NCBI GenBank assembly: GCA_963814585.1
Contig: CAWFDF010000010.1
Coordinates: forward strand, 96,001-160,000
From: an uncultured delta proteobacterium
GTDB lineage: Bacteria > Myxococcota > Myxococcia > Myxococcales > Anaeromyxobacteraceae
Direction: 5' to 3'
DNA: 64,000 bases
Of this stretch, positions 1-64,000 are shown one piece after another (within the stretch, counting starts at the first letter, position 1; every line of letters starts with the position of its first letter). Both the position numbers and the translations under genes were made by a program. A model generated the notes under the pieces. The model saw nothing but the letters and a program-made list of their open reading frames with translations, did not search any database and was not told where the DNA came from.

Positions 1-36
1 GCTTCCGGAGCGCCGTTCGTCGCCGGGCCGCGGGCG

Positions 37-1002
37 CTACACGAACAGGCTGCTGAGCGAGTCGCCGCCGTGGATCCGCTTGATGGCCTCGGCGAAGAGC
101 GGGGCGCAGGAGAGCGCGCGGATCTTGGTGCAGGCGGCCGCGGTCGGCGAGAGCGGGATCGAGTCGGTCACCACCACCTCCTCGATGGGGCTCTTCTGGA
201 TCCGCTCCACCGCCGGGCCGGAGAGCACGGCGTGGCTGGCGTAGGCGAAGACCCGGGCCGCCCCCTTGTCCACCAGCGCGTTGGCGGCCTGGGTCAGCGT
301 GCCGGCGGTGTCGACCATGTCGTCGAGCAGCACCGCCGACTTGCCGGCCACGTCGCCGATGACGTTGAGCACCTCGGCCACGTTGGCCTTGAGCCGCCGC
401 TTGTCGACGATGCAGAGGGCGGCGCCGAGCCGCTTCGAGTAGGCGCGGGCCCGCTCCACGCCGCCGGCGTCGGGCGAGACGATGACCAGCTCGTCGGCCT
501 TGCCCTCGAACCGCCGGCGCATGTGGTCGAGCAGCACCGGCGCGGCGTAGAGGTGGTCGAAGGGGATGTTGAAGAAGCCCTGGATCTGCCCGGCGTGCAT
601 GTCCATCGAGACCACCCGGGTGGCGCCGGCCGCCTCGAGCAGGTCGGCCACCAGCTTGGCGGTGATGGGGCTGCGCGAGGCCACCTTGCGATCCTGGCGG
701 GCGTAGCCGTAGTAGGGGATGACGGCGTTGATGGTGCCGGCCGACGCGCGCTTGAGCGCGTCGATCATGATGAGCAGCTCCATCAGGTTGACGTTGGCGT
801 CGGAGCAGGTGGACTGGATGATGTAGGTGTCCTGCCCGCGGATGTTGTCGCCGATCTCGACCTGGATCTCGCCGTCGGAGAAGCGGCCCACCATGGCGGC
901 CGAGAGCGGGCGCCCCAGCGTGGCGGCGATGGCCTCGGCCAGCGGGCGGTTCGAGTTGCCGGCGAAGAGCTTGTAGTCGGGCCTGGAACCGTTGGCGGAC
1001 AT
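37..1002 (-). CDS. prs: Ribose-phosphate pyrophosphokinase
   Basis: Motifs [53 protein letters not shown] at 1002 chosen over the upstream ORF-track start. Confidence 0.97.
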
Positions 1003-1215
1003 CCGCACCCCCTCTGGAGGAGCCGCCTCAATAGCAGACCGGGGCGACCGGCGTCGACGACCGCGTGCGGCGGATCCACAACCCGCCGCGCCGGCTGGAA
1101 GAACCGGGCGCTGGCCCGGGAGGCGGTGCCTCGACCCAGGCAAGATGACGTGACGAGAGAGCCGAGACCGAAGCGAGGATGCCGGTAACGTCCGGTCGCC
1201 GCGGGGCCCGGATGC

Positions 1216-1521
1216 TCAGCCGCCGTGCAGCTGCTGGTCGGTCCCGGTAGGGCGGTGGGGCGAAGCGCGCTTGGCCTCGACGGCGTAGGCGGCCAGGATG
1301 GCCCGCTCGAACCGCTCGCGGGTCTCGGCGTTGAGCGGGTGGGCCACGTCCTTGAAGCTCCCGTCCTTGCGCCGCTTGGCGGGCATGGCCACGAAGAGGC
1401 CGGTCGTCCCCTGGATGACCTTCAGGTCGCGGACCACGAAGCAGGCGTCGAGCGTGACGGTGACGTAGGCCTTCAGCTTCTCCTCGTCGACCGGGTAGAC
1501 GCGGACGTCGGTGATCTCCAT
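1216..1521 (-). CDS. spoVG: SpoVG family nucleic-acid-binding protein
   Basis: MEITDVRVYP...LKAYVTVTLD..FVVRDLKVI.G..GLFVAMP...FKDVAHP; usual ispE-spoVG-prs context. Confidence 0.93.
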   Translation of the reverse strand: MEITDVRVYPVDEEKLKAYVTVTLDACFVVRDLKVIQGTTGLFVAMPAKRRKDGSFKDVAHPLNAETRERFERAILAAYAVEAKRASPHRPTGTDQQLHGG

Positions 1522-2387
1522 GACGACACTCCAGGCTGCCGCGTCACCGTACGCGCCAGGTGGACCTCGAGGTCCACGCCGGCCGCCGTGCCCAGCGCCC
1601 GCGCCGCTCGCCGGGCCGCTGCCCGGCTGGCGAAGAGGCCGAAGACGGTGGGACCGCTCCCGGACATCAGCGTCGCGGTGGCGCCGGCGCCGGTGAGCTG
1701 CCACGAGAGTCGATCTAAGGCGGGATGCCGGGCCACGCAGGGAGGCTGGAGGTCGTTCCCCAGAAGGGTCGGCCGCCAGCGGCCTGGGCGGGGGAGCGGG
1801 GGGACGGGCCGAGCGCCGCGATCCTCGTCCAGCCAGCGGTAAGCGTCCGCTGCCCGGATGGCCAGGGCGGGAGCGCGTGGATAGAGGAGGACGAGGTGGA
1901 GCGGCGGCACGGTGGCGGGCCGGAGCCGCTCCCCCCGACCGGCCGCCCAGGCCGGCCCCGTCCCGAGGAAGAAGGGGACGTCGGAGCCGATCGAGAGCCC
2001 GAGCTCGGCGAGCGCCGCCGCGTCGTGGACGCGGAAGGCGCGGGCCAGGCAGCGCAGCACCGCCGCGGCGTCGGAGGAGCCGCCGCCCAGCCCGGCGGTG
2101 ACGGGGGTCCGCTTCTCGATCCGGATGGCGACGGCCCGGTCGGTGGGAAAGCGGCGCCGGAAGGCCTCGGCGGCGCGGGCCGCCAGGTTGCCGGCGCCGT
2201 CGAGCTCCCGGTGGCCGGGGACGCGGCAGGTGACCGGGCCGGCGCGGGCGCCCACCCGCACCTCCACGCCGTCGCCGAGATCGAGCGGCACCATCAGGCT
2301 GGCGAGATCGTGGTAGCCGTCCGGCCGCTGCGGACCGACCCGCAGGACGAGGTTGACCTTGGCCGGCGCAGTGGTGACGAGGCGCAC
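1473..2387 (-). CDS. ispE: 4-diphosphocytidyl-2-C-methyl-D-erythritol kinase
   Basis: APAKVNL, GYH, AGLGGGSSDAA (GHMP motif), GSDVPFF, MSGSGPTVF. Confidence 0.96.
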   Translation of the reverse strand: MRLVTTAPAKVNLVLRVGPQRPDGYHDLASLMVPLDLGDGVEVRVGARAGPVTCRVPGHRELDGAGNLAARAAEAFRRRFPTDRAVAIRIEKRTPVTAGLGGGSSDAAAVLRCLARAFRVHDAAALAELGLSIGSDVPFFLGTGPAWAAGRGERLRPATVPPLHLVLLYPRAPALAIRAADAYRWLDEDRGARPVPPLPRPGRWRPTLLGNDLQPPCVARHPALDRLSWQLTGAGATATLMSGSGPTVFGLFASRAAARRAARALGTAAGVDLEVHLARTVTRQPGVSSWRSPTSASTRSTRRS

Positions 2388-2434
2388 GGCCCTTCTCTAC
2401 CACCGACCCGGGGGCGGTCGACTAACATGGAGCG

Positions 2435-2977
2435 ATGGCGATCGCCCCCTACCGCACCGAGGTCCTCCTCTCCGCCGAGCAGATCCGATCCCGCATCGCC
2501 GAGCTGGGGCGTGAGATCGCCCGGCAGCACACCGGCCAGCGGCTCATCTGCGTGGGCGTGCTCAAGGGGAGCTTCATGTTCCTCGCTGACCTGGTGCGCG
2601 CCATCCCGCTGCCCGAGCTGGAAGTGGACTTCATCGGCGTCTCCTCCTACCAGGGCTCGGAGACCACCGGCGTGGTCCGCTTCAGCCACGACCTGGCCCG
2701 CTCCATCGAGGGGGAGGACGTGCTGCTGGTGGAGGACATCGTCGACACCGGCCTGACCGTCCGCTACCTGCTCGACAACCTCGCCACTCGCCACCCGCGC
2801 AGCCTGAAGGTGGCCGCGCTGCTGGAGAAGCCGGCCCGCTCCCGGGTGAAGGTCCCCATCGACTTCAAGGGCTTCACCATCGAGGACCGGTTCGTGGTCG
2901 GCTACGGGCTCGACTTCGACGGGCGCCTGCGGAACCTGCCTCACGTGGCGCTGCTGCACCTGGACCGGCCAGCGTAG
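2435..2977 (+). CDS. hpt: Hypoxanthine phosphoribosyltransferase
   Basis: VLKGSFMF, VSSY, VEDIVDTGLT, FVVGYGLD. Confidence 0.96.
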   Translation: MAIAPYRTEVLLSAEQIRSRIAELGREIARQHTGQRLICVGVLKGSFMFLADLVRAIPLPELEVDFIGVSSYQGSETTGVVRFSHDLARSIEGEDVLLVEDIVDTGLTVRYLLDNLATRHPRSLKVAALLEKPARSRVKVPIDFKGFTIEDRFVVGYGLDFDGRLRNLPHVALLHLDRPA

Positions 2978-3028
2978 CCCATCTCACGCGAGGTGATGGA
3001 CGCGGTGGTCCCCGCGTGCCGGGCCTGG

Positions 3029-4423
3029 CTACCTGGCCGCGGCCTTGAGCTCCTGCACCACGCTGGCGAGCGAGGCCTTGGCGTCGCCGAAGAGCATCGA
3101 GGTGTTGGCGCCGTGGAAGAGCTCGTTCTCGATGCCGGCGAAGCCCGGGTTCATCGACCGCTTCAGGACGATCACCTGCTTCGCCTGGTCCACGTCGAGG
3201 ATGGGCATCCCGTAGATGGGCGAGGACGGGTCGGTCCGGGCCGCCGGGTTGACCACGTCGTTGGCGCCGATCACCAGCGCCACGTCGGCGTTCTTGAACT
3301 GGGGGTTGATCTCCTCCAGCTCCTTGAGCTTGTCGTAGGGGATGTCGGCCTCGGCCAGCAGCACGTTCATGTGCCCGGGCATCCGCCCCGCCACCGGGTG
3401 GACGGCGTAGAGCACCTCGCCGCCGTTCCTCTCGACGAGCTGCGCCAGCTCCCGGACCTGGTGCTGCGCCTGGGCCACCGCCATGCCGTAGCCCGGCACC
3501 ACGATGACCAGGCGGGCGAAGCCGAGCTGGATGGCGGCGTCCTCCGCGGTGATGGAGCGAACCACCACCTCCCGCGCCGCCCGCTCCGAGGCCGGCGGCG
3601 GCGCGCCGAAGGCGCCGAAGAGGACGTTGCCGAAGGAGCGGTTCATGGCCCTCGACATGACCATCGAGAGGATGAAGCCCGAGGCCCCGTCGAGGGCGCC
3701 GGCGATGATGAGGACGTTGTTGCCGATGGCGAAGCCGGTGGCCGAGGAGGCCAGGCCGGCGTAGCTGTTGAGCAGCGAGATGACCACCGGCATGTCGGCG
3801 CCGCCGATGGGGAGGACCAGCGAGACGCCGAAGAGCAGCCCCAGGCCGACCATGGCGAAGAAGGCGGCCGGGTTGGCGGGGTCGACGAGGAGCCAGCCGA
3901 GGAGGCCGGCCGCCGCCGCCAGCATGGCCAGGGTGACCAGGTTCTGCCCCTTGAAGGTGAGCGGCCTGGAGGGGAGGAGCTCCTGCAGCTTGGCGAAGGC
4001 CATGAAGCTGCCGGTGATGGTGAGCGCGCCGAACAGGACCTCGAAGCCCAGCGCCGCCATCTGCCCGCGCCCCACCCGGGCGCCGTTCCCCCGGGACCAG
4101 AACTCGGCCACGCCCACCAGCGTGGCCGCCACCGCGCCGAACAGGTGCGAGATGGCGATCCGCTGCGGCATGGCGGTCATGGGCACGCGGGTGCCGAGCG
4201 GCCAGCCGATGAGCGTGCCAAGCGCCAGCCCGGCCAGGATCCACTCGTAGGTGACGATCTCGGCCTTCACCACCGTGCCGACGATGGCCACCAGCATGCC
4301 GAGGGCGGCCAGCTGCATGCCGCGGCGGGCCTGGTCGGGGATGGTGAGGCCGCGCAGCCCGAGGATGAAGAGGACCGAGGCGACCAGGTAGGCCGCCTCG
4401 GTGAAGAGGAGGCGGGTGGTCAC
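3029..4423 (-). CDS. pntB: NAD(P) transhydrogenase beta subunit
   Basis: MTAMPQ, IGGADMPVVISLLNSY, PGYGMAVAQAQH, HPVAGRMPGHMNVLLAEA, GANDVVNPAA. Confidence 0.97.
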   Translation of the reverse strand: MTTRLLFTEAAYLVASVLFILGLRGLTIPDQARRGMQLAALGMLVAIVGTVVKAEIVTYEWILAGLALGTLIGWPLGTRVPMTAMPQRIAISHLFGAVAATLVGVAEFWSRGNGARVGRGQMAALGFEVLFGALTITGSFMAFAKLQELLPSRPLTFKGQNLVTLAMLAAAAGLLGWLLVDPANPAAFFAMVGLGLLFGVSLVLPIGGADMPVVISLLNSYAGLASSATGFAIGNNVLIIAGALDGASGFILSMVMSRAMNRSFGNVLFGAFGAPPPASERAAREVVVRSITAEDAAIQLGFARLVIVVPGYGMAVAQAQHQVRELAQLVERNGGEVLYAVHPVAGRMPGHMNVLLAEADIPYDKLKELEEINPQFKNADVALVIGANDVVNPAARTDPSSPIYGMPILDVDQAKQVIVLKRSMNPGFAGIENELFHGANTSMLFGDAKASLASVVQELKAAAR

Positions 4424-4719
4424 CGCTCCTCCTTCTTGCGCGGGGCGTGCCTGAACATCTTGAGCATCCGGTCGGTGATGATGAAGCCGCCCACCACGTT
4501 GATGGTGGCGCTGGTCACCGCGATGAAGCCGAGGATGCTGGCCGTGAGCCCGTGGTCCGAGCCGGCCAGCACCAGCGAGCCGACCAGCGAGATGGCGCTG
4601 ATGGCGTTGGTGGCCGACATGAGCGGCGTGTGGAGCAGCGACGGCACCCGGGTGATGACGAAGAACCCCACGAACCCGGCCAGCAGGAACACGTAGATCT
4701 GGATGAGCTCGAGGTCCAT
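4420..4719 (-). CDS. pntAb: NAD(P) transhydrogenase alpha subunit, membrane part (PntAb)
   Basis: LHTPLMSATNAISAI, NVVGGFIITDRMLKMF; overlaps the pntB start by 4 bp. Confidence 0.94.
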   Translation of the reverse strand: MDLELIQIYVFLLAGFVGFFVITRVPSLLHTPLMSATNAISAISLVGSLVLAGSDHGLTASILGFIAVTSATINVVGGFIITDRMLKMFRHAPRKKEER

Positions 4720-4721
4720 GG

Positions 4722-5819
4722 TCAGCGCACCCTCCCCTGGTGGACCACCAGCATGGCGCCGGTGATCTCGTCGGCCGGGTCGAGCCTCGGCGTCCCGGCG
4801 CCGGCCGAGAGGTGCTGCAGCAGGGTGAGCACGTTGCGGCCGTACTGCTGGCTGGCGTGGAAGGGCAGGGTGGCGGCCAGCAGCACCGGCCCGAGGATGG
4901 TGACGCCGCCCGCCACCACCGTCTCGCCCGGCCGGGTGAGCTCGCAGTTGCCGCCGGTCTCGGCGGCCAGGTCCACGATCACCGAGCCCGGCTTCATGCC
5001 CTGGACCGCGGCGGCGCCGAGGAGCCGGGGTGCCGGCTTCCCGGGGATGGCGGCGGTGCAGATCACCAGGTCCATCTCCCTCACCTGGGCGGCGATGGCC
5101 GCCAGCACCCGGTCCTGATCGTCCCGGCCGAGCTCGGCGGCGTACCCGCCCTGGCCCTCGGCGGCGACCGCCGCGACCTCGACGAAGCTGGCGCCCAGCG
5201 ACTGGACCTGCTCCTTGACCGCCGGCCGCACGTCGAAGGCCGAGGTGATCGCGCCGAGCCGCCGCGCCGTGGCCAGCGCCTGCAGGCCGGCCACGCCGGC
5301 GCCGATCACGAAGACCCGGGCCGGCGCCAGGGTGCCGGCGGCCGTGGTCATCATGGGGAGGACGCGCGGCAGCGCCGAGGCGCCGAGCAGCACGGCCTTG
5401 TAGCCGGCCAGCGAGGCCTGCGACGAGAGGGCGTCCATGGCCTGGGCGCGGGAGATGCGGGGGACCAGCTCCATCGCCAGGGCGTCGACGCCGCGGGCCG
5501 CCAGCCGCTCGAGCAGCGGCCGCGACCGCGCCGGCTGCAGCAGGCCGACCAGCAGGGAGCCGGCCGGCAGCCGCTCGACCACCTCCGGCGAGGGGCCCTG
5601 CACGGCCACCACCACCTCGGCGCCCTCGAGCGCCTCGGCGGCCCCCGTCACCCGCGCGCCCGCCGCGGCGTAGGCGGCGTCGAGGAAGCCGGCCGCCTGG
5701 CCCGCCTCCCGCTCCACCCGGACCTCGTGGCCCCCCTTCACCAGCCGTGCGACATGGTCCGGCACCAGGGCCACTCGCCGCTCGCCCGGCGCGGATTCCT
5801 TCAGGACCGTGACGCGCAT
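4722..5819 (-). CDS. pntAa: NAD(P) transhydrogenase alpha subunit, NAD(H)-binding domain (PntAa)
   Basis: ERRVALVP, PRISRAQAMDALSSQ, GAGVAGLQA, VDLAAETGGNCE. Confidence 0.96.
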   Translation of the reverse strand: MRVTVLKESAPGERRVALVPDHVARLVKGGHEVRVEREAGQAAGFLDAAYAAAGARVTGAAEALEGAEVVVAVQGPSPEVVERLPAGSLLVGLLQPARSRPLLERLAARGVDALAMELVPRISRAQAMDALSSQASLAGYKAVLLGASALPRVLPMMTTAAGTLAPARVFVIGAGVAGLQALATARRLGAITSAFDVRPAVKEQVQSLGASFVEVAAVAAEGQGGYAAELGRDDQDRVLAAIAAQVREMDLVICTAAIPGKPAPRLLGAAAVQGMKPGSVIVDLAAETGGNCELTRPGETVVAGGVTILGPVLLAATLPFHASQQYGRNVLTLLQHLSAGAGTPRLDPADEITGAMLVVHQGRVR

Positions 5820-6023
5820 GGCCCCTCGTCCGTAGTCCCGGTGGGCCGGAGGTCATAGACCCCTTGAGGGTCTGCGCCCTGTTGGACGGGACGGCGCTGG
5901 CCCCGCCCCGGTCCCGGCTCTCGCCTCACGTCATCATGCCTGGACGGGGCACCGGGTTGACGACCTCGAGGAGGACCGAATGCCACGGTGCGACCGTCGC
6001 GCGAACGTGCCTACCATTGCCGC

Positions 6024-6524
6024 ATGAGCGTACCCGGGGGGGGCGCCGCTCATCCGGGCGGCGACGATCGGTTCGGCGTTCTCGACGCGGCGATGCGCCG
6101 TCACCAGCGGCGGGCCGACGCGCTCCTCGAGCTGCTGCACACGACGCAGGAGCTCTTCGGCTGCCTCTCCGACGACGCGCTGCGCTTCCTGGCGCGCGGC
6201 CTCGGCCTGCCGCTCTCGCGCGTCTACGGCGTCGCCAGCTTCTACAACCTCTTCACCTTCGCGCCGCGGGGCGAGCACACCTGCACGGTCTGCCTGGGGA
6301 CCGCCTGCTACGTGAAGGGGGCGGGCGACATCCTGGCCGGGCTCGAGTCGGCGTGCGGCGTGAGGCCTGGCGAGACCACTGCCGACGGCCGGCTCTCGGT
6401 GGTGGTAGCCCGCTGCATCGGCGCCTGCGGCGCGGCCCCGGCGGTGGCCTTCGACGAGGACCTGCGCGGCGGGCAGACCCGGGCCGGCGTCCTGGCCCGG
6501 GCGAAGGCGTGGACCGGGCCATGA
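6024..6524 (+). CDS. hoxE: Bidirectional hydrogenase subunit HoxE (NuoE-like 2Fe-2S protein)
   Basis: VYGVASFY, CTVCLGTACYVKG, RCIGACG; first gene of a hox cluster. Confidence 0.88.
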   Translation: MSVPGGGAAHPGGDDRFGVLDAAMRRHQRRADALLELLHTTQELFGCLSDDALRFLARGLGLPLSRVYGVASFYNLFTFAPRGEHTCTVCLGTACYVKGAGDILAGLESACGVRPGETTADGRLSVVVARCIGACGAAPAVAFDEDLRGGQTRAGVLARAKAWTGP

Positions 6525-8209
6525 ACGGCGAGGAGCTGCGGGCCACCGCGGAGCGCGAGGCCAGCCGGCGGGCAGCCTTCCGCCACCGCGTCAGCGTGTG
6601 CGGCGCCGCCAGCTGCCGGGCGCTCGGCTCGGCCGAGGTCCGGACCGCACTGGAGCGGCGGGTGGAGGACGCCGGCCTGGGCCGGGAGGTCGAGGTCTGC
6701 GGCTCCGGCTGCCTGGGGCTGTGCCACGCCGGTCCGCTGGCGCAGGTCGACTCCCAGGACGACGAGGGGCACGCCGGCCGCACGCTCTACGGGCGACTCC
6801 AGGCCTCGGACGCCGACCGGGTGATCGGTGAGCACCTGGCCGGCGGGGCGCCGCTCGAGGACCGGCGGCTGCCGCTCGACACCCCCTTCTTCAACCGCCA
6901 GCAGCGCGTGGTCCTGGCCGGCTCCGGCCAGCTCGACCCGGAGCGGATCGAGACCTGCATCGCCGCCGGCGCCTGGCACGCCCTCCACCGGGCGCTCACC
7001 GAGCTGAGGCCCGAGGAGGTCGTCGCCGAGGTGACGCGGAGCGGCCTGCGCGGCCGCGGCGGCGCCGGGTACCCGACCGGCCTGAAGTGGTCCACGGTGG
7101 CCAGGGCGCCGGGCGCGCCCAGGTTTGTCGTCTGCAACGCCGACGAGGGCGACCCGGGCGCCTTCATGGACCGCTCGATCCTGGAGGGCGATCCCCACCG
7201 CGTGCTGGAGGGGATGGCCATCGCCGGCTACGCGGTCGGCGCCGGGCAGGGGTACGTCTACGTCCGCGGCGAGCACCCCCTCGCCATCGAGCGGCTCCGG
7301 ACCGCCCTCGAGCAGGCCGGGCGGCACGGGCTCCTCGGCCACCGCATCCTCGACACCGGCTTCGACTTCCGCATCGACCTGCGCATCGGCGCCGGCGCCT
7401 ACGTCTGCGGCGAGGAGACGGCGCTGATCGCCTCGATCGAGGGGCGCCGGGGGACGCCGCGCCCCCGCCCGCCCTGGCCGGCCCAGGCCGGGCTCTGGGG
7501 GCTCCCCACGCTGATCAACAACGTCGAGACCTTCGCCAACGTCCCCTCGGTGATCCGGAACGGCGGCGCCTGGCTGGCGGCCATGGGGACCGAGAGGTCG
7601 AAGGGCACCAAGGTGTTCGCCCTGGCCGGGAAGATCGTCAACACCGGCCTCATCGAGGTGCCGCTCGGCACCACCCTTCGCCAGATCGTCTACGAGCTCG
7701 GCGGCGGAATCCCCGGCGGGAAGGCGTTCAAGGCGGCGCAGACCGGCGGGCCGTCGGGGGGCTGCATCCCGGCCCGGTTCCTCGACCTCCCGGTGGACTA
7801 CGAGTCGCTCCTCGAGGTGGGCTCGTTCATGGGCTCGGGCGGCCTCATCATCCTCGACGAGTCGAGCTGCATGGTCGACCTGGCGGCCTTCTACATGGGC
7901 TTCTGCTGCGACGAGTCCTGCGGCAAGTGCATCCCCTGCCGCGCCGGCACCGCGCAGCTGCTCGGCCTGCTCCAGCGGATCCAGCGCGGCGAGGGGCGCG
8001 AGGCCGACCTCGACCAGCTCGAGGAGCTGGCCGGGCTGCTCCAGGCCACCAGCCTCTGCGGGCTCGGCCAGGGGGCGCCCACGCCGGTGCTCTCGACGCT
8101 GCGCTGGTTCCGCGACGAGTACCTGGCCCACGTCCGGGAGCGGCGCTGCCCGGCTGGCGTCTGCGCCATGGCGGCGAGGGCCCCGGCGCCCGCGGAGGCA
8201 CGGCCGTGA
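6521..8209 (+). CDS. hoxF: Bidirectional hydrogenase diaphorase subunit HoxF (NuoF-like)
   Basis: [54 protein letters not shown]-terminal 2Fe-2S domain. Confidence 0.92.
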
Positions 8210-8922
8210 CGGTCCGGACGCTCAGCATCGACGGGCGCCCGGTCTCGGCCGTGGAGGGCGAGACCATCCTCGAGCTCTGCCGCGAGCACGGCATCCCGCT
8301 CCCCACGCTCTGCTTCCTGGAAGGGCTCTCGGCGGTGGGGGCCTGCCGGCTCTGCCTCGTCGAGGTGAAGGGCTCGCCCCGGCTCCAGGCCGCCTGCGTG
8401 CTGCGCGCCGAGGAGGGGATGGAGGTCTCGACCGCCACCGAGCGGCTGCGGCGCTACCGGCGGCAGATCGTCGAGCTGCTGCTCGCCGAGCGGAACCACG
8501 CCTGCGCCACCTGCGCCGCCAACGGCCGCTGCGAGCTCCAGCAGGTGGCCTACGCCGTCGGGATCGACCACGTCCGCTACCCCTACCTCCACCCCGCCAC
8601 CGCGCTCGACGCCTCGCACCCGCGGTTCACGGTGGACCACGGGCGCTGCATCCTCTGCTCGCGCTGCGTCCGGGTCTGCGACGAGGTGGAGGGGGCGCAC
8701 ACCTGGGACGTGGCCAGGCGCGGGCGCCTGGCCCGCGTGATCACCGACCTGGCCCAGCCCTGGGGCACGAGCGAGTCCTGCACCAGCTGCGGCAAGTGCA
8801 TCCAGGTCTGCCCGACCGCCGCGCTCCTCGAGAAGGCGCAGGTGCCCTGCGGCGCCGTGAAGCGCCGCGAGTTCCTCACCGCCCGGCGCGGCGCCAACGA
8901 GAGGAAGCCATGGGAGCACTGA
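8206..8922 (+). CDS. hoxU: Bidirectional hydrogenase subunit HoxU
   Basis: IPTLC-like, [48 protein letters not shown] overlaps the hoxF stop. Confidence 0.92.
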
Positions 8923-9482
8923 CCGCCCCGCCCGCGTCCGGGTCGTCGAGGCCCCGGCTGGCCACCGCCTGGCTGGGCGGCTGCTCCGGCTGCCACATGT
9001 CGTTCCTGGACCTCGACGAGCGGCTCCTCGACCTGGCCGGCCGGATGGAGCTGGTCTACTCGCCCATCATGGACGTGAAGGTCTACCCCGAGGGCGTCGA
9101 CGTGGCGCTGGTGGAGGGGGCCTGCGCCAGCGAGGAGCACCTCGAGACCGCCCGGACCATCCGGGCGCGCAGCCGGCTGGTGATCGCCTTCGGCGACTGC
9201 GCCGTGACCGGCAACGTGACCGCCCTGCGCAACGCCCTGGGGGGCGCGCTGCCGGTGCTGGAGCGGGCCTACCGGGACGCCGCCGACCTCCACCCGGGAC
9301 TCCCGGGCGAGCCGGGCCTGGTGCCCCGGCTCCTCGACCGGGTGCTGCCGCTCCACCAGGTCGTCGACGTCGACGTCTGGCTCCCGGGCTGTCCCCCGGA
9401 CGCCGACCTGATCCACGCCGTGCTCCTCGACGCGCTGGCGGGGCGGGTCCCGGACCTCTCCGGCCGCCTCCGGTACGGGTGA
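8910..9482 (+). CDS. hoxY: [NiFe]-hydrogenase small subunit HoxY
   Basis: [31 protein letters not shown]. Confidence 0.93.
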
Positions 9483-9485
9483 CCC

Positions 9486-10908
9486 ATGGGCCGCCGCCTC
9501 GTCATCGATCCCGTCACCCGCATCGAGGGGCACGCCCGGATCTCCATCCACCTCGACGACGCCGGCCAGGTGGTGGACGCGCGCTTCCACGTCACCGAGT
9601 TCCGCGGCTTCGAGAAGTTCTGCGAGGGGCGCTCCTTCCTGGAGATGCCGGTCATCACCTCGCGCATCTGCGGCATCTGCCCGGTCTCGCACCTGCTGGC
9701 TTCGGCGCGGGCCGGCGACCACCTGCTGGCGGTCCACCTGCCGCGCCCGGCGAGGCTGCTGCGCCAGCTGGTCAACCTGGCCCAGCTGGTCCAGTCGCAC
9801 GCGCTCTCCTTCTTCCACCTCTCCTCCCCGGACTGGGTGCTCGGCTACGACGCCGATCCGGCCACCCGGAACCTGCTGGGGATGGCGGCGGCGCGGCCGG
9901 AGCTGGCGCGCGAGGGGATCCGGCTGAGGAGGTGGGGGCAGGACCTCATCGCCACCGTGGCCGGGAAGCGAATCCACCCGGCCTGGGCCGTCCCCGGCGG
10001 CGTGGCCACCGGGCTCACCGCCGAGGGGCGGGAGCACCTCCTGGCCGGCTTGCCCGAGGCGCTGGGGACGGCGCGCCGGACCCTGGAGGACTTCAAGCGG
10101 ACGCTCCCCGACCACGAGGAGGAGGCGCGGGTCTTCGGGAACTTCCCCTCGCTCTTCATGGCGCTGGTCGGGCCCGACGGCGAGCTGGAGCACACCTTCG
10201 GCAAGCTCCGCTTCGTGGACGAGCGGGGCCAGGTGCTGGCCGACCAGGTGGACCCGGCGGACTACGCCGACTGGATCGGCGAGGCGGTCGAGCCCTGGAG
10301 CTACCTCAAGTTCCCCTACTACCGGCCCCTCGGCTACCCGGCCGGCCTCTACCGCGTCGGCCCGCTGGCGCGGCTCAACGCCTGCAGCGCGCGCCGGCAC
10401 GCCGCTGGCCGAGGCCGAGCTGGCCGGGTTCCGGCAGCACGGGCAGGGCGCGGTGCTCTCCTCGTTCCACGCCCACCACGCCCGGCTCATCGAGATCCTC
10501 TTCGCCATCGAGCGCATCGCCCAGCTCCTCGACGACCCGGAGATCCTCTCCGGCGACGTCCGCGCCGAGGCCTCGCGCAACGCGCTGCGCGGGGTGGGGT
10601 GCTGCGAGGCGCCACGCGGGACGCTCTTCCACGACTACCAGGTGGCCCGGGACGGGCTGCTCACCCGCGTCAACCTCCTCATCGCCACCGGCCAGAACAA
10701 CCTGGCCATGAACCGGACCGTGGCGCAGATCGCCCGCCACTTCCTGTCCGGCCGCACCATCGAGGAAGGGCTGCTCAACCGCGTCGAGGCCGGCATCCGC
10801 GCCTACGATCCGTGCCTCTCCTGCTCGACGCACGCGGCCGGGCGGATGCCGCTGGTGGTCGAGCTGCGCGGACCGGCGGGGGAGCTGATCGATTCGGCCG
10901 GGCGGTGA
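9486..10908 (+). pseudogene. hoxH: [NiFe]-hydrogenase large subunit HoxH (group 3d), frameshifted near 10390 as sequenced (probably a sequencing error)
   Basis: DPVTRIEGH and [10 protein letters not shown] in the first frame; EAPRGTLFH and [10 protein letters not shown] in the shifted frame; one extra base at ...AAC GCC TGC AGC G CGC GCC GGC ACG. Confidence 0.9.
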
Positions 10909-12011
10909 GGGCAAAGGCCCCGGGCTTCGCCGCCTGCCGCGTACCGCCCTACCGTTCGTTCACCGAACGCCTGCCTCTCGGCCAGCCGGTTGTGACGATG
11001 GCAGACGACACGGAGGTTGGCGACCGTGCTCTCGCCGCCCCTGGCCCACGGCACGACGTGGTCGAGCTCCAGCCTGTGCGTCGAGCCGCAGCAGCCGCCT
11101 GAGTCGAGCGGCCAGCTGCAGCGGTCGGCGTCGCGCGCCCAGACGGCGCGCTGGACGGCGGCGGGGATGGATTCGCGGGGACCGGTGCGACGGTGGAGGT
11201 GCGGCTCGAGGCCCGGAGCGGGCCCTGGCGGCTGCTTCGAGCCGGCGGCCGGACCGAGGGACCCGGGCGTGGCCTCGGCGCCCACGGCCGCGCGCGGGCA
11301 CTTCACCTGGGCGCGGGCCCTGGCCTGCTTCTCGAGGAGCAGGTCGAGCGCCGCTTCGAGCACCTGTTCCATCGTCGCGCCGGGGATGGCGTGGCCGAGT
11401 CCCGACCGCGCCGCCTCGAGCTTCTTCAGGACCCGCCGCGAGACGGTGATATGGAGCCGGCGCAGTTCGGCGGTGAGAGGTTCGGTCTCATCACGCGGAG
11501 CGTGCGTACGTTCGCCTCCCCCATTCGCGAAGTCTGACGTCAGAACTCGCGAAAGAGGGGCCTCGGTCGGGTGCGTGTCGGTCAGCGGTGCGGACTCGGG
11601 CGCGAACGCTGTCGGGGACGCCAACGTGAGCAAGGGATGAGTGATGGCGGTCGGCGACGCCACCGACTGGTCCTGCACCCGGGTCACCACCATCCTCGTG
11701 CTTGGAACCGGGCGCGGCTGGAGCTCGGCGACCAGCTCCTGGGACTCGCGGGCCGAGCGGCCGAAGAAGCGGGGAGCCACGACGGTGAGGTTCTCCCTGG
11801 TCAGCACCTTGGCCAGCTCGGCGACGGTCGAGAGGCAGAGCCGGCCATCGCGGAGCGGCTCGATCACCTCGGGGAAGTCCTGGAGCAGCTCGGCGGCGCT
11901 CCTCCGGTAGAAGGCCGCGCTCTTCGAGAGCTGCAGCTCGACGTGCAGGAAGGCGAACAGGTTGGCGTGCCCGAGCGGCTCCCAGCCGCGGCGGCGGTCG
12001 AAGTCGGCCAT
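10803..12011 (-). CDS. HNH endonuclease with DUF222-like N-terminal region, apparently degraded at the 5' end
   Basis: C-terminal [34 protein letters not shown]-terminal FDRRRGW..LGH.NLF.FLH..L.LSKSAA.YR; more A/T-ending codons than its neighbours. Confidence 0.75.
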
Positions 12012-12267
12012 GGCCGCCTGTTCGGTGCGGAGCAGGGACGGCCATTTCCAGGGGCTGCGGGGGCGCCCCGTGATCGGCGCTCGCGTCCCGGGTCCTCAAG
12101 ACTCAGGCGAGAAAGCCTTTCGAGATCTCGCGAAGGTGGTCGCGAATCCTCGAATGCGGCGCATGGAGCTCGCCAGCCTTGAATGTCGGGCCCGACATCC
12201 GGGTCCCATGACGGGGGTCGCGGTGACTCGGCTCCACGGGTTCAACGGCCCACCAGCCGAGCTCGCG

Positions 12268-12669
12268 TCAAGGCGCGATGAGAGTCAGCCGCGGGAAGTA
12301 GGTCCGGTACCGAGCGGCGTCCCTGGTGAGCAGCTGGTGGCCCGCCACCGCCGCGTGCGCGCCGATGTAGAAGTCCGGCAGCGGCACCGCTCTCCGCCCA
12401 CCCCGCCTCCGATAGGACAGGAAGCTCTTCCCTCCCAGGAACGCGGCTTCATACGGGAGCGGGTCACGCCGGTAGATCTCCGGGGGCAGCGCCTCCTCGA
12501 GGTCCTCGACGCGGAGGAAGCCGACCGAGACCTCGGCGAAGACGATCGGGTTGATGACGAGGACCGACCGGTCGGCAGCGCGGGCCAGCGCCCGAGCCGA
12601 CCACTCGCCCCAGGTGGGATCCTCCGTGGCCACGTCGAGGATGACGTTGCTGTCGACGAGGACGGCCAT
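12268..12669 (-). CDS. vapC: PIN-domain toxin (VapC family)
   Basis: VLVDSNVILD, NPIVFAE, LPDFYIGAHA, LLTRD..RYRTYFP; ATG overlaps the antitoxin stop (TGATG). Confidence 0.92.
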   Translation of the reverse strand: MAVLVDSNVILDVATEDPTWGEWSARALARAADRSVLVINPIVFAEVSVGFLRVEDLEEALPPEIYRRDPLPYEAAFLGGKSFLSYRRRGGRRAVPLPDFYIGAHAAVAGHQLLTRDAARYRTYFPRLTLIAP

Positions 12670-12902
12670 CAGCCCCGCCGGGTCAGCGCCATGATCTCGT
12701 CGGTGCTCATGCGAACCGTCGCCTGACCGCGAAGCCGTCCCACCGCGGCGGCGCCCCGTCCCGAGGCGCGCGCCGCCCTGGCCCGCCGGAGGTGCACTCC
12801 CTTGGCGTCCAGCTCGAACTCCACCTCGGTGTGGGGCAAAAGACCGGCCTTCTCCCTGATCTCCACGGGGATGGTCACCTGGCCCTTGGTCGTCACGCGC
12901 AT
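12669..12902 (-). CDS. vapB: AbrB/MazE-type antitoxin (VapB)
   Basis: MRVTTKGQVTIP.EIRE..GL...TEVEF...MSTDEIMALTR; AAGGAGG 5 nt upstream of ATG 12902. Confidence 0.9.
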   Translation of the reverse strand: MRVTTKGQVTIPVEIREKAGLLPHTEVEFELDAKGVHLRRARAARASGRGAAAVGRLRGQATVRMSTDEIMALTRRG

Positions 12903-12920
12903 GGGCGCCTCCTTCATCTC

Positions 12921-12944
12921 TTACTTGTAGGAGTAATACTACTC
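12921..12944. promoter_or_regulatory. Probable vapBC autoregulatory operator (overlapping AT-rich inverted repeats)
   Basis: TTACT-N6-AGTAA (12921-12936) and GAGTA-N4-TACTC (12931-12944) just upstream of the antitoxin RBS. Confidence 0.5.
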
Positions 12945-13078
12945 GGAGGTCGAGGCAAGGGGGAGGTGCGCGGCCCCCTGCGCCTCGACGTTGGGGACAC
13001 ATCCGCCGACCCTCGCCTGGCCTGGACCCGCCGCTGCCTGCCAGAGGGCGCCGGAGGGATCGAGCCATTCGGGCGGCG

Positions 13079-14071
13079 TCAGCCGGTCCCGGGCACCAGC
13101 ACCGCGGCGCCGGAGAGGGCCCCGCGCCGGAGCGCGTCGAGGGCGGCGTTGGCCTGGCGCAGCGGGAAGGTGGTGACCGTGGTGCGCAGCGGCACGGTCG
13201 GCGCCAGCGCCAGCAGCGCCTCGCCGTCGGCCCGGGTCAGGTTGGCCACCGAGCGCACCACCCGCTCCCCCCAGAGCAGCGCGTAGGGGAAGGACGGGAT
13301 GTCGGACATGTGGATGCCGCCGCAGACCACGGTGCCGCCCGGCCCGACGGCGCGGAGCGCGGCCGGCACCAGGGCGCCGACCGGCGCGAAGAGGATGGCG
13401 GCGTCGAGCGGGGCGGGCGGGAGGGCGTCGGAGGGGCCGGCCCAGGCGGCGCCGAGCTCCCGGGCGAAGCGCTCGGCCGCGGCGTCGCCCGGCCGCACGA
13501 AGGCGAGGACCTCCTGGCCGGCGGAGCGCGCCAGCTGGGCCACCAGGTGGCCTGCCGCGCCGAAGCCATAGAGGCCGAGCCGCGGTGCCTGGCCGGCCAT
13601 TCGCCAGGCCCGGTAGCCGATGAGCCCGGCGCAGAGGAGCGGCGCGGTGGAGACCGGGTCCACGCCGGGCGGCAGCCGGAAGGCGTAGCGGGCGTCGGCC
13701 ACCGCGAGCTCGGCGAAGCCTCCGTCGCGGTGGTAGCCGGTGAAGCGGGCCGACGGGCAGAGGTTCTCCCGCCCGGAGCGGCAGAAGGCGCACCGGCCGC
13801 AGGTCCAGCCCAGCCAGGGCACGCCGACGCGGTCGCCCGGCTGGAGCCCGGAGACGTTGGCCCCTGTACGGACCACCTCGCCCACGATCTCGTGGCCCGG
13901 GACCACCGGGTGGCCGAGCGGTGGCAGCTCGCCGTCGGCGACGTGCAGGTCGGTCCGGCAGACGCCGCAGGCGAGGACGCGCAGCAGCACGTCGTCGGGG
14001 CCGGGCTCGGGGACCGGCCGCTCCCGCTCGACGAGGGGCGCGCCGGGGCGCTCCACCACCATGGCCAGCAT
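13079..14071 (-). CDS. Zinc-dependent alcohol dehydrogenase family protein
   Basis: CGVCRTDLH, GHEIVG, CGRC.FC..G.ENLC, PLLCAG, GLYGFGAA. Confidence 0.95.
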   Translation of the reverse strand: MLAMVVERPGAPLVERERPVPEPGPDDVLLRVLACGVCRTDLHVADGELPPLGHPVVPGHEIVGEVVRTGANVSGLQPGDRVGVPWLGWTCGRCAFCRSGRENLCPSARFTGYHRDGGFAELAVADARYAFRLPPGVDPVSTAPLLCAGLIGYRAWRMAGQAPRLGLYGFGAAGHLVAQLARSAGQEVLAFVRPGDAAAERFARELGAAWAGPSDALPPAPLDAAILFAPVGALVPAALRAVGPGGTVVCGGIHMSDIPSFPYALLWGERVVRSVANLTRADGEALLALAPTVPLRTTVTTFPLRQANAALDALRRGALSGAAVLVPGTG

Positions 14072-14248
14072 GCGGTGCCCTCCTTGCGTCTCGGGACTCT
14101 ACCCGAGCCGCCGGAGGGAGGCGTCAAGGCCCAGCGGCCGCACCAGGCAAGAACGCGGGTCGGTCGCCTCGACACGATCGAGGCAGCCGACCCGCGTGAC
14201 CAGGACCGCTGCACCCACCCCCGGGGCGGCGGAATCCGGGATTCTCGT

Positions 14249-14422
14249 CTAGGTGCGCAGCTCGGCGGCGGCCGGGGCGGCGGGGCTGGAGGCGCCCCGG
14301 TTCACGTCGACGATGAAGGCGGTGACGATGAAGGCGCAGAGGGCGGCGAGGAAGACGGCGCGGGCGGTGGAGAGGCCAGAGCGGACGGTGAAGTGCGGGT
14401 TGCTGGAAGTCGAGGTCGTCAT
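14249..14422 (-). CDS. Small (57 aa) single-pass membrane protein, absent from the ORF track
   Basis: Hand translation MTTSTSSNPHFTVRSGLSTARAVFLAALCAFIVTAFIVDVNRGASSPAAPAAAELRT*; host-like codons; AAAGGGA upstream of ATG. Confidence 0.65.
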   Translation of the reverse strand: MTTSTSSNPHFTVRSGLSTARAVFLAALCAFIVTAFIVDVNRGASSPAAPAAAELRT

Positions 14423-14454
14423 GGCGGTTCCCTTTCGAGGTCGGTGGCGCTTCG

Positions 14455-17133
14455 GTGTCGCGCCTTCTGACCTGTGGACAAGGGGCCCTGCTGGATTTGA
14501 CGCGGCCGCCGTCGAATCCAGGCATCGCGAGTGATGACAGGAGCTTGCGAGGTCGGGACTGCCGAGCTCGCCGCTGTCCGGCCGCCGGATCGACGGCGCA
14601 GCGGCGCTTCGCCGAGGCGGAGGCGGAGGCGGGGGCGAGGCTGGCGCACCCGAACATCGTCCACCTCTACGACCTGGGGCGGGTGGAGCAGGGCGCGTAC
14701 CTGATCATGGAGCTGCTGCACGGCACCACGCTGGCGGAGCGGCTGGCGCAGGGGCCGCTGCCGCTGCGGGAGGCGGTGCGGGTGGCGGTGGAGATCACGC
14801 GGGGGGTGGCCCATGCCCACGCCCGCGGGGTGGTCCACCGGGACCTGAAGCCGTCGAACGTGTTCGCCTGCGAGGACGGGCAGGTGAAGGTGCTGGACTT
14901 CGGCCTGGCCAGCGTGCTGGGGCGGGGGAGCGTGTCGGGGGGGACGCCGGCGTACATGGCGCCGGAGCAGGGGCGGGGCGAGGCGGGGGACGAGCGGACC
15001 GACGTCTACAGCCTGGGGGTGATGATCGCGGAGCTGACCGCCGGGCTCCATCCGCCGCAGGCGCTGCAGCGGCTCGTGGCGCGGATGAGGCAGGAGGACC
15101 CGGCGGGCCGGCCGATCCACGCCGGCCAGGTGCTGGCCGAGCTCACGGCGATCCAGAAGTCGCTGGAGCCGCGGCGGTGGCTCTGGGCCAGCGCCGGCGT
15201 GGCGGCGGCGGCACTCATCGGCGCCGGGATCTTCGCCTGGCTCTGGCAGCGGCCGCTGCCGGAAGGGCGGCTGCTGACCGCGATCGCCGACACCGACAAC
15301 CAGACGGGGGACCCGGACCTGGACCCAATGGCGGAGCTGCTGCGGGCCGGCCTGGAGCAGTCGCGGCGTGTGTCGGTGATGGCCCGCTCGCACCTCGCCA
15401 CCATCGTGGAGGCGACCGGTGCCGAGCCGCCGGCCGTCTTCGGCGAGGCCGAGACGGCGAAGGCCGCCGGGGCCGCCGGGGCGGCGCTGCTCATCGTGCC
15501 GTCGGTCAGGCCCAAGGACTCCGGCTACGAGCTCCAGGTGCGGGCGGTGGACCTGACGCGCCACCAGGACTGGCTGGTGGTCCGTGACACCGCCTGGGCC
15601 AAGGCCACCGTGCCGGCCGCGATCGACCGGCTCGTGCTCAAGGTCCGGAGGGCGCTCCGGGAGGAGCCGGGACAGGCGCCGAAGAGGACCGTCGCCGTCG
15701 GGGAGGCCATGTCGGCCAACCCCGAGGCACTCCGGCTCTTCCAGGAAGCGAAACGTTTCAGGGAAGAGGCGATCCGGACCGGCAAGGGCATCGAGGGCAT
15801 CAAGCCCGCCCTAGCCGCCTTGCGCCGCGCCGTCGAGGTCGATCCAAGCTTCCTCCGGGCGCGGCTGAGGCTCCTCGAAGGGCCATACTTAGGAAGGATC
15901 ACCTCTGCCGAGCAGGAAGATCACAGGAAGGTGATCCGCGAGGGGCTCCATCGGCTTCCGGAGACGGAGCGTCCCTGGGCCGAGTTCAAGCTGCTCCCGG
16001 CCCCGTGGGCAACGGAGAACCTGGTGCAGTCGCAGCAGCTCCTGGAGCGCGCCATCGAGGCCAGGCCCGAACACCCTCGCCCCTACGCCTTGCTGGCCCA
16101 GATGGTGCTCGTCAACCAGGCCGACCTCGAGGCGGCGCGCCCCCTCATCGAGAAGGCGCTGGCACTGGGCGCGGCGGACGAAGGAAGTGCCGTCCGCTGG
16201 TTGCTGGACCTGGAGCGCGGCGACGAGGCCCTGGCGCGGGCCCGGAGGTGGGTGGAGCGGGAGCCGGGCCGGTGGGAGCCTTTCGTCGCGCTGGCCGACG
16301 CCCTCCGGTACCGGGGCGAGTGGCGTGGGGCCCTGGAGGCCCACCGGCGCGCCCAGGTCCTCGACCCAATCGCCCTCTGGACGTTCAGCTACGCGGATGC
16401 CGACGCATGGGACGAGCTCGAGGCCGAGTCGTGCGCGGCCGGCCGCCCCTGCAACACCCGCCCCGACCTGCTCGCCGAACGGGGCCGCTTCCGCGAGGCG
16501 CTGGCCGCCTACGACGCCGAGAATCCGCCAGGTGTCGGGGACGATCTGCGCGGGACCTGGGTGTGGCGGTTCGACCTGCTCTTCCCGCTCGAGGATTCCG
16601 AGCTGCTCCTCGAGGACATGGAGTGGGCGGTGCGGCGCGGCATCACCTTCTTCACCAACCACGCCCTGGGGCTGGCGCTCCTCGGTGACGCCACGCGGGC
16701 CGAGCGGATGGGGAGCGCCTACGCCCGGGTCCTCCTGTCCTTCGACCGGATGCGGCGGGCGACCATCACCTGGAAGCAGGGTGATCGCGAGGCGGCGCTG
16801 CGCGCCTTCGCGGCGATCCACCTGCCCTCCACCCACGTCCTCCGCGGCGAGATCCTCCTGGAGCTGGGGCGCCACCGCGAGGCGGTCGAGGAGCTCCGGA
16901 CTTACCACCGCGTCAGGTACGACCAGGTCCAGGAACTTCCCTACTGCTGGGTCTACCCGCAGAGCCTCTACCTGGAGGCCGCCGCCCTGGAGAAGCTCGG
17001 CGAGCGGGACGAGGCGCGCCACGTCCTGGGGCGGCTCCTGCGGCTCTGGAAGAAGGCCGACCCCACGCTGCCGCTCCTCCAGCGGGCGAAGAAGCTGGAG
17101 GCGAAGCTCGCCGTGGCTGATGGCCCGAGGTGA
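14455..17133 (+). CDS. Ser/Thr kinase-like domain + transmembrane segment + TPR-like helical region; kinase N-lobe missing, true start uncertain
   Basis: HPNIV, HRDLKPSN, DFGLA, GTPAYMAPE, DVYSLG present; no GxGxxG or VAxK upstream; hydrophobic WLWASAGVAAAALIGAGIFAWLW. Confidence 0.8.
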   Translation: MSRLLTCGQGALLDLTRPPSNPGIASDDRSLRGRDCRARRCPAAGSTAQRRFAEAEAEAGARLAHPNIVHLYDLGRVEQGAYLIMELLHGTTLAERLAQGPLPLREAVRVAVEITRGVAHAHARGVVHRDLKPSNVFACEDGQVKVLDFGLASVLGRGSVSGGTPAYMAPEQGRGEAGDERTDVYSLGVMIAELTAGLHPPQALQRLVARMRQEDPAGRPIHAGQVLAELTAIQKSLEPRRWLWASAGVAAAALIGAGIFAWLWQRPLPEGRLLTAIADTDNQTGDPDLDPMAELLRAGLEQSRRVSVMARSHLATIVEATGAEPPAVFGEAETAKAAGAAGAALLIVPSVRPKDSGYELQVRAVDLTRHQDWLVVRDTAWAKATVPAAIDRLVLKVRRALREEPGQAPKRTVAVGEAMSANPEALRLFQEAKRFREEAIRTGKGIEGIKPALAALRRAVEVDPSFLRARLRLLEGPYLGRITSAEQEDHRKVIREGLHRLPETERPWAEFKLLPAPWATENLVQSQQLLERAIEARPEHPRPYALLAQMVLVNQADLEAARPLIEKALALGAADEGSAVRWLLDLERGDEALARARRWVEREPGRWEPFVALADALRYRGEWRGALEAHRRAQVLDPIALWTFSYADADAWDELEAESCAAGRPCNTRPDLLAERGRFREALAAYDAENPPGVGDDLRGTWVWRFDLLFPLEDSELLLEDMEWAVRRGITFFTNHALGLALLGDATRAERMGSAYARVLLSFDRMRRATITWKQGDREAALRAFAAIHLPSTHVLRGEILLELGRHREAVEELRTYHRVRYDQVQELPYCWVYPQSLYLEAAALEKLGERDEARHVLGRLLRLWKKADPTLPLLQRAKKLEAKLAVADGPR

Positions 17134-17154
17134 CGGGCGGCGGGCGTAGCCAGC

Positions 17155-17730
17155 TCAGCCCAGCAGGCCCCGCGCGCGGGCCAGCTCGCCGAGCTTGGCC
17201 TTGACCCGCTCGAACCGCTTCATGAGCGTGGCCGGGTCGACCGGCTTCCCGTCGGCGGCCATCACCTCGGCCACCTCGTTCCAGGAGAGCTGCTGGTCGA
17301 GGCGCAGCACCAGCAGCGACCGGTCGTCCTCGGAGAGGGCGGCGCGCAGCTCCTCGAGCGCCTGCCGCTGCCGCTCCACCACCACCACCGACTTGGTCTG
17401 GATCGACATGGCCAGCGCCGAGGCCTGCCCGGTGGCCAGCCGCTGCCCGCGCCGGCGCCAGGCCTCGTTGCGCAGGTTCTGGGCGGCGTTCCAGGCCAGC
17501 CGGTAGCCCCAGGTCTTCAGCGAGGACTCGCCGCGGAAGGAGGCCAGCCCGGTCCAGACGTTCTCCGACCACTGCGAGAAGGCGTCGGCGGCGTCCTCCT
17601 CCACGCGCAGCATCGAGCGCAGGTAGCGCAGGATGGCCGGGCCGAGCGCCTCGATGAGCGCGGTGGCGGCGCCGTCGGGGCCGCCGGCGGCCAGGCGCTC
17701 GCGGACGAGCCTGTCGAGCTCCTCGGCCAC
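17155..17730 (-). CDS. ECF-type sigma-70 factor
   Basis: DAADAFS..VW.GLASFRGESSLKTWGYRLAWN (region 2); LSEDDRSLLVLR..QLSWNEVAEVM (region 4); GTG start. Confidence 0.88.
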   Translation of the reverse strand: MAEELDRLVRERLAAGGPDGAATALIEALGPAILRYLRSMLRVEEDAADAFSQWSENVWTGLASFRGESSLKTWGYRLAWNAAQNLRNEAWRRRGQRLATGQASALAMSIQTKSVVVVERQRQALEELRAALSEDDRSLLVLRLDQQLSWNEVAEVMAADGKPVDPATLMKRFERVKAKLGELARARGLLG

Positions 17731-17731
17731 C

Positions 17732-18325
17732 CTACTTCCCCTCCGCCCGACGCCACTCGACCAGCCAGCTGGCGTCCGGCGACTTGGCATCGCGCGGCTC
17801 GAGGGTGACGGTGCCGGTGTAGCTGGAGACCTCGAAGGCCCCGGCCAGCGTGCCGCAGACGGCGGCCAGGTAGGCCGGGCAGAGCATGGCCGGCGCCAGC
17901 CCCCGACCCACCAGGCGGGTCTGGCCAGGGGCCGGCTGCGACACCACGAACTCACCGCAGCCGCGGTAGGTGGTGGCCCAGCCCTGCGGGAAGGTCTTGA
18001 ACATCAGCGTCGGGGAGGGGGCCACCAGCCGGGTCAGGCCAACCAGGAGCGGCTTGAAGAAGCCCTCGAGCGAGGCCACGAACGAGGCGGTGCCCCAGCG
18101 CCGGCTGCCGGCCTCGCCGGCCACCCGGTGGACCGCCTCGGCCAGCTCGATGTTGAGGGCCAGCGGCAGGTGGCCGGTCCGCACCGACTCCTCGATGGTC
18201 TTCACCGACGCCGGGTCGAGCAGGGCGCGGACGCGGGCCTCGTTCACCGCGCCGAGCGCGGACAGCGACCGGAGGTCGTCGAGGAGGTGGCTGACGCGGA
18301 CGGCGGGTGCGGGGGGCGGGGCCAT
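17732..18325 (-). CDS. Hypothetical protein, possibly DUF2378-like myxobacterial ligand-binding fold
   Basis: Codon-biased ORF ending ..ASWLVEW; directly upstream of the ECF gene; family assignment tentative. Confidence 0.6.
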   Translation of the reverse strand: MAPPPAPAVRVSHLLDDLRSLSALGAVNEARVRALLDPASVKTIEESVRTGHLPLALNIELAEAVHRVAGEAGSRRWGTASFVASLEGFFKPLLVGLTRLVAPSPTLMFKTFPQGWATTYRGCGEFVVSQPAPGQTRLVGRGLAPAMLCPAYLAAVCGTLAGAFEVSSYTGTVTLEPRDAKSPDASWLVEWRRAEGK

Positions 18326-18467
18326 GTGGCGGAGAGCTTCGCCGACCGGGAGCGGGCCTGTCGAGGGGGCGGCCACGAGATCGCTGGGCGTGTGAGGAGC
18401 CCTGGCGGGAACCGCCGGCGGCCGCGAAGCGGCGGAGCGGCACGTCGGGTGGTAGCATTCCCAGGTC

Positions 18468-21056
18468 ATGGCCTCCTTCTTCGCGCGTCACGGCGCCGGC
18501 GAGATCCTCGCGCGCTACAGCTTCATCGAGCCCCTGCTGGCGGGGCGGAGGGTCCTCGAGCTGGGAGCGGCCGCCGCCACCGGGGGCGCCAGCGCGCTGC
18601 TGCTGGCCGAGCGCGGCGCCGCCGCGGTGCTGTCGCTGGTCGAGGGCGGCCCGGCGCTGGAGGCGGCCCGCGCCGCCGGCCACCACCCCTTCGTCCGCTT
18701 CGACGACGCGCCGCTGGCGTCGCTCCCCGAGGGGGCCTTCGACCTCATTCTCCTGGCCGACGGCGCGCCGCTGGCCGACGATCCGGCCGGCCTCCAGGCG
18801 CTGCGCCGGCTGCTGGCCGATCGGGGGCACCTGATCACCGCCATCCCCGCCGCCGGCGGGCGTTCCCTGGCCGAGCTGGCCGGCGACGAGACGCCGGTGC
18901 AGAGCCCCGCCTACGAGGCCTTCATCAGCGCGCTCACCGAGCACTTCCCCTGGGTGGAGGTGGCGACGCAGTCGGCCTCGGTCGGCTACGTCATCGCCGT
19001 CCCGCCGCCCGACGGGGAGGAGGCGGAGGTGAGCATCGACGGCTCGCAGGCCGGCGACGCCGACGCCGCCGCCTACCTGGCGCTCTGCGGAGAGGGGCCG
19101 ACCGGGCTCACCGGCATCACCATGGTGGCGCTCCCGTCGCGGCAGCTCCTCGACGCCGCGGCGGCGTCCCGGCAGGCGGCGGTGGAGGGCGCGGCCCACG
19201 CCGGCGGGGCGCTGACGGCGCTGGAGGCCCGGATCGCCGAGCTGAGCGGCGCGGGCGAGGCGGCGGCGGACCGGCTGGCCAGGCTGGAGGCGGAGCGCTC
19301 GTCGCTGCTGGCCGAGCTCGACTCGCTGCGCTCCGAGCGCCAGCACGCCGCCGAGGAGCGCGAGGGGCTGCTGCAGGACCGCGACACGGCCGCCGCCGGC
19401 GAGGCCCAGGCGCTGGCCGAGCTGGAGAAGCTCAAGTGGAAGAACCAGGACGCCGAGCAGGCGCTGGAGCGGCTCGGTAGCGTCGAGGCGCTCTGCGACG
19501 CGGAGCGGGAAGCCGGCGCCGCGGCGCGGGCCGACGCCGAGCGCCTGGCCAGCCAGCTCGGGCTGCGCGAGCGCGAGCTCGCCGAGGTGCGGACCCAGAA
19601 CGAGTCCTTCCGGCAGCGGCTGGCCGAGGCCGAGCTGGAGGCGGCGCGGCTGGGCGAGGAGCGGACGCGGGCGGTGATCGAGCTGGCCGAGCGGTCCAGC
19701 TCCAGCGTCGAGACCGAGGCCGGGCTGCGCGCGGCGCGCGCCGAGGCGCAGGCCGCCCGGAGCGTGCTGGAAGGCTCCCTGGCGCGGACCGACGCGGCCG
19801 AGTCGCGGGTGCAGGAGCTGGAGGAGGCGCTGGAGGAGCGGATCACCGAGGTCGGCGCCCTGCGGGCCGAGCTGGACGCGGGGCGGGTGCAGGTGGCGGG
19901 GGCCTCCGAGCTGGAGGCCTCGCTCCGGGCGAGGGCCGAGGCGGTGGAGGCGAACCTGGCCGCGGCGCGCGCCGAGCTCGACCGGCTGCGGGAGGAGGCG
20001 GTGACGGCGCGCGGCGAGGCCGAGGTGGCGCTGCGCGAGATCGACGAGGCGCGCGGCGAGGCGGCCCGGAGCACCGAGATCGTGGCCGAGCTGCGGGTGG
20101 AGCTGCGCGCCACCAGCGAGGCGCTGGAGGAGGCGCGGAGCCAGCTGGAGGTGGCCAGGAGCGCGCCGCCGCCCGCCGCGCCCGAGGCCTCGCCGGAGCT
20201 GGAGGGGCGGGTCGCCGAGCTCTCGGCCGAGGTGGCGAGGCTCACGGACGAGGGGGCCCGACTGGCCGGCGAGCGCGACGCCTTGACGGGCCAGCTCGAC
20301 GAGGCCCGCACCCTCATCCAGGGCGCCGCCGACCGGCTGCGGGAGCTGGAGGCCCAGCGGGCGTCGGCCGAGGCGGAGGCGCAGCTGCAGCGGGAGCGGA
20401 CCGGGGAGGCCCAGGCGCGGGCGCGCGAGGCGGAGGCCGTGGTCGAGGCGGCGCGGACGCCGGTCGCGCCGGTCGCCGGGCCGACGGCGGAGGCGCTGGA
20501 GGAAGCGCAGGTGGCGGCGGCGCGCGCCGAGGAGGCGCTGGCCGCGGCGCGGCAGGCGGCCGAGGCGGCCGGGGACCAGGCGGCGGAGATCGGGGCCGAG
20601 CTGCAGGCGGTCCGCTGGGAGAAGGAGGAGATCGAGCAGCGGCTGGCCTCGCTGCAGCAGCTCCAGCAGCCGGAGGGCGAGCCGGGCGACGCCGCGGCGG
20701 CGCTGGCCGAGGCGGACCGACTGCGAGGGGAGCTCTCCGAGGTGCGCGCCGAGCTGGAGCCGCTCCGGGCCGAGCTGGCCCGGCTGCGCGGCGGCGAGGA
20801 GGCCAGCGCGCTCGAGGTTGACGGGCTGCGGGCCGAGCTGGCGCGGGTGCAGGGCGAGCTGGCCCAGCGGGCCGTCGCCCCGGCCACCGCCGGCGGCGAC
20901 GCCGAGAAGGAGCAGCTGGCCGCCGCGCTCGCCGACCGCGACCTCAAGATCGCCAGGCTGGCCCGCGAGGTGACCGACAAGACCGATCGGCTGGGCCGCC
21001 TCGCCAAGGAGCTGGGCGAGCTCAAGGCCAAGGGGATCGGCAAGATTTTCGGCTAG
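18468..21056 (+). CDS. Methyltransferase-like N-terminal domain fused to a long coiled coil
   Basis: ARYSF..LLAGRRVLELG, AFDLIL in the N-terminus, then about 600 aa of Ala/Glu/Arg/Leu heptad-like sequence. Confidence 0.8.
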   Translation: MASFFARHGAGEILARYSFIEPLLAGRRVLELGAAAATGGASALLLAERGAAAVLSLVEGGPALEAARAAGHHPFVRFDDAPLASLPEGAFDLILLADGAPLADDPAGLQALRRLLADRGHLITAIPAAGGRSLAELAGDETPVQSPAYEAFISALTEHFPWVEVATQSASVGYVIAVPPPDGEEAEVSIDGSQAGDADAAAYLALCGEGPTGLTGITMVALPSRQLLDAAAASRQAAVEGAAHAGGALTALEARIAELSGAGEAAADRLARLEAERSSLLAELDSLRSERQHAAEEREGLLQDRDTAAAGEAQALAELEKLKWKNQDAEQALERLGSVEALCDAEREAGAAARADAERLASQLGLRERELAEVRTQNESFRQRLAEAELEAARLGEERTRAVIELAERSSSSVETEAGLRAARAEAQAARSVLEGSLARTDAAESRVQELEEALEERITEVGALRAELDAGRVQVAGASELEASLRARAEAVEANLAAARAELDRLREEAVTARGEAEVALREIDEARGEAARSTEIVAELRVELRATSEALEEARSQLEVARSAPPPAAPEASPELEGRVAELSAEVARLTDEGARLAGERDALTGQLDEARTLIQGAADRLRELEAQRASAEAEAQLQRERTGEAQARAREAEAVVEAARTPVAPVAGPTAEALEEAQVAAARAEEALAAARQAAEAAGDQAAEIGAELQAVRWEKEEIEQRLASLQQLQQPEGEPGDAAAALAEADRLRGELSEVRAELEPLRAELARLRGGEEASALEVDGLRAELARVQGELAQRAVAPATAGGDAEKEQLAAALADRDLKIARLAREVTDKTDRLGRLAKELGELKAKGIGKIFG

Positions 21057-21077
21057 CCGGATGCTATCGTCCGCCTC

Positions 21078-21644
21078 GTGACCGAGACCACCCGCCGCTA
21101 CGAACGGATCGAGATCGAACTCCCGGTCCGGCTCTTCATCCCGGGCCGGGACGGGCTGAGGTTCGAGGCCTTCTGCACCTCCCGCAACCTCGGCCTGGGC
21201 GGCCTCTTCGTGGCCGCCAGCTTCCTGCTCCCGGAGCAGATCGAGGTCCACGTCGAGCTGAAGCTGCCCGACAAGCCGCTCGCCATCCGCTCCCGCGTCA
21301 CCCACGTGGTGGCGCTGGACGACGCCAGGCTGGCCCCGGGCATGGGCATCGAGTTCCTCGACGTCGACGCCCACGGCCGCGAGACCCTGCTCCGCTACTT
21401 CACGCCGCAGCGCTACGACCGGTTCTTCGCCGACTTCGTCGGCGAGTTCCCGCACCTCAAGAAGGACCTCCCGCTCCGCGACGTCTCCCTGGTGCTGAAC
21501 CTCTGGGAGGAGTGGAAGGTGAAGCAGGAGGGCGGGCCGGCCTCCACCGCCTCCGGTGCACCGCCGGCCACGCTGCGCCGCGGGAGCGACGGCGAGGCCA
21601 CCCGCGCCCCGCCTCGCCCGGCCCCGCGCCGTCCCCGCCGCTGA
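21078..21644 (+). CDS. PilZ domain protein
   Basis: RRYER (RxxxR), NLGLGGLFV, GMGIEFLD. Confidence 0.82.
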   Translation: MTETTRRYERIEIELPVRLFIPGRDGLRFEAFCTSRNLGLGGLFVAASFLLPEQIEVHVELKLPDKPLAIRSRVTHVVALDDARLAPGMGIEFLDVDAHGRETLLRYFTPQRYDRFFADFVGEFPHLKKDLPLRDVSLVLNLWEEWKVKQEGGPASTASGAPPATLRRGSDGEATRAPPRPAPRRPRR

Positions 21645-21662
21645 CCTCCGGGGTTGGCTCCG

Positions 21663-23841
21663 ATGCCCGCGGTCCGGCTCGCCTTCCTGTGGCACATGCA
21701 CCAGCCCCTGTACCGGGAGCCGGAGACGGGCGAGTACCTCATGCCATGGGTGCGGCTCCACGCCACCCGGGCCTACTACGACATGGCCTGGATGCTGGAC
21801 CGCCACCCCGGCATCCGCTGCACCGTCAACTTCACGCCGGTGCTGCTCGAGCAGCTGGAGGAGTACGTCGCCGGCACCGCCCGCGATCGCTTCCTCGACC
21901 TGACCGCCCGCCCTGCCGCCGACCTGTCGCCCGAGGAGCGGGAGGCGGTGCTGCGGCAGTTCTTCATGGTCGACTGGGAGACCAACATCCGGCCCCTGCC
22001 GCGCTACTGGGAGCTGCTCCACCGGCGCGGGCGCGACCTGCGCGCCGTCGACCTGCCGCGGGTGGCGGCCGGCTTCACCGCGCAGGAGCTGACCGACCTG
22101 CAGGTGCTCTTCAACCTCTCCTGGATCGGCTTCGGCGGGCTGCACGACCTCCCTGGCCTGCAGGCGCTGCGCGACAAGGGGCAGGGCTTCGACGCCGCCG
22201 ACCTCGACGAGGTGCTGGCGGCGCAGCGGTCGCTGCTGGCGGAGGTGGTGCCACGCTGGCGGGCGCTGGCAGGGCGGGGGCAGGTGGAGCTGAGCTCGAC
22301 CCCGTACTTCCACCCCATCCTGCCGCTGGTCTGCGACAGCGACGCCGCCCACCGGGCCCTCCCGGGGCTGGAGCTGCCGCCGCGCTTCCGCCGCGTGGAG
22401 GACGCCCGCTGGCAGGTGCGGGAGGCCATGCGGAGCCACGCCCGCCACTTCGGCGCGCCGCCGGCCGGGATGTGGCCGGCCGAGGGCTCGGTCTCGCCCG
22501 AGGCGCTCGAGGTGCTGGCCGGCGAGGGGGTGGGCTGGACCGCCTCCGACGAGGGCGTGCTCCTCCTCTCCCTGCCGCCGGAGGCGACCCGGACCGGGTC
22601 GGTCTACCGGCCCTGGCGGGTGGCGGCCGGGGATGGGCGGGAGCTGAGGATGCTCTTCCGCGACCGCTCGCTCTCCGACCTGATCGGCTTCAACTACGCC
22701 CGCGCCGAGGCCGGCGAGGCCTCGATCGACTTCACCGATCGCGTCGAGGAGATCGGCCGGGCCTGGGCGCGGGACGGCCACGACGGGCCGGCCACGGTGG
22801 GGGTCTTCCTCGACGGCGAGAACGCCTGGGAGCACTACCCGAACTCCGGGTTCGAGTTCCTCGACGCGCTCTGGAGCCGGCTCGAGGCGACGCCGGGGAT
22901 CACCACCACCTCCGTGGGCGACGCGGTCCGCGAGGCGGCCGGCCCGGTCATCCCGCGCATCCACTCCGGGAGCTGGATCGAGGCCTCCTACCGGATCTCG
23001 GATCGGCCACTCCGAGGACCGGCGGGGCTGGACCGTGCTGGGCCAGGCGCGCGAGGCGGTGGAGGCGGCCGAGCGGGCCGGCGGCGACGGGGAGCGGCTG
23101 GCGCGGGCCCGGCGCCACTGCTACGCGGCCGAGGGCTCCGACTGGTTCTGGTGGTACGGGGAGGACTTCGCCTCCGAGCAGCTGGCGGAGTTCGACGCCC
23201 TCTTCCGCGGCCACGTGGTGCAGGCGGCGCGGCTGGCCGGGGCGCCGGCCCCGCCCGAGGCGCTCAAGCCCATCAAGCGGGTGGAGGCGGCGGCCGCGGC
23301 CGCCGAGGCGCGGCCGCTGCGCGACCCGACCGTGCTCTTCACGCCCACGCTCGACGGGCGCGAGAGCACCTTCTTCGAGTGGCAGGGATCCGGGCTCTAC
23401 CGTCCGGGCCAGCCGCGCGGCTCCATGTACGGGGGCTCCCACGCCTTCGGCGTGCTCCGCTTCGGCTTCGACCTCGAGGCGCTCCACCTCCGGCTCGATC
23501 CGGCCGAGTCCTCGCCCCGCGCCGCCGAGGTGGGGAACCACCTGCGCGTCGAGCTGGTCAGCCGCGGCCGGCAGGTGGAGGTGGACTTCGAGCTGGCTCC
23601 CGACGGCCAGCGGCGGGACGGCCGCGCCCCGGGCGGCCAGGCGGCCGGGCAGGCCACCTTCCTCGACGTGCTGGAGCTCTCCATCCCCTTCGCCGCCCTC
23701 GGGTTGACCGCTGGTGACAAGGTGTCGCTGGCGGTCCACGTCCTGCGCAGCCAGGTGGAGGTGGAGCGGCTGCCCCGCTACGGCTTCGTCGGCGTGATCG
23801 TCCCCGACCGCGACTTCGACGGCGTCAACTGGCGGGTGTGA
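21663..23841 (+). pseudogene. Glycoside hydrolase family 57 protein, frameshifted near 22999 as sequenced (probably a sequencing error)
   Basis: LWHMHQPLY, PYFHPILPL, GMWPAEG, LDGENAWE, then AEGSDWFWW in the shifted frame; ATC TCG G ATC GGC CAC reads IWIGH if one C is removed. Confidence 0.88.
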
Positions 23842-24689
23842 CGGTGAGGCTGTCCCTCGGCATCTCCCCCTGTCCCAACGACACCTTCATCTTCGACGCG
23901 CTGGTGAACGGCCGGCTCGACACCGGCGGCCTGGAGCTGGAGGTGGTGCACGAGGACGTCCAGACGCTCAACCGGTGGGCCCTGGCCGGGAGGCTCGACG
24001 TCACCAAAGTGAGCTACGGCGTGCTGCCCGAGGTCAGCGGCGAGTACGCGCTGCTGGAGTCGGGCGGGGCGCTCGGGCACGGGGTCGGACCCCTGCTGGT
24101 GGCCCGCCCCGGCGTGGCCTTCGACCCGGCCCGCTCCAGCGTCGCCATCCCCGGGGAGCAGACCACCGCCCACCTGCTCTTCTCGCTGGTCCACCCCGGC
24201 GCCGCCGGGAAGCGCTTCATGGTCTTCTCGGAGATCGAGGGGGCGGTGGCGCGCGGCGAGGTGGACGCCGGCGTCATCATCCACGAGGGCCGCTTCACCT
24301 ACGCAGCCCGGGGGCTGGTGCCGCTGCTCGACCTCGGCCAGGCCTGGGAGGCCCGCACCGGCGCCCCCATCCCGCTCGGCGGCATCGTGGCGCGGCGCTC
24401 CCTGGGGGCCGTGACCCTGCGCCGGCTGGACGGGCTGGTCCGGGCCAGCCTCGAGGCGGCCCGGGCCGGGGGCGGCGCCCTGTCGCCCTACGTGAAGCGC
24501 CACGCGCAGGAGCTGGAGGAGGCGGTGATGCGCCAGCACATCGACCTCTACGTCAACGAGCACTCGCTGGCGCTGGGGGCCGGGGGCCGGCGCGCGGTCG
24601 AGATGCTGCTGGCGGTCCATGCCCGGCTGAACGGGCGGGCGCCGCTCACCGTCGAGGACGTCCTGGCGCCCCACCTGCTCGCTGGTTGA
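23838..24689 (+). CDS. mqnD: 1,4-dihydroxy-6-naphthoate synthase (futalosine menaquinone pathway)
   Basis: SPCPNDTFIF, DVQTLN, GVIIHEGRFTY, PIPLGG, HIDLYVN. Confidence 0.93.
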   Translation: MTVRLSLGISPCPNDTFIFDALVNGRLDTGGLELEVVHEDVQTLNRWALAGRLDVTKVSYGVLPEVSGEYALLESGGALGHGVGPLLVARPGVAFDPARSSVAIPGEQTTAHLLFSLVHPGAAGKRFMVFSEIEGAVARGEVDAGVIIHEGRFTYAARGLVPLLDLGQAWEARTGAPIPLGGIVARRSLGAVTLRRLDGLVRASLEAARAGGGALSPYVKRHAQELEEAVMRQHIDLYVNEHSLALGAGGRRAVEMLLAVHARLNGRAPLTVEDVLAPHLLAG

Positions 24690-24782
24690 GCAGGCGGGGA
24701 CGGGCCGGCCGGGCCCCCGGAGCGCTGTCCCGCGCGCACGGGGACCTGTTCCGCGCAGGCTTTTCGGCTATGTTCCCCCGGC

Positions 24783-25964
24783 GTGAACAAGCAGCTCGGC
24801 ATCCTCCTCCTGGTCGTCTTCGTCGATCTCCTCGGTTTCGGGATGGTCATCCCGGTGATGCCGCGCTACGCGGCCGAGCTGGGGGCGCCCACCGCCTGGA
24901 TCGGCCTGCTCCTGACCGGCTACTCGGCGATGCAGTTCGTCTTCGCGCCCATCTGGGGGCGGCTCTCCGACCGGGTGGGGCGGCGGCCGGTGCTGCTGGC
25001 CTCCATCGGCATGACGGCGGTCGGGTTCGTCGGCTACTCCCTGGCCCCGACCTTCGGCTGGCTGCTGGCCTCCCGCCTCTTCGCCGGGGCGGCCACCGCC
25101 AACCTCGCCATCGCCCGGGCCTACGTGGCCGACGTCACCACGGTGGAGAACCGCGCCAAGGGCATGGGGATGATCGGCGCCTCCTTCGGGCTCGGCTTCA
25201 TCCTCGGTCCGGCCCTGGCCTCCTGGCTCTCACACTACTCGCTGGCTGCCCCGGGCTACGCCGCCGCGGCGCTGTCGCTCGTCAACCTGGTGGCCGCCTG
25301 GCTGATCCTGCCGGAGCCGTCGCAGCGGGTCGCCGCCCGCCACCGGCCGCGCTTCGAGGCCCTCACCGGCGAGCTCAGGCACCCGGGGATCCGGCGGCTG
25401 CTGCTCACCAGCTTCATCGCCATCCTGGCCTTCGCGGCGCTGGAGGCCACCTTCTCGCTCTTCGCCATGGACGTCTTCCAGCTCGACCAGACCCATGTCG
25501 GCTTCGTCTTCGCCTACATCGGCGTGGTGGCGGTGGTGATGCAGGGCGGCCTGATCGGACCGCTGACGCGCCGCTTCGGCGAGCGCCGGCTGCTGGTGAC
25601 GGGGCTGGCCCTGCAGGCCGTCACCTTCGTCATCCTCCCTTACGCCGGGACGCTGGGCGGGATGCTGGCGGTGCTGGCGCCCATGTCGATCGGCTCCGGG
25701 CTCACCCAGCCCTCGATCTCGTCGCTCCTCTCCCGCATGGCGAGGAAGGAGGACCAGGGCGGCACGCTCGGCATCGGCGAGAGCGCCTCGGCCATGGGGC
25801 GGATCATCGGCCCGGAGGCCGGAACGTTCACCTATAGTCATATCTCCTTCGCCTTCCCCTACGTGGCGGGGGGCGTGCTGATGGCCGTGGCGGCGGTGGT
25901 GGCGGCGACCCTGCTCCGGGCGCCCGTGACCCCGGCCGGCCCGGTGGCGCCGGGGAGGAGCTGA
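24783..25964 (+). CDS. MFS transporter (TetA/DHA1-like)
   Basis: GRLSDRVGRRPVL (motif A), GLGFILGP (motif C), many hydrophobic segments. Confidence 0.93.
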   Translation: MNKQLGILLLVVFVDLLGFGMVIPVMPRYAAELGAPTAWIGLLLTGYSAMQFVFAPIWGRLSDRVGRRPVLLASIGMTAVGFVGYSLAPTFGWLLASRLFAGAATANLAIARAYVADVTTVENRAKGMGMIGASFGLGFILGPALASWLSHYSLAAPGYAAAALSLVNLVAAWLILPEPSQRVAARHRPRFEALTGELRHPGIRRLLLTSFIAILAFAALEATFSLFAMDVFQLDQTHVGFVFAYIGVVAVVMQGGLIGPLTRRFGERRLLVTGLALQAVTFVILPYAGTLGGMLAVLAPMSIGSGLTQPSISSLLSRMARKEDQGGTLGIGESASAMGRIIGPEAGTFTYSHISFAFPYVAGGVLMAVAAVVAATLLRAPVTPAGPVAPGRS

Positions 25965-25967
25965 CCG

Positions 25968-26969
25968 ATGCCCGAGCTTCGCCGAGATCCCATCGTCGGC
26001 CGATGGGTGATCATCGCCACCGAGCGGGCCAGCCGCCCCAGCGACTTCAACCGCCCCGCGACGCGGCCGCCCAACGGGCTCTGCCCGTTCTGTCCCGGGC
26101 AGGAGGACAAGACCCCGCGCGAGGTCTACGTGCAGGGGCGGCCCCCCCCGCTGGAGCCCAACGGTCCGGGCTGGAAGGTCCGGGTGGTCCCGAACCGCTT
26201 CCCGGCCCTCAAGATCGAGGGGGAGCTCGACCGCAAGGCCGAGGGGATCTACGACGTGATGAACGGGATCGGCGCCCACGAGGTGGTGATCGAGACCCCG
26301 GAGCACCAGAAGCAGCTCAAGGACCTGGCCGACCAGGAGGTCACCGAGGTGCTGTTCGCCTTCAAGGCGCGCATCCTCGACCTGCGCAACGACCAGCGCT
26401 TCCGCTACATCCTGCTCTTCAAGAACCAGGGCCAGCAGGCGGGCGCCTCCATGGACCACGCCCACTCGCAGCTCATCGCCCTGCCGGTGACGCCCCGCCA
26501 GGTGCAGGACGAGATCGACGGCGCGCGCCGCCACTACGAGCACCGCGAGCGCTGCATCTTCTGCGACCTGGTCACCCAGGAGCGCAAGGACCGCGCCCGG
26601 CTGGTCTACGAGAACGAGGAGTTCGTGGTCTTCGCGCCCTGGGCGCCGCGCAGCCCGTTCGAGACCTGGATCGTGCCCAAGCGGCACGAGTCCAACTTCG
26701 AGGCCGAGCCCAAGGAGCGGCTGGGCCAGTGCGCCCAGGCGCTCCGCTCCACGCTGCGGCGGCTCTCCGCCGGCCTGGGCGATCCGCCCTTCAACTTCAT
26801 CCTCCACTCCAACCCGCTGCGCGACGCCCCCAGCCAGAGCTACCACTGGCACATCGAGCTGATGCCGGCGCTGACGCAGGTGGCCGGCTTCGAGTGGGGC
26901 TCGGGCTTCCACATCAACCCGGTGCCGCCCGAGGAGGCGGCCGAGTTCCTCCGCAAGGTCCTGGTCTAG
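25968..26969 (+). CDS. galT: GalT-family nucleotidyltransferase
   Basis: MPELRRDP, CPFCPG.E, HEVVIE, GASMDHAHSQ, CIFC, YHWHIE. Confidence 0.9.
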   Translation: MPELRRDPIVGRWVIIATERASRPSDFNRPATRPPNGLCPFCPGQEDKTPREVYVQGRPPPLEPNGPGWKVRVVPNRFPALKIEGELDRKAEGIYDVMNGIGAHEVVIETPEHQKQLKDLADQEVTEVLFAFKARILDLRNDQRFRYILLFKNQGQQAGASMDHAHSQLIALPVTPRQVQDEIDGARRHYEHRERCIFCDLVTQERKDRARLVYENEEFVVFAPWAPRSPFETWIVPKRHESNFEAEPKERLGQCAQALRSTLRRLSAGLGDPPFNFILHSNPLRDAPSQSYHWHIELMPALTQVAGFEWGSGFHINPVPPEEAAEFLRKVLV

Positions 26970-26975
26970 CCCGAG

Positions 26976-28409
26976 ATGGAGCTGCTCTTCCTCGCCTCGG
27001 AGGTGGCGCCGCTCTCCAAGACCGGCGGGCTCGGCGACGTGCTGGGGGCGCTGCCGGCGGCGCTGGCGGCGGCCGGGGACGCGGTGGCGGTGGTCTCCCC
27101 GCGCTACGGCTTCATCGACGCCGCGCGGAGCGGGTTCACGCCGCGTGACCGGGCGGTGCGGGTGCGCGGCGAGGCCACCACCGTCTGGTCGCGGACGCAG
27201 GGGCGGCTCACCCAGTACCTCGTCGAGCACGAGCGGTTCTTCGGCTCCCGCCGCGCCGCCTACGCCGAGCACGGCCACGAGTACGGCGACAACGCCGAGC
27301 GCTTCGCCTACCTCTGCCGCGCCGGGCTGGAGGTGCCGGCCGCCTTCGGCCACCGGCCGGCGGTCGTGCACCTGAGCGACTGGCAGACGGCGCTGGCGGC
27401 GTGGCTGCTGCGCCACGAGCACGCCGGCGATCCGGCGCTGGCGCGGGCCCGCTCGGTCTTCACCATCCACAACCTCGCCTACCAGGGCTCCTACGCCAAG
27501 GAGCTGCTGCCGGCCATCGGCCTGCCCTGGGAGGTCTTCCGGCCCGACGGCGTCGAGTTCCACGACCGCCTCAACCTGATGAAGGCGGGGCTGGTCTTCG
27601 CCGACGCCATCACCACGGTCTCGCCCACCTACGCCCGCGAGATCACCACGCGCGAGGGGGGCGAGGGACTCGACGGGGTGCTGCGTGAGCGTGGTGGCCA
27701 GCTCACCGGGATCCTCAACGGCATCGACGTCGGGGAGTGGAACCCGGCCACCGATCCGCACCTGCCGGCCCACTTCGACGCCCATCGGCTGGCCGGCAAG
27801 GCCTCCTGCAAGCGATCCCTGCAGCAGGAGCTGGGGCTGCCGATCCGCGCCGAGGTGCCGCTGCTGGCGCTGGTGGGCCGCCTGGTGGACCAGAAGGGGA
27901 TCGACCTGGTGCTGGCGGCGCTGCCGGAGCTGCTCCACCGCGACCTGCAGGTGGCGATCCTGGGGAGCGGACGGCTCGACTGGGAGGAGGCGCTCCGGGA
28001 GTCGGCGCGCCACCACGGCGGGCGACTGGCGGTCCGCATCGGCTTCGACGAGGGGCTGGCCCACCGCATCGAGGCCGGCGCCGACCTCTTCCTCATGCCG
28101 AGCCGCTTCGAGCCCTGCGGCCTGAACCAGCTCTACTCGCTCCGCTACGGCACGGTGCCGGTGGTGCGGCGGGTGGGCGGGCTGGCCGACACGGTCGAGG
28201 ACTTCGACGGCTGGCGGCGCGGCACCGGCTTCACCTTCACCGACTACGACCACCGCGCCATGCTCACCGCGGTGCGCCGGGCCCTGGAGCTCTTCCGCGA
28301 TCGGCGGGCCTGGCACGCCATGATGCGGCGGGGGATGGAGCTCGACCACTCCTGGTCGCGGAGCGCGGAGCGCTACCGGGAGCTCTACCGGGGCCTGGTC
28401 GGAAGCTGA
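26976..28409 (+). CDS. glgA: Glycogen synthase
   Basis: KTGGLGDV, DWQT, FTIHNLAYQG, VSPTYA.EI, MPSRFEPCGLNQ. Confidence 0.96.
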   Translation: MELLFLASEVAPLSKTGGLGDVLGALPAALAAAGDAVAVVSPRYGFIDAARSGFTPRDRAVRVRGEATTVWSRTQGRLTQYLVEHERFFGSRRAAYAEHGHEYGDNAERFAYLCRAGLEVPAAFGHRPAVVHLSDWQTALAAWLLRHEHAGDPALARARSVFTIHNLAYQGSYAKELLPAIGLPWEVFRPDGVEFHDRLNLMKAGLVFADAITTVSPTYAREITTREGGEGLDGVLRERGGQLTGILNGIDVGEWNPATDPHLPAHFDAHRLAGKASCKRSLQQELGLPIRAEVPLLALVGRLVDQKGIDLVLAALPELLHRDLQVAILGSGRLDWEEALRESARHHGGRLAVRIGFDEGLAHRIEAGADLFLMPSRFEPCGLNQLYSLRYGTVPVVRRVGGLADTVEDFDGWRRGTGFTFTDYDHRAMLTAVRRALELFRDRRAWHAMMRRGMELDHSWSRSAERYRELYRGLVGS

Positions 28410-28498
28410 ACCGCAACGCGGCCGTGCTGGCCGGGCGGCCGTTCCACGCATGACTCGATCGCGCCGGATCGCCCGGCCCGGCCAGAGGGAGCCAGCGG

Positions 28499-29515
28499 AT
28501 GCTGATCGTGATGAAGCAAGGCGCCACCGCCGAGGAGGTCGAGGCGGTGGAGGAGCGGATCCGGTCGCTGGGCCTGACGCCCCACGCCATCCCAGGCGCC
28601 CAGCGGACCGCCATCGGCATCACCGGGAACAAGGGCGGCCTGGAGGGCTCGCCATTCGAGGGGCTCCCCGGCGTGCGGGAGGTGATCCGGGTCTCGCAGC
28701 CGTTCAAGCTGGTGAGCCGCGAGATGAAGGCCGACGACACGGTCATCGACGTGGGCGGGGTCCCGCTGGGAGGCCCGGCCATCGTGGTCATGGCCGGTCC
28801 GTGCTCGGTGGAGTCCCGCGAGCAGCTCCTGGCGGCGGCGCACGCCGTCAAGGCGGCCGGGGCGCGCTTCCTGCGCGGCGGCGCCTTCAAGCCGCGCACC
28901 AGCCCCTACGAGTTCCAGGGGATGGGCGAGGCCGGGCTCAAGCTGCTCGCCGAGGCGCGCGAGCAGACCGGCCTCAAGGTGGTCACCGAGGTGATGGACC
29001 CGGACGACCTGCCCATGTGCCTGGAGTACGCCGACGTGCTGCAGCTCGGGGCCCGCAACATGCAGAACTTCTCGCTGCTGAAGAGGCTGGGCGCGGTGAA
29101 GAAGCCCATCCTGCTGAAGCGCGGCCCGTCGGCCACCATCCGCGAGTGGCTCATGGCGGCCGAGTACGTGGTGGCCCACGGCAACTACCAGGTGGCCCTG
29201 TGCGAGCGGGGCATCCGCACCTTCGAGACCGCCACCCGCAACACCCTGGACCTCAACGCCGTGCCGGTGCTGAAGGCCCTCACCCACCTGCCGGTGGTGG
29301 TCGACCCGTCCCACGGCATCGGCATCCGGGCCCACGTGCCGGCCATGGCCCGCGCCGGCATCGCCGCCGGGGCCGACGCCATCATCGTGGAGGTCCATCC
29401 CAGGCCGGAGCAGGCGCTCAGCGACGGGCAGCAGTCGCTCACGCCGGCGGAGTTCGCCGAGCTGATGCGGCAGGTGCGGGTCATCGCCGGGGCCATCGGC
29501 CGGGCCATCGCCTAG
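28499..29515 (+). CDS. aroF: DAHP synthase, type I-beta with N-terminal regulatory domain
   Basis: [40 protein letters not shown]. Confidence 0.95.
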
Positions 29516-29642
29516 AAACGGTCCGCAGCCGGGAGACCGGCGCCGTCCTCGACCGGGGGCGCTGGTCAACGGCGAAGGGGCCTCGCCGTGCCGGCTGCTG
29601 ATCGCCAGCGGCCAGGCCCGGCCGCCTCCCGGGGCTCGGCGG

Positions 29643-30749
29643 TCAGCCCGCCCCGAACCGCCGCGCCGAGAAGGGCGCCAGCTCCACCGGCGGCGGCGTC
29701 CCCAGCACGCAGGCGGCGATGGCGTCGGCGGTGATGGGGCAGAGCAGGATGCCGTTGCGGGTGTGGCCGGTGGCGTAGAAGAGGCCGGGCACGGCGCCGG
29801 GGCCGAGGATGGGCTCGCCGTCGGGGCTGGCGGGGCGGAAGTTGGACCAGGTCTCGACCACCGGCGCCTGCGCGATGGCCGGAGCCAGCTCCATCCCCAC
29901 CTCGAGCACGTGGCGCAGCCCGCCGGCGGTCACCGCCTTCTCGAAGCCGACCTCCTCCATGGTGGAGCCGAGCAGGATCCGGCCGTCGCCGCGCGGCACC
30001 GCGTAGCCGAGGCCGGAGAAGACCACGCGCGTGAGGAGCGGCGGCTGGGTGGCGACCACCGCGATCTGGCCGCGCACCGGGCGCACCGCGTTGGCCGGCA
30101 GCCCGTGCCCGGCCACCTGGAGGCTCCAGGCGCCGGCCGCCAGCACCACCGCGCCGGCGTCGATCGGCCCGCGCTCGTGGTCCACGCCGACGGCGCGTCC
30201 GCCCTGGTGGCGGATCGCCAGCACCCGCCCGGTGAGGAAGCTGGCGCCGGCCCGCTGCGCCGCCACCGCCAGCGCCCGGCCCAGCGCCCTGGGATCGAGC
30301 GACCCCTCGTCCTCGAACCAGAGGGCGCCGCGCGCCTCGCTCGAGAGGCCGGGCTCCAGCCGCCGCACCTCGGCGTCGTCGAGCACGGTCACCGGCAGCC
30401 CGGCCGACTGGAGCTTGGCGGCCCGCCCCGCCAGCAGCCGGGCGTGGTCGTCGTCGAAGGCCACCTCCAGCGTGCCGCCGCCGCGGTGGCCGATGGTGAG
30501 CTCGCTCTCCCGCTCCAGCGCCTCGATGAAGGACGGGTAGCGGGCCAGCGAGGCCCGCCCCAGCGCGTAGAACGGCCCGGGCTCGAGTGCCTCGACGCCC
30601 GGTGAGAGGATCCCGCCGGCGGCGCTCGACGCCTCGGCGCCCGGGATGGCCCGCTCCAGCACCACCACCGAGCGGCCGGCCTGCGCCAGCCGCCACGCCA
30701 CCGCGCAGCCCTGCACGCCCGCCCCGATCACCACCACGTCGGCCTTCAT
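29643..30749 (-). CDS. thiO: Glycine oxidase / FAD-dependent D-amino acid oxidase family
   Basis: VIGAGVQG, ASSAAGGIL, PVRGQ, GHTRNGILL.P.TA. Confidence 0.85.
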   Translation of the reverse strand: MKADVVVIGAGVQGCAVAWRLAQAGRSVVVLERAIPGAEASSAAGGILSPGVEALEPGPFYALGRASLARYPSFIEALERESELTIGHRGGGTLEVAFDDDHARLLAGRAAKLQSAGLPVTVLDDAEVRRLEPGLSSEARGALWFEDEGSLDPRALGRALAVAAQRAGASFLTGRVLAIRHQGGRAVGVDHERGPIDAGAVVLAAGAWSLQVAGHGLPANAVRPVRGQIAVVATQPPLLTRVVFSGLGYAVPRGDGRILLGSTMEEVGFEKAVTAGGLRHVLEVGMELAPAIAQAPVVETWSNFRPASPDGEPILGPGAVPGLFYATGHTRNGILLCPITADAIAACVLGTPPPVELAPFSARRFGAG

Positions 30750-30848
30750 GGCGCGGGAGATTAGGACGTGGCCCGAGGCGATGCCAGCGGCGAGGCGCCG
30801 GCCGGGATCTGGCGAAGCGGGGGTGTGGAGGGAGGGAGACGACCGGCG

Positions 30849-31511
30849 CTAGGTCGTCGCGGCCAGGCCCGAGCCGTTGGTCGGCGGCCGGTGGCCGCGC
30901 GGTGCCAGCCCGTGGAGCAGCAGCTCGTGGACGTTGCGGCGCCAGGTCTCGGGGGACAGCGGGGACTCGACGAAGGGACGGGAGGCCTCCTGCGCCGACG
31001 CCAGCAGCGCGGCCAGGCCGCCCACCGTCACCACCGCCAGCACCGGGTCGATGTCGTTCTCCCGGCCGCCGGCCAGCGCGATGGCGGCCGCGGCGCGGCG
31101 GACCGGCTCGAGGAGCGACGGGTCGTCGCCGGCCAGCTGGGCCAGGTGCGGGGCGCCGTCGAGGTACTCGCGGATGAGCAGCTGCGCGCCCATCTGGTCC
31201 TTCATCATGGCGTCGAGGTAGGCCTCGACCACCGCGGCGGCCCCGCCCGGCCCGTGCTCCACCACCTCGGCGATGTCGACGGCCGCCTCCAGCCAGACGC
31301 TGCGGAGGAGGTCGAGGTAGAGGGCCTTCTTGGAGGACCAGTGCCGGTAGATCAGCGCCACGTTGCAGGCCGCACCGCGAGCGATGCCCTGCACCCGAGC
31401 GCCGTGGTAGCCGCGCTTGGAGAACTCGATGCGGGCTGCATTCCAGATCCGCTCGGCGATGCCGGAGCGGGGGGGACCCAAGCGACGCATGTTGGCGACT
31501 GAGCCGTCCAT
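30849..31511 (-). CDS. TetR/AcrR family transcriptional regulator
   Basis: RIWNAARIEFSKRGY.GARVQGIA..A.CN.ALIYRHW.SK..LY helix-turn-helix. Confidence 0.88.
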   Translation of the reverse strand: MDGSVANMRRLGPPRSGIAERIWNAARIEFSKRGYHGARVQGIARGAACNVALIYRHWSSKKALYLDLLRSVWLEAAVDIAEVVEHGPGGAAAVVEAYLDAMMKDQMGAQLLIREYLDGAPHLAQLAGDDPSLLEPVRRAAAAIALAGGRENDIDPVLAVVTVGGLAALLASAQEASRPFVESPLSPETWRRNVHELLLHGLAPRGHRPPTNGSGLAATT

Positions 31512-31534
31512 GACGTAAATGCTTAGTCCCGGAA

Positions 31535-31548
31535 TTGACGGCGGTCAA
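31535..31548. promoter_or_regulatory. Palindromic operator-like site TTGAC-N4-GTCAA
   Basis: Perfect 5-bp inverted repeat in the AT-richer gap between divergent tetR and dinB. Confidence 0.5.
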
Positions 31549-31599
31549 GTCCCTCACCCGATCGGGGGATCTGGCGGAGGCCCGGGGTAAGGTGGCGCC

Positions 31600-32856
31600 A
31601 TGCCGGGGCCCGGCCGGACCATCCTCCACCTCGATCTGGACGCCTTCTACGCGTCGGTGGAGCAGCTCGACGATCCGTCGCTCCGGGGCCGCCCGGTCAT
31701 CGTCGGGGGACCCAGCAACCGCGGCGTGGTCTGCGCCGCCAGCTACGAGGCCCGCCGCTTCGGCGTCCGCTCCGCCATGCCCACCAGCCAGGCCCGGCGG
31801 CTCTGCCCGGAGGGCGTCTTCCTGCACCCGCGCTTCGGCCGCTACGGGGAGCTCTCCGACCGGGTGTTCGGCGTCTACCGGCGCTACACCCCGCTGGTCG
31901 AGCCGCTCTCGCTCGACGAGGCCTTCCTCGACGTCACCGCCAGCCGGGCCCTCCACGGCGACGGGCCGTCGATCGCGGCGCGCATCAAGCGCGAGGTCCG
32001 CTCCGAGACCGGGCTGGCGGTCTCGGCCGGGGTGGCCGAGGTGAAGCTGGCGGCCAAGATCGCCACCGACCTCGGCAAGCCGGACGGGCTGGTGGTGGTC
32101 CCGGCCGGCGGGGTCGCGGCCTTCCTGGCGCCGCTGCCGGTGGGGCGGCTCTGGGGCGTGGGCGGCGTCACCGAGGCGGCGCTGCGTCGCATCGGCGTCG
32201 CCACCATCGGCGACCTGGCGCGCCTGCCGGAGTCGGCGGTGGGCGCGGCCCTGGGCGCCGACCGGGCGCGGGGCCTGCGGGCGCTGGCGCGGGGCGAGGA
32301 CGACCGCGAGGTGGTGCCGGACGAGGCGGCCCGGAGCGTCGGCGGCGAGGAGACCTTCGAGCAGGACCTGGTGGGCGAGGCGGCGCTGGCGCGGGCCCTG
32401 CTGCTGCAGGCGGGGCGGGTGGGGCGGCGGCTGCGGTCCGCCGGGCTGCGCGGCCGGATCGTGACGCTCAAGGTGAAGTACGCGGACTTCACGCAGGTGA
32501 CCCGGAGGGTGACGCTCCCGGCGGCGACCGACGACGACCGGCTCATCTACCGGACGGCGCGCGACCTGCTGGCCCGCATCGAGGCCGGCCGGCCGGTCCG
32601 GCTGGCGGGCGTGACGGTCTCCGGCTTCGGCGAGGAGGGCGAGCCGGAGGCCGGGCAGCTCGACCTCTTCGGTGCCCCCGGCTCCGGCGGGGGCGCCGAG
32701 GCCCAGCCGGTGGCGTCGGCGCGTCGGCAGGCGCTCCACGCCGCCCTCGACAGGCTGGCCGACAAGTACGGCGAGCGGACGGTGGCGCCGGCCGACCTGT
32801 CCGACCGGGGCGAGGCCGAGCGCTGGCCGGTCCACAGGCGGCGCGACCGGGAGTGA
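31600..32856 (+). CDS. dinB: DNA polymerase IV
   Basis: HLDLDAFYASVE, ASYEARRFGVRSAM, SLDEAFLD, KIATDLGKPDG. Confidence 0.96.
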   Translation: MPGPGRTILHLDLDAFYASVEQLDDPSLRGRPVIVGGPSNRGVVCAASYEARRFGVRSAMPTSQARRLCPEGVFLHPRFGRYGELSDRVFGVYRRYTPLVEPLSLDEAFLDVTASRALHGDGPSIAARIKREVRSETGLAVSAGVAEVKLAAKIATDLGKPDGLVVVPAGGVAAFLAPLPVGRLWGVGGVTEAALRRIGVATIGDLARLPESAVGAALGADRARGLRALARGEDDREVVPDEAARSVGGEETFEQDLVGEAALARALLLQAGRVGRRLRSAGLRGRIVTLKVKYADFTQVTRRVTLPAATDDDRLIYRTARDLLARIEAGRPVRLAGVTVSGFGEEGEPEAGQLDLFGAPGSGGGAEAQPVASARRQALHAALDRLADKYGERTVAPADLSDRGEAERWPVHRRRDRE

Positions 32857-32918
32857 CGGGCGGGGCGGCCCCCCGCCGCGGGCTCGAACCCGCCAGGGAC
32901 CCTCCCAGGCCGGCCGGG

Positions 32919-33152
32919 TCAGCCTCGCAGCAGCGACTTCACGTCCTCGGGCGACAGCACCTTGCCGGTCGACCTCACCTGGCCGTCGACCACCAGCGCC
33001 GGCGTCGACATCACCTTGAACTTCATGATCTCGCGGACGTCCTCCACCTTCTCGACCGGGACGCCGAGGCCGAGCTCGGCCACCGCCCTCTCCGCGCTGG
33101 CGGTGAGCTGCTTGCACTTGGCGCAGCCGGTCCCGAGCACCTGGATCCTCAT
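32919..33152 (-). CDS. Small thioredoxin-like redox protein (MTH895-like)
   Basis: MRIQVLGTGCAKC..., VMSTPALVVDG. Confidence 0.9.
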   Translation of the reverse strand: MRIQVLGTGCAKCKQLTASAERAVAELGLGVPVEKVEDVREIMKFKVMSTPALVVDGQVRSTGKVLSPEDVKSLLRG

Positions 33153-33166
33153 CTCGACCTTCCTCC

Positions 33167-34291
33167 TCACAGCACCGCGTTGAACAGCCAGCCGACCAGC
33201 AGGATGCCGCCGGCCACCACGCCCACGAAGGCAACGATCAGGGGCGGGCGCAGCACCTTGCGCAGGATGATCAGCTCCGGCAGCGACAGGGCGATGACCG
33301 ACATCATGAAGGCCAGCACGGTCCCGAGCGCCGCCCCCTTGCCGAGCAGGGCCTCGACCACCGGGATGATGCCGGCGGCGTTCGAGTACATGGGCACGCC
33401 GATGACCACCGCCAGCGGCACCGACCACCAGGCCGACTTGCCCATGAAGCTGGCGAGCAGCCCCTCCGGCACGTAGCCGTGGATGCCGGCGCCGACGGCG
33501 ATGCCGGCCAGCACCCAGGGCCAGACCTTCCCGACGATCTCCCGCACCGCCTCGAGCCCCTTCTCGACGCGGCCGGAGAAGCCGAGCCGCTCCTTCTCGA
33601 AGGTGGCCTCGGCGCGCATCGACTCGTAGACCCAGGGCTCGACGAAGCGCTCCAGCTTCAGGCGGCCGAGGACGTAGCCGGAGAGGATGGCGATGGCGAG
33701 GCCGGTGCCGAGGTAGAGGGCGGCCACCTTCCAGCCGAACATGCCGAAGAGCAGGACCAGGGCGACCTCGTTCACCATGGGCGCCGAGACCAGGAAGGAG
33801 AGCGTCACGCCGAGCGGGATGCCCACCTCGACGAAGCCGATGAAGAGCGGGACCGCCGAGCAGGAGCAGAAGGGGGTGACGATGCCCAGCAGCGCGGCCA
33901 GGACGTTGCCCACCGACTCGCGCTTCCCCGCCAGGATGGCGCGGGTGCGCTCGGCGGTGAAGAAGGACCGGACGATCCCGACCAGGAAGACGATGAGCGT
34001 GAGGAGGAGCAGCACCTTGGGCGTGTCGTAGAGGAAGAAGGCGACGGCCTCCCCGGCGCGCGAGCCGTGCGCCAGGCCGAGCGCGGTGAAGCTGAGCCAG
34101 TCCGCGAGCGGCTGGATGGCCAGGTAGGCGGCGGCCCAGGCGGCCAGGCCGAGGGCGAGCAGGACGCCCGTCACCACGGCGCGGGAGCGCGGCGGCTCGC
34201 CCGGCTTCACGCCGTCCCACGGGTTGGAGCAGCACGCGGCCGGCTTCACGTCACGCTCGATCACGGGGAGGCTCATCGGTCCGGCTTTCAC
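33167..34291 (-). CDS. ArsP/DUF318 family permease
   Basis: TPFCSCSAVP, SAPMVNEV, GVPMYSNAAG, LSLPE. Confidence 0.9.
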   Translation of the reverse strand: MKAGPMSLPVIERDVKPAACCSNPWDGVKPGEPPRSRAVVTGVLLALGLAAWAAAYLAIQPLADWLSFTALGLAHGSRAGEAVAFFLYDTPKVLLLLTLIVFLVGIVRSFFTAERTRAILAGKRESVGNVLAALLGIVTPFCSCSAVPLFIGFVEVGIPLGVTLSFLVSAPMVNEVALVLLFGMFGWKVAALYLGTGLAIAILSGYVLGRLKLERFVEPWVYESMRAEATFEKERLGFSGRVEKGLEAVREIVGKVWPWVLAGIAVGAGIHGYVPEGLLASFMGKSAWWSVPLAVVIGVPMYSNAAGIIPVVEALLGKGAALGTVLAFMMSVIALSLPELIILRKVLRPPLIVAFVGVVAGGILLVGWLFNAVL

Positions 34292-34316
34292 GCTTCGGGT
34301 TCCGTGGAGGCGCCTG

Positions 34317-35018
34317 TCAGGTCGCCGTGGAGAGGAAGTAGATCCCGCCGGCGATGACCGCGACGCCGGCCCCGCCCCTCACCAGCACGGCGGCGCGGGC
34401 CCCGGCCTTCCAGGAGAGCCAGCGCTGGACGTTCTGGGCCGAGGCGCCGGCGACGACGATGGCCACCGAATGGCCCAGGCCGTAGAGGAGGACCAGCAGC
34501 ACGCCGTAGGCGGCCTGGTCGGCGCCGGCGCGGAAGGCCAGCCCGAGCAGCGGCGCCATGAAGGCGAAGGTGCAGGGACCGAGGGCGGCGCCGAACACCA
34601 GCCCCAGGAGGAGCGCTCCTCCTGGACCCTTCCGGCTCGTGCCGGCCGGGAGCGACGACCAGGAGGGCAGCGGCAGGATCCCCAGGAGGTTGAGCCCGAC
34701 CGCGAAGAAGACGGCCGCCAGGGCGTAGGTGATCCACGGGCCGACGTCGCCCGCCATCCGGCCGGCCGCCACGGTGACGGCGCCGATGGCGGCGATGCTG
34801 CCGAGGATGCCGAGCGCGAAGCTGGCCGAGACCACCACCGCGCGGCGACCGGTGGGCAGCTCCTCGCCGCCGCTCATGTAGGCCACCACCAGCGGGATGC
34901 TGGAGAGGTGGCAGGGCGAGAGGACCACCGAGAGCGCACCCCAGAGGAAGGCGGCAGGGAGGGCCAGGGCGGCGGAGGCCTCGAAGGCGCGGCCAAAGGC
35001 GGTGAGCAGCTCGACCAT
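34317..35018 (-). CDS. CcdA/DsbD-like membrane thiol-disulfide transporter
   Basis: LSPCHL and LGPCTF cysteines in a multi-TM protein. Confidence 0.85.
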   Translation of the reverse strand: MVELLTAFGRAFEASAALALPAAFLWGALSVVLSPCHLSSIPLVVAYMSGGEELPTGRRAVVVSASFALGILGSIAAIGAVTVAAGRMAGDVGPWITYALAAVFFAVGLNLLGILPLPSWSSLPAGTSRKGPGGALLLGLVFGAALGPCTFAFMAPLLGLAFRAGADQAAYGVLLVLLYGLGHSVAIVVAGASAQNVQRWLSWKAGARAAVLVRGGAGVAVIAGGIYFLSTAT

Positions 35019-35025
35019 GGCGCCC

Positions 35026-35439
35026 CTAGAAGCTCACGCCGACGGCCTTCCACCGGGCCAGGATCTCGTCCTTGCCCATGAAGCCCTCGTGGCGCGCCAG
35101 CTCCCGTCCGTCGGCGCCGTAGAAGATCTGCGTCGGGATCATGCGGATGCCGTAGGGCCTGCCCGCGTCGGGGTCTTGCCAGACGTCGACGAACAGGACC
35201 TCCATGCGGCCGGCGTACTCGGCCTTCAGCCCCTCCAGGATCGGCGCCATGGCCTTGCAGGGGATGCACTTGCCGGCCCCCACGTCCACCAGCCGCGGGA
35301 TGGGAGCGGCGGAGGTCGCCGGCGCAGACGGCCGGGCCTGTTCGGAGGCCTGGCCGGGGATCGCCGTGCAGGCCAGCCCGGCGCCGAGCAGCGCTGCGGC
35401 GGCAACCGAGAGCGGCACCCCCATCGTCTTCCCGTCCAT
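35026..35439 (-). CDS. Thioredoxin family protein with signal-like N-terminus
   Basis: CIPCKAMAP, IPTQIF..DG.E..RHEGF; hydrophobic N-terminus. Confidence 0.88.
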   Translation of the reverse strand: MDGKTMGVPLSVAAAALLGAGLACTAIPGQASEQARPSAPATSAAPIPRLVDVGAGKCIPCKAMAPILEGLKAEYAGRMEVLFVDVWQDPDAGRPYGIRMIPTQIFYGADGRELARHEGFMGKDEILARWKAVGVSF

Positions 35440-35470
35440 GGCGTCGCACCTCCGTCGCGGAACGGGCGGC

Positions 35471-35490
35471 TTATCGCACGATGACGATGA
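35471..35490. promoter_or_regulatory. Candidate ArsR-type operator
   Basis: TTATCG-N8-CGATGA in the divergent gap between the redox operon and arsR. Confidence 0.45.
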
Positions 35491-35602
35491 GCAGGCAAGC
35501 CGGCGGGGTGGGGTCGATTGTCACATCCGGCCCGCCGTGACGCTGGCGTGACCGCCTCGGCTCCCCGTTGCGGTCGATGCTCTTCTATCGTAGAAGCCCT
35601 TC

Positions 35603-35953
35603 ATGACCGTGGCCCTCAGGAAGGATCGCTGCGCGCCGGTGACGGTGTCCCGGGAAGAGCCAGACCTGCGCCCCGTCGAAGGCGGGGGGGCCGACGACGA
35701 GCTGGCGGCCCTGGCCAAGGCCCTGGGGCATCCGGCTCGCGTCCAGATCATGCGGCTGCTGGTCCGGCGCGACGCCTGCATCTGCGGCGACATCGTCGAC
35801 GAGCTGCCGCTGGCCCAGTCCACGGTCTCGCAGCACCTCAAGGTGCTGAAGGAGGCCGGGCTGGTCAAGGGCGAGATCGACGGCCCGCGGGTCTGCTACT
35901 GCGTCGAGCCGAGCGCCCTGCGCCGCCTCAAGGCGCTGGTCGGCAGCCTCTAG
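35603..35953 (+). CDS. arsR: ArsR/SmtB metalloregulator
   Basis: [39 protein letters not shown]. Confidence 0.92.
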
Positions 35954-35962
35954 GAGCCCGCC

Positions 35963-37090
35963 GTGACCCAGCCCGCCAGCGTCGCCCGCCGCCTCTCCTT
36001 CCTCGACCGCTACCTGACGCTCTGGATCTTCGCCGCCATGGGCGCCGGCATCGCGCTCGGCTTCCTCGTGCCGGGCGTGAACCAGGCCCTGGACCGGCTG
36101 TCGGTCGGGACCACGTCGATCCCCATCGCCGTCGGCCTGGTCCTGATGATGTACCCGCCGCTCGCCAAGGTCCGCTACGAGGAGCTGCCGCGGGTGCTGA
36201 AGGACGGGCGCGTCCTCACCCTCTCGCTGGTGCAGAACTGGATCGTCGGGCCGCTGCTGATGTTCCTGCTGGCGGTGGTCTTCCTGCGCGACAAGCCCGA
36301 GTACATGGTCGGGCTCATCCTCATCGGCCTGGCCCGCTGCATCGCCATGGTCATCGTCTGGAACGACCTGGCCGGCGGCGACACCGAGTACTGCGCCGGG
36401 CTGGTGGCCTTCAACTCGGTCTTCCAGGTGCTCTTCTTCTCGGTCTACGCCTGGGTCTTCATCACCGTGCTGCCGGGCTGGCTCGGGCTGCAGGGGGCCG
36501 AGGTGCACATCACCATCGGGGAGATCGCCTAGAGCGTCTTCATCTACCTCGGCATCCCCTTCCTGGCCGGCATCGCCAGCCGCTTCGGCCTGCGGGCGCT
36601 GAAGGGGGAGGACTGGTACCGCAAGGTCTTCATCCCGCGCATCTCGCCCATCACGCTCGTCGCCCTGCTCTTCACCATCGTGGTGATGTTCTCGCTCAAG
36701 GGCGAGACCATCGTGCAGCTCCCCTTCGACGTGGTGCGCATCGCCATCCCGCTGCTCGTCTACTTCGTGGTGATGTTCTTCGTCTCCTTCTTCATGAGCC
36801 GCAGGCTGGGGGCCAGCTACGGCCAGACCGCCACGCTCTCCTTCACGGCCTCGTCGAACAACTTCGAGCTGGCCATCGCGGTGGCGGTCGCCACCTTCGG
36901 CATGAACCACGGCGCCGCCTTCGCGGCCGTCATCGGGCCGCTGGTCGAGGTCCCGGTGCTCATCGGCCTCGTCAACGTGGCGCTGCGGCTGCGCGACCGC
37001 TGGTTCCCGGGCGAGGCGGCCCGCCTCGAGGCGCTGAGGAACTGCGTCGGCGACTTCCCGGCGCCTCCGGCCAACCGGAGGCAGGCATGA
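35963..37090 (+). pseudogene. acr3: ACR3-family arsenite efflux pump with an in-frame TAG at 36530-36532
   Basis: [48 protein letters not shown] all in one frame, interrupted by one TAG. Confidence 0.9.
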
Positions 37091-37539
37091 GCGGAGCGTC
37101 ATGGCAGTCCGAGGCCGCGGAGCTCCAGGCGCTCGCTCCGAGGCACCTCCTCTTCCTCTGCGTCGCCAACTCGGCGCGCAGCCAGATGGCCGAGGGCATC
37201 GCGCGGTCGCTCGCCCCGGCGGGCGTGAAGATCTCGTCGGCCGGCTCAGCGCCATCGCGCCTCAACCCGCTGGCGGTCCGGGCACTCGCGGAGATCGGCC
37301 TCGACATCAGCGGCCACTTCTCCAAGAGCGTGAACGAGATCCCGCCCGACGGCGTCGAGGCGGTCATCACGCTCTGTGCCGAGGAGGTCTGCCCGGTCTT
37401 CCTCGGGAAGGCGCGCCGCATCCACTGGGGTCTCCCCGATCCGGCCGGCCGTGGGGCCACCGAGGCCGAGCAGCTCCAGTCCTTCCGTGACGTCCGCGAC
37501 GAGCTCAGGCGGCGGCTCTCCGTGGTCTTCGCGCGCTGA
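37087..37539 (+). CDS. arsC: Arsenate reductase (LMW-PTP fold, thioredoxin-type)
   Basis: [37 protein letters not shown]. Confidence 0.92.
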
Positions 37540-37555
37540 ACGAGGAGAGGTCGCC

Positions 37556-38209
37556 ATGCCCACCATCCAGGTCTTCGATCCCGCCATGTGCTGCTCCACC
37601 GGCGTCTGCGGTCCCGAGGTGGACCCGGCGCTGGTCCGCTTCGCGGCGGACCTCGAGTGGTTGAAGGAGAACGGCGTGAACGTGGAGCGCTTCAACCTCT
37701 CCCAGGAGCCGGCCGCCTTCGTCGCCAACCCGGAGGTGGTCGCCGCCATGCGCGGACACGACGACGCCCTGCCGCTGCTGCTCCTCGACGGGAAGATCGT
37801 GGCGCAGGGCACCTACCCGGAGCGAGCGGCGCTGGCCGGCCTGGTTGGCGTTGCGGCGCCCAGGAGCATCTACTCGGAGGACGTGGCGGAGCTGGTGGCC
37901 ATCGGCGCCGCCATCGCCTCCAACTGCGAGCCCTGCTTCCGGTTCCACTACGACAAGGCCCGCAAGCTCGGGGTGTCGAAGCAGGACATGGCGCTCGCGG
38001 TCACGACTGCGAAGATGGTGAAGGAGTCGCCGGCACGAGCCGTCGTCGCCCTGGCCGAGAAGTACCTCGGCGCGAAGATCGCCACCAAGGAGGGCCCGGA
38101 CGCCTGCAAGCCAGCGACGGAGGCGGCGGCCTCGGCCTGCTGCCCGCCCGCGGAGGCGGCTCCAGTCAGCCTCGGGAAGCCCGGCGGCGCGCCCAAGAAG
38201 TGCTGCTGA
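37556..38209 (+). CDS. arsD: ArsD metallochaperone fused to a CMD/AhpD-like domain and a Cys-rich tail
   Basis: FDPAMCCSTGVCGP, then ELVAIGAAIASNCEPCFRFH, then ..ACC..KKCC*; AGGAGAGG upstream. Confidence 0.88.
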   Translation: MPTIQVFDPAMCCSTGVCGPEVDPALVRFAADLEWLKENGVNVERFNLSQEPAAFVANPEVVAAMRGHDDALPLLLLDGKIVAQGTYPERAALAGLVGVAAPRSIYSEDVAELVAIGAAIASNCEPCFRFHYDKARKLGVSKQDMALAVTTAKMVKESPARAVVALAEKYLGAKIATKEGPDACKPATEAAASACCPPAEAAPVSLGKPGGAPKKCC

Positions 38210-38217
38210 GGACCGGG

Positions 38218-40028
38218 ATGGACCTCGCCCAGGACGCCACCCGCCACCTCTTCTTCACCGGCAAGGGGGGTGTCGGGAAGACCTCGATCGCCTGTGCCAC
38301 GGCGGTCCGCCTCGCCGACCAGGGCCGGCGCGTCCTGCTGGTCTCGCACCGATCCGGCCTCCAACCTCGACGAGGTGCTGGGCGCGCCGCTCGGGACCAG
38401 CCCCACGGCGGTGCCGGGAGTACCCGGTCTCTCCGCGCTCAACCTCGACCCGGAGGCGTCGGCGCGCGCCTACCGCGAGCGGGTGGTCGGACCGTACCGC
38501 GACCTCCTCCCGCCCGCGGCCGTCCGCAGCATGGAGGAGCAGCTCTCGGGGGCCTGCACGGTGGAGATCGCCGCCTTCGACGAGTTCGCCCGGCTGCTGG
38601 GCGACCCGTCGGCGACGGCCGCCTTCGACCACGTCCTCTTCGACACCGCGCCCACCGGCCACACCCTGCGGCTGCTCACGCTCCCCTCGGCCTGGACCGG
38701 CTTCGTGGACGGGAACGCCCTCGGCACCAGCCTGCCTCGGGCCGCTGTCGGGGCTGGAGAAGCAGCGCGCGCTCTATGAGGCCACGGTGAAGGCGCTCTG
38801 CCGACCCGGCCACGCACCACCATGGTGCTGGTGGCGCGTCCCGAGACCGCCGCGCTCGCCGAGGCGGCCCGGACCAGCGGCGAGCTCGCCGCCCTGGGCG
38901 TCGCGCAGCCATCCGGCTCGTCGTGAACGGGGTGTTCGAGGCGCAGCGGCTCGACGATCCGGTCGCCGCTGGCCATGGCCGGCCGGGGCTCGCGCCGCGC
39001 TCGACGCCATGCCGGCGGCGCTGCCGGTCGCTGCCCGCGCACCTCGGTGCCGCTGCGGCCGGCCGCGCTCATCGGCATCGCCTGCCCTGCGGCCAGCTCG
39101 ACCACCGCCTCCAGCCCGGCGCGCAGCCGAGGCGGCGCCCTCCCGGTGGAGCCGACCCTGGCGGCCATGATCGACGTGCTCGCCACGCAGCGGCCGTGGC
39201 GTCATCATGACCATGGGCAAGGGTGGCGTCGGCAAGACCACCATCGCCGCTGCCATCGCCGTCGAGCTGGCGCGGCGCGGCCTGCGCGTCCACCTCAGCA
39301 CCACCGATCCAGCTGCTCACGTGGCCGCTGCCGTGGGCGAACCGCCGCCCGGCCTCTCCGTGAGCCGCATCGACCCGGCTGCCGAGACGGCTGCCTACAC
39401 GGCGGAGGTCCTCGGCTCGGTCGGCCCGGGCTCGACGCCAGGGGACGCGCCCTGCTGGAGGAAGACCTCCGGTCGCCCTGCACCGAGGAGATCGCCGTCT
39501 TCCGGGCCTTCGCACGCACGGTGGCGGCCGGCGCAGACGACCTGGTGGTGCTCGACACCGCTCCCACCGGCCACACCATCCTGCTGCTCGACGCCGCCGA
39601 GTCCTACCACCGCGAGGTGCTGCGCCAGGGCAGCCGGATGCCGGAGTCGGTGCGCCAGCTGCTGCCCCGCCTGCGCGACCCGGCCTTCACGCGCGTGCTC
39701 CTGGTGACGCTGCCCAGAGGCCACGCCGGTGCACGAGGCCCGCGCGCTCCAGGCCGACCTGGCCCGGGCCGCCATCGCCCCGTTCGGCTGGATCGTCAAC
39801 CAGAGCCTCGCGACCGTGGTCACCACCGATCCGGTCCTGGTGGCCCGCCGCGCCGCCGAGCGGCCGTACCTGGACGAGGTGCGGGGGATCACCACACGGC
39901 TGGCCGTCGTCCCCTGGGTGCCGGAGGCGCCGAGCGGCGCCAGGGGGCTGGAGGCCCTGGTGCACCCGCTGGAGGCCACGACTCCGGGGCGGGGCGCTAG
40001 GGAAGGCCGGCCACGATCTTCTCCGTGA
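38218..40028 (+). pseudogene. arsA: Arsenical pump-driving ATPase ArsA, multiply frameshifted as sequenced
   Basis: Two GKGGVGKT P-loops and two DTAPTGH motifs spread over several frames. Confidence 0.9.
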
Positions 40029-40917
40029 CCTCCCAGAGCCGCCTCGCCGCCGCCGGGTCGTCGGCGTCGGCGCGAGGCCGGGCGACGTTGCAGTCGGCGA
40101 AGTAGGCGCCCGAGGAGGCTGCCACCGCCGGGTGCACCGCCACGTAGACCTGGGTGGCCGCGCCCTGCGCCGCGGTCTTGAGGACCAGCGGACCGACCAG
40201 GCCCATGGCGAAGCTGGCGATCCCGGGGACGTGCCGCCAGAGGTTGCTCATGATGACGCCGGGGTGCACGGCATTGGCGGTCCGCCTCGTCCCGGCGAGG
40301 CGGCGCGCCAGCTCCTTGGCGAAGAGCAGGTTGGCCAGCTTCGACTGGCCGTAGTGGCCCCACGGCGTGTAGCCGTGTTCGGCGGCGAGGTCGTCGAAGA
40401 GGATGCCGGCCCGGGGCGCCATGTTGTGGGCGCCGCTGCTCAGCATGACGACGCGGCCATCCTCCGCCAGCCGGTCGAGCAGGCCGGTGACGAGGATGAA
40501 GTGGCCGACGTGGTTGGTGAGGAGCTGCAGCTCGACGCCGAAGGCCTGCTCGCGCCTCGGCGGCGCCATGATCCCGGCGTTGCAGACGAGGGCGTCGAGC
40601 GAGAAGCCGCCGCGCCTCACCGCCTCGACGCAGGCCCGCACGCTGGCCGGGTCGGAGAGCTCGCACGCCAGCGGCACGGCCCGCCCGCCGGCCCCGGCGC
40701 ACGCCGACCGCGCCTTCTCCAGGGTCCGCGCCGTGCCGAGCACCGTGGCGCCGCGCATCGTGAGCACCCGCAGGGACTCGAGCCCGAGCCCGGAGCTGCA
40801 GCCGGTGACGAGGACGGTCTTCCCCTCCAGGGAGAGCCCCGCGGTGACCTCCTCGGCGGTGGAGCCGTAGCCGAAGCCGCTCGGCCCCTTCCCCTTGAGG
40901 TGCTGGTACAGCGACAT
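39997..40917 (-). CDS. SDR oxidoreductase (retinol dehydrogenase/WWOX-like)
   Basis: STAEEV, TGCSSGLG, CNAGIM, NHVGHF, YGQSKLAN, VHPG; AGGAGG upstream. Confidence 0.93.
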   Translation of the reverse strand: MSLYQHLKGKGPSGFGYGSTAEEVTAGLSLEGKTVLVTGCSSGLGLESLRVLTMRGATVLGTARTLEKARSACAGAGGRAVPLACELSDPASVRACVEAVRRGGFSLDALVCNAGIMAPPRREQAFGVELQLLTNHVGHFILVTGLLDRLAEDGRVVMLSSGAHNMAPRAGILFDDLAAEHGYTPWGHYGQSKLANLLFAKELARRLAGTRRTANAVHPGVIMSNLWRHVPGIASFAMGLVGPLVLKTAAQGAATQVYVAVHPAVAASSGAYFADCNVARPRADADDPAAARRLWEVTEKIVAGLP

Positions 40918-41140
40918 GTGCTCCTCCTTGGCCCGAGGGCCGGCACCGGCCCGGGGGCACGGTCCCCCTTCCGACGGCGCCAGGTGATACTTCGGCTCAA
41001 CTCGCCGCGCCACCAGAGGGTCCTCGAACACCCGCCTCCCGGGAGTCATCGGCGGTATCCTGGGGCCATTTCCTGGACTCCCATCCCGCCACCCCTTATC
41101 CATGAGTTGAATCCATCGAACCCGGAACAGGTGACTCCGC

Positions 41141-41344
41141 GTGACCGAGCTGCTCTCAGCCCTGAAGACCATGGGCGTCGTCCTGGGGATCTGGACGCTG
41201 GTCTCGGTCGTGGGAGCGCTGCTGCTGATCCCCTGGTTCCGGGCCCGGGCCCGCGCCAACGAGGCGCTCGCGCGGCGCGATCGGAGCGCCGACTGGGCCA
41301 GCGCCGCCCACCCGGACGACGGGCGCAAGATCGCCGACCGCTGA
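41141..41344 (+). CDS. Small membrane protein, hypothetical
   Basis: 67-aa ORF with one hydrophobic helix and host-like codons. Confidence 0.55.
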   Translation: MTELLSALKTMGVVLGIWTLVSVVGALLLIPWFRARARANEALARRDRSADWASAAHPDDGRKIADR

Positions 41345-41363
41345 ACCCGGATCGGCCGCCCCG

Positions 41364-41747
41364 TCAGTGCCGGAGCGGCGGATCGCCGGCCGCGGTCCTC
41401 ACCCGGGCCAGGATCCCGTCGAGCTTCACCTCGGCCTTGGGGATGTACCCCTGCACGCCCAGCAGCTCGGCCTCCCACTCGTAGCCGTAGGCGGAGAGGA
41501 TCAGCACCGGGATCCCGGCCCAGCGAGGCTCGGCGCGCATCCGCTCGATCACGCCCCAGCCGTCGATGCCCGGCATCTTCAGGTCGAGCAGCACCAGGCC
41601 GGGCGCCTCGCCCTCCAGCCGGAGCAGCGCGTCCTCGCCGCTGGCGGCCTGCTCGACCGGGTAGCCGGCCTGTGCCAGCACCTCGCAGAGCGCGGTCCGG
41701 AAGTCCTCGTCGTCGTCCACCACCAGGATGTACTGGCCCGGCGTCAT
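41364..41747 (-). CDS. Single-domain response regulator (receiver)
   Basis: ILVVDDD, LLDLKMP.IDG, LSA, YIPK. Confidence 0.92.
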   Translation of the reverse strand: MTPGQYILVVDDDEDFRTALCEVLAQAGYPVEQAASGEDALLRLEGEAPGLVLLDLKMPGIDGWGVIERMRAEPRWAGIPVLILSAYGYEWEAELLGVQGYIPKAEVKLDGILARVRTAAGDPPLRH

Positions 41748-42709
41748 GTGGTCTCCGCGCCGAGCACGGTGGCGAGCTCGGCGCCGATGCGGCGGGCCTC
41801 GTCGCCCTGCCCCGGTGACAGCGTCACCGCCCCCACCACCGGGTGTCCGCCGCCGCCGTAGCGCTGGCAGAGCGCGCCGATGTCGTGGGTGCGCGGCACC
41901 TGCGGCCACGGGTTGGAGCCGACCGAGATCTTGGTCCGCCTCGGATCCTCGGAGACCACCACCGTGTAGCGGGCCTCGGGGAAGAGGTCGTAGGAGATGA
42001 ACTTGTTGGTGCTCTCCAGCCCGGTGCCGAGCAGGTCGACCCGGACCACCCCGCGCTCCACCCGGGCCAGCCGCCGGTAGAGCGCGATGGCCTCCTGGTG
42101 GCGGGCCAGCAGCGGCGCCAGCGGCTCGGCGGCCCAGGGCTGGGCCACGATCCAGCCCAGCGGCCGGTGGCGCATGGCCTCGATGATCCGGTCGGGCAGC
42201 GCCGGGTCGTGGGAGGCCTCCAGCAGCGTCATCAGCCTCAGCGCCGGCTCCTCCAGCCGGACCGCCGTGGCGGCCGACGGGAAGCGGGCGGCGTCGATGA
42301 TCTCCGCCCAGTGGACCAGCTCCTCGAGCCCCTCTCCCTCCCAGCCGAACTGGGCGCGCAGCGTGCGGGAGATGAAGCCGGTGCAGGAGGGCGCCCGCGG
42401 ATCCCAGAACTGCTGGGGCGAGCGGCGCGCCTCGTAGGTGGCCTGGTCGGCCGCCGACAGGAAGGCGCTGGCGTGGTGGTCGAACCACCAGTGGAGCCCG
42501 GGGTCGGCCGAGTAGCGGAAGTCGACGCAGGCGTTGAGCGGCCCGGAGAAGGCGTCGGCCGGGAACGGATCGCCCTGCCGGTGGGCCATGGGCCGGTGGA
42601 CCACGCCGCCGAGCCGGGCGCCCTCGCGCTCCGTCATGAAGCGGCCGAGGATGGCGGCCGAGGCGCAGCCGTCGAAGCAGTTGCCGTGATACAGGATCGT
42701 CAGGTGCAT
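41744..42709 (-). CDS. DHH-family phosphoesterase
   Basis: YHGNCFDG, VDF, WFDHH, GGGGH. Confidence 0.85.
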   Translation of the reverse strand: MHLTILYHGNCFDGCASAAILGRFMTEREGARLGGVVHRPMAHRQGDPFPADAFSGPLNACVDFRYSADPGLHWWFDHHASAFLSAADQATYEARRSPQQFWDPRAPSCTGFISRTLRAQFGWEGEGLEELVHWAEIIDAARFPSAATAVRLEEPALRLMTLLEASHDPALPDRIIEAMRHRPLGWIVAQPWAAEPLAPLLARHQEAIALYRRLARVERGVVRVDLLGTGLESTNKFISYDLFPEARYTVVVSEDPRRTKISVGSNPWPQVPRTHDIGALCQRYGGGGHPVVGAVTLSPGQGDEARRIGAELATVLGAETT

Positions 42710-42844
42710 CGTGGCGGGCAGCATAGCGGCAAGCCGGTGCGGGCACCGAGCGGTCGTCGAGGGGCGCCCCACCGGGGCCAGCGCCCCCTCCCGAGTCCCC
42801 TCCAAGTAGCGGCCCGCCAGCCCCGCGAGTAGACTCGCCGGGGC

Positions 42845-43810
42845 ATGGACGCCATCCGGGTCGGGGCCCTCCTCGATGACAAGAACTTCGACCTGCGGCT
42901 GACCCTGGTGGCCGGCAAGCAGGGGCTCTCGCGCCGCATCTCCTCCACGCGCATCCAGAAGCCCGGGCTGGTGCTGGCCGGGTTCACCGAGTACCTGCAC
43001 GGCGAGCGGGTGCAGATCTTCGGCAACACCGAGATGAGCTTCCTCTCCACCCTCCCGATCGAGCGGGTGCGCGAGGCCATGCGCCGCTTCTTCGAGGAGG
43101 ACGTGGCCTGCCTGGTCGTCACCAAGGGCCTCCAGCCGACCCCGGAGATGATCGCCGCCGCCGAGGAGTCGGCCGTGCCGCTGTTCCGCACCAACCACGT
43201 CTCCTCGGTCTTCATCGAGCAGATCCAGGGCTACCTCGAGGACGTGCTCACCGCCCAGACCTCGATGCACGGCGTGCTGCTCGACGTCTTCGGCGTCGGC
43301 ATCCTGCTGCTCGGCAAGTCGGGCATCGGCAAGAGCGAGATCGCGCTCGACCTGGTCATGCGCGGCCACCGGCTGGTGGCCGACGACATCGTCGACGTGA
43401 AGCGCCGGATGCAGAAGGCGGTCTACGGCGCCGGCTCCGAGATCATCAAGCACCACATGGAGATCCGCGGCCTCGGCATCATCAACATCAAGGACCTCTT
43501 CGGCGTCGCCTCGATCCGCGAGCGGAAGAAGATCGAGATCGTGATGGAGCTGGTGGAGTGGGACCCCAGCGTCGAGTACGACCGGCTCGGGGTCGAGGAC
43601 CGCAAGTACCGGATCCTCGACGTGGAGATCGCCATGCTGGTGGTCCCGGTCCGACCGGGCCGCAACATGACCACCATCATCGAGGTGGCCGCCCGGAACC
43701 ACCTGCTCAAGCAGCAGGGGCACCACTCGGCGCTGGAGTTCCAGGAGCGCCTCAACCGGGCCATCGCGCTCTCGCCGGGCGCGCGTCCGGAGGAGTCGGA
43801 CGTCGAGTGA
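42845..43810 (+). CDS. hprK: HPr kinase/phosphorylase
   Basis: [42 protein letters not shown]. Confidence 0.96.
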
Positions 43811-44694
43811 TCCCCGCCCCGCCCCCCCTCGCCGCCACCCGGCTGGTGATCCTCACCGGGGTGTCCGGCTCGGGGAAGTCGACCGCGCTCCGCGCCCTCG
43901 AGGACGCCGGCTTCTACTGCGTCGACAACCTGCCCATCGTGCTGCTGGAGAAGCTGCTGCAGCTCTCCGGCCACACCGCCGGCGAGGTCTCGAGCATCGC
44001 CGCGGTGGTGGACGCCCGCGACGTCCGCTTCCTGCCCGAGGCCCCGCGCATCATCGGCGAGCTGCGTGGGCTGGGCGTCGACCTGACCGTCCTCTTCCTC
44101 GACGCCAGCGACGAGTCGCTGGTGCGGCGCTACTCGGAGACCCGCCGCCGCCACCCGCTCTCGGGCGCGGCCGGCACCGTGGAGGAGGGGATCGCGGCGG
44201 AGCGCCAGGCGCTGGCCGGCCTGCGAGCGGTGGCCGACGAGGTGGTCGACACCAGCAGCCTCAACGTCCACGATCTGAAGCGGCTGGTGGGCAAGCGCTT
44301 CGCCTCCGGCGAGGGGGCCAAGCTGGGCGTGACGGTGGTCTCCTTCGGCTTCCGCTATGGCATCCCGGCCCACGCCGACCTGGTGCTCGACGTCCGCTTC
44401 CTCCCCAACCCGTACTTCGTCCCGGAGCTGAGGACGCGCGTCGGGACCGAGCCGGAGGTCCGCGACTTCGTGCTCTCCCAGCCCGACACCCAGGGCTTCC
44501 TCGACCGGCTCTACGACTTCGGTGGCTTCCTGCTGCCCCGCTACAAGGCCGAGGGGAAGAGCTACCTGACCATCGCCATCGGCTGCACCGGCGGCAAGCA
44601 CCGCTCGGTGGCCATCGCCGCGGAGCTGGCGCGGCGGCTGGAGGCGGCCGGCCAGGCGGTTCGCCTCTGGCATCGAGACATCGAGAAGGAGTAG
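43807..44694 (+). CDS. rapZ: RNase adapter RapZ
   Basis: [44 protein letters not shown]. Confidence 0.95.
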
Positions 44695-44708
44695 GTTCCC
44701 GCCCCGCC

Positions 44709-45122
44709 ATGGTCGGACTCGTCGTCGCCACGCACGGACAACTGGCCGCGGAGCTGCTCCGCACGGCCGAGGGCATCGTCGGCCCGGTACCCAGCGGCGC
44801 CGCCGTCTCCGTCGACGCCTCCACCTCGGTGGAGGAGGCGCGGGCGCGCCTCGCCACCGCCATCCACAAGGTGGGGGCCGACGGCGACGGGGTGCTGGTG
44901 CTCACCGACATGTTCGGCGGCACGCCCGCCAACCTGGCGCTCACCTTCCTCGACGAACAGATCGAGGTGGTCACCGGCGTCAACCTGCCCATGCTGATGA
45001 AGCTGGCCAGCAGCCGCAACAACGGGCTGAAGGCGGCGGCCGAGCTGGCGACGGCCCAGGGGCAGAAGAACATCACCCTGGCCAGCGCGCTGCTGCGCGC
45101 CAGCGTCGCAGCGAAGCGCTGA
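44709..45122 (+). CDS. PTS mannose/fructose-family IIA
   Basis: VVATHG, DMFGGTPAN, VTGVNLPML. Confidence 0.93.
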   Translation: MVGLVVATHGQLAAELLRTAEGIVGPVPSGAAVSVDASTSVEEARARLATAIHKVGADGDGVLVLTDMFGGTPANLALTFLDEQIEVVTGVNLPMLMKLASSRNNGLKAAAELATAQGQKNITLASALLRASVAAKR

Positions 45123-45134
45123 GCCGGGGGCCCC

Positions 45135-45629
45135 GTGATCGCCCTGGTCCGCGTCGACAACCGGCTGCTCCACGGGCAGGTGCTCGAGGCCTGGATGCCG
45201 GTGCTCCGGGCCACCGAGGTGGTGGTGGCCGACGACGAGGCGGCGCTGAGCCCGCTGGCGCGCGCCGCCATGACCCTCTGCGTTCCCTGCGAGACGCCGG
45301 CCCGCATCGAGCGGATGGCGGCGGTCGACTTCGCCGCCCTGGCGGCCTCGAGGGCCACCGTGCTGCTGCTGGTGCGCGACGTGGCCGGCCTGGTCGAGGC
45401 GACGAGGCGCGGGCTGACGCCGGCCCGGGCGCCCCGGCTCAACCTCGGCAACGTCCACTTCGCCATGGGGCGACGCCCCGTCACCCCCTCGGTCTTCCTC
45501 ACCGCCGAGGAGCTGGGGGAGCTGAGGGTCCTGGCGGCGGCCGGGTTCGCCATCGAGGCCCGGGCCATCCCGACGGACGAAGGGTACGGGCTGGACGAGC
45601 TCGAGCGCCGGTACGCCGCCGCCCGATAG
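45135..45629 (+). CDS. PTS mannose/sorbose-family IIB
   Basis: RVDNRLLHGQV, LNLGN. Confidence 0.92.
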   Translation: MIALVRVDNRLLHGQVLEAWMPVLRATEVVVADDEAALSPLARAAMTLCVPCETPARIERMAAVDFAALAASRATVLLLVRDVAGLVEATRRGLTPARAPRLNLGNVHFAMGRRPVTPSVFLTAEELGELRVLAAAGFAIEARAIPTDEGYGLDELERRYAAAR

Positions 45630-45647
45630 GCTACACTCCACGCCACC

Positions 45648-46343
45648 GTGGGCTATCTCCTGCTCGGCATCGTGGCCGGCCTCGCCGCCGTGGAGCGCAA
45701 GGGCTTCCTGCAAGCCATGCTCTCGCGCCCCATCGCGCTGGCCCCGCTCACCGGCCTGGCGCTGGGCGACCTGGCCGGCGGCCTGGCGGTGGCGGCGCCC
45801 CTGGAGCTGCTCTGGCTCGGCGCCGTCAACCTGGGCGCGGCCCTGCCGGTCCACGAGGCGCTCGGGACGGTGGTCATCGCCGGCGGCGCGGTGCTGGCCG
45901 GGCAGGAGCTCGGGACCGGCGTGACCCCGGCCACCGCGGTGGTGGCCCTGCTGGCCGGGGCGCCGCTGGCATTGCTGGGGCGGCGGGCCGATCGCTTCGT
46001 CGAGGTGGCCAACGAGCGGCTGTCGCTCTTCGCCGAGGAGACGCTGCGCCGCCACCACCCCCACGCCGCCGTCCGGCTCAACCTGGCCGGGCTGGCCATG
46101 CCTTTCGCCATCGCGGCGGCGCTGGCGCCTGCCGGTGCGCTGCTGGCCGCCGAGCTGGCGGTCCGGCTGCTCCGTGCCGCGCCCACCCTCGACGGCCCGC
46201 TCCGCATCGGCTGGCTGGCCTTCTGCGGCCTGGCCTGCGCCGCGGGCGCCCGGGCGCTGCGGGCACGGCGGGCCACCGTCATCTTCGGCGTGAGCGCGGC
46301 GGCCGCCCTGCTCGTCGGCCTGGGACTGCGGGCGACGCCATGA
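45648..46343 (+). CDS. PTS mannose/sorbose-family IIC
   Basis: QAMLSRPI..PL.GL.LGD..G...LELLWLG...GAALP. Confidence 0.88.
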   Translation: MGYLLLGIVAGLAAVERKGFLQAMLSRPIALAPLTGLALGDLAGGLAVAAPLELLWLGAVNLGAALPVHEALGTVVIAGGAVLAGQELGTGVTPATAVVALLAGAPLALLGRRADRFVEVANERLSLFAEETLRRHHPHAAVRLNLAGLAMPFAIAAALAPAGALLAAELAVRLLRAAPTLDGPLRIGWLAFCGLACAAGARALRARRATVIFGVSAAAALLVGLGLRATP

Positions 46344-47113
46344 CCATCCGCTTCCGCACCAGGGCCCATGTCTTCTGGCGCTGCCTCTTCCTGCAGGCGG
46401 CCTGGAACCGGCGCGGCATGCAGAACCTCGGCTTCGCCTATGCCATCGAGCCCGCGCTCGACGCGCTCTACGCCGATCCGGCCAGGCGGGAGGAGGCGCT
46501 GGCCCGCCACCTCGGCTTCTTCAACTGCCATCCCTACATGGCGGCCGCCATCCTCGGCGGCGCCATCCACCACGAGGAGCGGGTGGCCGCCGGGGAGGAG
46601 CCGGGGGCGGCGCCGCTCTCCTACAAGGCGACGCTGCAGGGGCCGCTGGCGGCGCTCGGGGACGGCTTCTTCTGGACCGCGCTGCGCCCGTTCTTCGGCG
46701 CCCTGGCGGCGCTGGGGGCGCTGGTGGCCGGCTGGCCGGCCATCGCGGTCGCGGTGGTGCTCTACAACCTCGTCCAGTTCTCCCTGCGGGCCGCCCTGTT
46801 CCGCGCGGGCTACCAGCAGGGCGACGCCGTGGTCGGGATCATCGCCCGGCTGGCGCTGCCCCGCGTGGCCGACCGGCTGCGGGCGGCCGGCGTGGCGCTC
46901 TGCGGCGCGGCGGCCGCGGCGGTGGCGCTGCAGGTCGGCGCCGGGCTGGCCGGGACCGGGGCGGCGGCGGCGTCCCTGGTGGTGGGCTCGGCGGCGGGCG
47001 CCGGCTACCTGGCGCTGGCCCGGGGCACGCCGCTCCTCCCGGCCGCCTACCTGGCGGCGGTGCTCGGGACCGTGGTGGCGGCCGTGGCCGGGTGGGACGG
47101 GGGGCCCTGGTGA
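46340..47113 (+). CDS. PTS mannose/sorbose-family IID
   Basis: WNRRGMQNLGF, FFNCHP, GPLAALGD.FFW..LRP. Confidence 0.92.
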   Translation: MTIRFRTRAHVFWRCLFLQAAWNRRGMQNLGFAYAIEPALDALYADPARREEALARHLGFFNCHPYMAAAILGGAIHHEERVAAGEEPGAAPLSYKATLQGPLAALGDGFFWTALRPFFGALAALGALVAGWPAIAVAVVLYNLVQFSLRAALFRAGYQQGDAVVGIIARLALPRVADRLRAAGVALCGAAAAAVALQVGAGLAGTGAAAASLVVGSAAGAGYLALARGTPLLPAAYLAAVLGTVVAAVAGWDGGPW

Positions 47114-47379
47114 GACTGGAGCAGGCCTTCACCGTCGTCAACCCGCTGGGGCTCCACGCCCGGCCAGCCTCGCAGCTGGTGCAGATCGCCAACCGGCACG
47201 CCTGCGAGGTGCTGATCGTGAAGGACGGGACTTCCGTCAACGCCAAGAGCATCATGGGCGTCCTCACCCTGGCGGCGGCGCGCGGCTCCAAGCTGACGGT
47301 GGTGTGCGAGGGCGGGGACGCCGAGGCGGCCATGGCGGCCATCGGCAAGCTGATCGAGGCAGGCTTCGGAGAGCGGTAG
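47110..47379 (+). CDS. ptsH: Phosphocarrier protein HPr
   Basis: NPLGLHARPA (His15 motif), NAKSIMG (Ser46 motif). Confidence 0.95.
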   Translation: MRLEQAFTVVNPLGLHARPASQLVQIANRHACEVLIVKDGTSVNAKSIMGVLTLAAARGSKLTVVCEGGDAEAAMAAIGKLIEAGFGER

Positions 47380-47404
47380 CACCTTCCCAGGGCTGGGGCA
47401 CCAC

Positions 47405-49195
47405 ATGGCGGCCGGAACCACCACCTTGAACGGCATCGGCGCCTCGCCCGGCATCGCCATCGGGCGCTGCTGGCCGGTCGACCGGCGCAAGGTGCGGACG
47501 CCCAAGCGGCGGCTCGGCCCGGACGAGATCGAGCCGGAGCTGGCCCGCTTCCAGGTGGCGCTGGAGACCTCGGACCGGCAGCTCGACGAGGTCCGCCGGA
47601 AGGTCACGGTGACGGAGGGCAGCGGCGCCAGCGAGCACATCGCCATCATCGACATCCACCGGCTCATGCTCAAGGACGAGATGCTGGTCCTCGAGGTGCA
47701 GAAGCTGATCCGCGAGGAGCGGCTCAACGCCGAGTGGTCGATCAAGCGGGCGGTCCGCAAGATCAAGGGCGCCTTCTCCGCCGACGCCGACGAGTATTTC
47801 AAGGAGCGCCGCGCCGACGTCGACTACGTGGGCGAGCGGATCATCAAGAACCTGCTCGGCCAGCAGGTGGATGTCGAGGAGCTGCCGCCGGAGGGGGCCA
47901 TCATCGTGGCCCACGACCTGACCCCGGCCGACACCGCGCTCCTGCTCCACGAGCGGAAGGTCGGGGCCTTCGTCACCGACGCCGGCGCCAAGACCAGCCA
48001 CACCGCCATCGTGGCCCGCGCGCTCGAGGTGCCGGCGGTGGTGGCGGTGGGGCGCATCACCGCCCTGGCCGACAAGGGCGACTGGATCATCGTCGACGGC
48101 ACCCGCGGCGTGGTGATCATCCACCCGACGCCGGGCGAGCGCGCCGACTACGAGGCGGCGCGCGAGCGCTTCCACGTCCACGAGCGCGAGCTGCTCCGCA
48201 CCCGCGAGCTGCCGGCCACCACGCAGGACGGGGTCACCGTCAAGCTGGCCGGCAACATCGAGTTCGCCGAGGAGGTCCCCAGCCTGCTCAACCACGGCGG
48301 CGAGGCGGTGGGCCTCTACCGGACCGAGTTCCTCTACCTGCAGCGGGACCGGCTGCCGACCGAGGAGGAGCACTACCAGGACTACCGGCGGGTGCTGGAG
48401 GCGCTGGCGCCACGCCCGGTCACCATCCGCACCTTCGACCTCGGCGGCGACAAGCTGCCGGCCGGGTTGAAGGCCCACTCCGAGAACCCGGCCATGGGGC
48501 TGCGGGCCATCCGCTACTGCCTGCGCCAGCCCGACATGTTCCGCAGCCAGCTGCGGGCGCTGCTGCGGGCCTCGGTCCACGGCCAGCTCCGCCTCATGTT
48601 CCCCATGATCTCGGGCGTGGCCGAGGTGCGGGCCGCCCGGAAGATCCTCCTGGAGGTCCGCGACGAGCTGGCCGAGGAGGGGCTGGATCGGCCCTTGCCG
48701 CCGGTGGGGATCATGATCGAGCTGCCCAGCGCCGCCCTGATGGCCGACCGGCTGGCGCGCGAAGTGGACTTCTTCAGCATCGGCACCAACGACCTCATCC
48801 AGTACACCATCGGCATCGACCGGCAGAACAAGGACGTCGCCTACCTCTACCGGCCGCTCCACCTCTCGGTGCTGCGGCTCCTCAAGCAGATCTGCGACGC
48901 CGGCCGCGAGGCCGGCATCCCGGTCTCGATGTGCGGCGAGATGGCCGGCGAGCCGCTCAACGTCCTGGTGCTGCTCGGGCTGGGCGTCACCGAGTTCTCC
49001 ATGAACGGGCCCTCCATCCCGCTGGTGAAGAGGGTGGTGCGGGCGGCGCGAGCCGAGGACGGGCGGGCCCTGGTGGCGCGGATGCTGGCGCTGACGCAGG
49101 CCGACGACATCGAGCGCGAGGTGCGCGACGAGATGAATCGGCGCTTCGGCTCGCTCATGGAGCACGATTCCCGGGTGGGGCCGGTCTCCGGCTAG
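47405..49195 (+). CDS. ptsI: PEP-protein phosphotransferase, enzyme I
   Basis: TSHTAIVAR, GLYRTEF, RTFDLGGDK, FSIGTNDL.QY, MCGEMAG. Confidence 0.97.
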   Translation: MAAGTTTLNGIGASPGIAIGRCWPVDRRKVRTPKRRLGPDEIEPELARFQVALETSDRQLDEVRRKVTVTEGSGASEHIAIIDIHRLMLKDEMLVLEVQKLIREERLNAEWSIKRAVRKIKGAFSADADEYFKERRADVDYVGERIIKNLLGQQVDVEELPPEGAIIVAHDLTPADTALLLHERKVGAFVTDAGAKTSHTAIVARALEVPAVVAVGRITALADKGDWIIVDGTRGVVIIHPTPGERADYEAARERFHVHERELLRTRELPATTQDGVTVKLAGNIEFAEEVPSLLNHGGEAVGLYRTEFLYLQRDRLPTEEEHYQDYRRVLEALAPRPVTIRTFDLGGDKLPAGLKAHSENPAMGLRAIRYCLRQPDMFRSQLRALLRASVHGQLRLMFPMISGVAEVRAARKILLEVRDELAEEGLDRPLPPVGIMIELPSAALMADRLAREVDFFSIGTNDLIQYTIGIDRQNKDVAYLYRPLHLSVLRLLKQICDAGREAGIPVSMCGEMAGEPLNVLVLLGLGVTEFSMNGPSIPLVKRVVRAARAEDGRALVARMLALTQADDIEREVRDEMNRRFGSLMEHDSRVGPVSG

Positions 49196-49244
49196 GCGGG
49201 GTGGCCCTCCGCTGGCGCGGATGCCCGGCGGGTCGTCCGCCATG

Positions 49245-49274
49245 TTGACAGGTACGCTGGCGGGCGCTTAGGTT
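49245..49274 (+). promoter_or_regulatory. Probable sigma70 promoter of metK
   Basis: TTGACA (49245-49250), 18-nt spacer, TAGGTT (49269-49274). Confidence 0.55.
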
Positions 49275-49307
49275 GCGTCCCTTTCGAGCCTTCCAGGGAG
49301 CAGCCCC

Positions 49308-50459
<1,152 letters not shown>

Positions 50460-50524
50460 CCGCGACCTGTTCGCCTGCGGCCCTGCGGTGGGCCCTCGGG
50501 CTTGATCCGCAGGGGGCATCCAGT

Positions 50525-50544
50525 GTATCCGTTCACCCGGATAT
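50525..50544. promoter_or_regulatory. Probable SahR operator
   Basis: GTATCCG-TTCACC-CGGATAT (perfect 6-bp arms, ATC-N10-GAT), ending 4 nt before the sahR ATG. Confidence 0.6.
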
Positions 50545-50548
50545 AGCG

Positions 50549-51526
50549 ATGAATGCCGCGACCGCCAGCGCCACCCGCCGCCACCTCGCCCTGCTGGGCT
50601 GGATGGACGGGCTCGCCGACCAGACCCGGCTCCGGCTGCTGCGGGTGCTGGAGCGCGAGGAGCTCTCGGTGCAGGAGCTCTGCGAGGTGCTGCGGCTGCC
50701 GCAGTCGACGGTGTCGCGCCACCTGAAGACGCTCTCGGGCCAGGGCTGGCTGGCCTCCCGGCGCCAGGGCACCGCCACCTTCTACCGCTTCGCCGACGCC
50801 GCCGATCCCGGGGCGCGCCGCCTCTGGAAGCTGGCCCGCGCCGAGACCGACGGCTGGGCGGCGGCGGAGCAGGACGAGGCGCGGCTGGAGGCCCGGCTGC
50901 GGGCGCGGCGCGAAGGGGCGGAGGAGTTCTTCGCCGGCGCGGCGCTGGAGTGGGAGGCGCTGCGCGCCGAGGCCTACGGGCTGCGCTTCGAGCGCGAGGC
51001 GCTGCTCGGGCTGCTGCCGCCGGAGCTCGCCGTGGCCGACCTCGGCTGCGGCGCCGGCACGCTCACCGCGGCGCTGGCGCCCCACGTCGGCCGGGTCATC
51101 GGCGTCGACCAGTCGGCCGCCATGCTGCGCGTGGCGCGCCGCCGCCTCTCCGGCTTCGACAACGTCGAGCTGCACCGGGCCGGCCTCGAGGCGCTGCCGC
51201 TCCCCGCCGCCAGCTGCGACGCGGCCCTGCTGGTGCTGGTGCTCACCTACGTGCCCGAGGTGGCGGCGGTGCTCTCCGAGGCGGCCCGCATCGTCAGGCC
51301 GGGCGGCCGCCTGGTGGTGGTGGACCTGGCCCGTCACGGCGACGAGACCTTCGCCCGCCGGCTCGGCCAGGTCCGCCTCGGCTTCGCCCCCGACGAGCTC
51401 GCCCGCGCCTTTGCCGCCGCCGGCCTCGCCGCGCCGTCGGTCCGCCCGCTGCCGCCCGAGCCCGGGGCCCGCGGCCCCGCCCTCCTCATCGCCACCGCCC
51501 GGCAGCCCGCCGGGCCCCACCGCTAG
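50549..51526 (+). CDS. sahR: ArsR-HTH + SAM-binding methyltransferase-domain regulator (SahR-like)
   Basis: [24 protein letters not shown], then VADLGCGAG; between metK and ahcY. Confidence 0.85.
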
Positions 51527-51558
51527 ACCGAAGCCGCACGAACCCAGGAGAAGACCCC

Positions 51559-53010
51559 ATGGCCGCAACCAGGAAGCCCGCGAAGCTCGAGTACCAGGTC
51601 AAGGACATCACCCTCGCCGACTGGGGGCGCAAGGAGCTCGAGCTGGCGGAGAAGGAGATGCCCGGCCTGATGGCCATCCGCAAGCAGTACGGCAAGCGGA
51701 AGCCGCTCCGGGGGCAGCGGATCACCGGGTCGCTCCACATGACCATCCAGACCGGCGTGCTCATCGAGACGCTGGTGGCGCTCGGCGCCAGGGTGCGCTG
51801 GGCCTCGTGCAACATCTTCTCGACGCAGGACCACGCCGCGGCCGCCGTCGCCGTGGGCCCGAGGGGGACGGCCAAGGCGCCGGCCGGCGTGCCGGTCTTC
51901 GCCTGGAAGGGCGAGACCCTGGAGGAGTACTGGGAGTGCACCGACCGGGCCCTCGACTTCGGCAACGGCCTCGGGCCGACGCAGATCGTCGATGACGGCG
52001 GCGACGCCACCCTGCTGATCCACAAGGGCGTGGAGTTCGAGGCGGCCGGCAAGGTCCCCAGGGCCGGCCCCGGCGACTCGGAGGAGTACGCCGTCATCCT
52101 CGGCCTGCTGGGCCGCACGCTCGAGGCCACGCCCAGGCGCTGGACCAAGGTGGCCGCCGCCTGCGCCGGCGTCACCGAGGAGACCACCACCGGCGTCCAC
52201 CGGCTCTACGAGATGGAGAAGAAGGGGCAGCTGCTCTTCCCCGCCATCAACGTCAACGACTCGGTGACCAAGTCGAAGTTCGACAACCTCTACGGCTGCC
52301 GCCACTCGCTGGTGGACGGCCTCAACCGCGCCACCGACGTGATGCTGGCCGGCAAGCTCTGCGTGGTGCTGGGCTACGGCGACGTGGGCAAGGGCTGCGC
52401 CCAGGCGCTCCGCGGGCAGGGGGCCCGGGTGGTGGTGACCGAGATCGACCCCATCAACGCGCTGCAGGCGTCGATGGAGGGGTACCAGGTGGTCCGGGTG
52501 GAGGACGTGGTCGCCAAGGCCGACGTCTTCGTCACCGCCACCGGCAACCTCGACGTGCTCACCGTCGACCACATGAGGAAGATGAAGGACTGCGCCATCG
52601 TCGGGAACATCGGCCACTTCGACAACGAGATCGACATGGCCGGCCTGAAGAAGGTCACCACGCGGGTGAACATCAAGCCGCAGTACGACGCCTTCGTCTT
52701 CCCGGACGGGCACCGCGTGCTGGTGCTGGCCGAGGGGCGACTCCTCAACCTGGGCTGCGCCACCGGCCACCCCTCCTTCGTGATGTCCAACTCGTTCACC
52801 AACCAGTCGCTGGCCCAGATCGAGCTGGCGGTGAACCGGAAGGCCTACGACAAGAAGGTCTACACGCTGCCCAAGCACCTCGACGAGAAGGTGGCGGCGC
52901 TCCACCTCGGCCAGATCGGGGCGCGGCTGACCCGGCTGACGCCGAAGCAGGCCGCCTACCTCGACATCCCGGTGAACGGGCCCTTCAAGCCGGACAGCTA
53001 CCGGTACTAG
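51559..53010 (+). CDS. ahcY: Adenosylhomocysteinase
   Basis: [46 protein letters not shown]. Confidence 0.98.
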
Positions 53011-53080
53011 GCCAGAGGCCTGGGGGGCGACACCTCGACCCCGTGGCGGCGGACCGCGGCGGAGGGTAAAGTCCCCGCTC

Positions 53081-53863
53081 GTGCTCACCTTCACCAACCT
53101 GCACAAGGCCTACGCCGCCACCGTCGCTGTCGAGGACCTCTCCCTGCGGGTGGAGCCGGGCGAGATCCTCGGCCTGCTCGGGCCGGGCGGCGCCGGCAAG
53201 TCGACCACGGTCCACCTCGCGTTCGGGTTGCTGCCCCCGGACTCCGGCACGGTCAGCGTCGACGGCCTGGGCCCGCCCACCGACTCCAGGGTGCGGCGCC
53301 ACCTCGGGCTGGCGCCCCAGGCGCTGGCCCTCTACGCCGACCTCACCGGGGAGGGGAACCTGCGCTTCCTGGGGCGGGTCAACGGCCTGACCGGGCGAGC
53401 GCTCGACGCCCGCGTCGAGTGGGCGCTCGACTTCGCGGGGGTGACGGACCGCCGGCACGATCTGGTCGGCGCCTACTCCGGCGGCACGCAGCGCCGGCTC
53501 AACCTGGCGGCGGCGCTGCTGCACCAGCCCCAGGTGCTGCTCCTCGACGAGCCCGCCGCGGAGGTCGATCCCCGGTCGCGCGACGCCATCCTCGAGCGGG
53601 TCCTCGAGCTGAAGCGGGGCGGCCTGACGGTGCTCTACGCCACCCAGTCCGTGGAGGACGCGGAGCGGCTCTGCGACCGGGTGGCCATCCTGGACCACGG
53701 CCGGGTCCTGGCGCTCGACAGCGTGCCCAGGCTGCTGCGTGCCCACGGCGCCGCGCCCACCCGGCCGAAGGCCGAGGCCCGGGCCGCGGAGACCGACGTG
53801 GCGCGGGCCGACCTGGCGCAGGTCTTCACCAGCCTCACCGGCCGGAGGATGCAGGACGCCTGA
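53081..53863 (+). CDS. ABC transporter ATP-binding protein (DrrA/CcmA-like), no adjacent permease
   Basis: GPGGAGKST, YSGG, LLLDEP. Confidence 0.85.
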   Translation: MLTFTNLHKAYAATVAVEDLSLRVEPGEILGLLGPGGAGKSTTVHLAFGLLPPDSGTVSVDGLGPPTDSRVRRHLGLAPQALALYADLTGEGNLRFLGRVNGLTGRALDARVEWALDFAGVTDRRHDLVGAYSGGTQRRLNLAAALLHQPQVLLLDEPAAEVDPRSRDAILERVLELKRGGLTVLYATQSVEDAERLCDRVAILDHGRVLALDSVPRLLRAHGAAPTRPKAEARAAETDVARADLAQVFTSLTGRRMQDA

Positions 53864-53904
53864 GCGCTCCGGCGCGCGGCGGCACGGGGCACCAGGGAGA
53901 CGCC

Positions 53905-54498
53905 ATGGCCACCCTCGAGTTCTTCTACGACTTCGTCTCTCCCTACAGCTACCTGGCCTCGACCCGCGTCGAGGCCATCGCCGCCCGCACCGGGGCCACG
54001 CTCCGCTGGCGGCCGTTCCTGCTGGGCGCGGTCCACAAGGCCACCGGCAACCGCGCGCCGCTGGAGGTGCCGGCCAAGGGGCGCCACATGTGGGTCGACC
54101 TGGACCGCTGGGCGGGGCGGCTCGGCGTCCCGCTGAGGCGCCCCGAGCCCTTCCCGTTCTCGTCCATGCTGGCGCTCCGGTCGGCCCTCGCCGCCGAGGC
54201 GGCCGGGAAGCTGGTGCCCTACACCCACGCCGTCTACCGGGCGCGCTGGGCCGACGGGCGGGACATCGCCGATCCCGCGGTGCTGGCGGCGGTGGCCTCC
54301 GAGGCCGGGCTCGACGGCGCCGCGGTGGTGGCGGCGGCGCCGGGCCACAAGGAGGCGCTGGCGAGGCAGACCCAGGAGGCCATCGATCGCGGCGCCTTCG
54401 GCGCGCCGGCCTGCTTCGTCGGCGACCAGCTCTTCGTCGGCAACGACCGGCTCGACTTCGTCGAGGAGGCGCTGCGGGCCGCGGCCCGCCCCACCTGA
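53905..54498 (+). CDS. DsbA-like / kappa-GST (2-hydroxychromene-2-carboxylate isomerase family)
   Basis: FFYDFVSPYSYLA, GAFGAP, LFVGNDRL. Confidence 0.9.
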   Translation: MATLEFFYDFVSPYSYLASTRVEAIAARTGATLRWRPFLLGAVHKATGNRAPLEVPAKGRHMWVDLDRWAGRLGVPLRRPEPFPFSSMLALRSALAAEAAGKLVPYTHAVYRARWADGRDIADPAVLAAVASEAGLDGAAVVAAAPGHKEALARQTQEAIDRGAFGAPACFVGDQLFVGNDRLDFVEEALRAAARPT

Positions 54499-54541
54499 TC
54501 GTTTGTCCCTCGACCCGCGGTCGGGGTAGGTTCCGGCCCGC

Positions 54542-55375
54542 ATGTCGCTCCTCTCAGCCATCCTGCTCGGCATCATCCAGGCGGCCACCGAGTTCCTCCC
54601 GGTCTCCTCCACCGCCCACCTGCTGATCTTCGGTGAGCTGATGGGCCAGTCGCTGGAGGAGCCGCACTTCCGCGCCTTCGTGGCCATCATCCAGTCCGGC
54701 ACGGCGCTGGCGGTGATCGTCTACTTCCGCCACGACATCTGGAAGATCCTGCGCGGCTCCATCGCCGCGCTGGCGCGGGGCACGCCGCTGGCCACGCCGG
54801 AGGCCCGGCTCGGCTGGCTCATCGTCCTCGGCACCATCCCGGCCGCGGTGCTGGGCAAGCTGCTCGAGCGCCGCATCGAGGCGCTCGGCAACTGGGTCAT
54901 CGCCGGATCGCTGGTCTTCCTCGGCGTGGTGCTGTTCGTCGCCGAGCGGCTGGCGCGCCACGTCCGGTCGGTCGAGTCGGTCGGCGTGAAGGACGCCGTG
55001 CTGGTGGGCCTGGCGCAGGCCTGGGCCCTCATCCCCGGATCGTCGCGCTCCGGCAGCACGCTCACCATGGGGATGCTGCTCGGCTTCACGCGGGAGGCGG
55101 CCGCCCGCTTCTCCTTCCTGCTCTCCGTCCCCATCATCATCGCGGCGGGCGCCTACAAGCTCTGGAAGGAGCTGCCCCGGCTGGCTGGCGCGCCCGAATG
55201 GCAGCAGGCCACCGCGGTGGCCACCCTGGTCTCCTTCGCCGCCGGCTACCTGGTCATCGGCTGGCTGCTCGGCTGGCTCCGGACCCGCCCGACCTACCTC
55301 TTCGTCGCCTGGCGCATCGCCGCCGGCCTCGCCGTCGCCATCCTCATCTCGGTGGGCGTGCTCCCGGCGTCATGA
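54542..55375 (+). CDS. uppP: Undecaprenyl-diphosphatase
   Basis: [29 protein letters not shown]. Confidence 0.95.
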
Positions 55376-55962
55376 ACCTCGCCGAGCTGGAGGCCGCCCT
55401 GGCGGCCTGGCGGCCTCGGCCCTCACCCATCGAGCGGGTCCCGGCCCGGCACTGGCCGGAGGGGGGCTTCGGCGAGGCGGCCGTGCTGGTGCCGCTCCAC
55501 GAGGAGGACGGGGTGGCCAGCGTGCTCCTGACGCTGCGGCGCACCGACCTGCGCCACCACGCCGGGCAGGTGAGCTTCCCGGGTGGCCGGCTCGATCCCG
55601 GCGAGGCGTCGCTGGACGCGGCGCTGCGCGAGGCGCGGGAGGAGGTCGGGCTGGACCCGTCGAGGGCGCGCATCCTGGGGCGGCTCTCGGAGACCGTCGT
55701 GCTCCAGTCCGCCAATCGCTTGACGCCGTGGGTGGCTTCGGTGCCATATCCCTTCCCATACGCGGCGTCGCCGCGAGAGGTGGAGGCCATCTGGCACGTC
55801 CCGATTCCGGCGCTGCTGGCGCCCGGAGTCCACCGCACGCAGGTTCACCGGTTCTACGGGATCGACGTGGACGTTCACTACTACGAGGTCGAGGGCCGGA
55901 CGATCTGGGGCGCCACGGCCCGGGTCCTCTCCGAGCTGATCGAGGTCTGGAGCGCGGGATGA
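55372..55962 (+). CDS. Nudix hydrolase, CoA pyrophosphatase-like
   Basis: [33 protein letters not shown]. Confidence 0.92.
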
Positions 55963-57041
55963 AGATCTTTCCGGTGATCATGGCGGGCGGGTCGGGGACG
56001 CGGTTCTGGCCGATGTCTCGCCGGGCCAGGCCGAAGCAGTTCCTGCCGCTGGCGGGCGACCAGCCGCTGCTGACCGCCACCGTCCGCCGCCTGCCGCCGC
56101 TGGCGAAGCCGGCCGACACCTACGTGGTCTGCGGGCCGGCCCACGCCGCCGCCGCCAAGAAGCTGGTGAGGGAGCTGCCGGCGAGGAACTTCATCGTCGA
56201 GCCGTGCGCGAGGAACACCGCGCCGTGCGTGGGGCTGGCCGCCCTCCACGTGGCGGCACGCCAGAAGCACGGCATCGTCGCCATGCTGCCGGCCGATCAC
56301 CACATCGCCCGCCCCGAGGCCTTCCGCGAGGCCATCGCCGAGGCGGCCCGGCTGGCCGAGCAGGGGCACATCGTCACCATCGGGATCCGGCCCCACGCCC
56401 CGGAGACCGGCTACGGCTACCTGAAGGTTGGCGCCAGGCTGCCCGGCAAGGCCAAGGGACGCAGCCAGGCCCACAAGGTGGAGCGGTTCGTCGAGAAGCC
56501 CGACGTGGTGACCGCGGCCCGCTACCTCGCCGACGGCCACTACCTGTGGAACTCGGGCATCTTCGTCTTCCGCGCCGACGTCATCCTCGAGGAGATCCGG
56601 CGCGTCATGCCGGTGCTGGGTGAGCAGCTGGATGCCATCCAGCAGTCGATCGGCACCCCCGGCTACCAGCGGACCCTGGCGCGCGTCTTCCCCGACTGCC
56701 CCTCCATCTCCATCGACTACGGCGTCATGGAGAAGAGCCAGAAGATCGTGGTGGTGCCGGCCGACTTCGGCTGGAGCGACGTGGGCAGCTTCGCGGCGCT
56801 CCCCGAGGTGCGCCAGACCGACCACCTCGGCAACGTGGCCGAGGGCGACGCGCTGGTGATCGACGGCCGCAACAACGTGGTCATCGCCACCGGCGCCCGG
56901 CCGGTGGCGGTGGTGGGGCTCGACGACGTGGTGGTGGTCGACGCCGGCGACGCCATCCTGGTCTGCCGGAAGTCGCGGGCCCAGGACGTCCGCAAGGCGG
57001 TCGACGAGCTGGCGCGGCGCGGCCGCGACGAGGTGCTCTAG
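55959..57041 (+). CDS. manC: Mannose-1-phosphate guanylyltransferase
   Basis: [13 protein letters not shown]...PKQF, EP..RNTAP, PETGYGY, FVEKP, SIDY.VMEK, WSDVG. Confidence 0.94.
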
Positions 57042-58411
57042 TGTCCGGGGTGAATCCGGTCGTCTTCCGGGAGTACGACATCCGCGGCGTGGCGGGCGTC
57101 GACCTCACCGAGGAGACCGTGGGGCTGGTGGCGCGCGCGCTGGGCACCAGGGTCCGCGCCGCCGGCGGCCAGGTGGTGGTGGTGGGGCGGGACGTCCGGC
57201 TCTCCAGCCCGGCTTTCCACGGCCAGGTGGTGGCGGGGCTCACCGCCACCGGCTGCGACGTGGTCGACCTCGGCGTGGTCCCGACGCCCCTGGTCTACTT
57301 CGCGGCGCAGACCATGGCCGTGGACGGGCTCTGCATGATCACCGGCTCGCACAACCCGGCCGACTACAACGGGATGAAGATCGGGGTGGGCCCGACCACG
57401 CTCTACGGCGAGGCCATCCAGGAGATCCTGCGGATGGTGCAGCAGGGCCGGTTCGCCAGCGGGCAGGGGAGGGTGACGGCGCACGACATCGTCGCCCCTT
57501 ACCAGGACCGCGTGGTGGGGAACATCCAGCTCGGTCGCCGCCGGCTCAAGGTGGTCATCGACGCCGGCAACGGCACCGGCGGCGTCGCCGTGCCCATCTT
57601 CCAGCGGCTCGGCGTCGAGGTGGTCCCGCTCTTCATCGAGCCGGACGGCCGCTTCCCCAACCACCACCCCGACCCCACCGTGGAGAAGAACCTGGAGCCG
57701 CTGAAGCGAGCGGTGCTGGAGACGCGCGCCGACCTCGGCATCGCCTACGACGGCGACTCGGACCGGGTGGGCGCCGTCGACGAGAAGGGGCAGGTGCTGT
57801 GGGGCGACCAGCTCATGATCCTCTTCGCCCGCGCCATCCTCGCCGAGGTGCCGGGGGCGGCCATCGTCGCCGAGGTGAAGTGCTCCTTCACCCTCTACGA
57901 CGACATCGCCAGGCGCGGCGGCCGCGGCATCATGTGGAAGGCCGGCCACTCCCTCATCAAGGCCAAGATGAAGGAGGAGCACGCCGAGCTGGCCGGCGAG
58001 ATGAGCGGCCACATCTTCTTCGGGAACCGCTGGCTCGGCTTCGACGACGGCATCTACTCGTCGGCGCGCCTCGTCGAGCTGGTCAGCCGCACCGACCGGC
58101 CCCTGTCGACCCTGCTCGGTGACGTGCCGCGGACCTTCAGCACGCCGGAGCTGCGGGTCGACTGCCGGGAGGAGATCAAGTTCGAGGTGGTGCGCCGCGC
58201 CCAGGAGTTCTTCAAGCAGGGCTACCAGGCCATCACCGTCGATGGCGTGCGGGTGGTCTTCCCCGACGGCTGGGGGCTGGTGCGCGCCTCCAACACGCAG
58301 CCCATCCTGGTGCTCCGCTTCGAGGCCGTCACCGAGCCGCGGCTGGCGGAGATCCGGAGGCTGGTCGAGGATCGGGTCGGCGCCATCATCGCGGAGCTCG
58401 GCGGTCCGTGA
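57041..58411 (+). CDS. Phosphomannomutase/phosphoglucomutase
   Basis: FREYDIRG, TGSHNP, DGDSDR, GEMSGH, RASNTQP. Confidence 0.96.
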   Translation: MSGVNPVVFREYDIRGVAGVDLTEETVGLVARALGTRVRAAGGQVVVVGRDVRLSSPAFHGQVVAGLTATGCDVVDLGVVPTPLVYFAAQTMAVDGLCMITGSHNPADYNGMKIGVGPTTLYGEAIQEILRMVQQGRFASGQGRVTAHDIVAPYQDRVVGNIQLGRRRLKVVIDAGNGTGGVAVPIFQRLGVEVVPLFIEPDGRFPNHHPDPTVEKNLEPLKRAVLETRADLGIAYDGDSDRVGAVDEKGQVLWGDQLMILFARAILAEVPGAAIVAEVKCSFTLYDDIARRGGRGIMWKAGHSLIKAKMKEEHAELAGEMSGHIFFGNRWLGFDDGIYSSARLVELVSRTDRPLSTLLGDVPRTFSTPELRVDCREEIKFEVVRRAQEFFKQGYQAITVDGVRVVFPDGWGLVRASNTQPILVLRFEAVTEPRLAEIRRLVEDRVGAIIAELGGP

Positions 58412-59391
58412 CGGCCCGGCTCGCCCTCGGCGTCGACCTCGGCGGGACCAACGCCCGCGCGGCGCTGGTCGATCCGGCGAGCGGCGTGGTGGTGGCGGCC
58501 CACAAGGTGCGCCACGTCGAGCGGTCTCCGGAGGCGGTGGTGGCGACCATCGCCGCCGCGGTCCGCGAGGTGGCCAGGGCGGCCGGTGTCGAGGTGGCCG
58601 GGCTGGGGGCGGCCGGCGTCGGCGTGGCCGGCCAGTGCCTGGGCAGCACCGGCACCGTCCTCAACGCCCCCAACCTGGGCTGGCGCGACGTCTCGCTCGG
58701 CGAGCCGCTCCGCGCCGCGCTCGGGCTGGAGGTGCGGGTGGTCAACGACCTCTCGGCCGCGGCGTGGGGCGAGCTGCGCTTCGGGGCGGCGCGCGGTGTC
58801 GACGACGCGGTGCTGGTCTTCGTCGGCTCGGGCGTCGGCTCGGGCCTCATCCTCGGGGGCCGGCTCCACGAGGGTGGGCGGGGCGTGGCCGGGGAGCTCG
58901 GGCACATCAAGGTGGCGCCGCGCGGCGCGACGCCGCGGCGCTGCGGCTGCGGCGAGTGGGGTTGCCTCGAGGCCTACGCCGGCGGGATGAACCTGGCGGC
59001 GCGGCTGCGCGACGAGGTGGCCGCCGGGAAGGCCGGCGGCGTGCTGGCGGCGGCCGGCGGCGAGCCCTCCGCGCTGTCGGCCTCGGCGGTGGAGGCGGCC
59101 TACGCCGCCGGCGACCCCTACGCCCGGGAGCTCTGGGCCGAGGTCGGCGAGCTGATCGGCACCGCCTGCGCCAACGTGGTGACGCTGCTCAACCCGCTGA
59201 GGCTCGTCCTCGGCGGCGGCGTGCTGCTGGGCTGCGGCAACCTGGAGCGGATCGTGCGCGCGCACGTCGCGGATCGCGCGCTGCGAGCGGCCCGGAGCGG
59301 ACTCGAGGTGCGGCGCTCCCAGCTCGGCGACGACGCCGGCGTGGTGGGCGCGGCGCTCCTCGGCGCGGCGCGACACTCGCACCAGAGGTGA
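58408..59391 (+). CDS. ROK family sugar kinase (glucokinase-like)
   Basis: GVDLGGT, NDL.AA, GSGVGSG, GELGH, CGCG..GCLE. Confidence 0.94.
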   Translation: MTARLALGVDLGGTNARAALVDPASGVVVAAHKVRHVERSPEAVVATIAAAVREVARAAGVEVAGLGAAGVGVAGQCLGSTGTVLNAPNLGWRDVSLGEPLRAALGLEVRVVNDLSAAAWGELRFGAARGVDDAVLVFVGSGVGSGLILGGRLHEGGRGVAGELGHIKVAPRGATPRRCGCGEWGCLEAYAGGMNLAARLRDEVAAGKAGGVLAAAGGEPSALSASAVEAAYAAGDPYARELWAEVGELIGTACANVVTLLNPLRLVLGGGVLLGCGNLERIVRAHVADRALRAARSGLEVRRSQLGDDAGVVGAALLGAARHSHQR

Positions 59392-59507
59392 GATCGACCG
59401 CCCGATCCGATCACGGTCCGTGAAATCTGGCATCCGGAGGCGCTGGACCCATCCGGATCGTGCTGAGGGGAGCATGGATCGAGTGATCGATTTTCTCTTC
59501 GGCTTCC

Positions 59508-59536
59508 TTGACGGGATCGATCGCGCTTTGTAACGT
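59508..59536 (+). promoter_or_regulatory. Near-consensus sigma70 promoter
   Basis: TTGACG (59508-59513), exactly 17 nt, TAACGT (59531-59536). Confidence 0.65.
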
Positions 59537-59598
59537 GCATCCACATTGTCCATTCGTGAGTCACTCATGAAGTGAATGGACGTTCCGAGGAGGGAACT

Positions 59599-59664
59599 AT
59601 GGCTGCCAAGAAGAAGGCCGTGAAGAAGGTTGCGAAGAAGAAGACCGCCAAGAAGAAGAAGTAG
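59599..59664 (+). CDS. 21-aa Lys/Ala-rich basic micropeptide MAAKKKAVKKVAKKKTAKKKK
   Basis: GAGGAGG Shine-Dalgarno 5 nt upstream, ATG..TAG, promoter before and terminator after; below the ORF-track cutoff. Confidence 0.7.
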   Translation: MAAKKKAVKKVAKKKTAKKKK

Positions 59665-59691
59665 CGATCGGTTCAGCAGCAGAGTGGTGCC

Positions 59692-59722
59692 GCGGCCGCC
59701 TTCGGGCGGCCGCAGCTTTTTT
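59692..59722 (+). terminator. Intrinsic terminator
   Basis: GCGGCCGCC-TTCG-GGCGGCCGC (9-bp perfect stem, UUCG loop) followed by AGC and TTTTTT. Confidence 0.85.
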
Positions 59723-59731
59723 GGGAGCCGC

Positions 59732-61183
59732 ATGTCGCTGACGGCGGTCGAGCTGGAGCTGGTGGTGGGGGAGCTGCAGGCGCTGCGCGGCGCGCGCGTC
59801 GACGCCGTGCGCGTCCACGCCGAGCGCGCCCTGACGCTGGAGCTGCACGGGCGCAGCGAGGCCGCGCTCCTGCTCCTCTGCGCCGAGCCCGAGGTGACCC
59901 GGCTCCACGTCAGCACCGTGCGCCCGGTCCAGCCCGCCAGCCCCTTCGCCTGGCAGGCACCGCTCCGCCAGGCGCTGGAGGGATCGCGGCTCGAGGCGCT
60001 GGAGCTGCAGGCCGGGGATCGGGTGGTGACGCTGCGCTTCGAGCGGGCCGGCGGCCGGGTCCAGCTGGTGGCGGAGCTGACCGGCCGCCACGGCAACCTC
60101 CTCCTCGTCGACGCCGGGGGCGTGGTCCGCTTCATGGCGTCGCGCGTCGCCGAGCCGGGGCGGCGCCTGGCCCCGGGCCTGCCCTGGACGCCGCCGGCGG
60201 CGCCGCGAGGTGAGCGGAGGGCCGGACCGCGCTTCGAGCCGGTGGCCGGCGCTTCCTTCCCCTGGTCCCTGGCGGTCGAGCGCCGCTACGCGGCGATCGA
60301 GGCGGAGCGGACGCTGGTCGAGGCGCGCCGGCGGCTGCGCGAGCCCTTGCGCGCGGCGCTGGCCCGGTCGAGGCGGGCGCTGGAGAGGCTGTCGGACGAG
60401 GCGGCCCGGGTGCCGGCGGCCGAGGCCGACCGGCGCGCCGGCGACCTGCTCAAGGCCAACCTCCAGGCCGTGACGCGCGGAGCCCGGGAGGTGACGCTGA
60501 CCGAGTGGACCGCCGACGGACCGGGCGAGGTGCGGGTGGCCCTCGACCCGGCGCTCACCCCGCGCCAGAACATGGAGCGCTTCTACCGGCGCTTCAAGCG
60601 GATCGCCGAGAGCGCGGCCCGGGTCGAGGCGCGGGCCGGCGAGGTCCGCGCCAGGCTCGAGGCCGTCGGGGCGCTGCTGGAGCGCGTCGACGGTGCGCCC
60701 CTGGAGGAGCTGCCGGCCATCGAGCGCGAGGCGAGGCGGCTGGCGGCCGGGCCACGGCCGGCGGCGAGGCCGCGCCGGCCGCGGGAGCAGGCCTCGCTGC
60801 CCTACCGGACCTTCCGCTCGGTGGCCGGCCTGGCCCTGCTGGTGGGGCGCGGCGCCGCCGAGAACGACCAGCTCACGCGGCGCGTGGCGCGCGGCAACGA
60901 CCTCTGGCTCCACGCTCGCGGGCTGGCCGGCGCCCACGTGATCATCCGCCTCGGCGGCCGGGAGGCCGACCAGGAGTCCCTCCTCGACGCCGCCCACCTG
61001 GCGGTCCACTTCTCCGACGCCCGCGGGGAGCCGCAGGTGGAGGTGGCCTGCACGCGGGCCAAGTACGTCCGCAAGGGGCGCGGCGCGGCCCCCGGCGCCG
61101 TCACCTACAGCCAGGAGCGGATGCTCCACCTCCGCACCGAGCCGGCGCGGCTGGCCCGGTTGCTGGCCGAGGAGGCGCCTTGA
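59732..61183 (+). CDS. rqcH: NFACT family protein (RqcH/Rqc2 homolog)
   Basis: GDRV, ELTGRHGNLLLVD (NFACT-N), coiled coil with LDP, VGR.AAEND.LT...DLWLHARG..GAHV (NFACT-R). Confidence 0.88.
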   Translation: MSLTAVELELVVGELQALRGARVDAVRVHAERALTLELHGRSEAALLLLCAEPEVTRLHVSTVRPVQPASPFAWQAPLRQALEGSRLEALELQAGDRVVTLRFERAGGRVQLVAELTGRHGNLLLVDAGGVVRFMASRVAEPGRRLAPGLPWTPPAAPRGERRAGPRFEPVAGASFPWSLAVERRYAAIEAERTLVEARRRLREPLRAALARSRRALERLSDEAARVPAAEADRRAGDLLKANLQAVTRGAREVTLTEWTADGPGEVRVALDPALTPRQNMERFYRRFKRIAESAARVEARAGEVRARLEAVGALLERVDGAPLEELPAIEREARRLAAGPRPAARPRRPREQASLPYRTFRSVAGLALLVGRGAAENDQLTRRVARGNDLWLHARGLAGAHVIIRLGGREADQESLLDAAHLAVHFSDARGEPQVEVACTRAKYVRKGRGAAPGAVTYSQERMLHLRTEPARLARLLAEEAP

Positions 61184-61218
61184 CGGTGGACCGGGCCGCC
61201 GCCCACGATGGCGGGACC

Positions 61219-61977
61219 GTGGACGCGCGCGAGGTGCACCGGCAGCTCCAGCTCTTCGACGGCCGCCACCTCGGCCGGGAGGAGCGGGTGGCGGGGGCGC
61301 GCCGGATCGCCGACGAGATGGCCGGCTCGCTGGGGGAGCCGGTCAAGCTCACCGTGCACGACAACCGCTCCACCATGGTCTCCTTCCGGCGTGTCGGCGG
61401 CGGCCTGCACGTTCGCCTGCACCACATGTTCCTCGAGGCGCCCGGCGAGGTGCTCCGGGCCCTGGCCGCCTTCGCCGGCACCGCCCGGGGCGCGACGGCG
61501 AGGCGCCGCGAGGCGAGCCGGCGCATCGACCGGTTCGTCCGCGACCGGCGGGACCGGATCGGCGCGCCGAGGGTGGGGCGGCTGCAGCCGCGCGGGCGGG
61601 CTCACGATCTCGGCGCCCTCTTCGACCGGCTCAACGCCAGCGAGTTCGGCGGCGCGGTGCAGGCGCGCATCGGATGGGGCGCGGTGCGGCCGGGGCGGCG
61701 CCGGCGCACCGTCAAGACCGGCGTCTACCTGCACGAGGCCCGGGCCATCCGCATCCACCCGACGCTGGACCGCCCCGAGGTGCCCGAGTTCTACGTGGCG
61801 GCGGTGGTGTTCCACGAGATGCTCCACCAGGTGGTGCCGGTGCACGAGCGCAACGGCCGGCGGGTGGTCCACGGCGCCGAGTTCCGGCGCCGGGAGCGGG
61901 CCTACGCCGACTACCAGCGGTCGCGCGACTGGGAGAAGGCCCACCTCGGCCTGCTGCTCTCCTCGCCGGATCGCTGA
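61219..61977 (+). CDS. SprT/YgjP-like zinc metalloprotease-fold protein
   Basis: IRIHP.LD, VFHEMLHQ (HEXXH), HG.EF...E; an alternative TTG start at 61180 overlaps the rqcH stop. Confidence 0.8.
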   Translation: MDAREVHRQLQLFDGRHLGREERVAGARRIADEMAGSLGEPVKLTVHDNRSTMVSFRRVGGGLHVRLHHMFLEAPGEVLRALAAFAGTARGATARRREASRRIDRFVRDRRDRIGAPRVGRLQPRGRAHDLGALFDRLNASEFGGAVQARIGWGAVRPGRRRRTVKTGVYLHEARAIRIHPTLDRPEVPEFYVAAVVFHEMLHQVVPVHERNGRRVVHGAEFRRRERAYADYQRSRDWEKAHLGLLLSSPDR

Positions 61978-62052
61978 GCGTTCCGGCCGCGGGGAGCGGG
62001 TCCCCCGGGCCAGGTGCGGGCGTGGCCCCGGGGGGCATGGCATCATGCCTCG

Positions 62053-64000
62053 ATGCGACGCTGCGCCCCGCTCCTCCTGATCGCCGCCGCCGGGTGCCTG
62101 ACGGCCCGCGGCACGGCCGACCAGCCGGTGATCACGACGGTCGAGCTGCGCGGCGTCCGGAGCGTCGACCGCTCGCAGCTCCGGGAGAAGCTGGCGACCC
62201 GCGCTTCCAGCTGTTTCATCACCTGCGACGTGGCCCACCTCGACCGGCACGAGCTGGCCGATGACGCGCTCCGCATCGCCGCCTTCTACAAGGAGCGCGG
62301 CCGCTACCTGACCGGGGTGCTGGAGCCGGAGGTCACCGACGACGGCGAGGGGCGGGTGCGGGTGCGGTTCGTGGTGAACGAGGGGCCGGAGGCGAAGGTG
62401 ACGGGGCTCACCACGCCCGGGCTGGAGGCGGTGCCCGAGGCGGCCCGCGCCCTGGTCCGCCCCGCGCTGAGGGTCGGCTCCGTCTTCACCATGGAAGCCT
62501 ACGACGGGATGCGCACGCAGCTGCTCGGCGCGCTCCGCTCCACCGGCTGGCCGCTGGCCGAGGTGAACCAGCGGGCACGCGTCCACCCGGACCTCCAGCG
62601 GGTCGACGTCACCTACGCCATCTCCCCGGGCCCCCGGCTCAGGTTCGGAGCGCTGCAGGTGACCGGCACGGCCCAGGTGCCGCCCGGCAAGGTGACGGAG
62701 CAGGCGACCCTGGAGCTGGAGCGAGGCGCCCTCTTCGACGAGCGCGCCCTGGTGCGCGCCCAGACCCGGGTCTTCAACCTGGGCGTCTTCGCCAGCGCCC
62801 GCATCGCCACCGGCCACCCCGACCTCGAGCGCGGGGAGGTGCCGCTGGTGATGAGCGTCCAGGAGGCTCCCTTCCAGACCCTGCGGGTCGGGCCGGGGAT
62901 CGCCTTCCAGACCACCCGCTGGGAGGCGCAAGGCCTGGCCACCTACACCCACCGCAACTTCCTCGGCGACCTGCGCAAGCTCCAGGTCCACCTCCAGGCC
63001 GGCTACGCCTGGATCCCCACGCCGTTCAGCCCCGACCAGCAGGGCCTGGTCGGCCGGCTGACGGCCTCCCTCGACCAGCCGGGCACCTTCGGCCCGCGGG
63101 TCGACCTCGCCACCCAGGTGGGCGGGGAGCGATCCATCGAGCAAGGCTACGCCTACTGGGCGGTGCGGGCCCGGGTGGGGACGCCGCTGCGGCTCGCCAG
63201 CCGGTGGAGGCTCCTGCCCACCTACAACATCGAGAACTACTGGGTCGACGCCGGGTTCGACCCGGCCGACGGATCCACGCCGCCGCAGCTCCAGAACTGC
63301 AACGCCAGCCGGATCTGCCTGCTCTCCTACTTCGAGCAGCGGATCACCTGGGACGGGCGCGACGACCCGGTCGACACGCACCGCGGCCTGGCGGCGGGGT
63401 TGACGGTGCAGGAGGGGTTCCGGATCGGCTCCAACGGCTACGACTACCTGCGCGTGTCGCCCGAGGTGAGCTTCTACGTCCCGCTCGGCTGGCGGACCGT
63501 GCTGGCCGGCCGCCTCCGCGTCGGCGGGCTGGTGCCCATCAACGAGACCGGCCCCGCCTCCATCGTCGCCCTCTTCACCTCCGGCGGCTCCACCACCGTC
63601 CGCGGCTACGGCACGCAGCGGCTCTCGCCCATGGTCCTGCAGGACGACCTGTGGGTGCCGACCGGCGGGAACGGGGTGGTGGAGCTCTCCCTGGAGCTCC
63701 GCCAGAAGCTGAGCGGGGCGCTCGGCGCGGTCTTCTTCGTGGACGTGGGCAACGTCTCGGAAGCCTCTGGCCAGCAGAAGGAGTGGCTGAATGCGCTCAC
63801 CCTGTCGAAGCTCCAACCCACGGCCGGGCTGGGCCTGCGCTACCGCACGCCGTTCGGGCCGGTCCGGATCGACGTCGGGTTCCGCCTGCCCACCGACCTC
63901 CGCCCCGACATCCCCTTCGAGGATCGCTTCCCGGCCGTTCCCGGCAGCTCCGGCCACAGCGAGCCGCTGATGGCGTTCCACCTGACCCTGGGCGAGGCCT
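62053..64000 (+). CDS. BamA/TamA (Omp85) family outer membrane protein, last codons beyond the window
   Basis: Lipoprotein-like MRRCAPLLLIAAAGC, POTRA-like segments, SGG..TVRGYG, GLRYRTPFGPVRIDVG, ends ..HLTLGEA. Confidence 0.9.
   Translation, partial: MRRCAPLLLIAAAGCLTARGTADQPVITTVELRGVRSVDRSQLREKLATRASSCFITCDVAHLDRHELADDALRIAAFYKERGRYLTGVLEPEVTDDGEGRVRVRFVVNEGPEAKVTGLTTPGLEAVPEAARALVRPALRVGSVFTMEAYDGMRTQLLGALRSTGWPLAEVNQRARVHPDLQRVDVTYAISPGPRLRFGALQVTGTAQVPPGKVTEQATLELERGALFDERALVRAQTRVFNLGVFASARIATGHPDLERGEVPLVMSVQEAPFQTLRVGPGIAFQTTRWEAQGLATYTHRNFLGDLRKLQVHLQAGYAWIPTPFSPDQQGLVGRLTASLDQPGTFGPRVDLATQVGGERSIEQGYAYWAVRARVGTPLRLASRWRLLPTYNIENYWVDAGFDPADGSTPPQLQNCNASRICLLSYFEQRITWDGRDDPVDTHRGLAAGLTVQEGFRIGSNGYDYLRVSPEVSFYVPLGWRTVLAGRLRVGGLVPINETGPASIVALFTSGGSTTVRGYGTQRLSPMVLQDDLWVPTGGNGVVELSLELRQKLSGALGAVFFVDVGNVSEASGQQKEWLNALTLSKLQPTAGLGLRYRTPFGPVRIDVGFRLPTDLRPDIPFEDRFPAVPGSSGHSEPLMAFHLTLGEA

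Follow-up and report, generated by a model that had tools for sequence, protein, structure and literature searches.

A short Lys/Ala-rich gene directly upstream of rqcH in Myxococcota and its possible role as a free, H1-tail-like polycation

Results

The window, by which we mean the whole 64-kb stretch of DNA that was analysed, carries a compact unit on its forward strand (59508–59722) between two larger genes of the same orientation. Upstream lies a ROK-family sugar kinase gene (58408–59391; Pfam ROK, 3e-60) and downstream an rqcH/NFACT gene (59732–61183), whose product matches Pfam NFACT_N (6e-47) and NFACT-R and, below the cut-off of that model, NCBIfam RqcH_arch. The reading frame that follows on the same strand (61189–61977) resembles SprT-like metalloproteases, with 23.7 bits against a Pfam cut-off of 25.6; an SprT-like gene after rqcH is common to some genomes of three families (f1, f3 and f6). 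An earlier note, made from the sequence of the window, had described a promoter, a Shine-Dalgarno (SD) sequence, a 21-aa Lys-rich open reading frame (ORF) and a UUCG hairpin with a U6 tail in this interval, and inspection of the 64-kb window located every one of these parts at the positions given there.

The putative sigma-70-type promoter spans 59508–59536 (−35 at 59508–59513, 17-nt spacer, −10 at 59531–59536). It agrees with the consensus at five of six −35 and three of six −10 positions, and because this total of 8/12 lies below the 9/12 threshold of the promoter scanner, it was not listed by that program. Among 59 orthologous loci the first five −35 bases of the best promoter-like site are identical in 50, with spacers of 16–18 nt, as counted without a shuffled control. 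Transcription probably starts at the A at 59543, which lies 7 nt past the −10 hexamer and forms an invariant column in 15/15 aligned leaders. The 5′ leader then offers a hairpin at 59548–59581 with an 8-bp stem (59548–59555 paired with 59574–59581) and a variable loop; all eight pairs are kept in each of the 15 leaders, with three one-sided and zero two-sided changes. This hairpin is confined to part of the peptide family and is likely to act as an mRNA stabiliser. A second hairpin (59582–59597, 5-bp stem) presents the SD sequence (59587–59593) in its loop. Three of its five pairs are broken or gapped in one or two of the 15 sequences, and an SD-in-loop hairpin occurs in three genera without being kept in all; a translational regulator could bind there, or the hairpin could serve autoregulation. 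The SD sequence itself is found 4–9 nt upstream of the ATG in 56/59 orthologous loci.

The ORF (59599–59664) encodes 21 aa, 12 of them Lys, and its product would have a net charge of +12, a mass of ∼2.2 kDa without Met, a pI of 11 and tryptic fragments of at most four residues throughout. When the 4.3-Mb genome was screened for all ORFs of 10–80 aa with a Lys content of 30% or more, it was the sole ATG-started one to exceed 50%. The earlier note had pointed out that all Lys codons are AAG; the count is correct (12/12) but carries no information, because AAG makes up 99.1% of the Lys codons in the long ORFs of this genome (18257/18417), and we therefore did not accept it as evidence of expression. 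With a start codon further upstream in the same frame, located within the 5′ hairpin, the ORF would reach 30 aa (59572–59664). Several relatives have an in-frame ATG at this position, and the upstream start could give rise to a minor longer form of the peptide.

Transcription would end at an intrinsic terminator (59692–59722) that begins 27 nt past the stop codon and consists of a 9-bp G+C stem with a UUCG loop (59692–59713), 3 nt and six U residues (59717–59722). It is the sole terminator-like site within 55000–64000 and is, taken by itself, not above chance, since shuffles of the same range yield 1.4 ± 1.3 such sites. Across the orthologous loci, a hairpin of −18 kcal/mol or lower followed by a T-rich tail lies downstream of the peptide ORF in 55/59 cases. 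The ATG of rqcH stands 9 nt past the U tail, so that in the window the remaining space is insufficient for a promoter of its own.

Database searches with the window unit gave no match in Rfam at E values up to 1 and, for the 21-aa peptide, none in Pfam, NCBIfam or the PDB; with a 79-aa orthologue as query the PDB returned a single histone H3 match at chance level (E 0.96). The Pfam model of the chlamydial histone H1-like protein Hc2 (HC2, cut-off 40) was passed by two of the 12 scanned orthologues, those of 200 and 202 aa (55.6 and 46.4), and missed by the other ten, while NCBIfam cut-offs were passed by 0/12. The two matches lend support to the H1-like reading proposed earlier; being of low complexity, matches of this type show composition and not descent. 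Lys/Ala tails on longer proteins are common in the window's own genome, for example on two long proteins from other contigs (loci L156 and L157) that match HC2 below the cut-off. The earlier description of the unit as unannotated holds for the 21-aa product, which is absent from a collection of 15 billion proteins, but not for the 30-aa version, which gene callers chose in JGI/IMG although its upstream GTG start looks wrong. Exact look-ups of orthologues in the same collection likewise found 0/10 and then 0/7 further sequences, perhaps because gene callers overlooked them or because the collection filters out very short or low-complexity proteins. Four of 15 listed metatranscriptome runs were searched, and three runs from three studies each contained one contig close to the leader and ORF, spanning 59564–59663 (one difference), 59516–59684 (four) and 59569–59731 (six and gaps). 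These contigs carry no ends, strand or level, were viewed without a silent control stretch, and one starts inside the promoter spacer; they are a weak hint that the window unit is transcribed. Most other pieces recovered are unrelated Lys-rich sequence.

We then compared the locus across the phylum. In 59 genomes from several classes of Myxococcota, rqcH is directly preceded by a promoter-like site, an SD sequence, a Lys/Ala ORF and a terminator, and within the genus nucleotide conservation of the whole unit is very high. The earlier note had set a conserved SD/ATG/Lys-rich frame in relatives as the test of its proposal, and this is the pattern that was found. In the own family, a DNA search of 40 relatives gave 22 loci that contain the region, the window genome included, and all 22 have the ORF (18–41 aa), the SD sequence, a promoter-like site, the terminator and rqcH downstream. 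At the level of the order, a search anchored on rqcH found the Lys/Ala ORF directly before rqcH in 10 of the 12 genomes with visible upstream DNA, a denominator that leaves out two further rqcH matches, which lacked upstream DNA or were set aside. For the phylum, we took 60 of 107 NFACT-R matches from 121 genomes, favouring full-length frames and genomes not yet sampled, and found the ORF upstream of rqcH in 28/60 loci. It is present in families f1 (4/4), f6 (12/15), f10 (1/1), f14 (7/8), f16 (2/2) and f20 (2/2), of which f14, f16 and f20 belong to classes other than that of the window genome; it was not found in f12 (0/12), f24 (0/4), f18 (0/3), f19 (0/3) and six families represented by a single genome. 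In an independent scan, named GTDB records yielded 80 rqcH loci, 73 of them with enough upstream DNA, and the ORF in 49/73. It was present in 42/42 loci of the closest group (Anaeromyxobacter, Anaeromyxobacteraceae and similar) including the cultured strains A. terrae SG22 and A. soli SG29, and in 0/9 loci titled as, or related to, Planctomycetota, these nine being all that defines the range outside the phylum. The four sets overlap, so that their counts are not additive, and kin are not independent observations. On these comparative grounds the ORF at 59599–59664 is confirmed as a real, overlooked gene. The proposal of a minimal micropeptide fits the window, where 21 aa are encoded, but in the family as a whole, which reaches ∼200 aa, this peptide ranks by sequence comparison among the shortest forms of a myxobacterial Lys/Ala-rich protein.

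The 59 orthologous loci comprise 53 distinct coding sequences of 18–202 aa. Lys accounts for 39% of their residues, Ala for 29%, Thr for 13%, Arg for 6% and Pro for 5%, values inflated by the choice of ORFs according to Lys content. In the 2655 residues of the basic core we counted two Glu and two Cys but no Asp, Asn, Gln, Met, Phe, Trp, Tyr, Leu, Ile or His, and Val is the sole large hydrophobic residue. The near-total exclusion of acidic, aromatic and large hydrophobic residues points to selection on a polycation. An N-terminal folded domain is absent in 59/59 orthologues, and TAG, TAA and TGA all occur as stop codons. From its coding pattern, the set looks like a family of translated polycations in which repeat expansion makes the length drift. 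Two 23-aa orthologues of family f16 (L118 and L119) have a Cys at position 3, the sole Cys in the set.

A homologue search with a 77-aa orthologue as query scored 8000 candidates and returned one protein, the 131-aa ‘conserved hypothetical protein’ of Myxococcus xanthus DK1622 (ABF86753.1/Q1CYU6), whose last 79 residues are identical to the ORF of our locus L086. In the ESM Atlas the nearest cluster, with 76 members that come mostly from Myxococcota, is labelled ‘excinuclease ABC subunit A’. This enzyme, UvrA, is a large ABC-type ATPase. The M. xanthus protein has 79 aa and no Pfam family, and we rejected its assignment as UvrA; judging by the sequences, the name is an annotation error on 60–80-aa Lys/Ala proteins that has spread through the family. 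The same label stands in the supplementary tables of PMC6791715 for MXAN_6302 (MXAN_RS30530), a 240-nt gene on the reverse strand. The gap to MXAN_6301 (1458 nt), which it precedes, measures 97 nt and that to a divergently oriented beta-glucosidase gene 355 nt; both gaps are identical to those of L086. In a second data set MXAN_6302 begins at an upstream start codon and is entered as a hypothetical protein of 131 aa. It is the positional orthologue of the window unit, alike in promoter type, SD sequence, start, terminator and downstream rqcH, and differs from the window peptide in its length of 79 aa and a short neutral C-terminal tail.

In the same supplementary tables MXAN_6302 mRNA stands at 6197 and 6653 RPKM at 0 h, a measure that favours short stable RNAs, which is about twice the level of the EF-Tu genes (2365–3241 RPKM) and compares with 63–334 RPKM for the IHF genes. 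The abundance proposed in the earlier note is thus borne out at the mRNA level, for this orthologue. After 6 h of starvation the transcript was down by 16–18% (5202–5487 RPKM), remained high through 24 h and reached 1107–1668 RPKM at 96 h, a 4- to 6-fold fall overall. According to PMC6791715 most translation genes fall by 6 h; we compared MXAN_6302 with this profile through the two EF-Tu genes, both of which dropped 3.5- to 5-fold to 570–718 RPKM. MXAN_6301 (rqcH) was at 38–46 RPKM at 0 h, a step of 135- to 175-fold from MXAN_6302, and stayed flat at 30–74 RPKM, resembling its neighbours; such values look like the floor of the data set and do not prove read-through. That rqcH is flat while MXAN_6302 falls 4- to 6-fold counts against a demonstrated coupling by read-through. 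In the proteomics and start-site supplement tables searched, MXAN_6302 and its neighbours are alike absent, and among open-licence PMC and bioRxiv main texts we found no paper that names MXAN_6302 by locus tag or accession.

The earlier note had taken the interval between ROK and rqcH as the anchor for finding relatives. The conserved anchor proved to be rqcH: ROK is kept as upstream neighbour in part of the peptide family only, and we rejected it as an anchor, since the upstream neighbours fall into many unrelated groups (ROK, ExbB/TolQ-like, beta-glucosidase, acyl-CoA dehydrogenase and others, named partly by eye). The gene after rqcH likewise varies among many unrelated groups. The peptide–rqcH pair is kept in 11 families and more than one class while both flanking genes change. 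The two genes are not bound to each other: two genomes (97% and 89% complete) have a 27-aa version with its promoter, SD sequence and hairpin although a protein search and a family search with two queries detected no rqcH in them, and in three others versions of 21, 22 and 211 aa are unlinked, rqcH lying elsewhere among other neighbours. Of 19 genomes probed, 12 gave no stand-alone Lys/Ala ORF with the start pattern, two of these 12 being own-family genomes with fragmented assemblies; the peptide gene may thus be dispensable or too divergent there. At loci that lack the peptide gene, rqcH often starts at or just past the stop codon of another gene (by eye), as would be typical of a gene relying on borrowed promoters. 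Some close relatives (L008 and L013) have insertions of ∼70–180 nt between terminator and rqcH. At three further loci (L034, L036 and L132) a −10-like hexamer lies ∼6–7 nt before the rqcH ATG (by eye), which suggests leaderless rqcH promoters in some lineages; these would weaken an explanation by read-through there. In the accessible parts of the literature on rqcH neighbourhoods and on myxobacterial H1-like proteins, we found no description of the peptide–rqcH pair.

Discussion

We consider it fairly probable that the gene encodes an abundant, free and disordered polycation resembling the tail of histone H1, which would act on nucleic-acid backbones, probably in the nucleoid, and that rqcH lives on read-through from this unit. 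The locus would then be a strongly transcribed monocistronic gene whose product amounts to the C-terminal tail of H1 on its own. Its housekeeping promoter would yield a short mRNA with a stabilising 5′ hairpin and a strong SD sequence, ribosomes would make a 20-residue peptide of charge +12 from it, and the terminator would stop most transcripts. Given its composition and the analogous proteins discussed below, the peptide most likely coats DNA or RNA. It would sit on phosphate backbones without sequence preference and neutralise or bridge them, with nucleoid compaction as the most likely effect and possibly binding of RNA or polyphosphate as well. Selection would act on charge density and small spacer residues only, so that expanding repeats would let the length drift between 18 and 200 aa. 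In the window genome the promoterless rqcH would depend for its expression on the few transcripts that pass the terminator, and this dependence would be enough to keep the two genes adjacent. One point against this reading is that a 20-mer has little length for bridging DNA stably.

By analogy, the peptide most likely works like Chlamydia Hc2, the H1-like protein of Burkholderia and the tail of AlgP. Hc2 (HctB; PF07382, NF038052) also consists of stand-alone Lys/Ala/Thr/Val repeats, and its length varies with the number of Lys-rich repeats (PMC2848022). Its short Lys/Ala-rich repeats devoid of acidic and aromatic residues have their counterpart in the basic core of the peptide family with its two Glu. 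Hc2 has 165–237 aa built of 36-aa elements (PMC2848022) in contrast to 21 aa in the window and 18–202 aa in the family; at its curated cut-offs we obtained no match for the window peptide and, for orthologues, 2/12 with Pfam and 0/12 with NF038052. The peptide family also differs from Hc2 in its tie to rqcH and in being highest in growth rather than in a condensation stage. The Burkholderia/Bordetella H1-like protein (NF038053) and the tails of Pseudomonas AlgP and PhaF are likewise disordered and basic with Lys/Ala/Pro repeats. Matches to NF038053 were weak (up to 42.8 bits against a cut-off of 80), and AlgP and PhaF, as described in PMC11894788, combine a folded N-terminal domain with a long KPAA-type tail, whereas the peptide family has no such domain and the window form is far shorter. 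As curated cut-offs and length fail, we do not file the window peptide as a member of the Hc2 or AlgP type. Closer in lineage are the basic N-terminal peptide of M. xanthus FrzCD and the basic tail of CarD, short disordered stretches that bind DNA without sequence preference: PMC5716589 describes a 21-residue basic stretch of FrzCD as needed for DNA binding, and PMC8156234 reports that the DNA-binding domain of CarD can be exchanged for the disordered C-terminal region of H1. Both are tails of larger proteins, whereas the window peptide would be a free product with its own promoter and terminator.

The linkage to rqcH keeps alive the idea that the peptide works on ribosomes or in ribosome quality control, where it would bind rRNA, 50S–peptidyl-tRNA complexes or tRNA as a partner of RqcH; the adjacency would then be explained by joint work. 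Small basic peptides are known to occupy ribosome pockets. The small ribosomal proteins bS22, bTHX, bL37 and eS32 are of fixed length and Arg-rich; they share with the window peptide a size of 20–45 aa, a very basic character and the tendency to be missed by gene callers, while the peptide family is built of Lys/Ala, is elastic in length and, for the window peptide, gives no Pfam or PDB match. An elevenfold variation in length is ill-suited to a fixed pocket, and the 79-aa orthologue has its chance-level PDB match only. The pair outlasts the links on both sides in 11 families and more than one class, and in the tables of PMC6791715 MXAN_6302 mRNA lies within the range of translation genes; the same tables put the ratio of MXAN_6302 to rqcH mRNA above 100:1 and show MXAN_6302 declining by 16–18% at 6 h, against 3.5- to 5-fold for EF-Tu. 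The partnership is also loose in both directions, for the 27-aa version persists in two genomes without detected rqcH, the 21-, 22- and 211-aa versions are unlinked in three genomes with rqcH elsewhere, and rqcH lacks the partner in 32/60 phylum loci and in 9/9 loci of the Planctomycetota type. We therefore judge this role rather unlikely, and the same holds for the combined proposal of a major chromatin- or ribosome-associated, elastic poly-Lys/Ala tail (down to 18–21 aa) that is functionally tied to ribosome quality control, for example by shielding or marking split 50S–peptidyl-tRNA complexes or by setting the dose of RqcH. Lower still we rank polyphosphate or another storage polyanion as main ligand, with the peptide shaping condensates instead of the chromosome: the chemistry is that of the Pseudomonas AlgP repeat tail, PMC11894788 places polyphosphate granules within the M. 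xanthus nucleoid and the MXAN_6302 transcript remains abundant during the first 24 h of starvation, but the AlgP-type N-terminal domain is absent and there were zero polyphosphate genes among the neighbours examined. Such a ligand is compatible with the polycation reading that we favour.

The arrangement of a short ORF, a terminator 27 nt on and a promoterless rqcH 9 nt past the U tail is the textbook layout of a leader peptide, in which ribosomes stalled at Lys runs would open an antiterminator and switch rqcH on, and the mRNA level in the M. xanthus tables drops more than 100-fold across the terminator. Equilibrium folding argues against it: with the ribosome placed at any of five positions, the modelled terminator keeps a probability of 0.95 or more in 18 of 21 loci (0.96–1.00 in the window), and the three exceptional loci differ from one another. 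A conserved antiterminator was not found among the 21 loci modelled, the ORF reaches 200 aa and is not restricted to genomes with detected rqcH, and selection concerns amino-acid chemistry and not one codon. An attenuator of this kind is thus very unlikely. Least credible of all is a non-coding RNA with an incidental ORF. It would suit the very high nucleotide conservation inside the genus and the conserved leader hairpins, but Rfam returned nothing, the SD–ATG spacing is kept in 56/59 loci, the frame stays open for 18–202 codons with three different stop codons, and acidic codons, one step away from AAG, are nearly excluded inside the basic core.

The free polycation that we favour has a highly transcribed, mis-annotated orthologue in a tractable organism together with an unexplained, class-spanning link to rqcH, and in this lies the value of the locus. 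The family of MXAN_6302 has been hidden by a wrong name and, in one annotation, a wrong start, and its short forms are invisible to trypsin-based proteomics, the window peptide giving fragments of at most four residues. The natural length series of 18–200 aa offers a direct test of the minimum working H1-type tail, and the link to rqcH poses a testable question on how ribosome quality control is dosed in myxobacteria. With MXAN_6302 a model bacterium offers a concrete, knock-out-ready candidate for an abundant factor of the nucleoid or the ribosome; if this is true, an unrecognised major chromatin- or ribosome-associated protein would be encoded by one of the most highly transcribed genes of myxobacteria.
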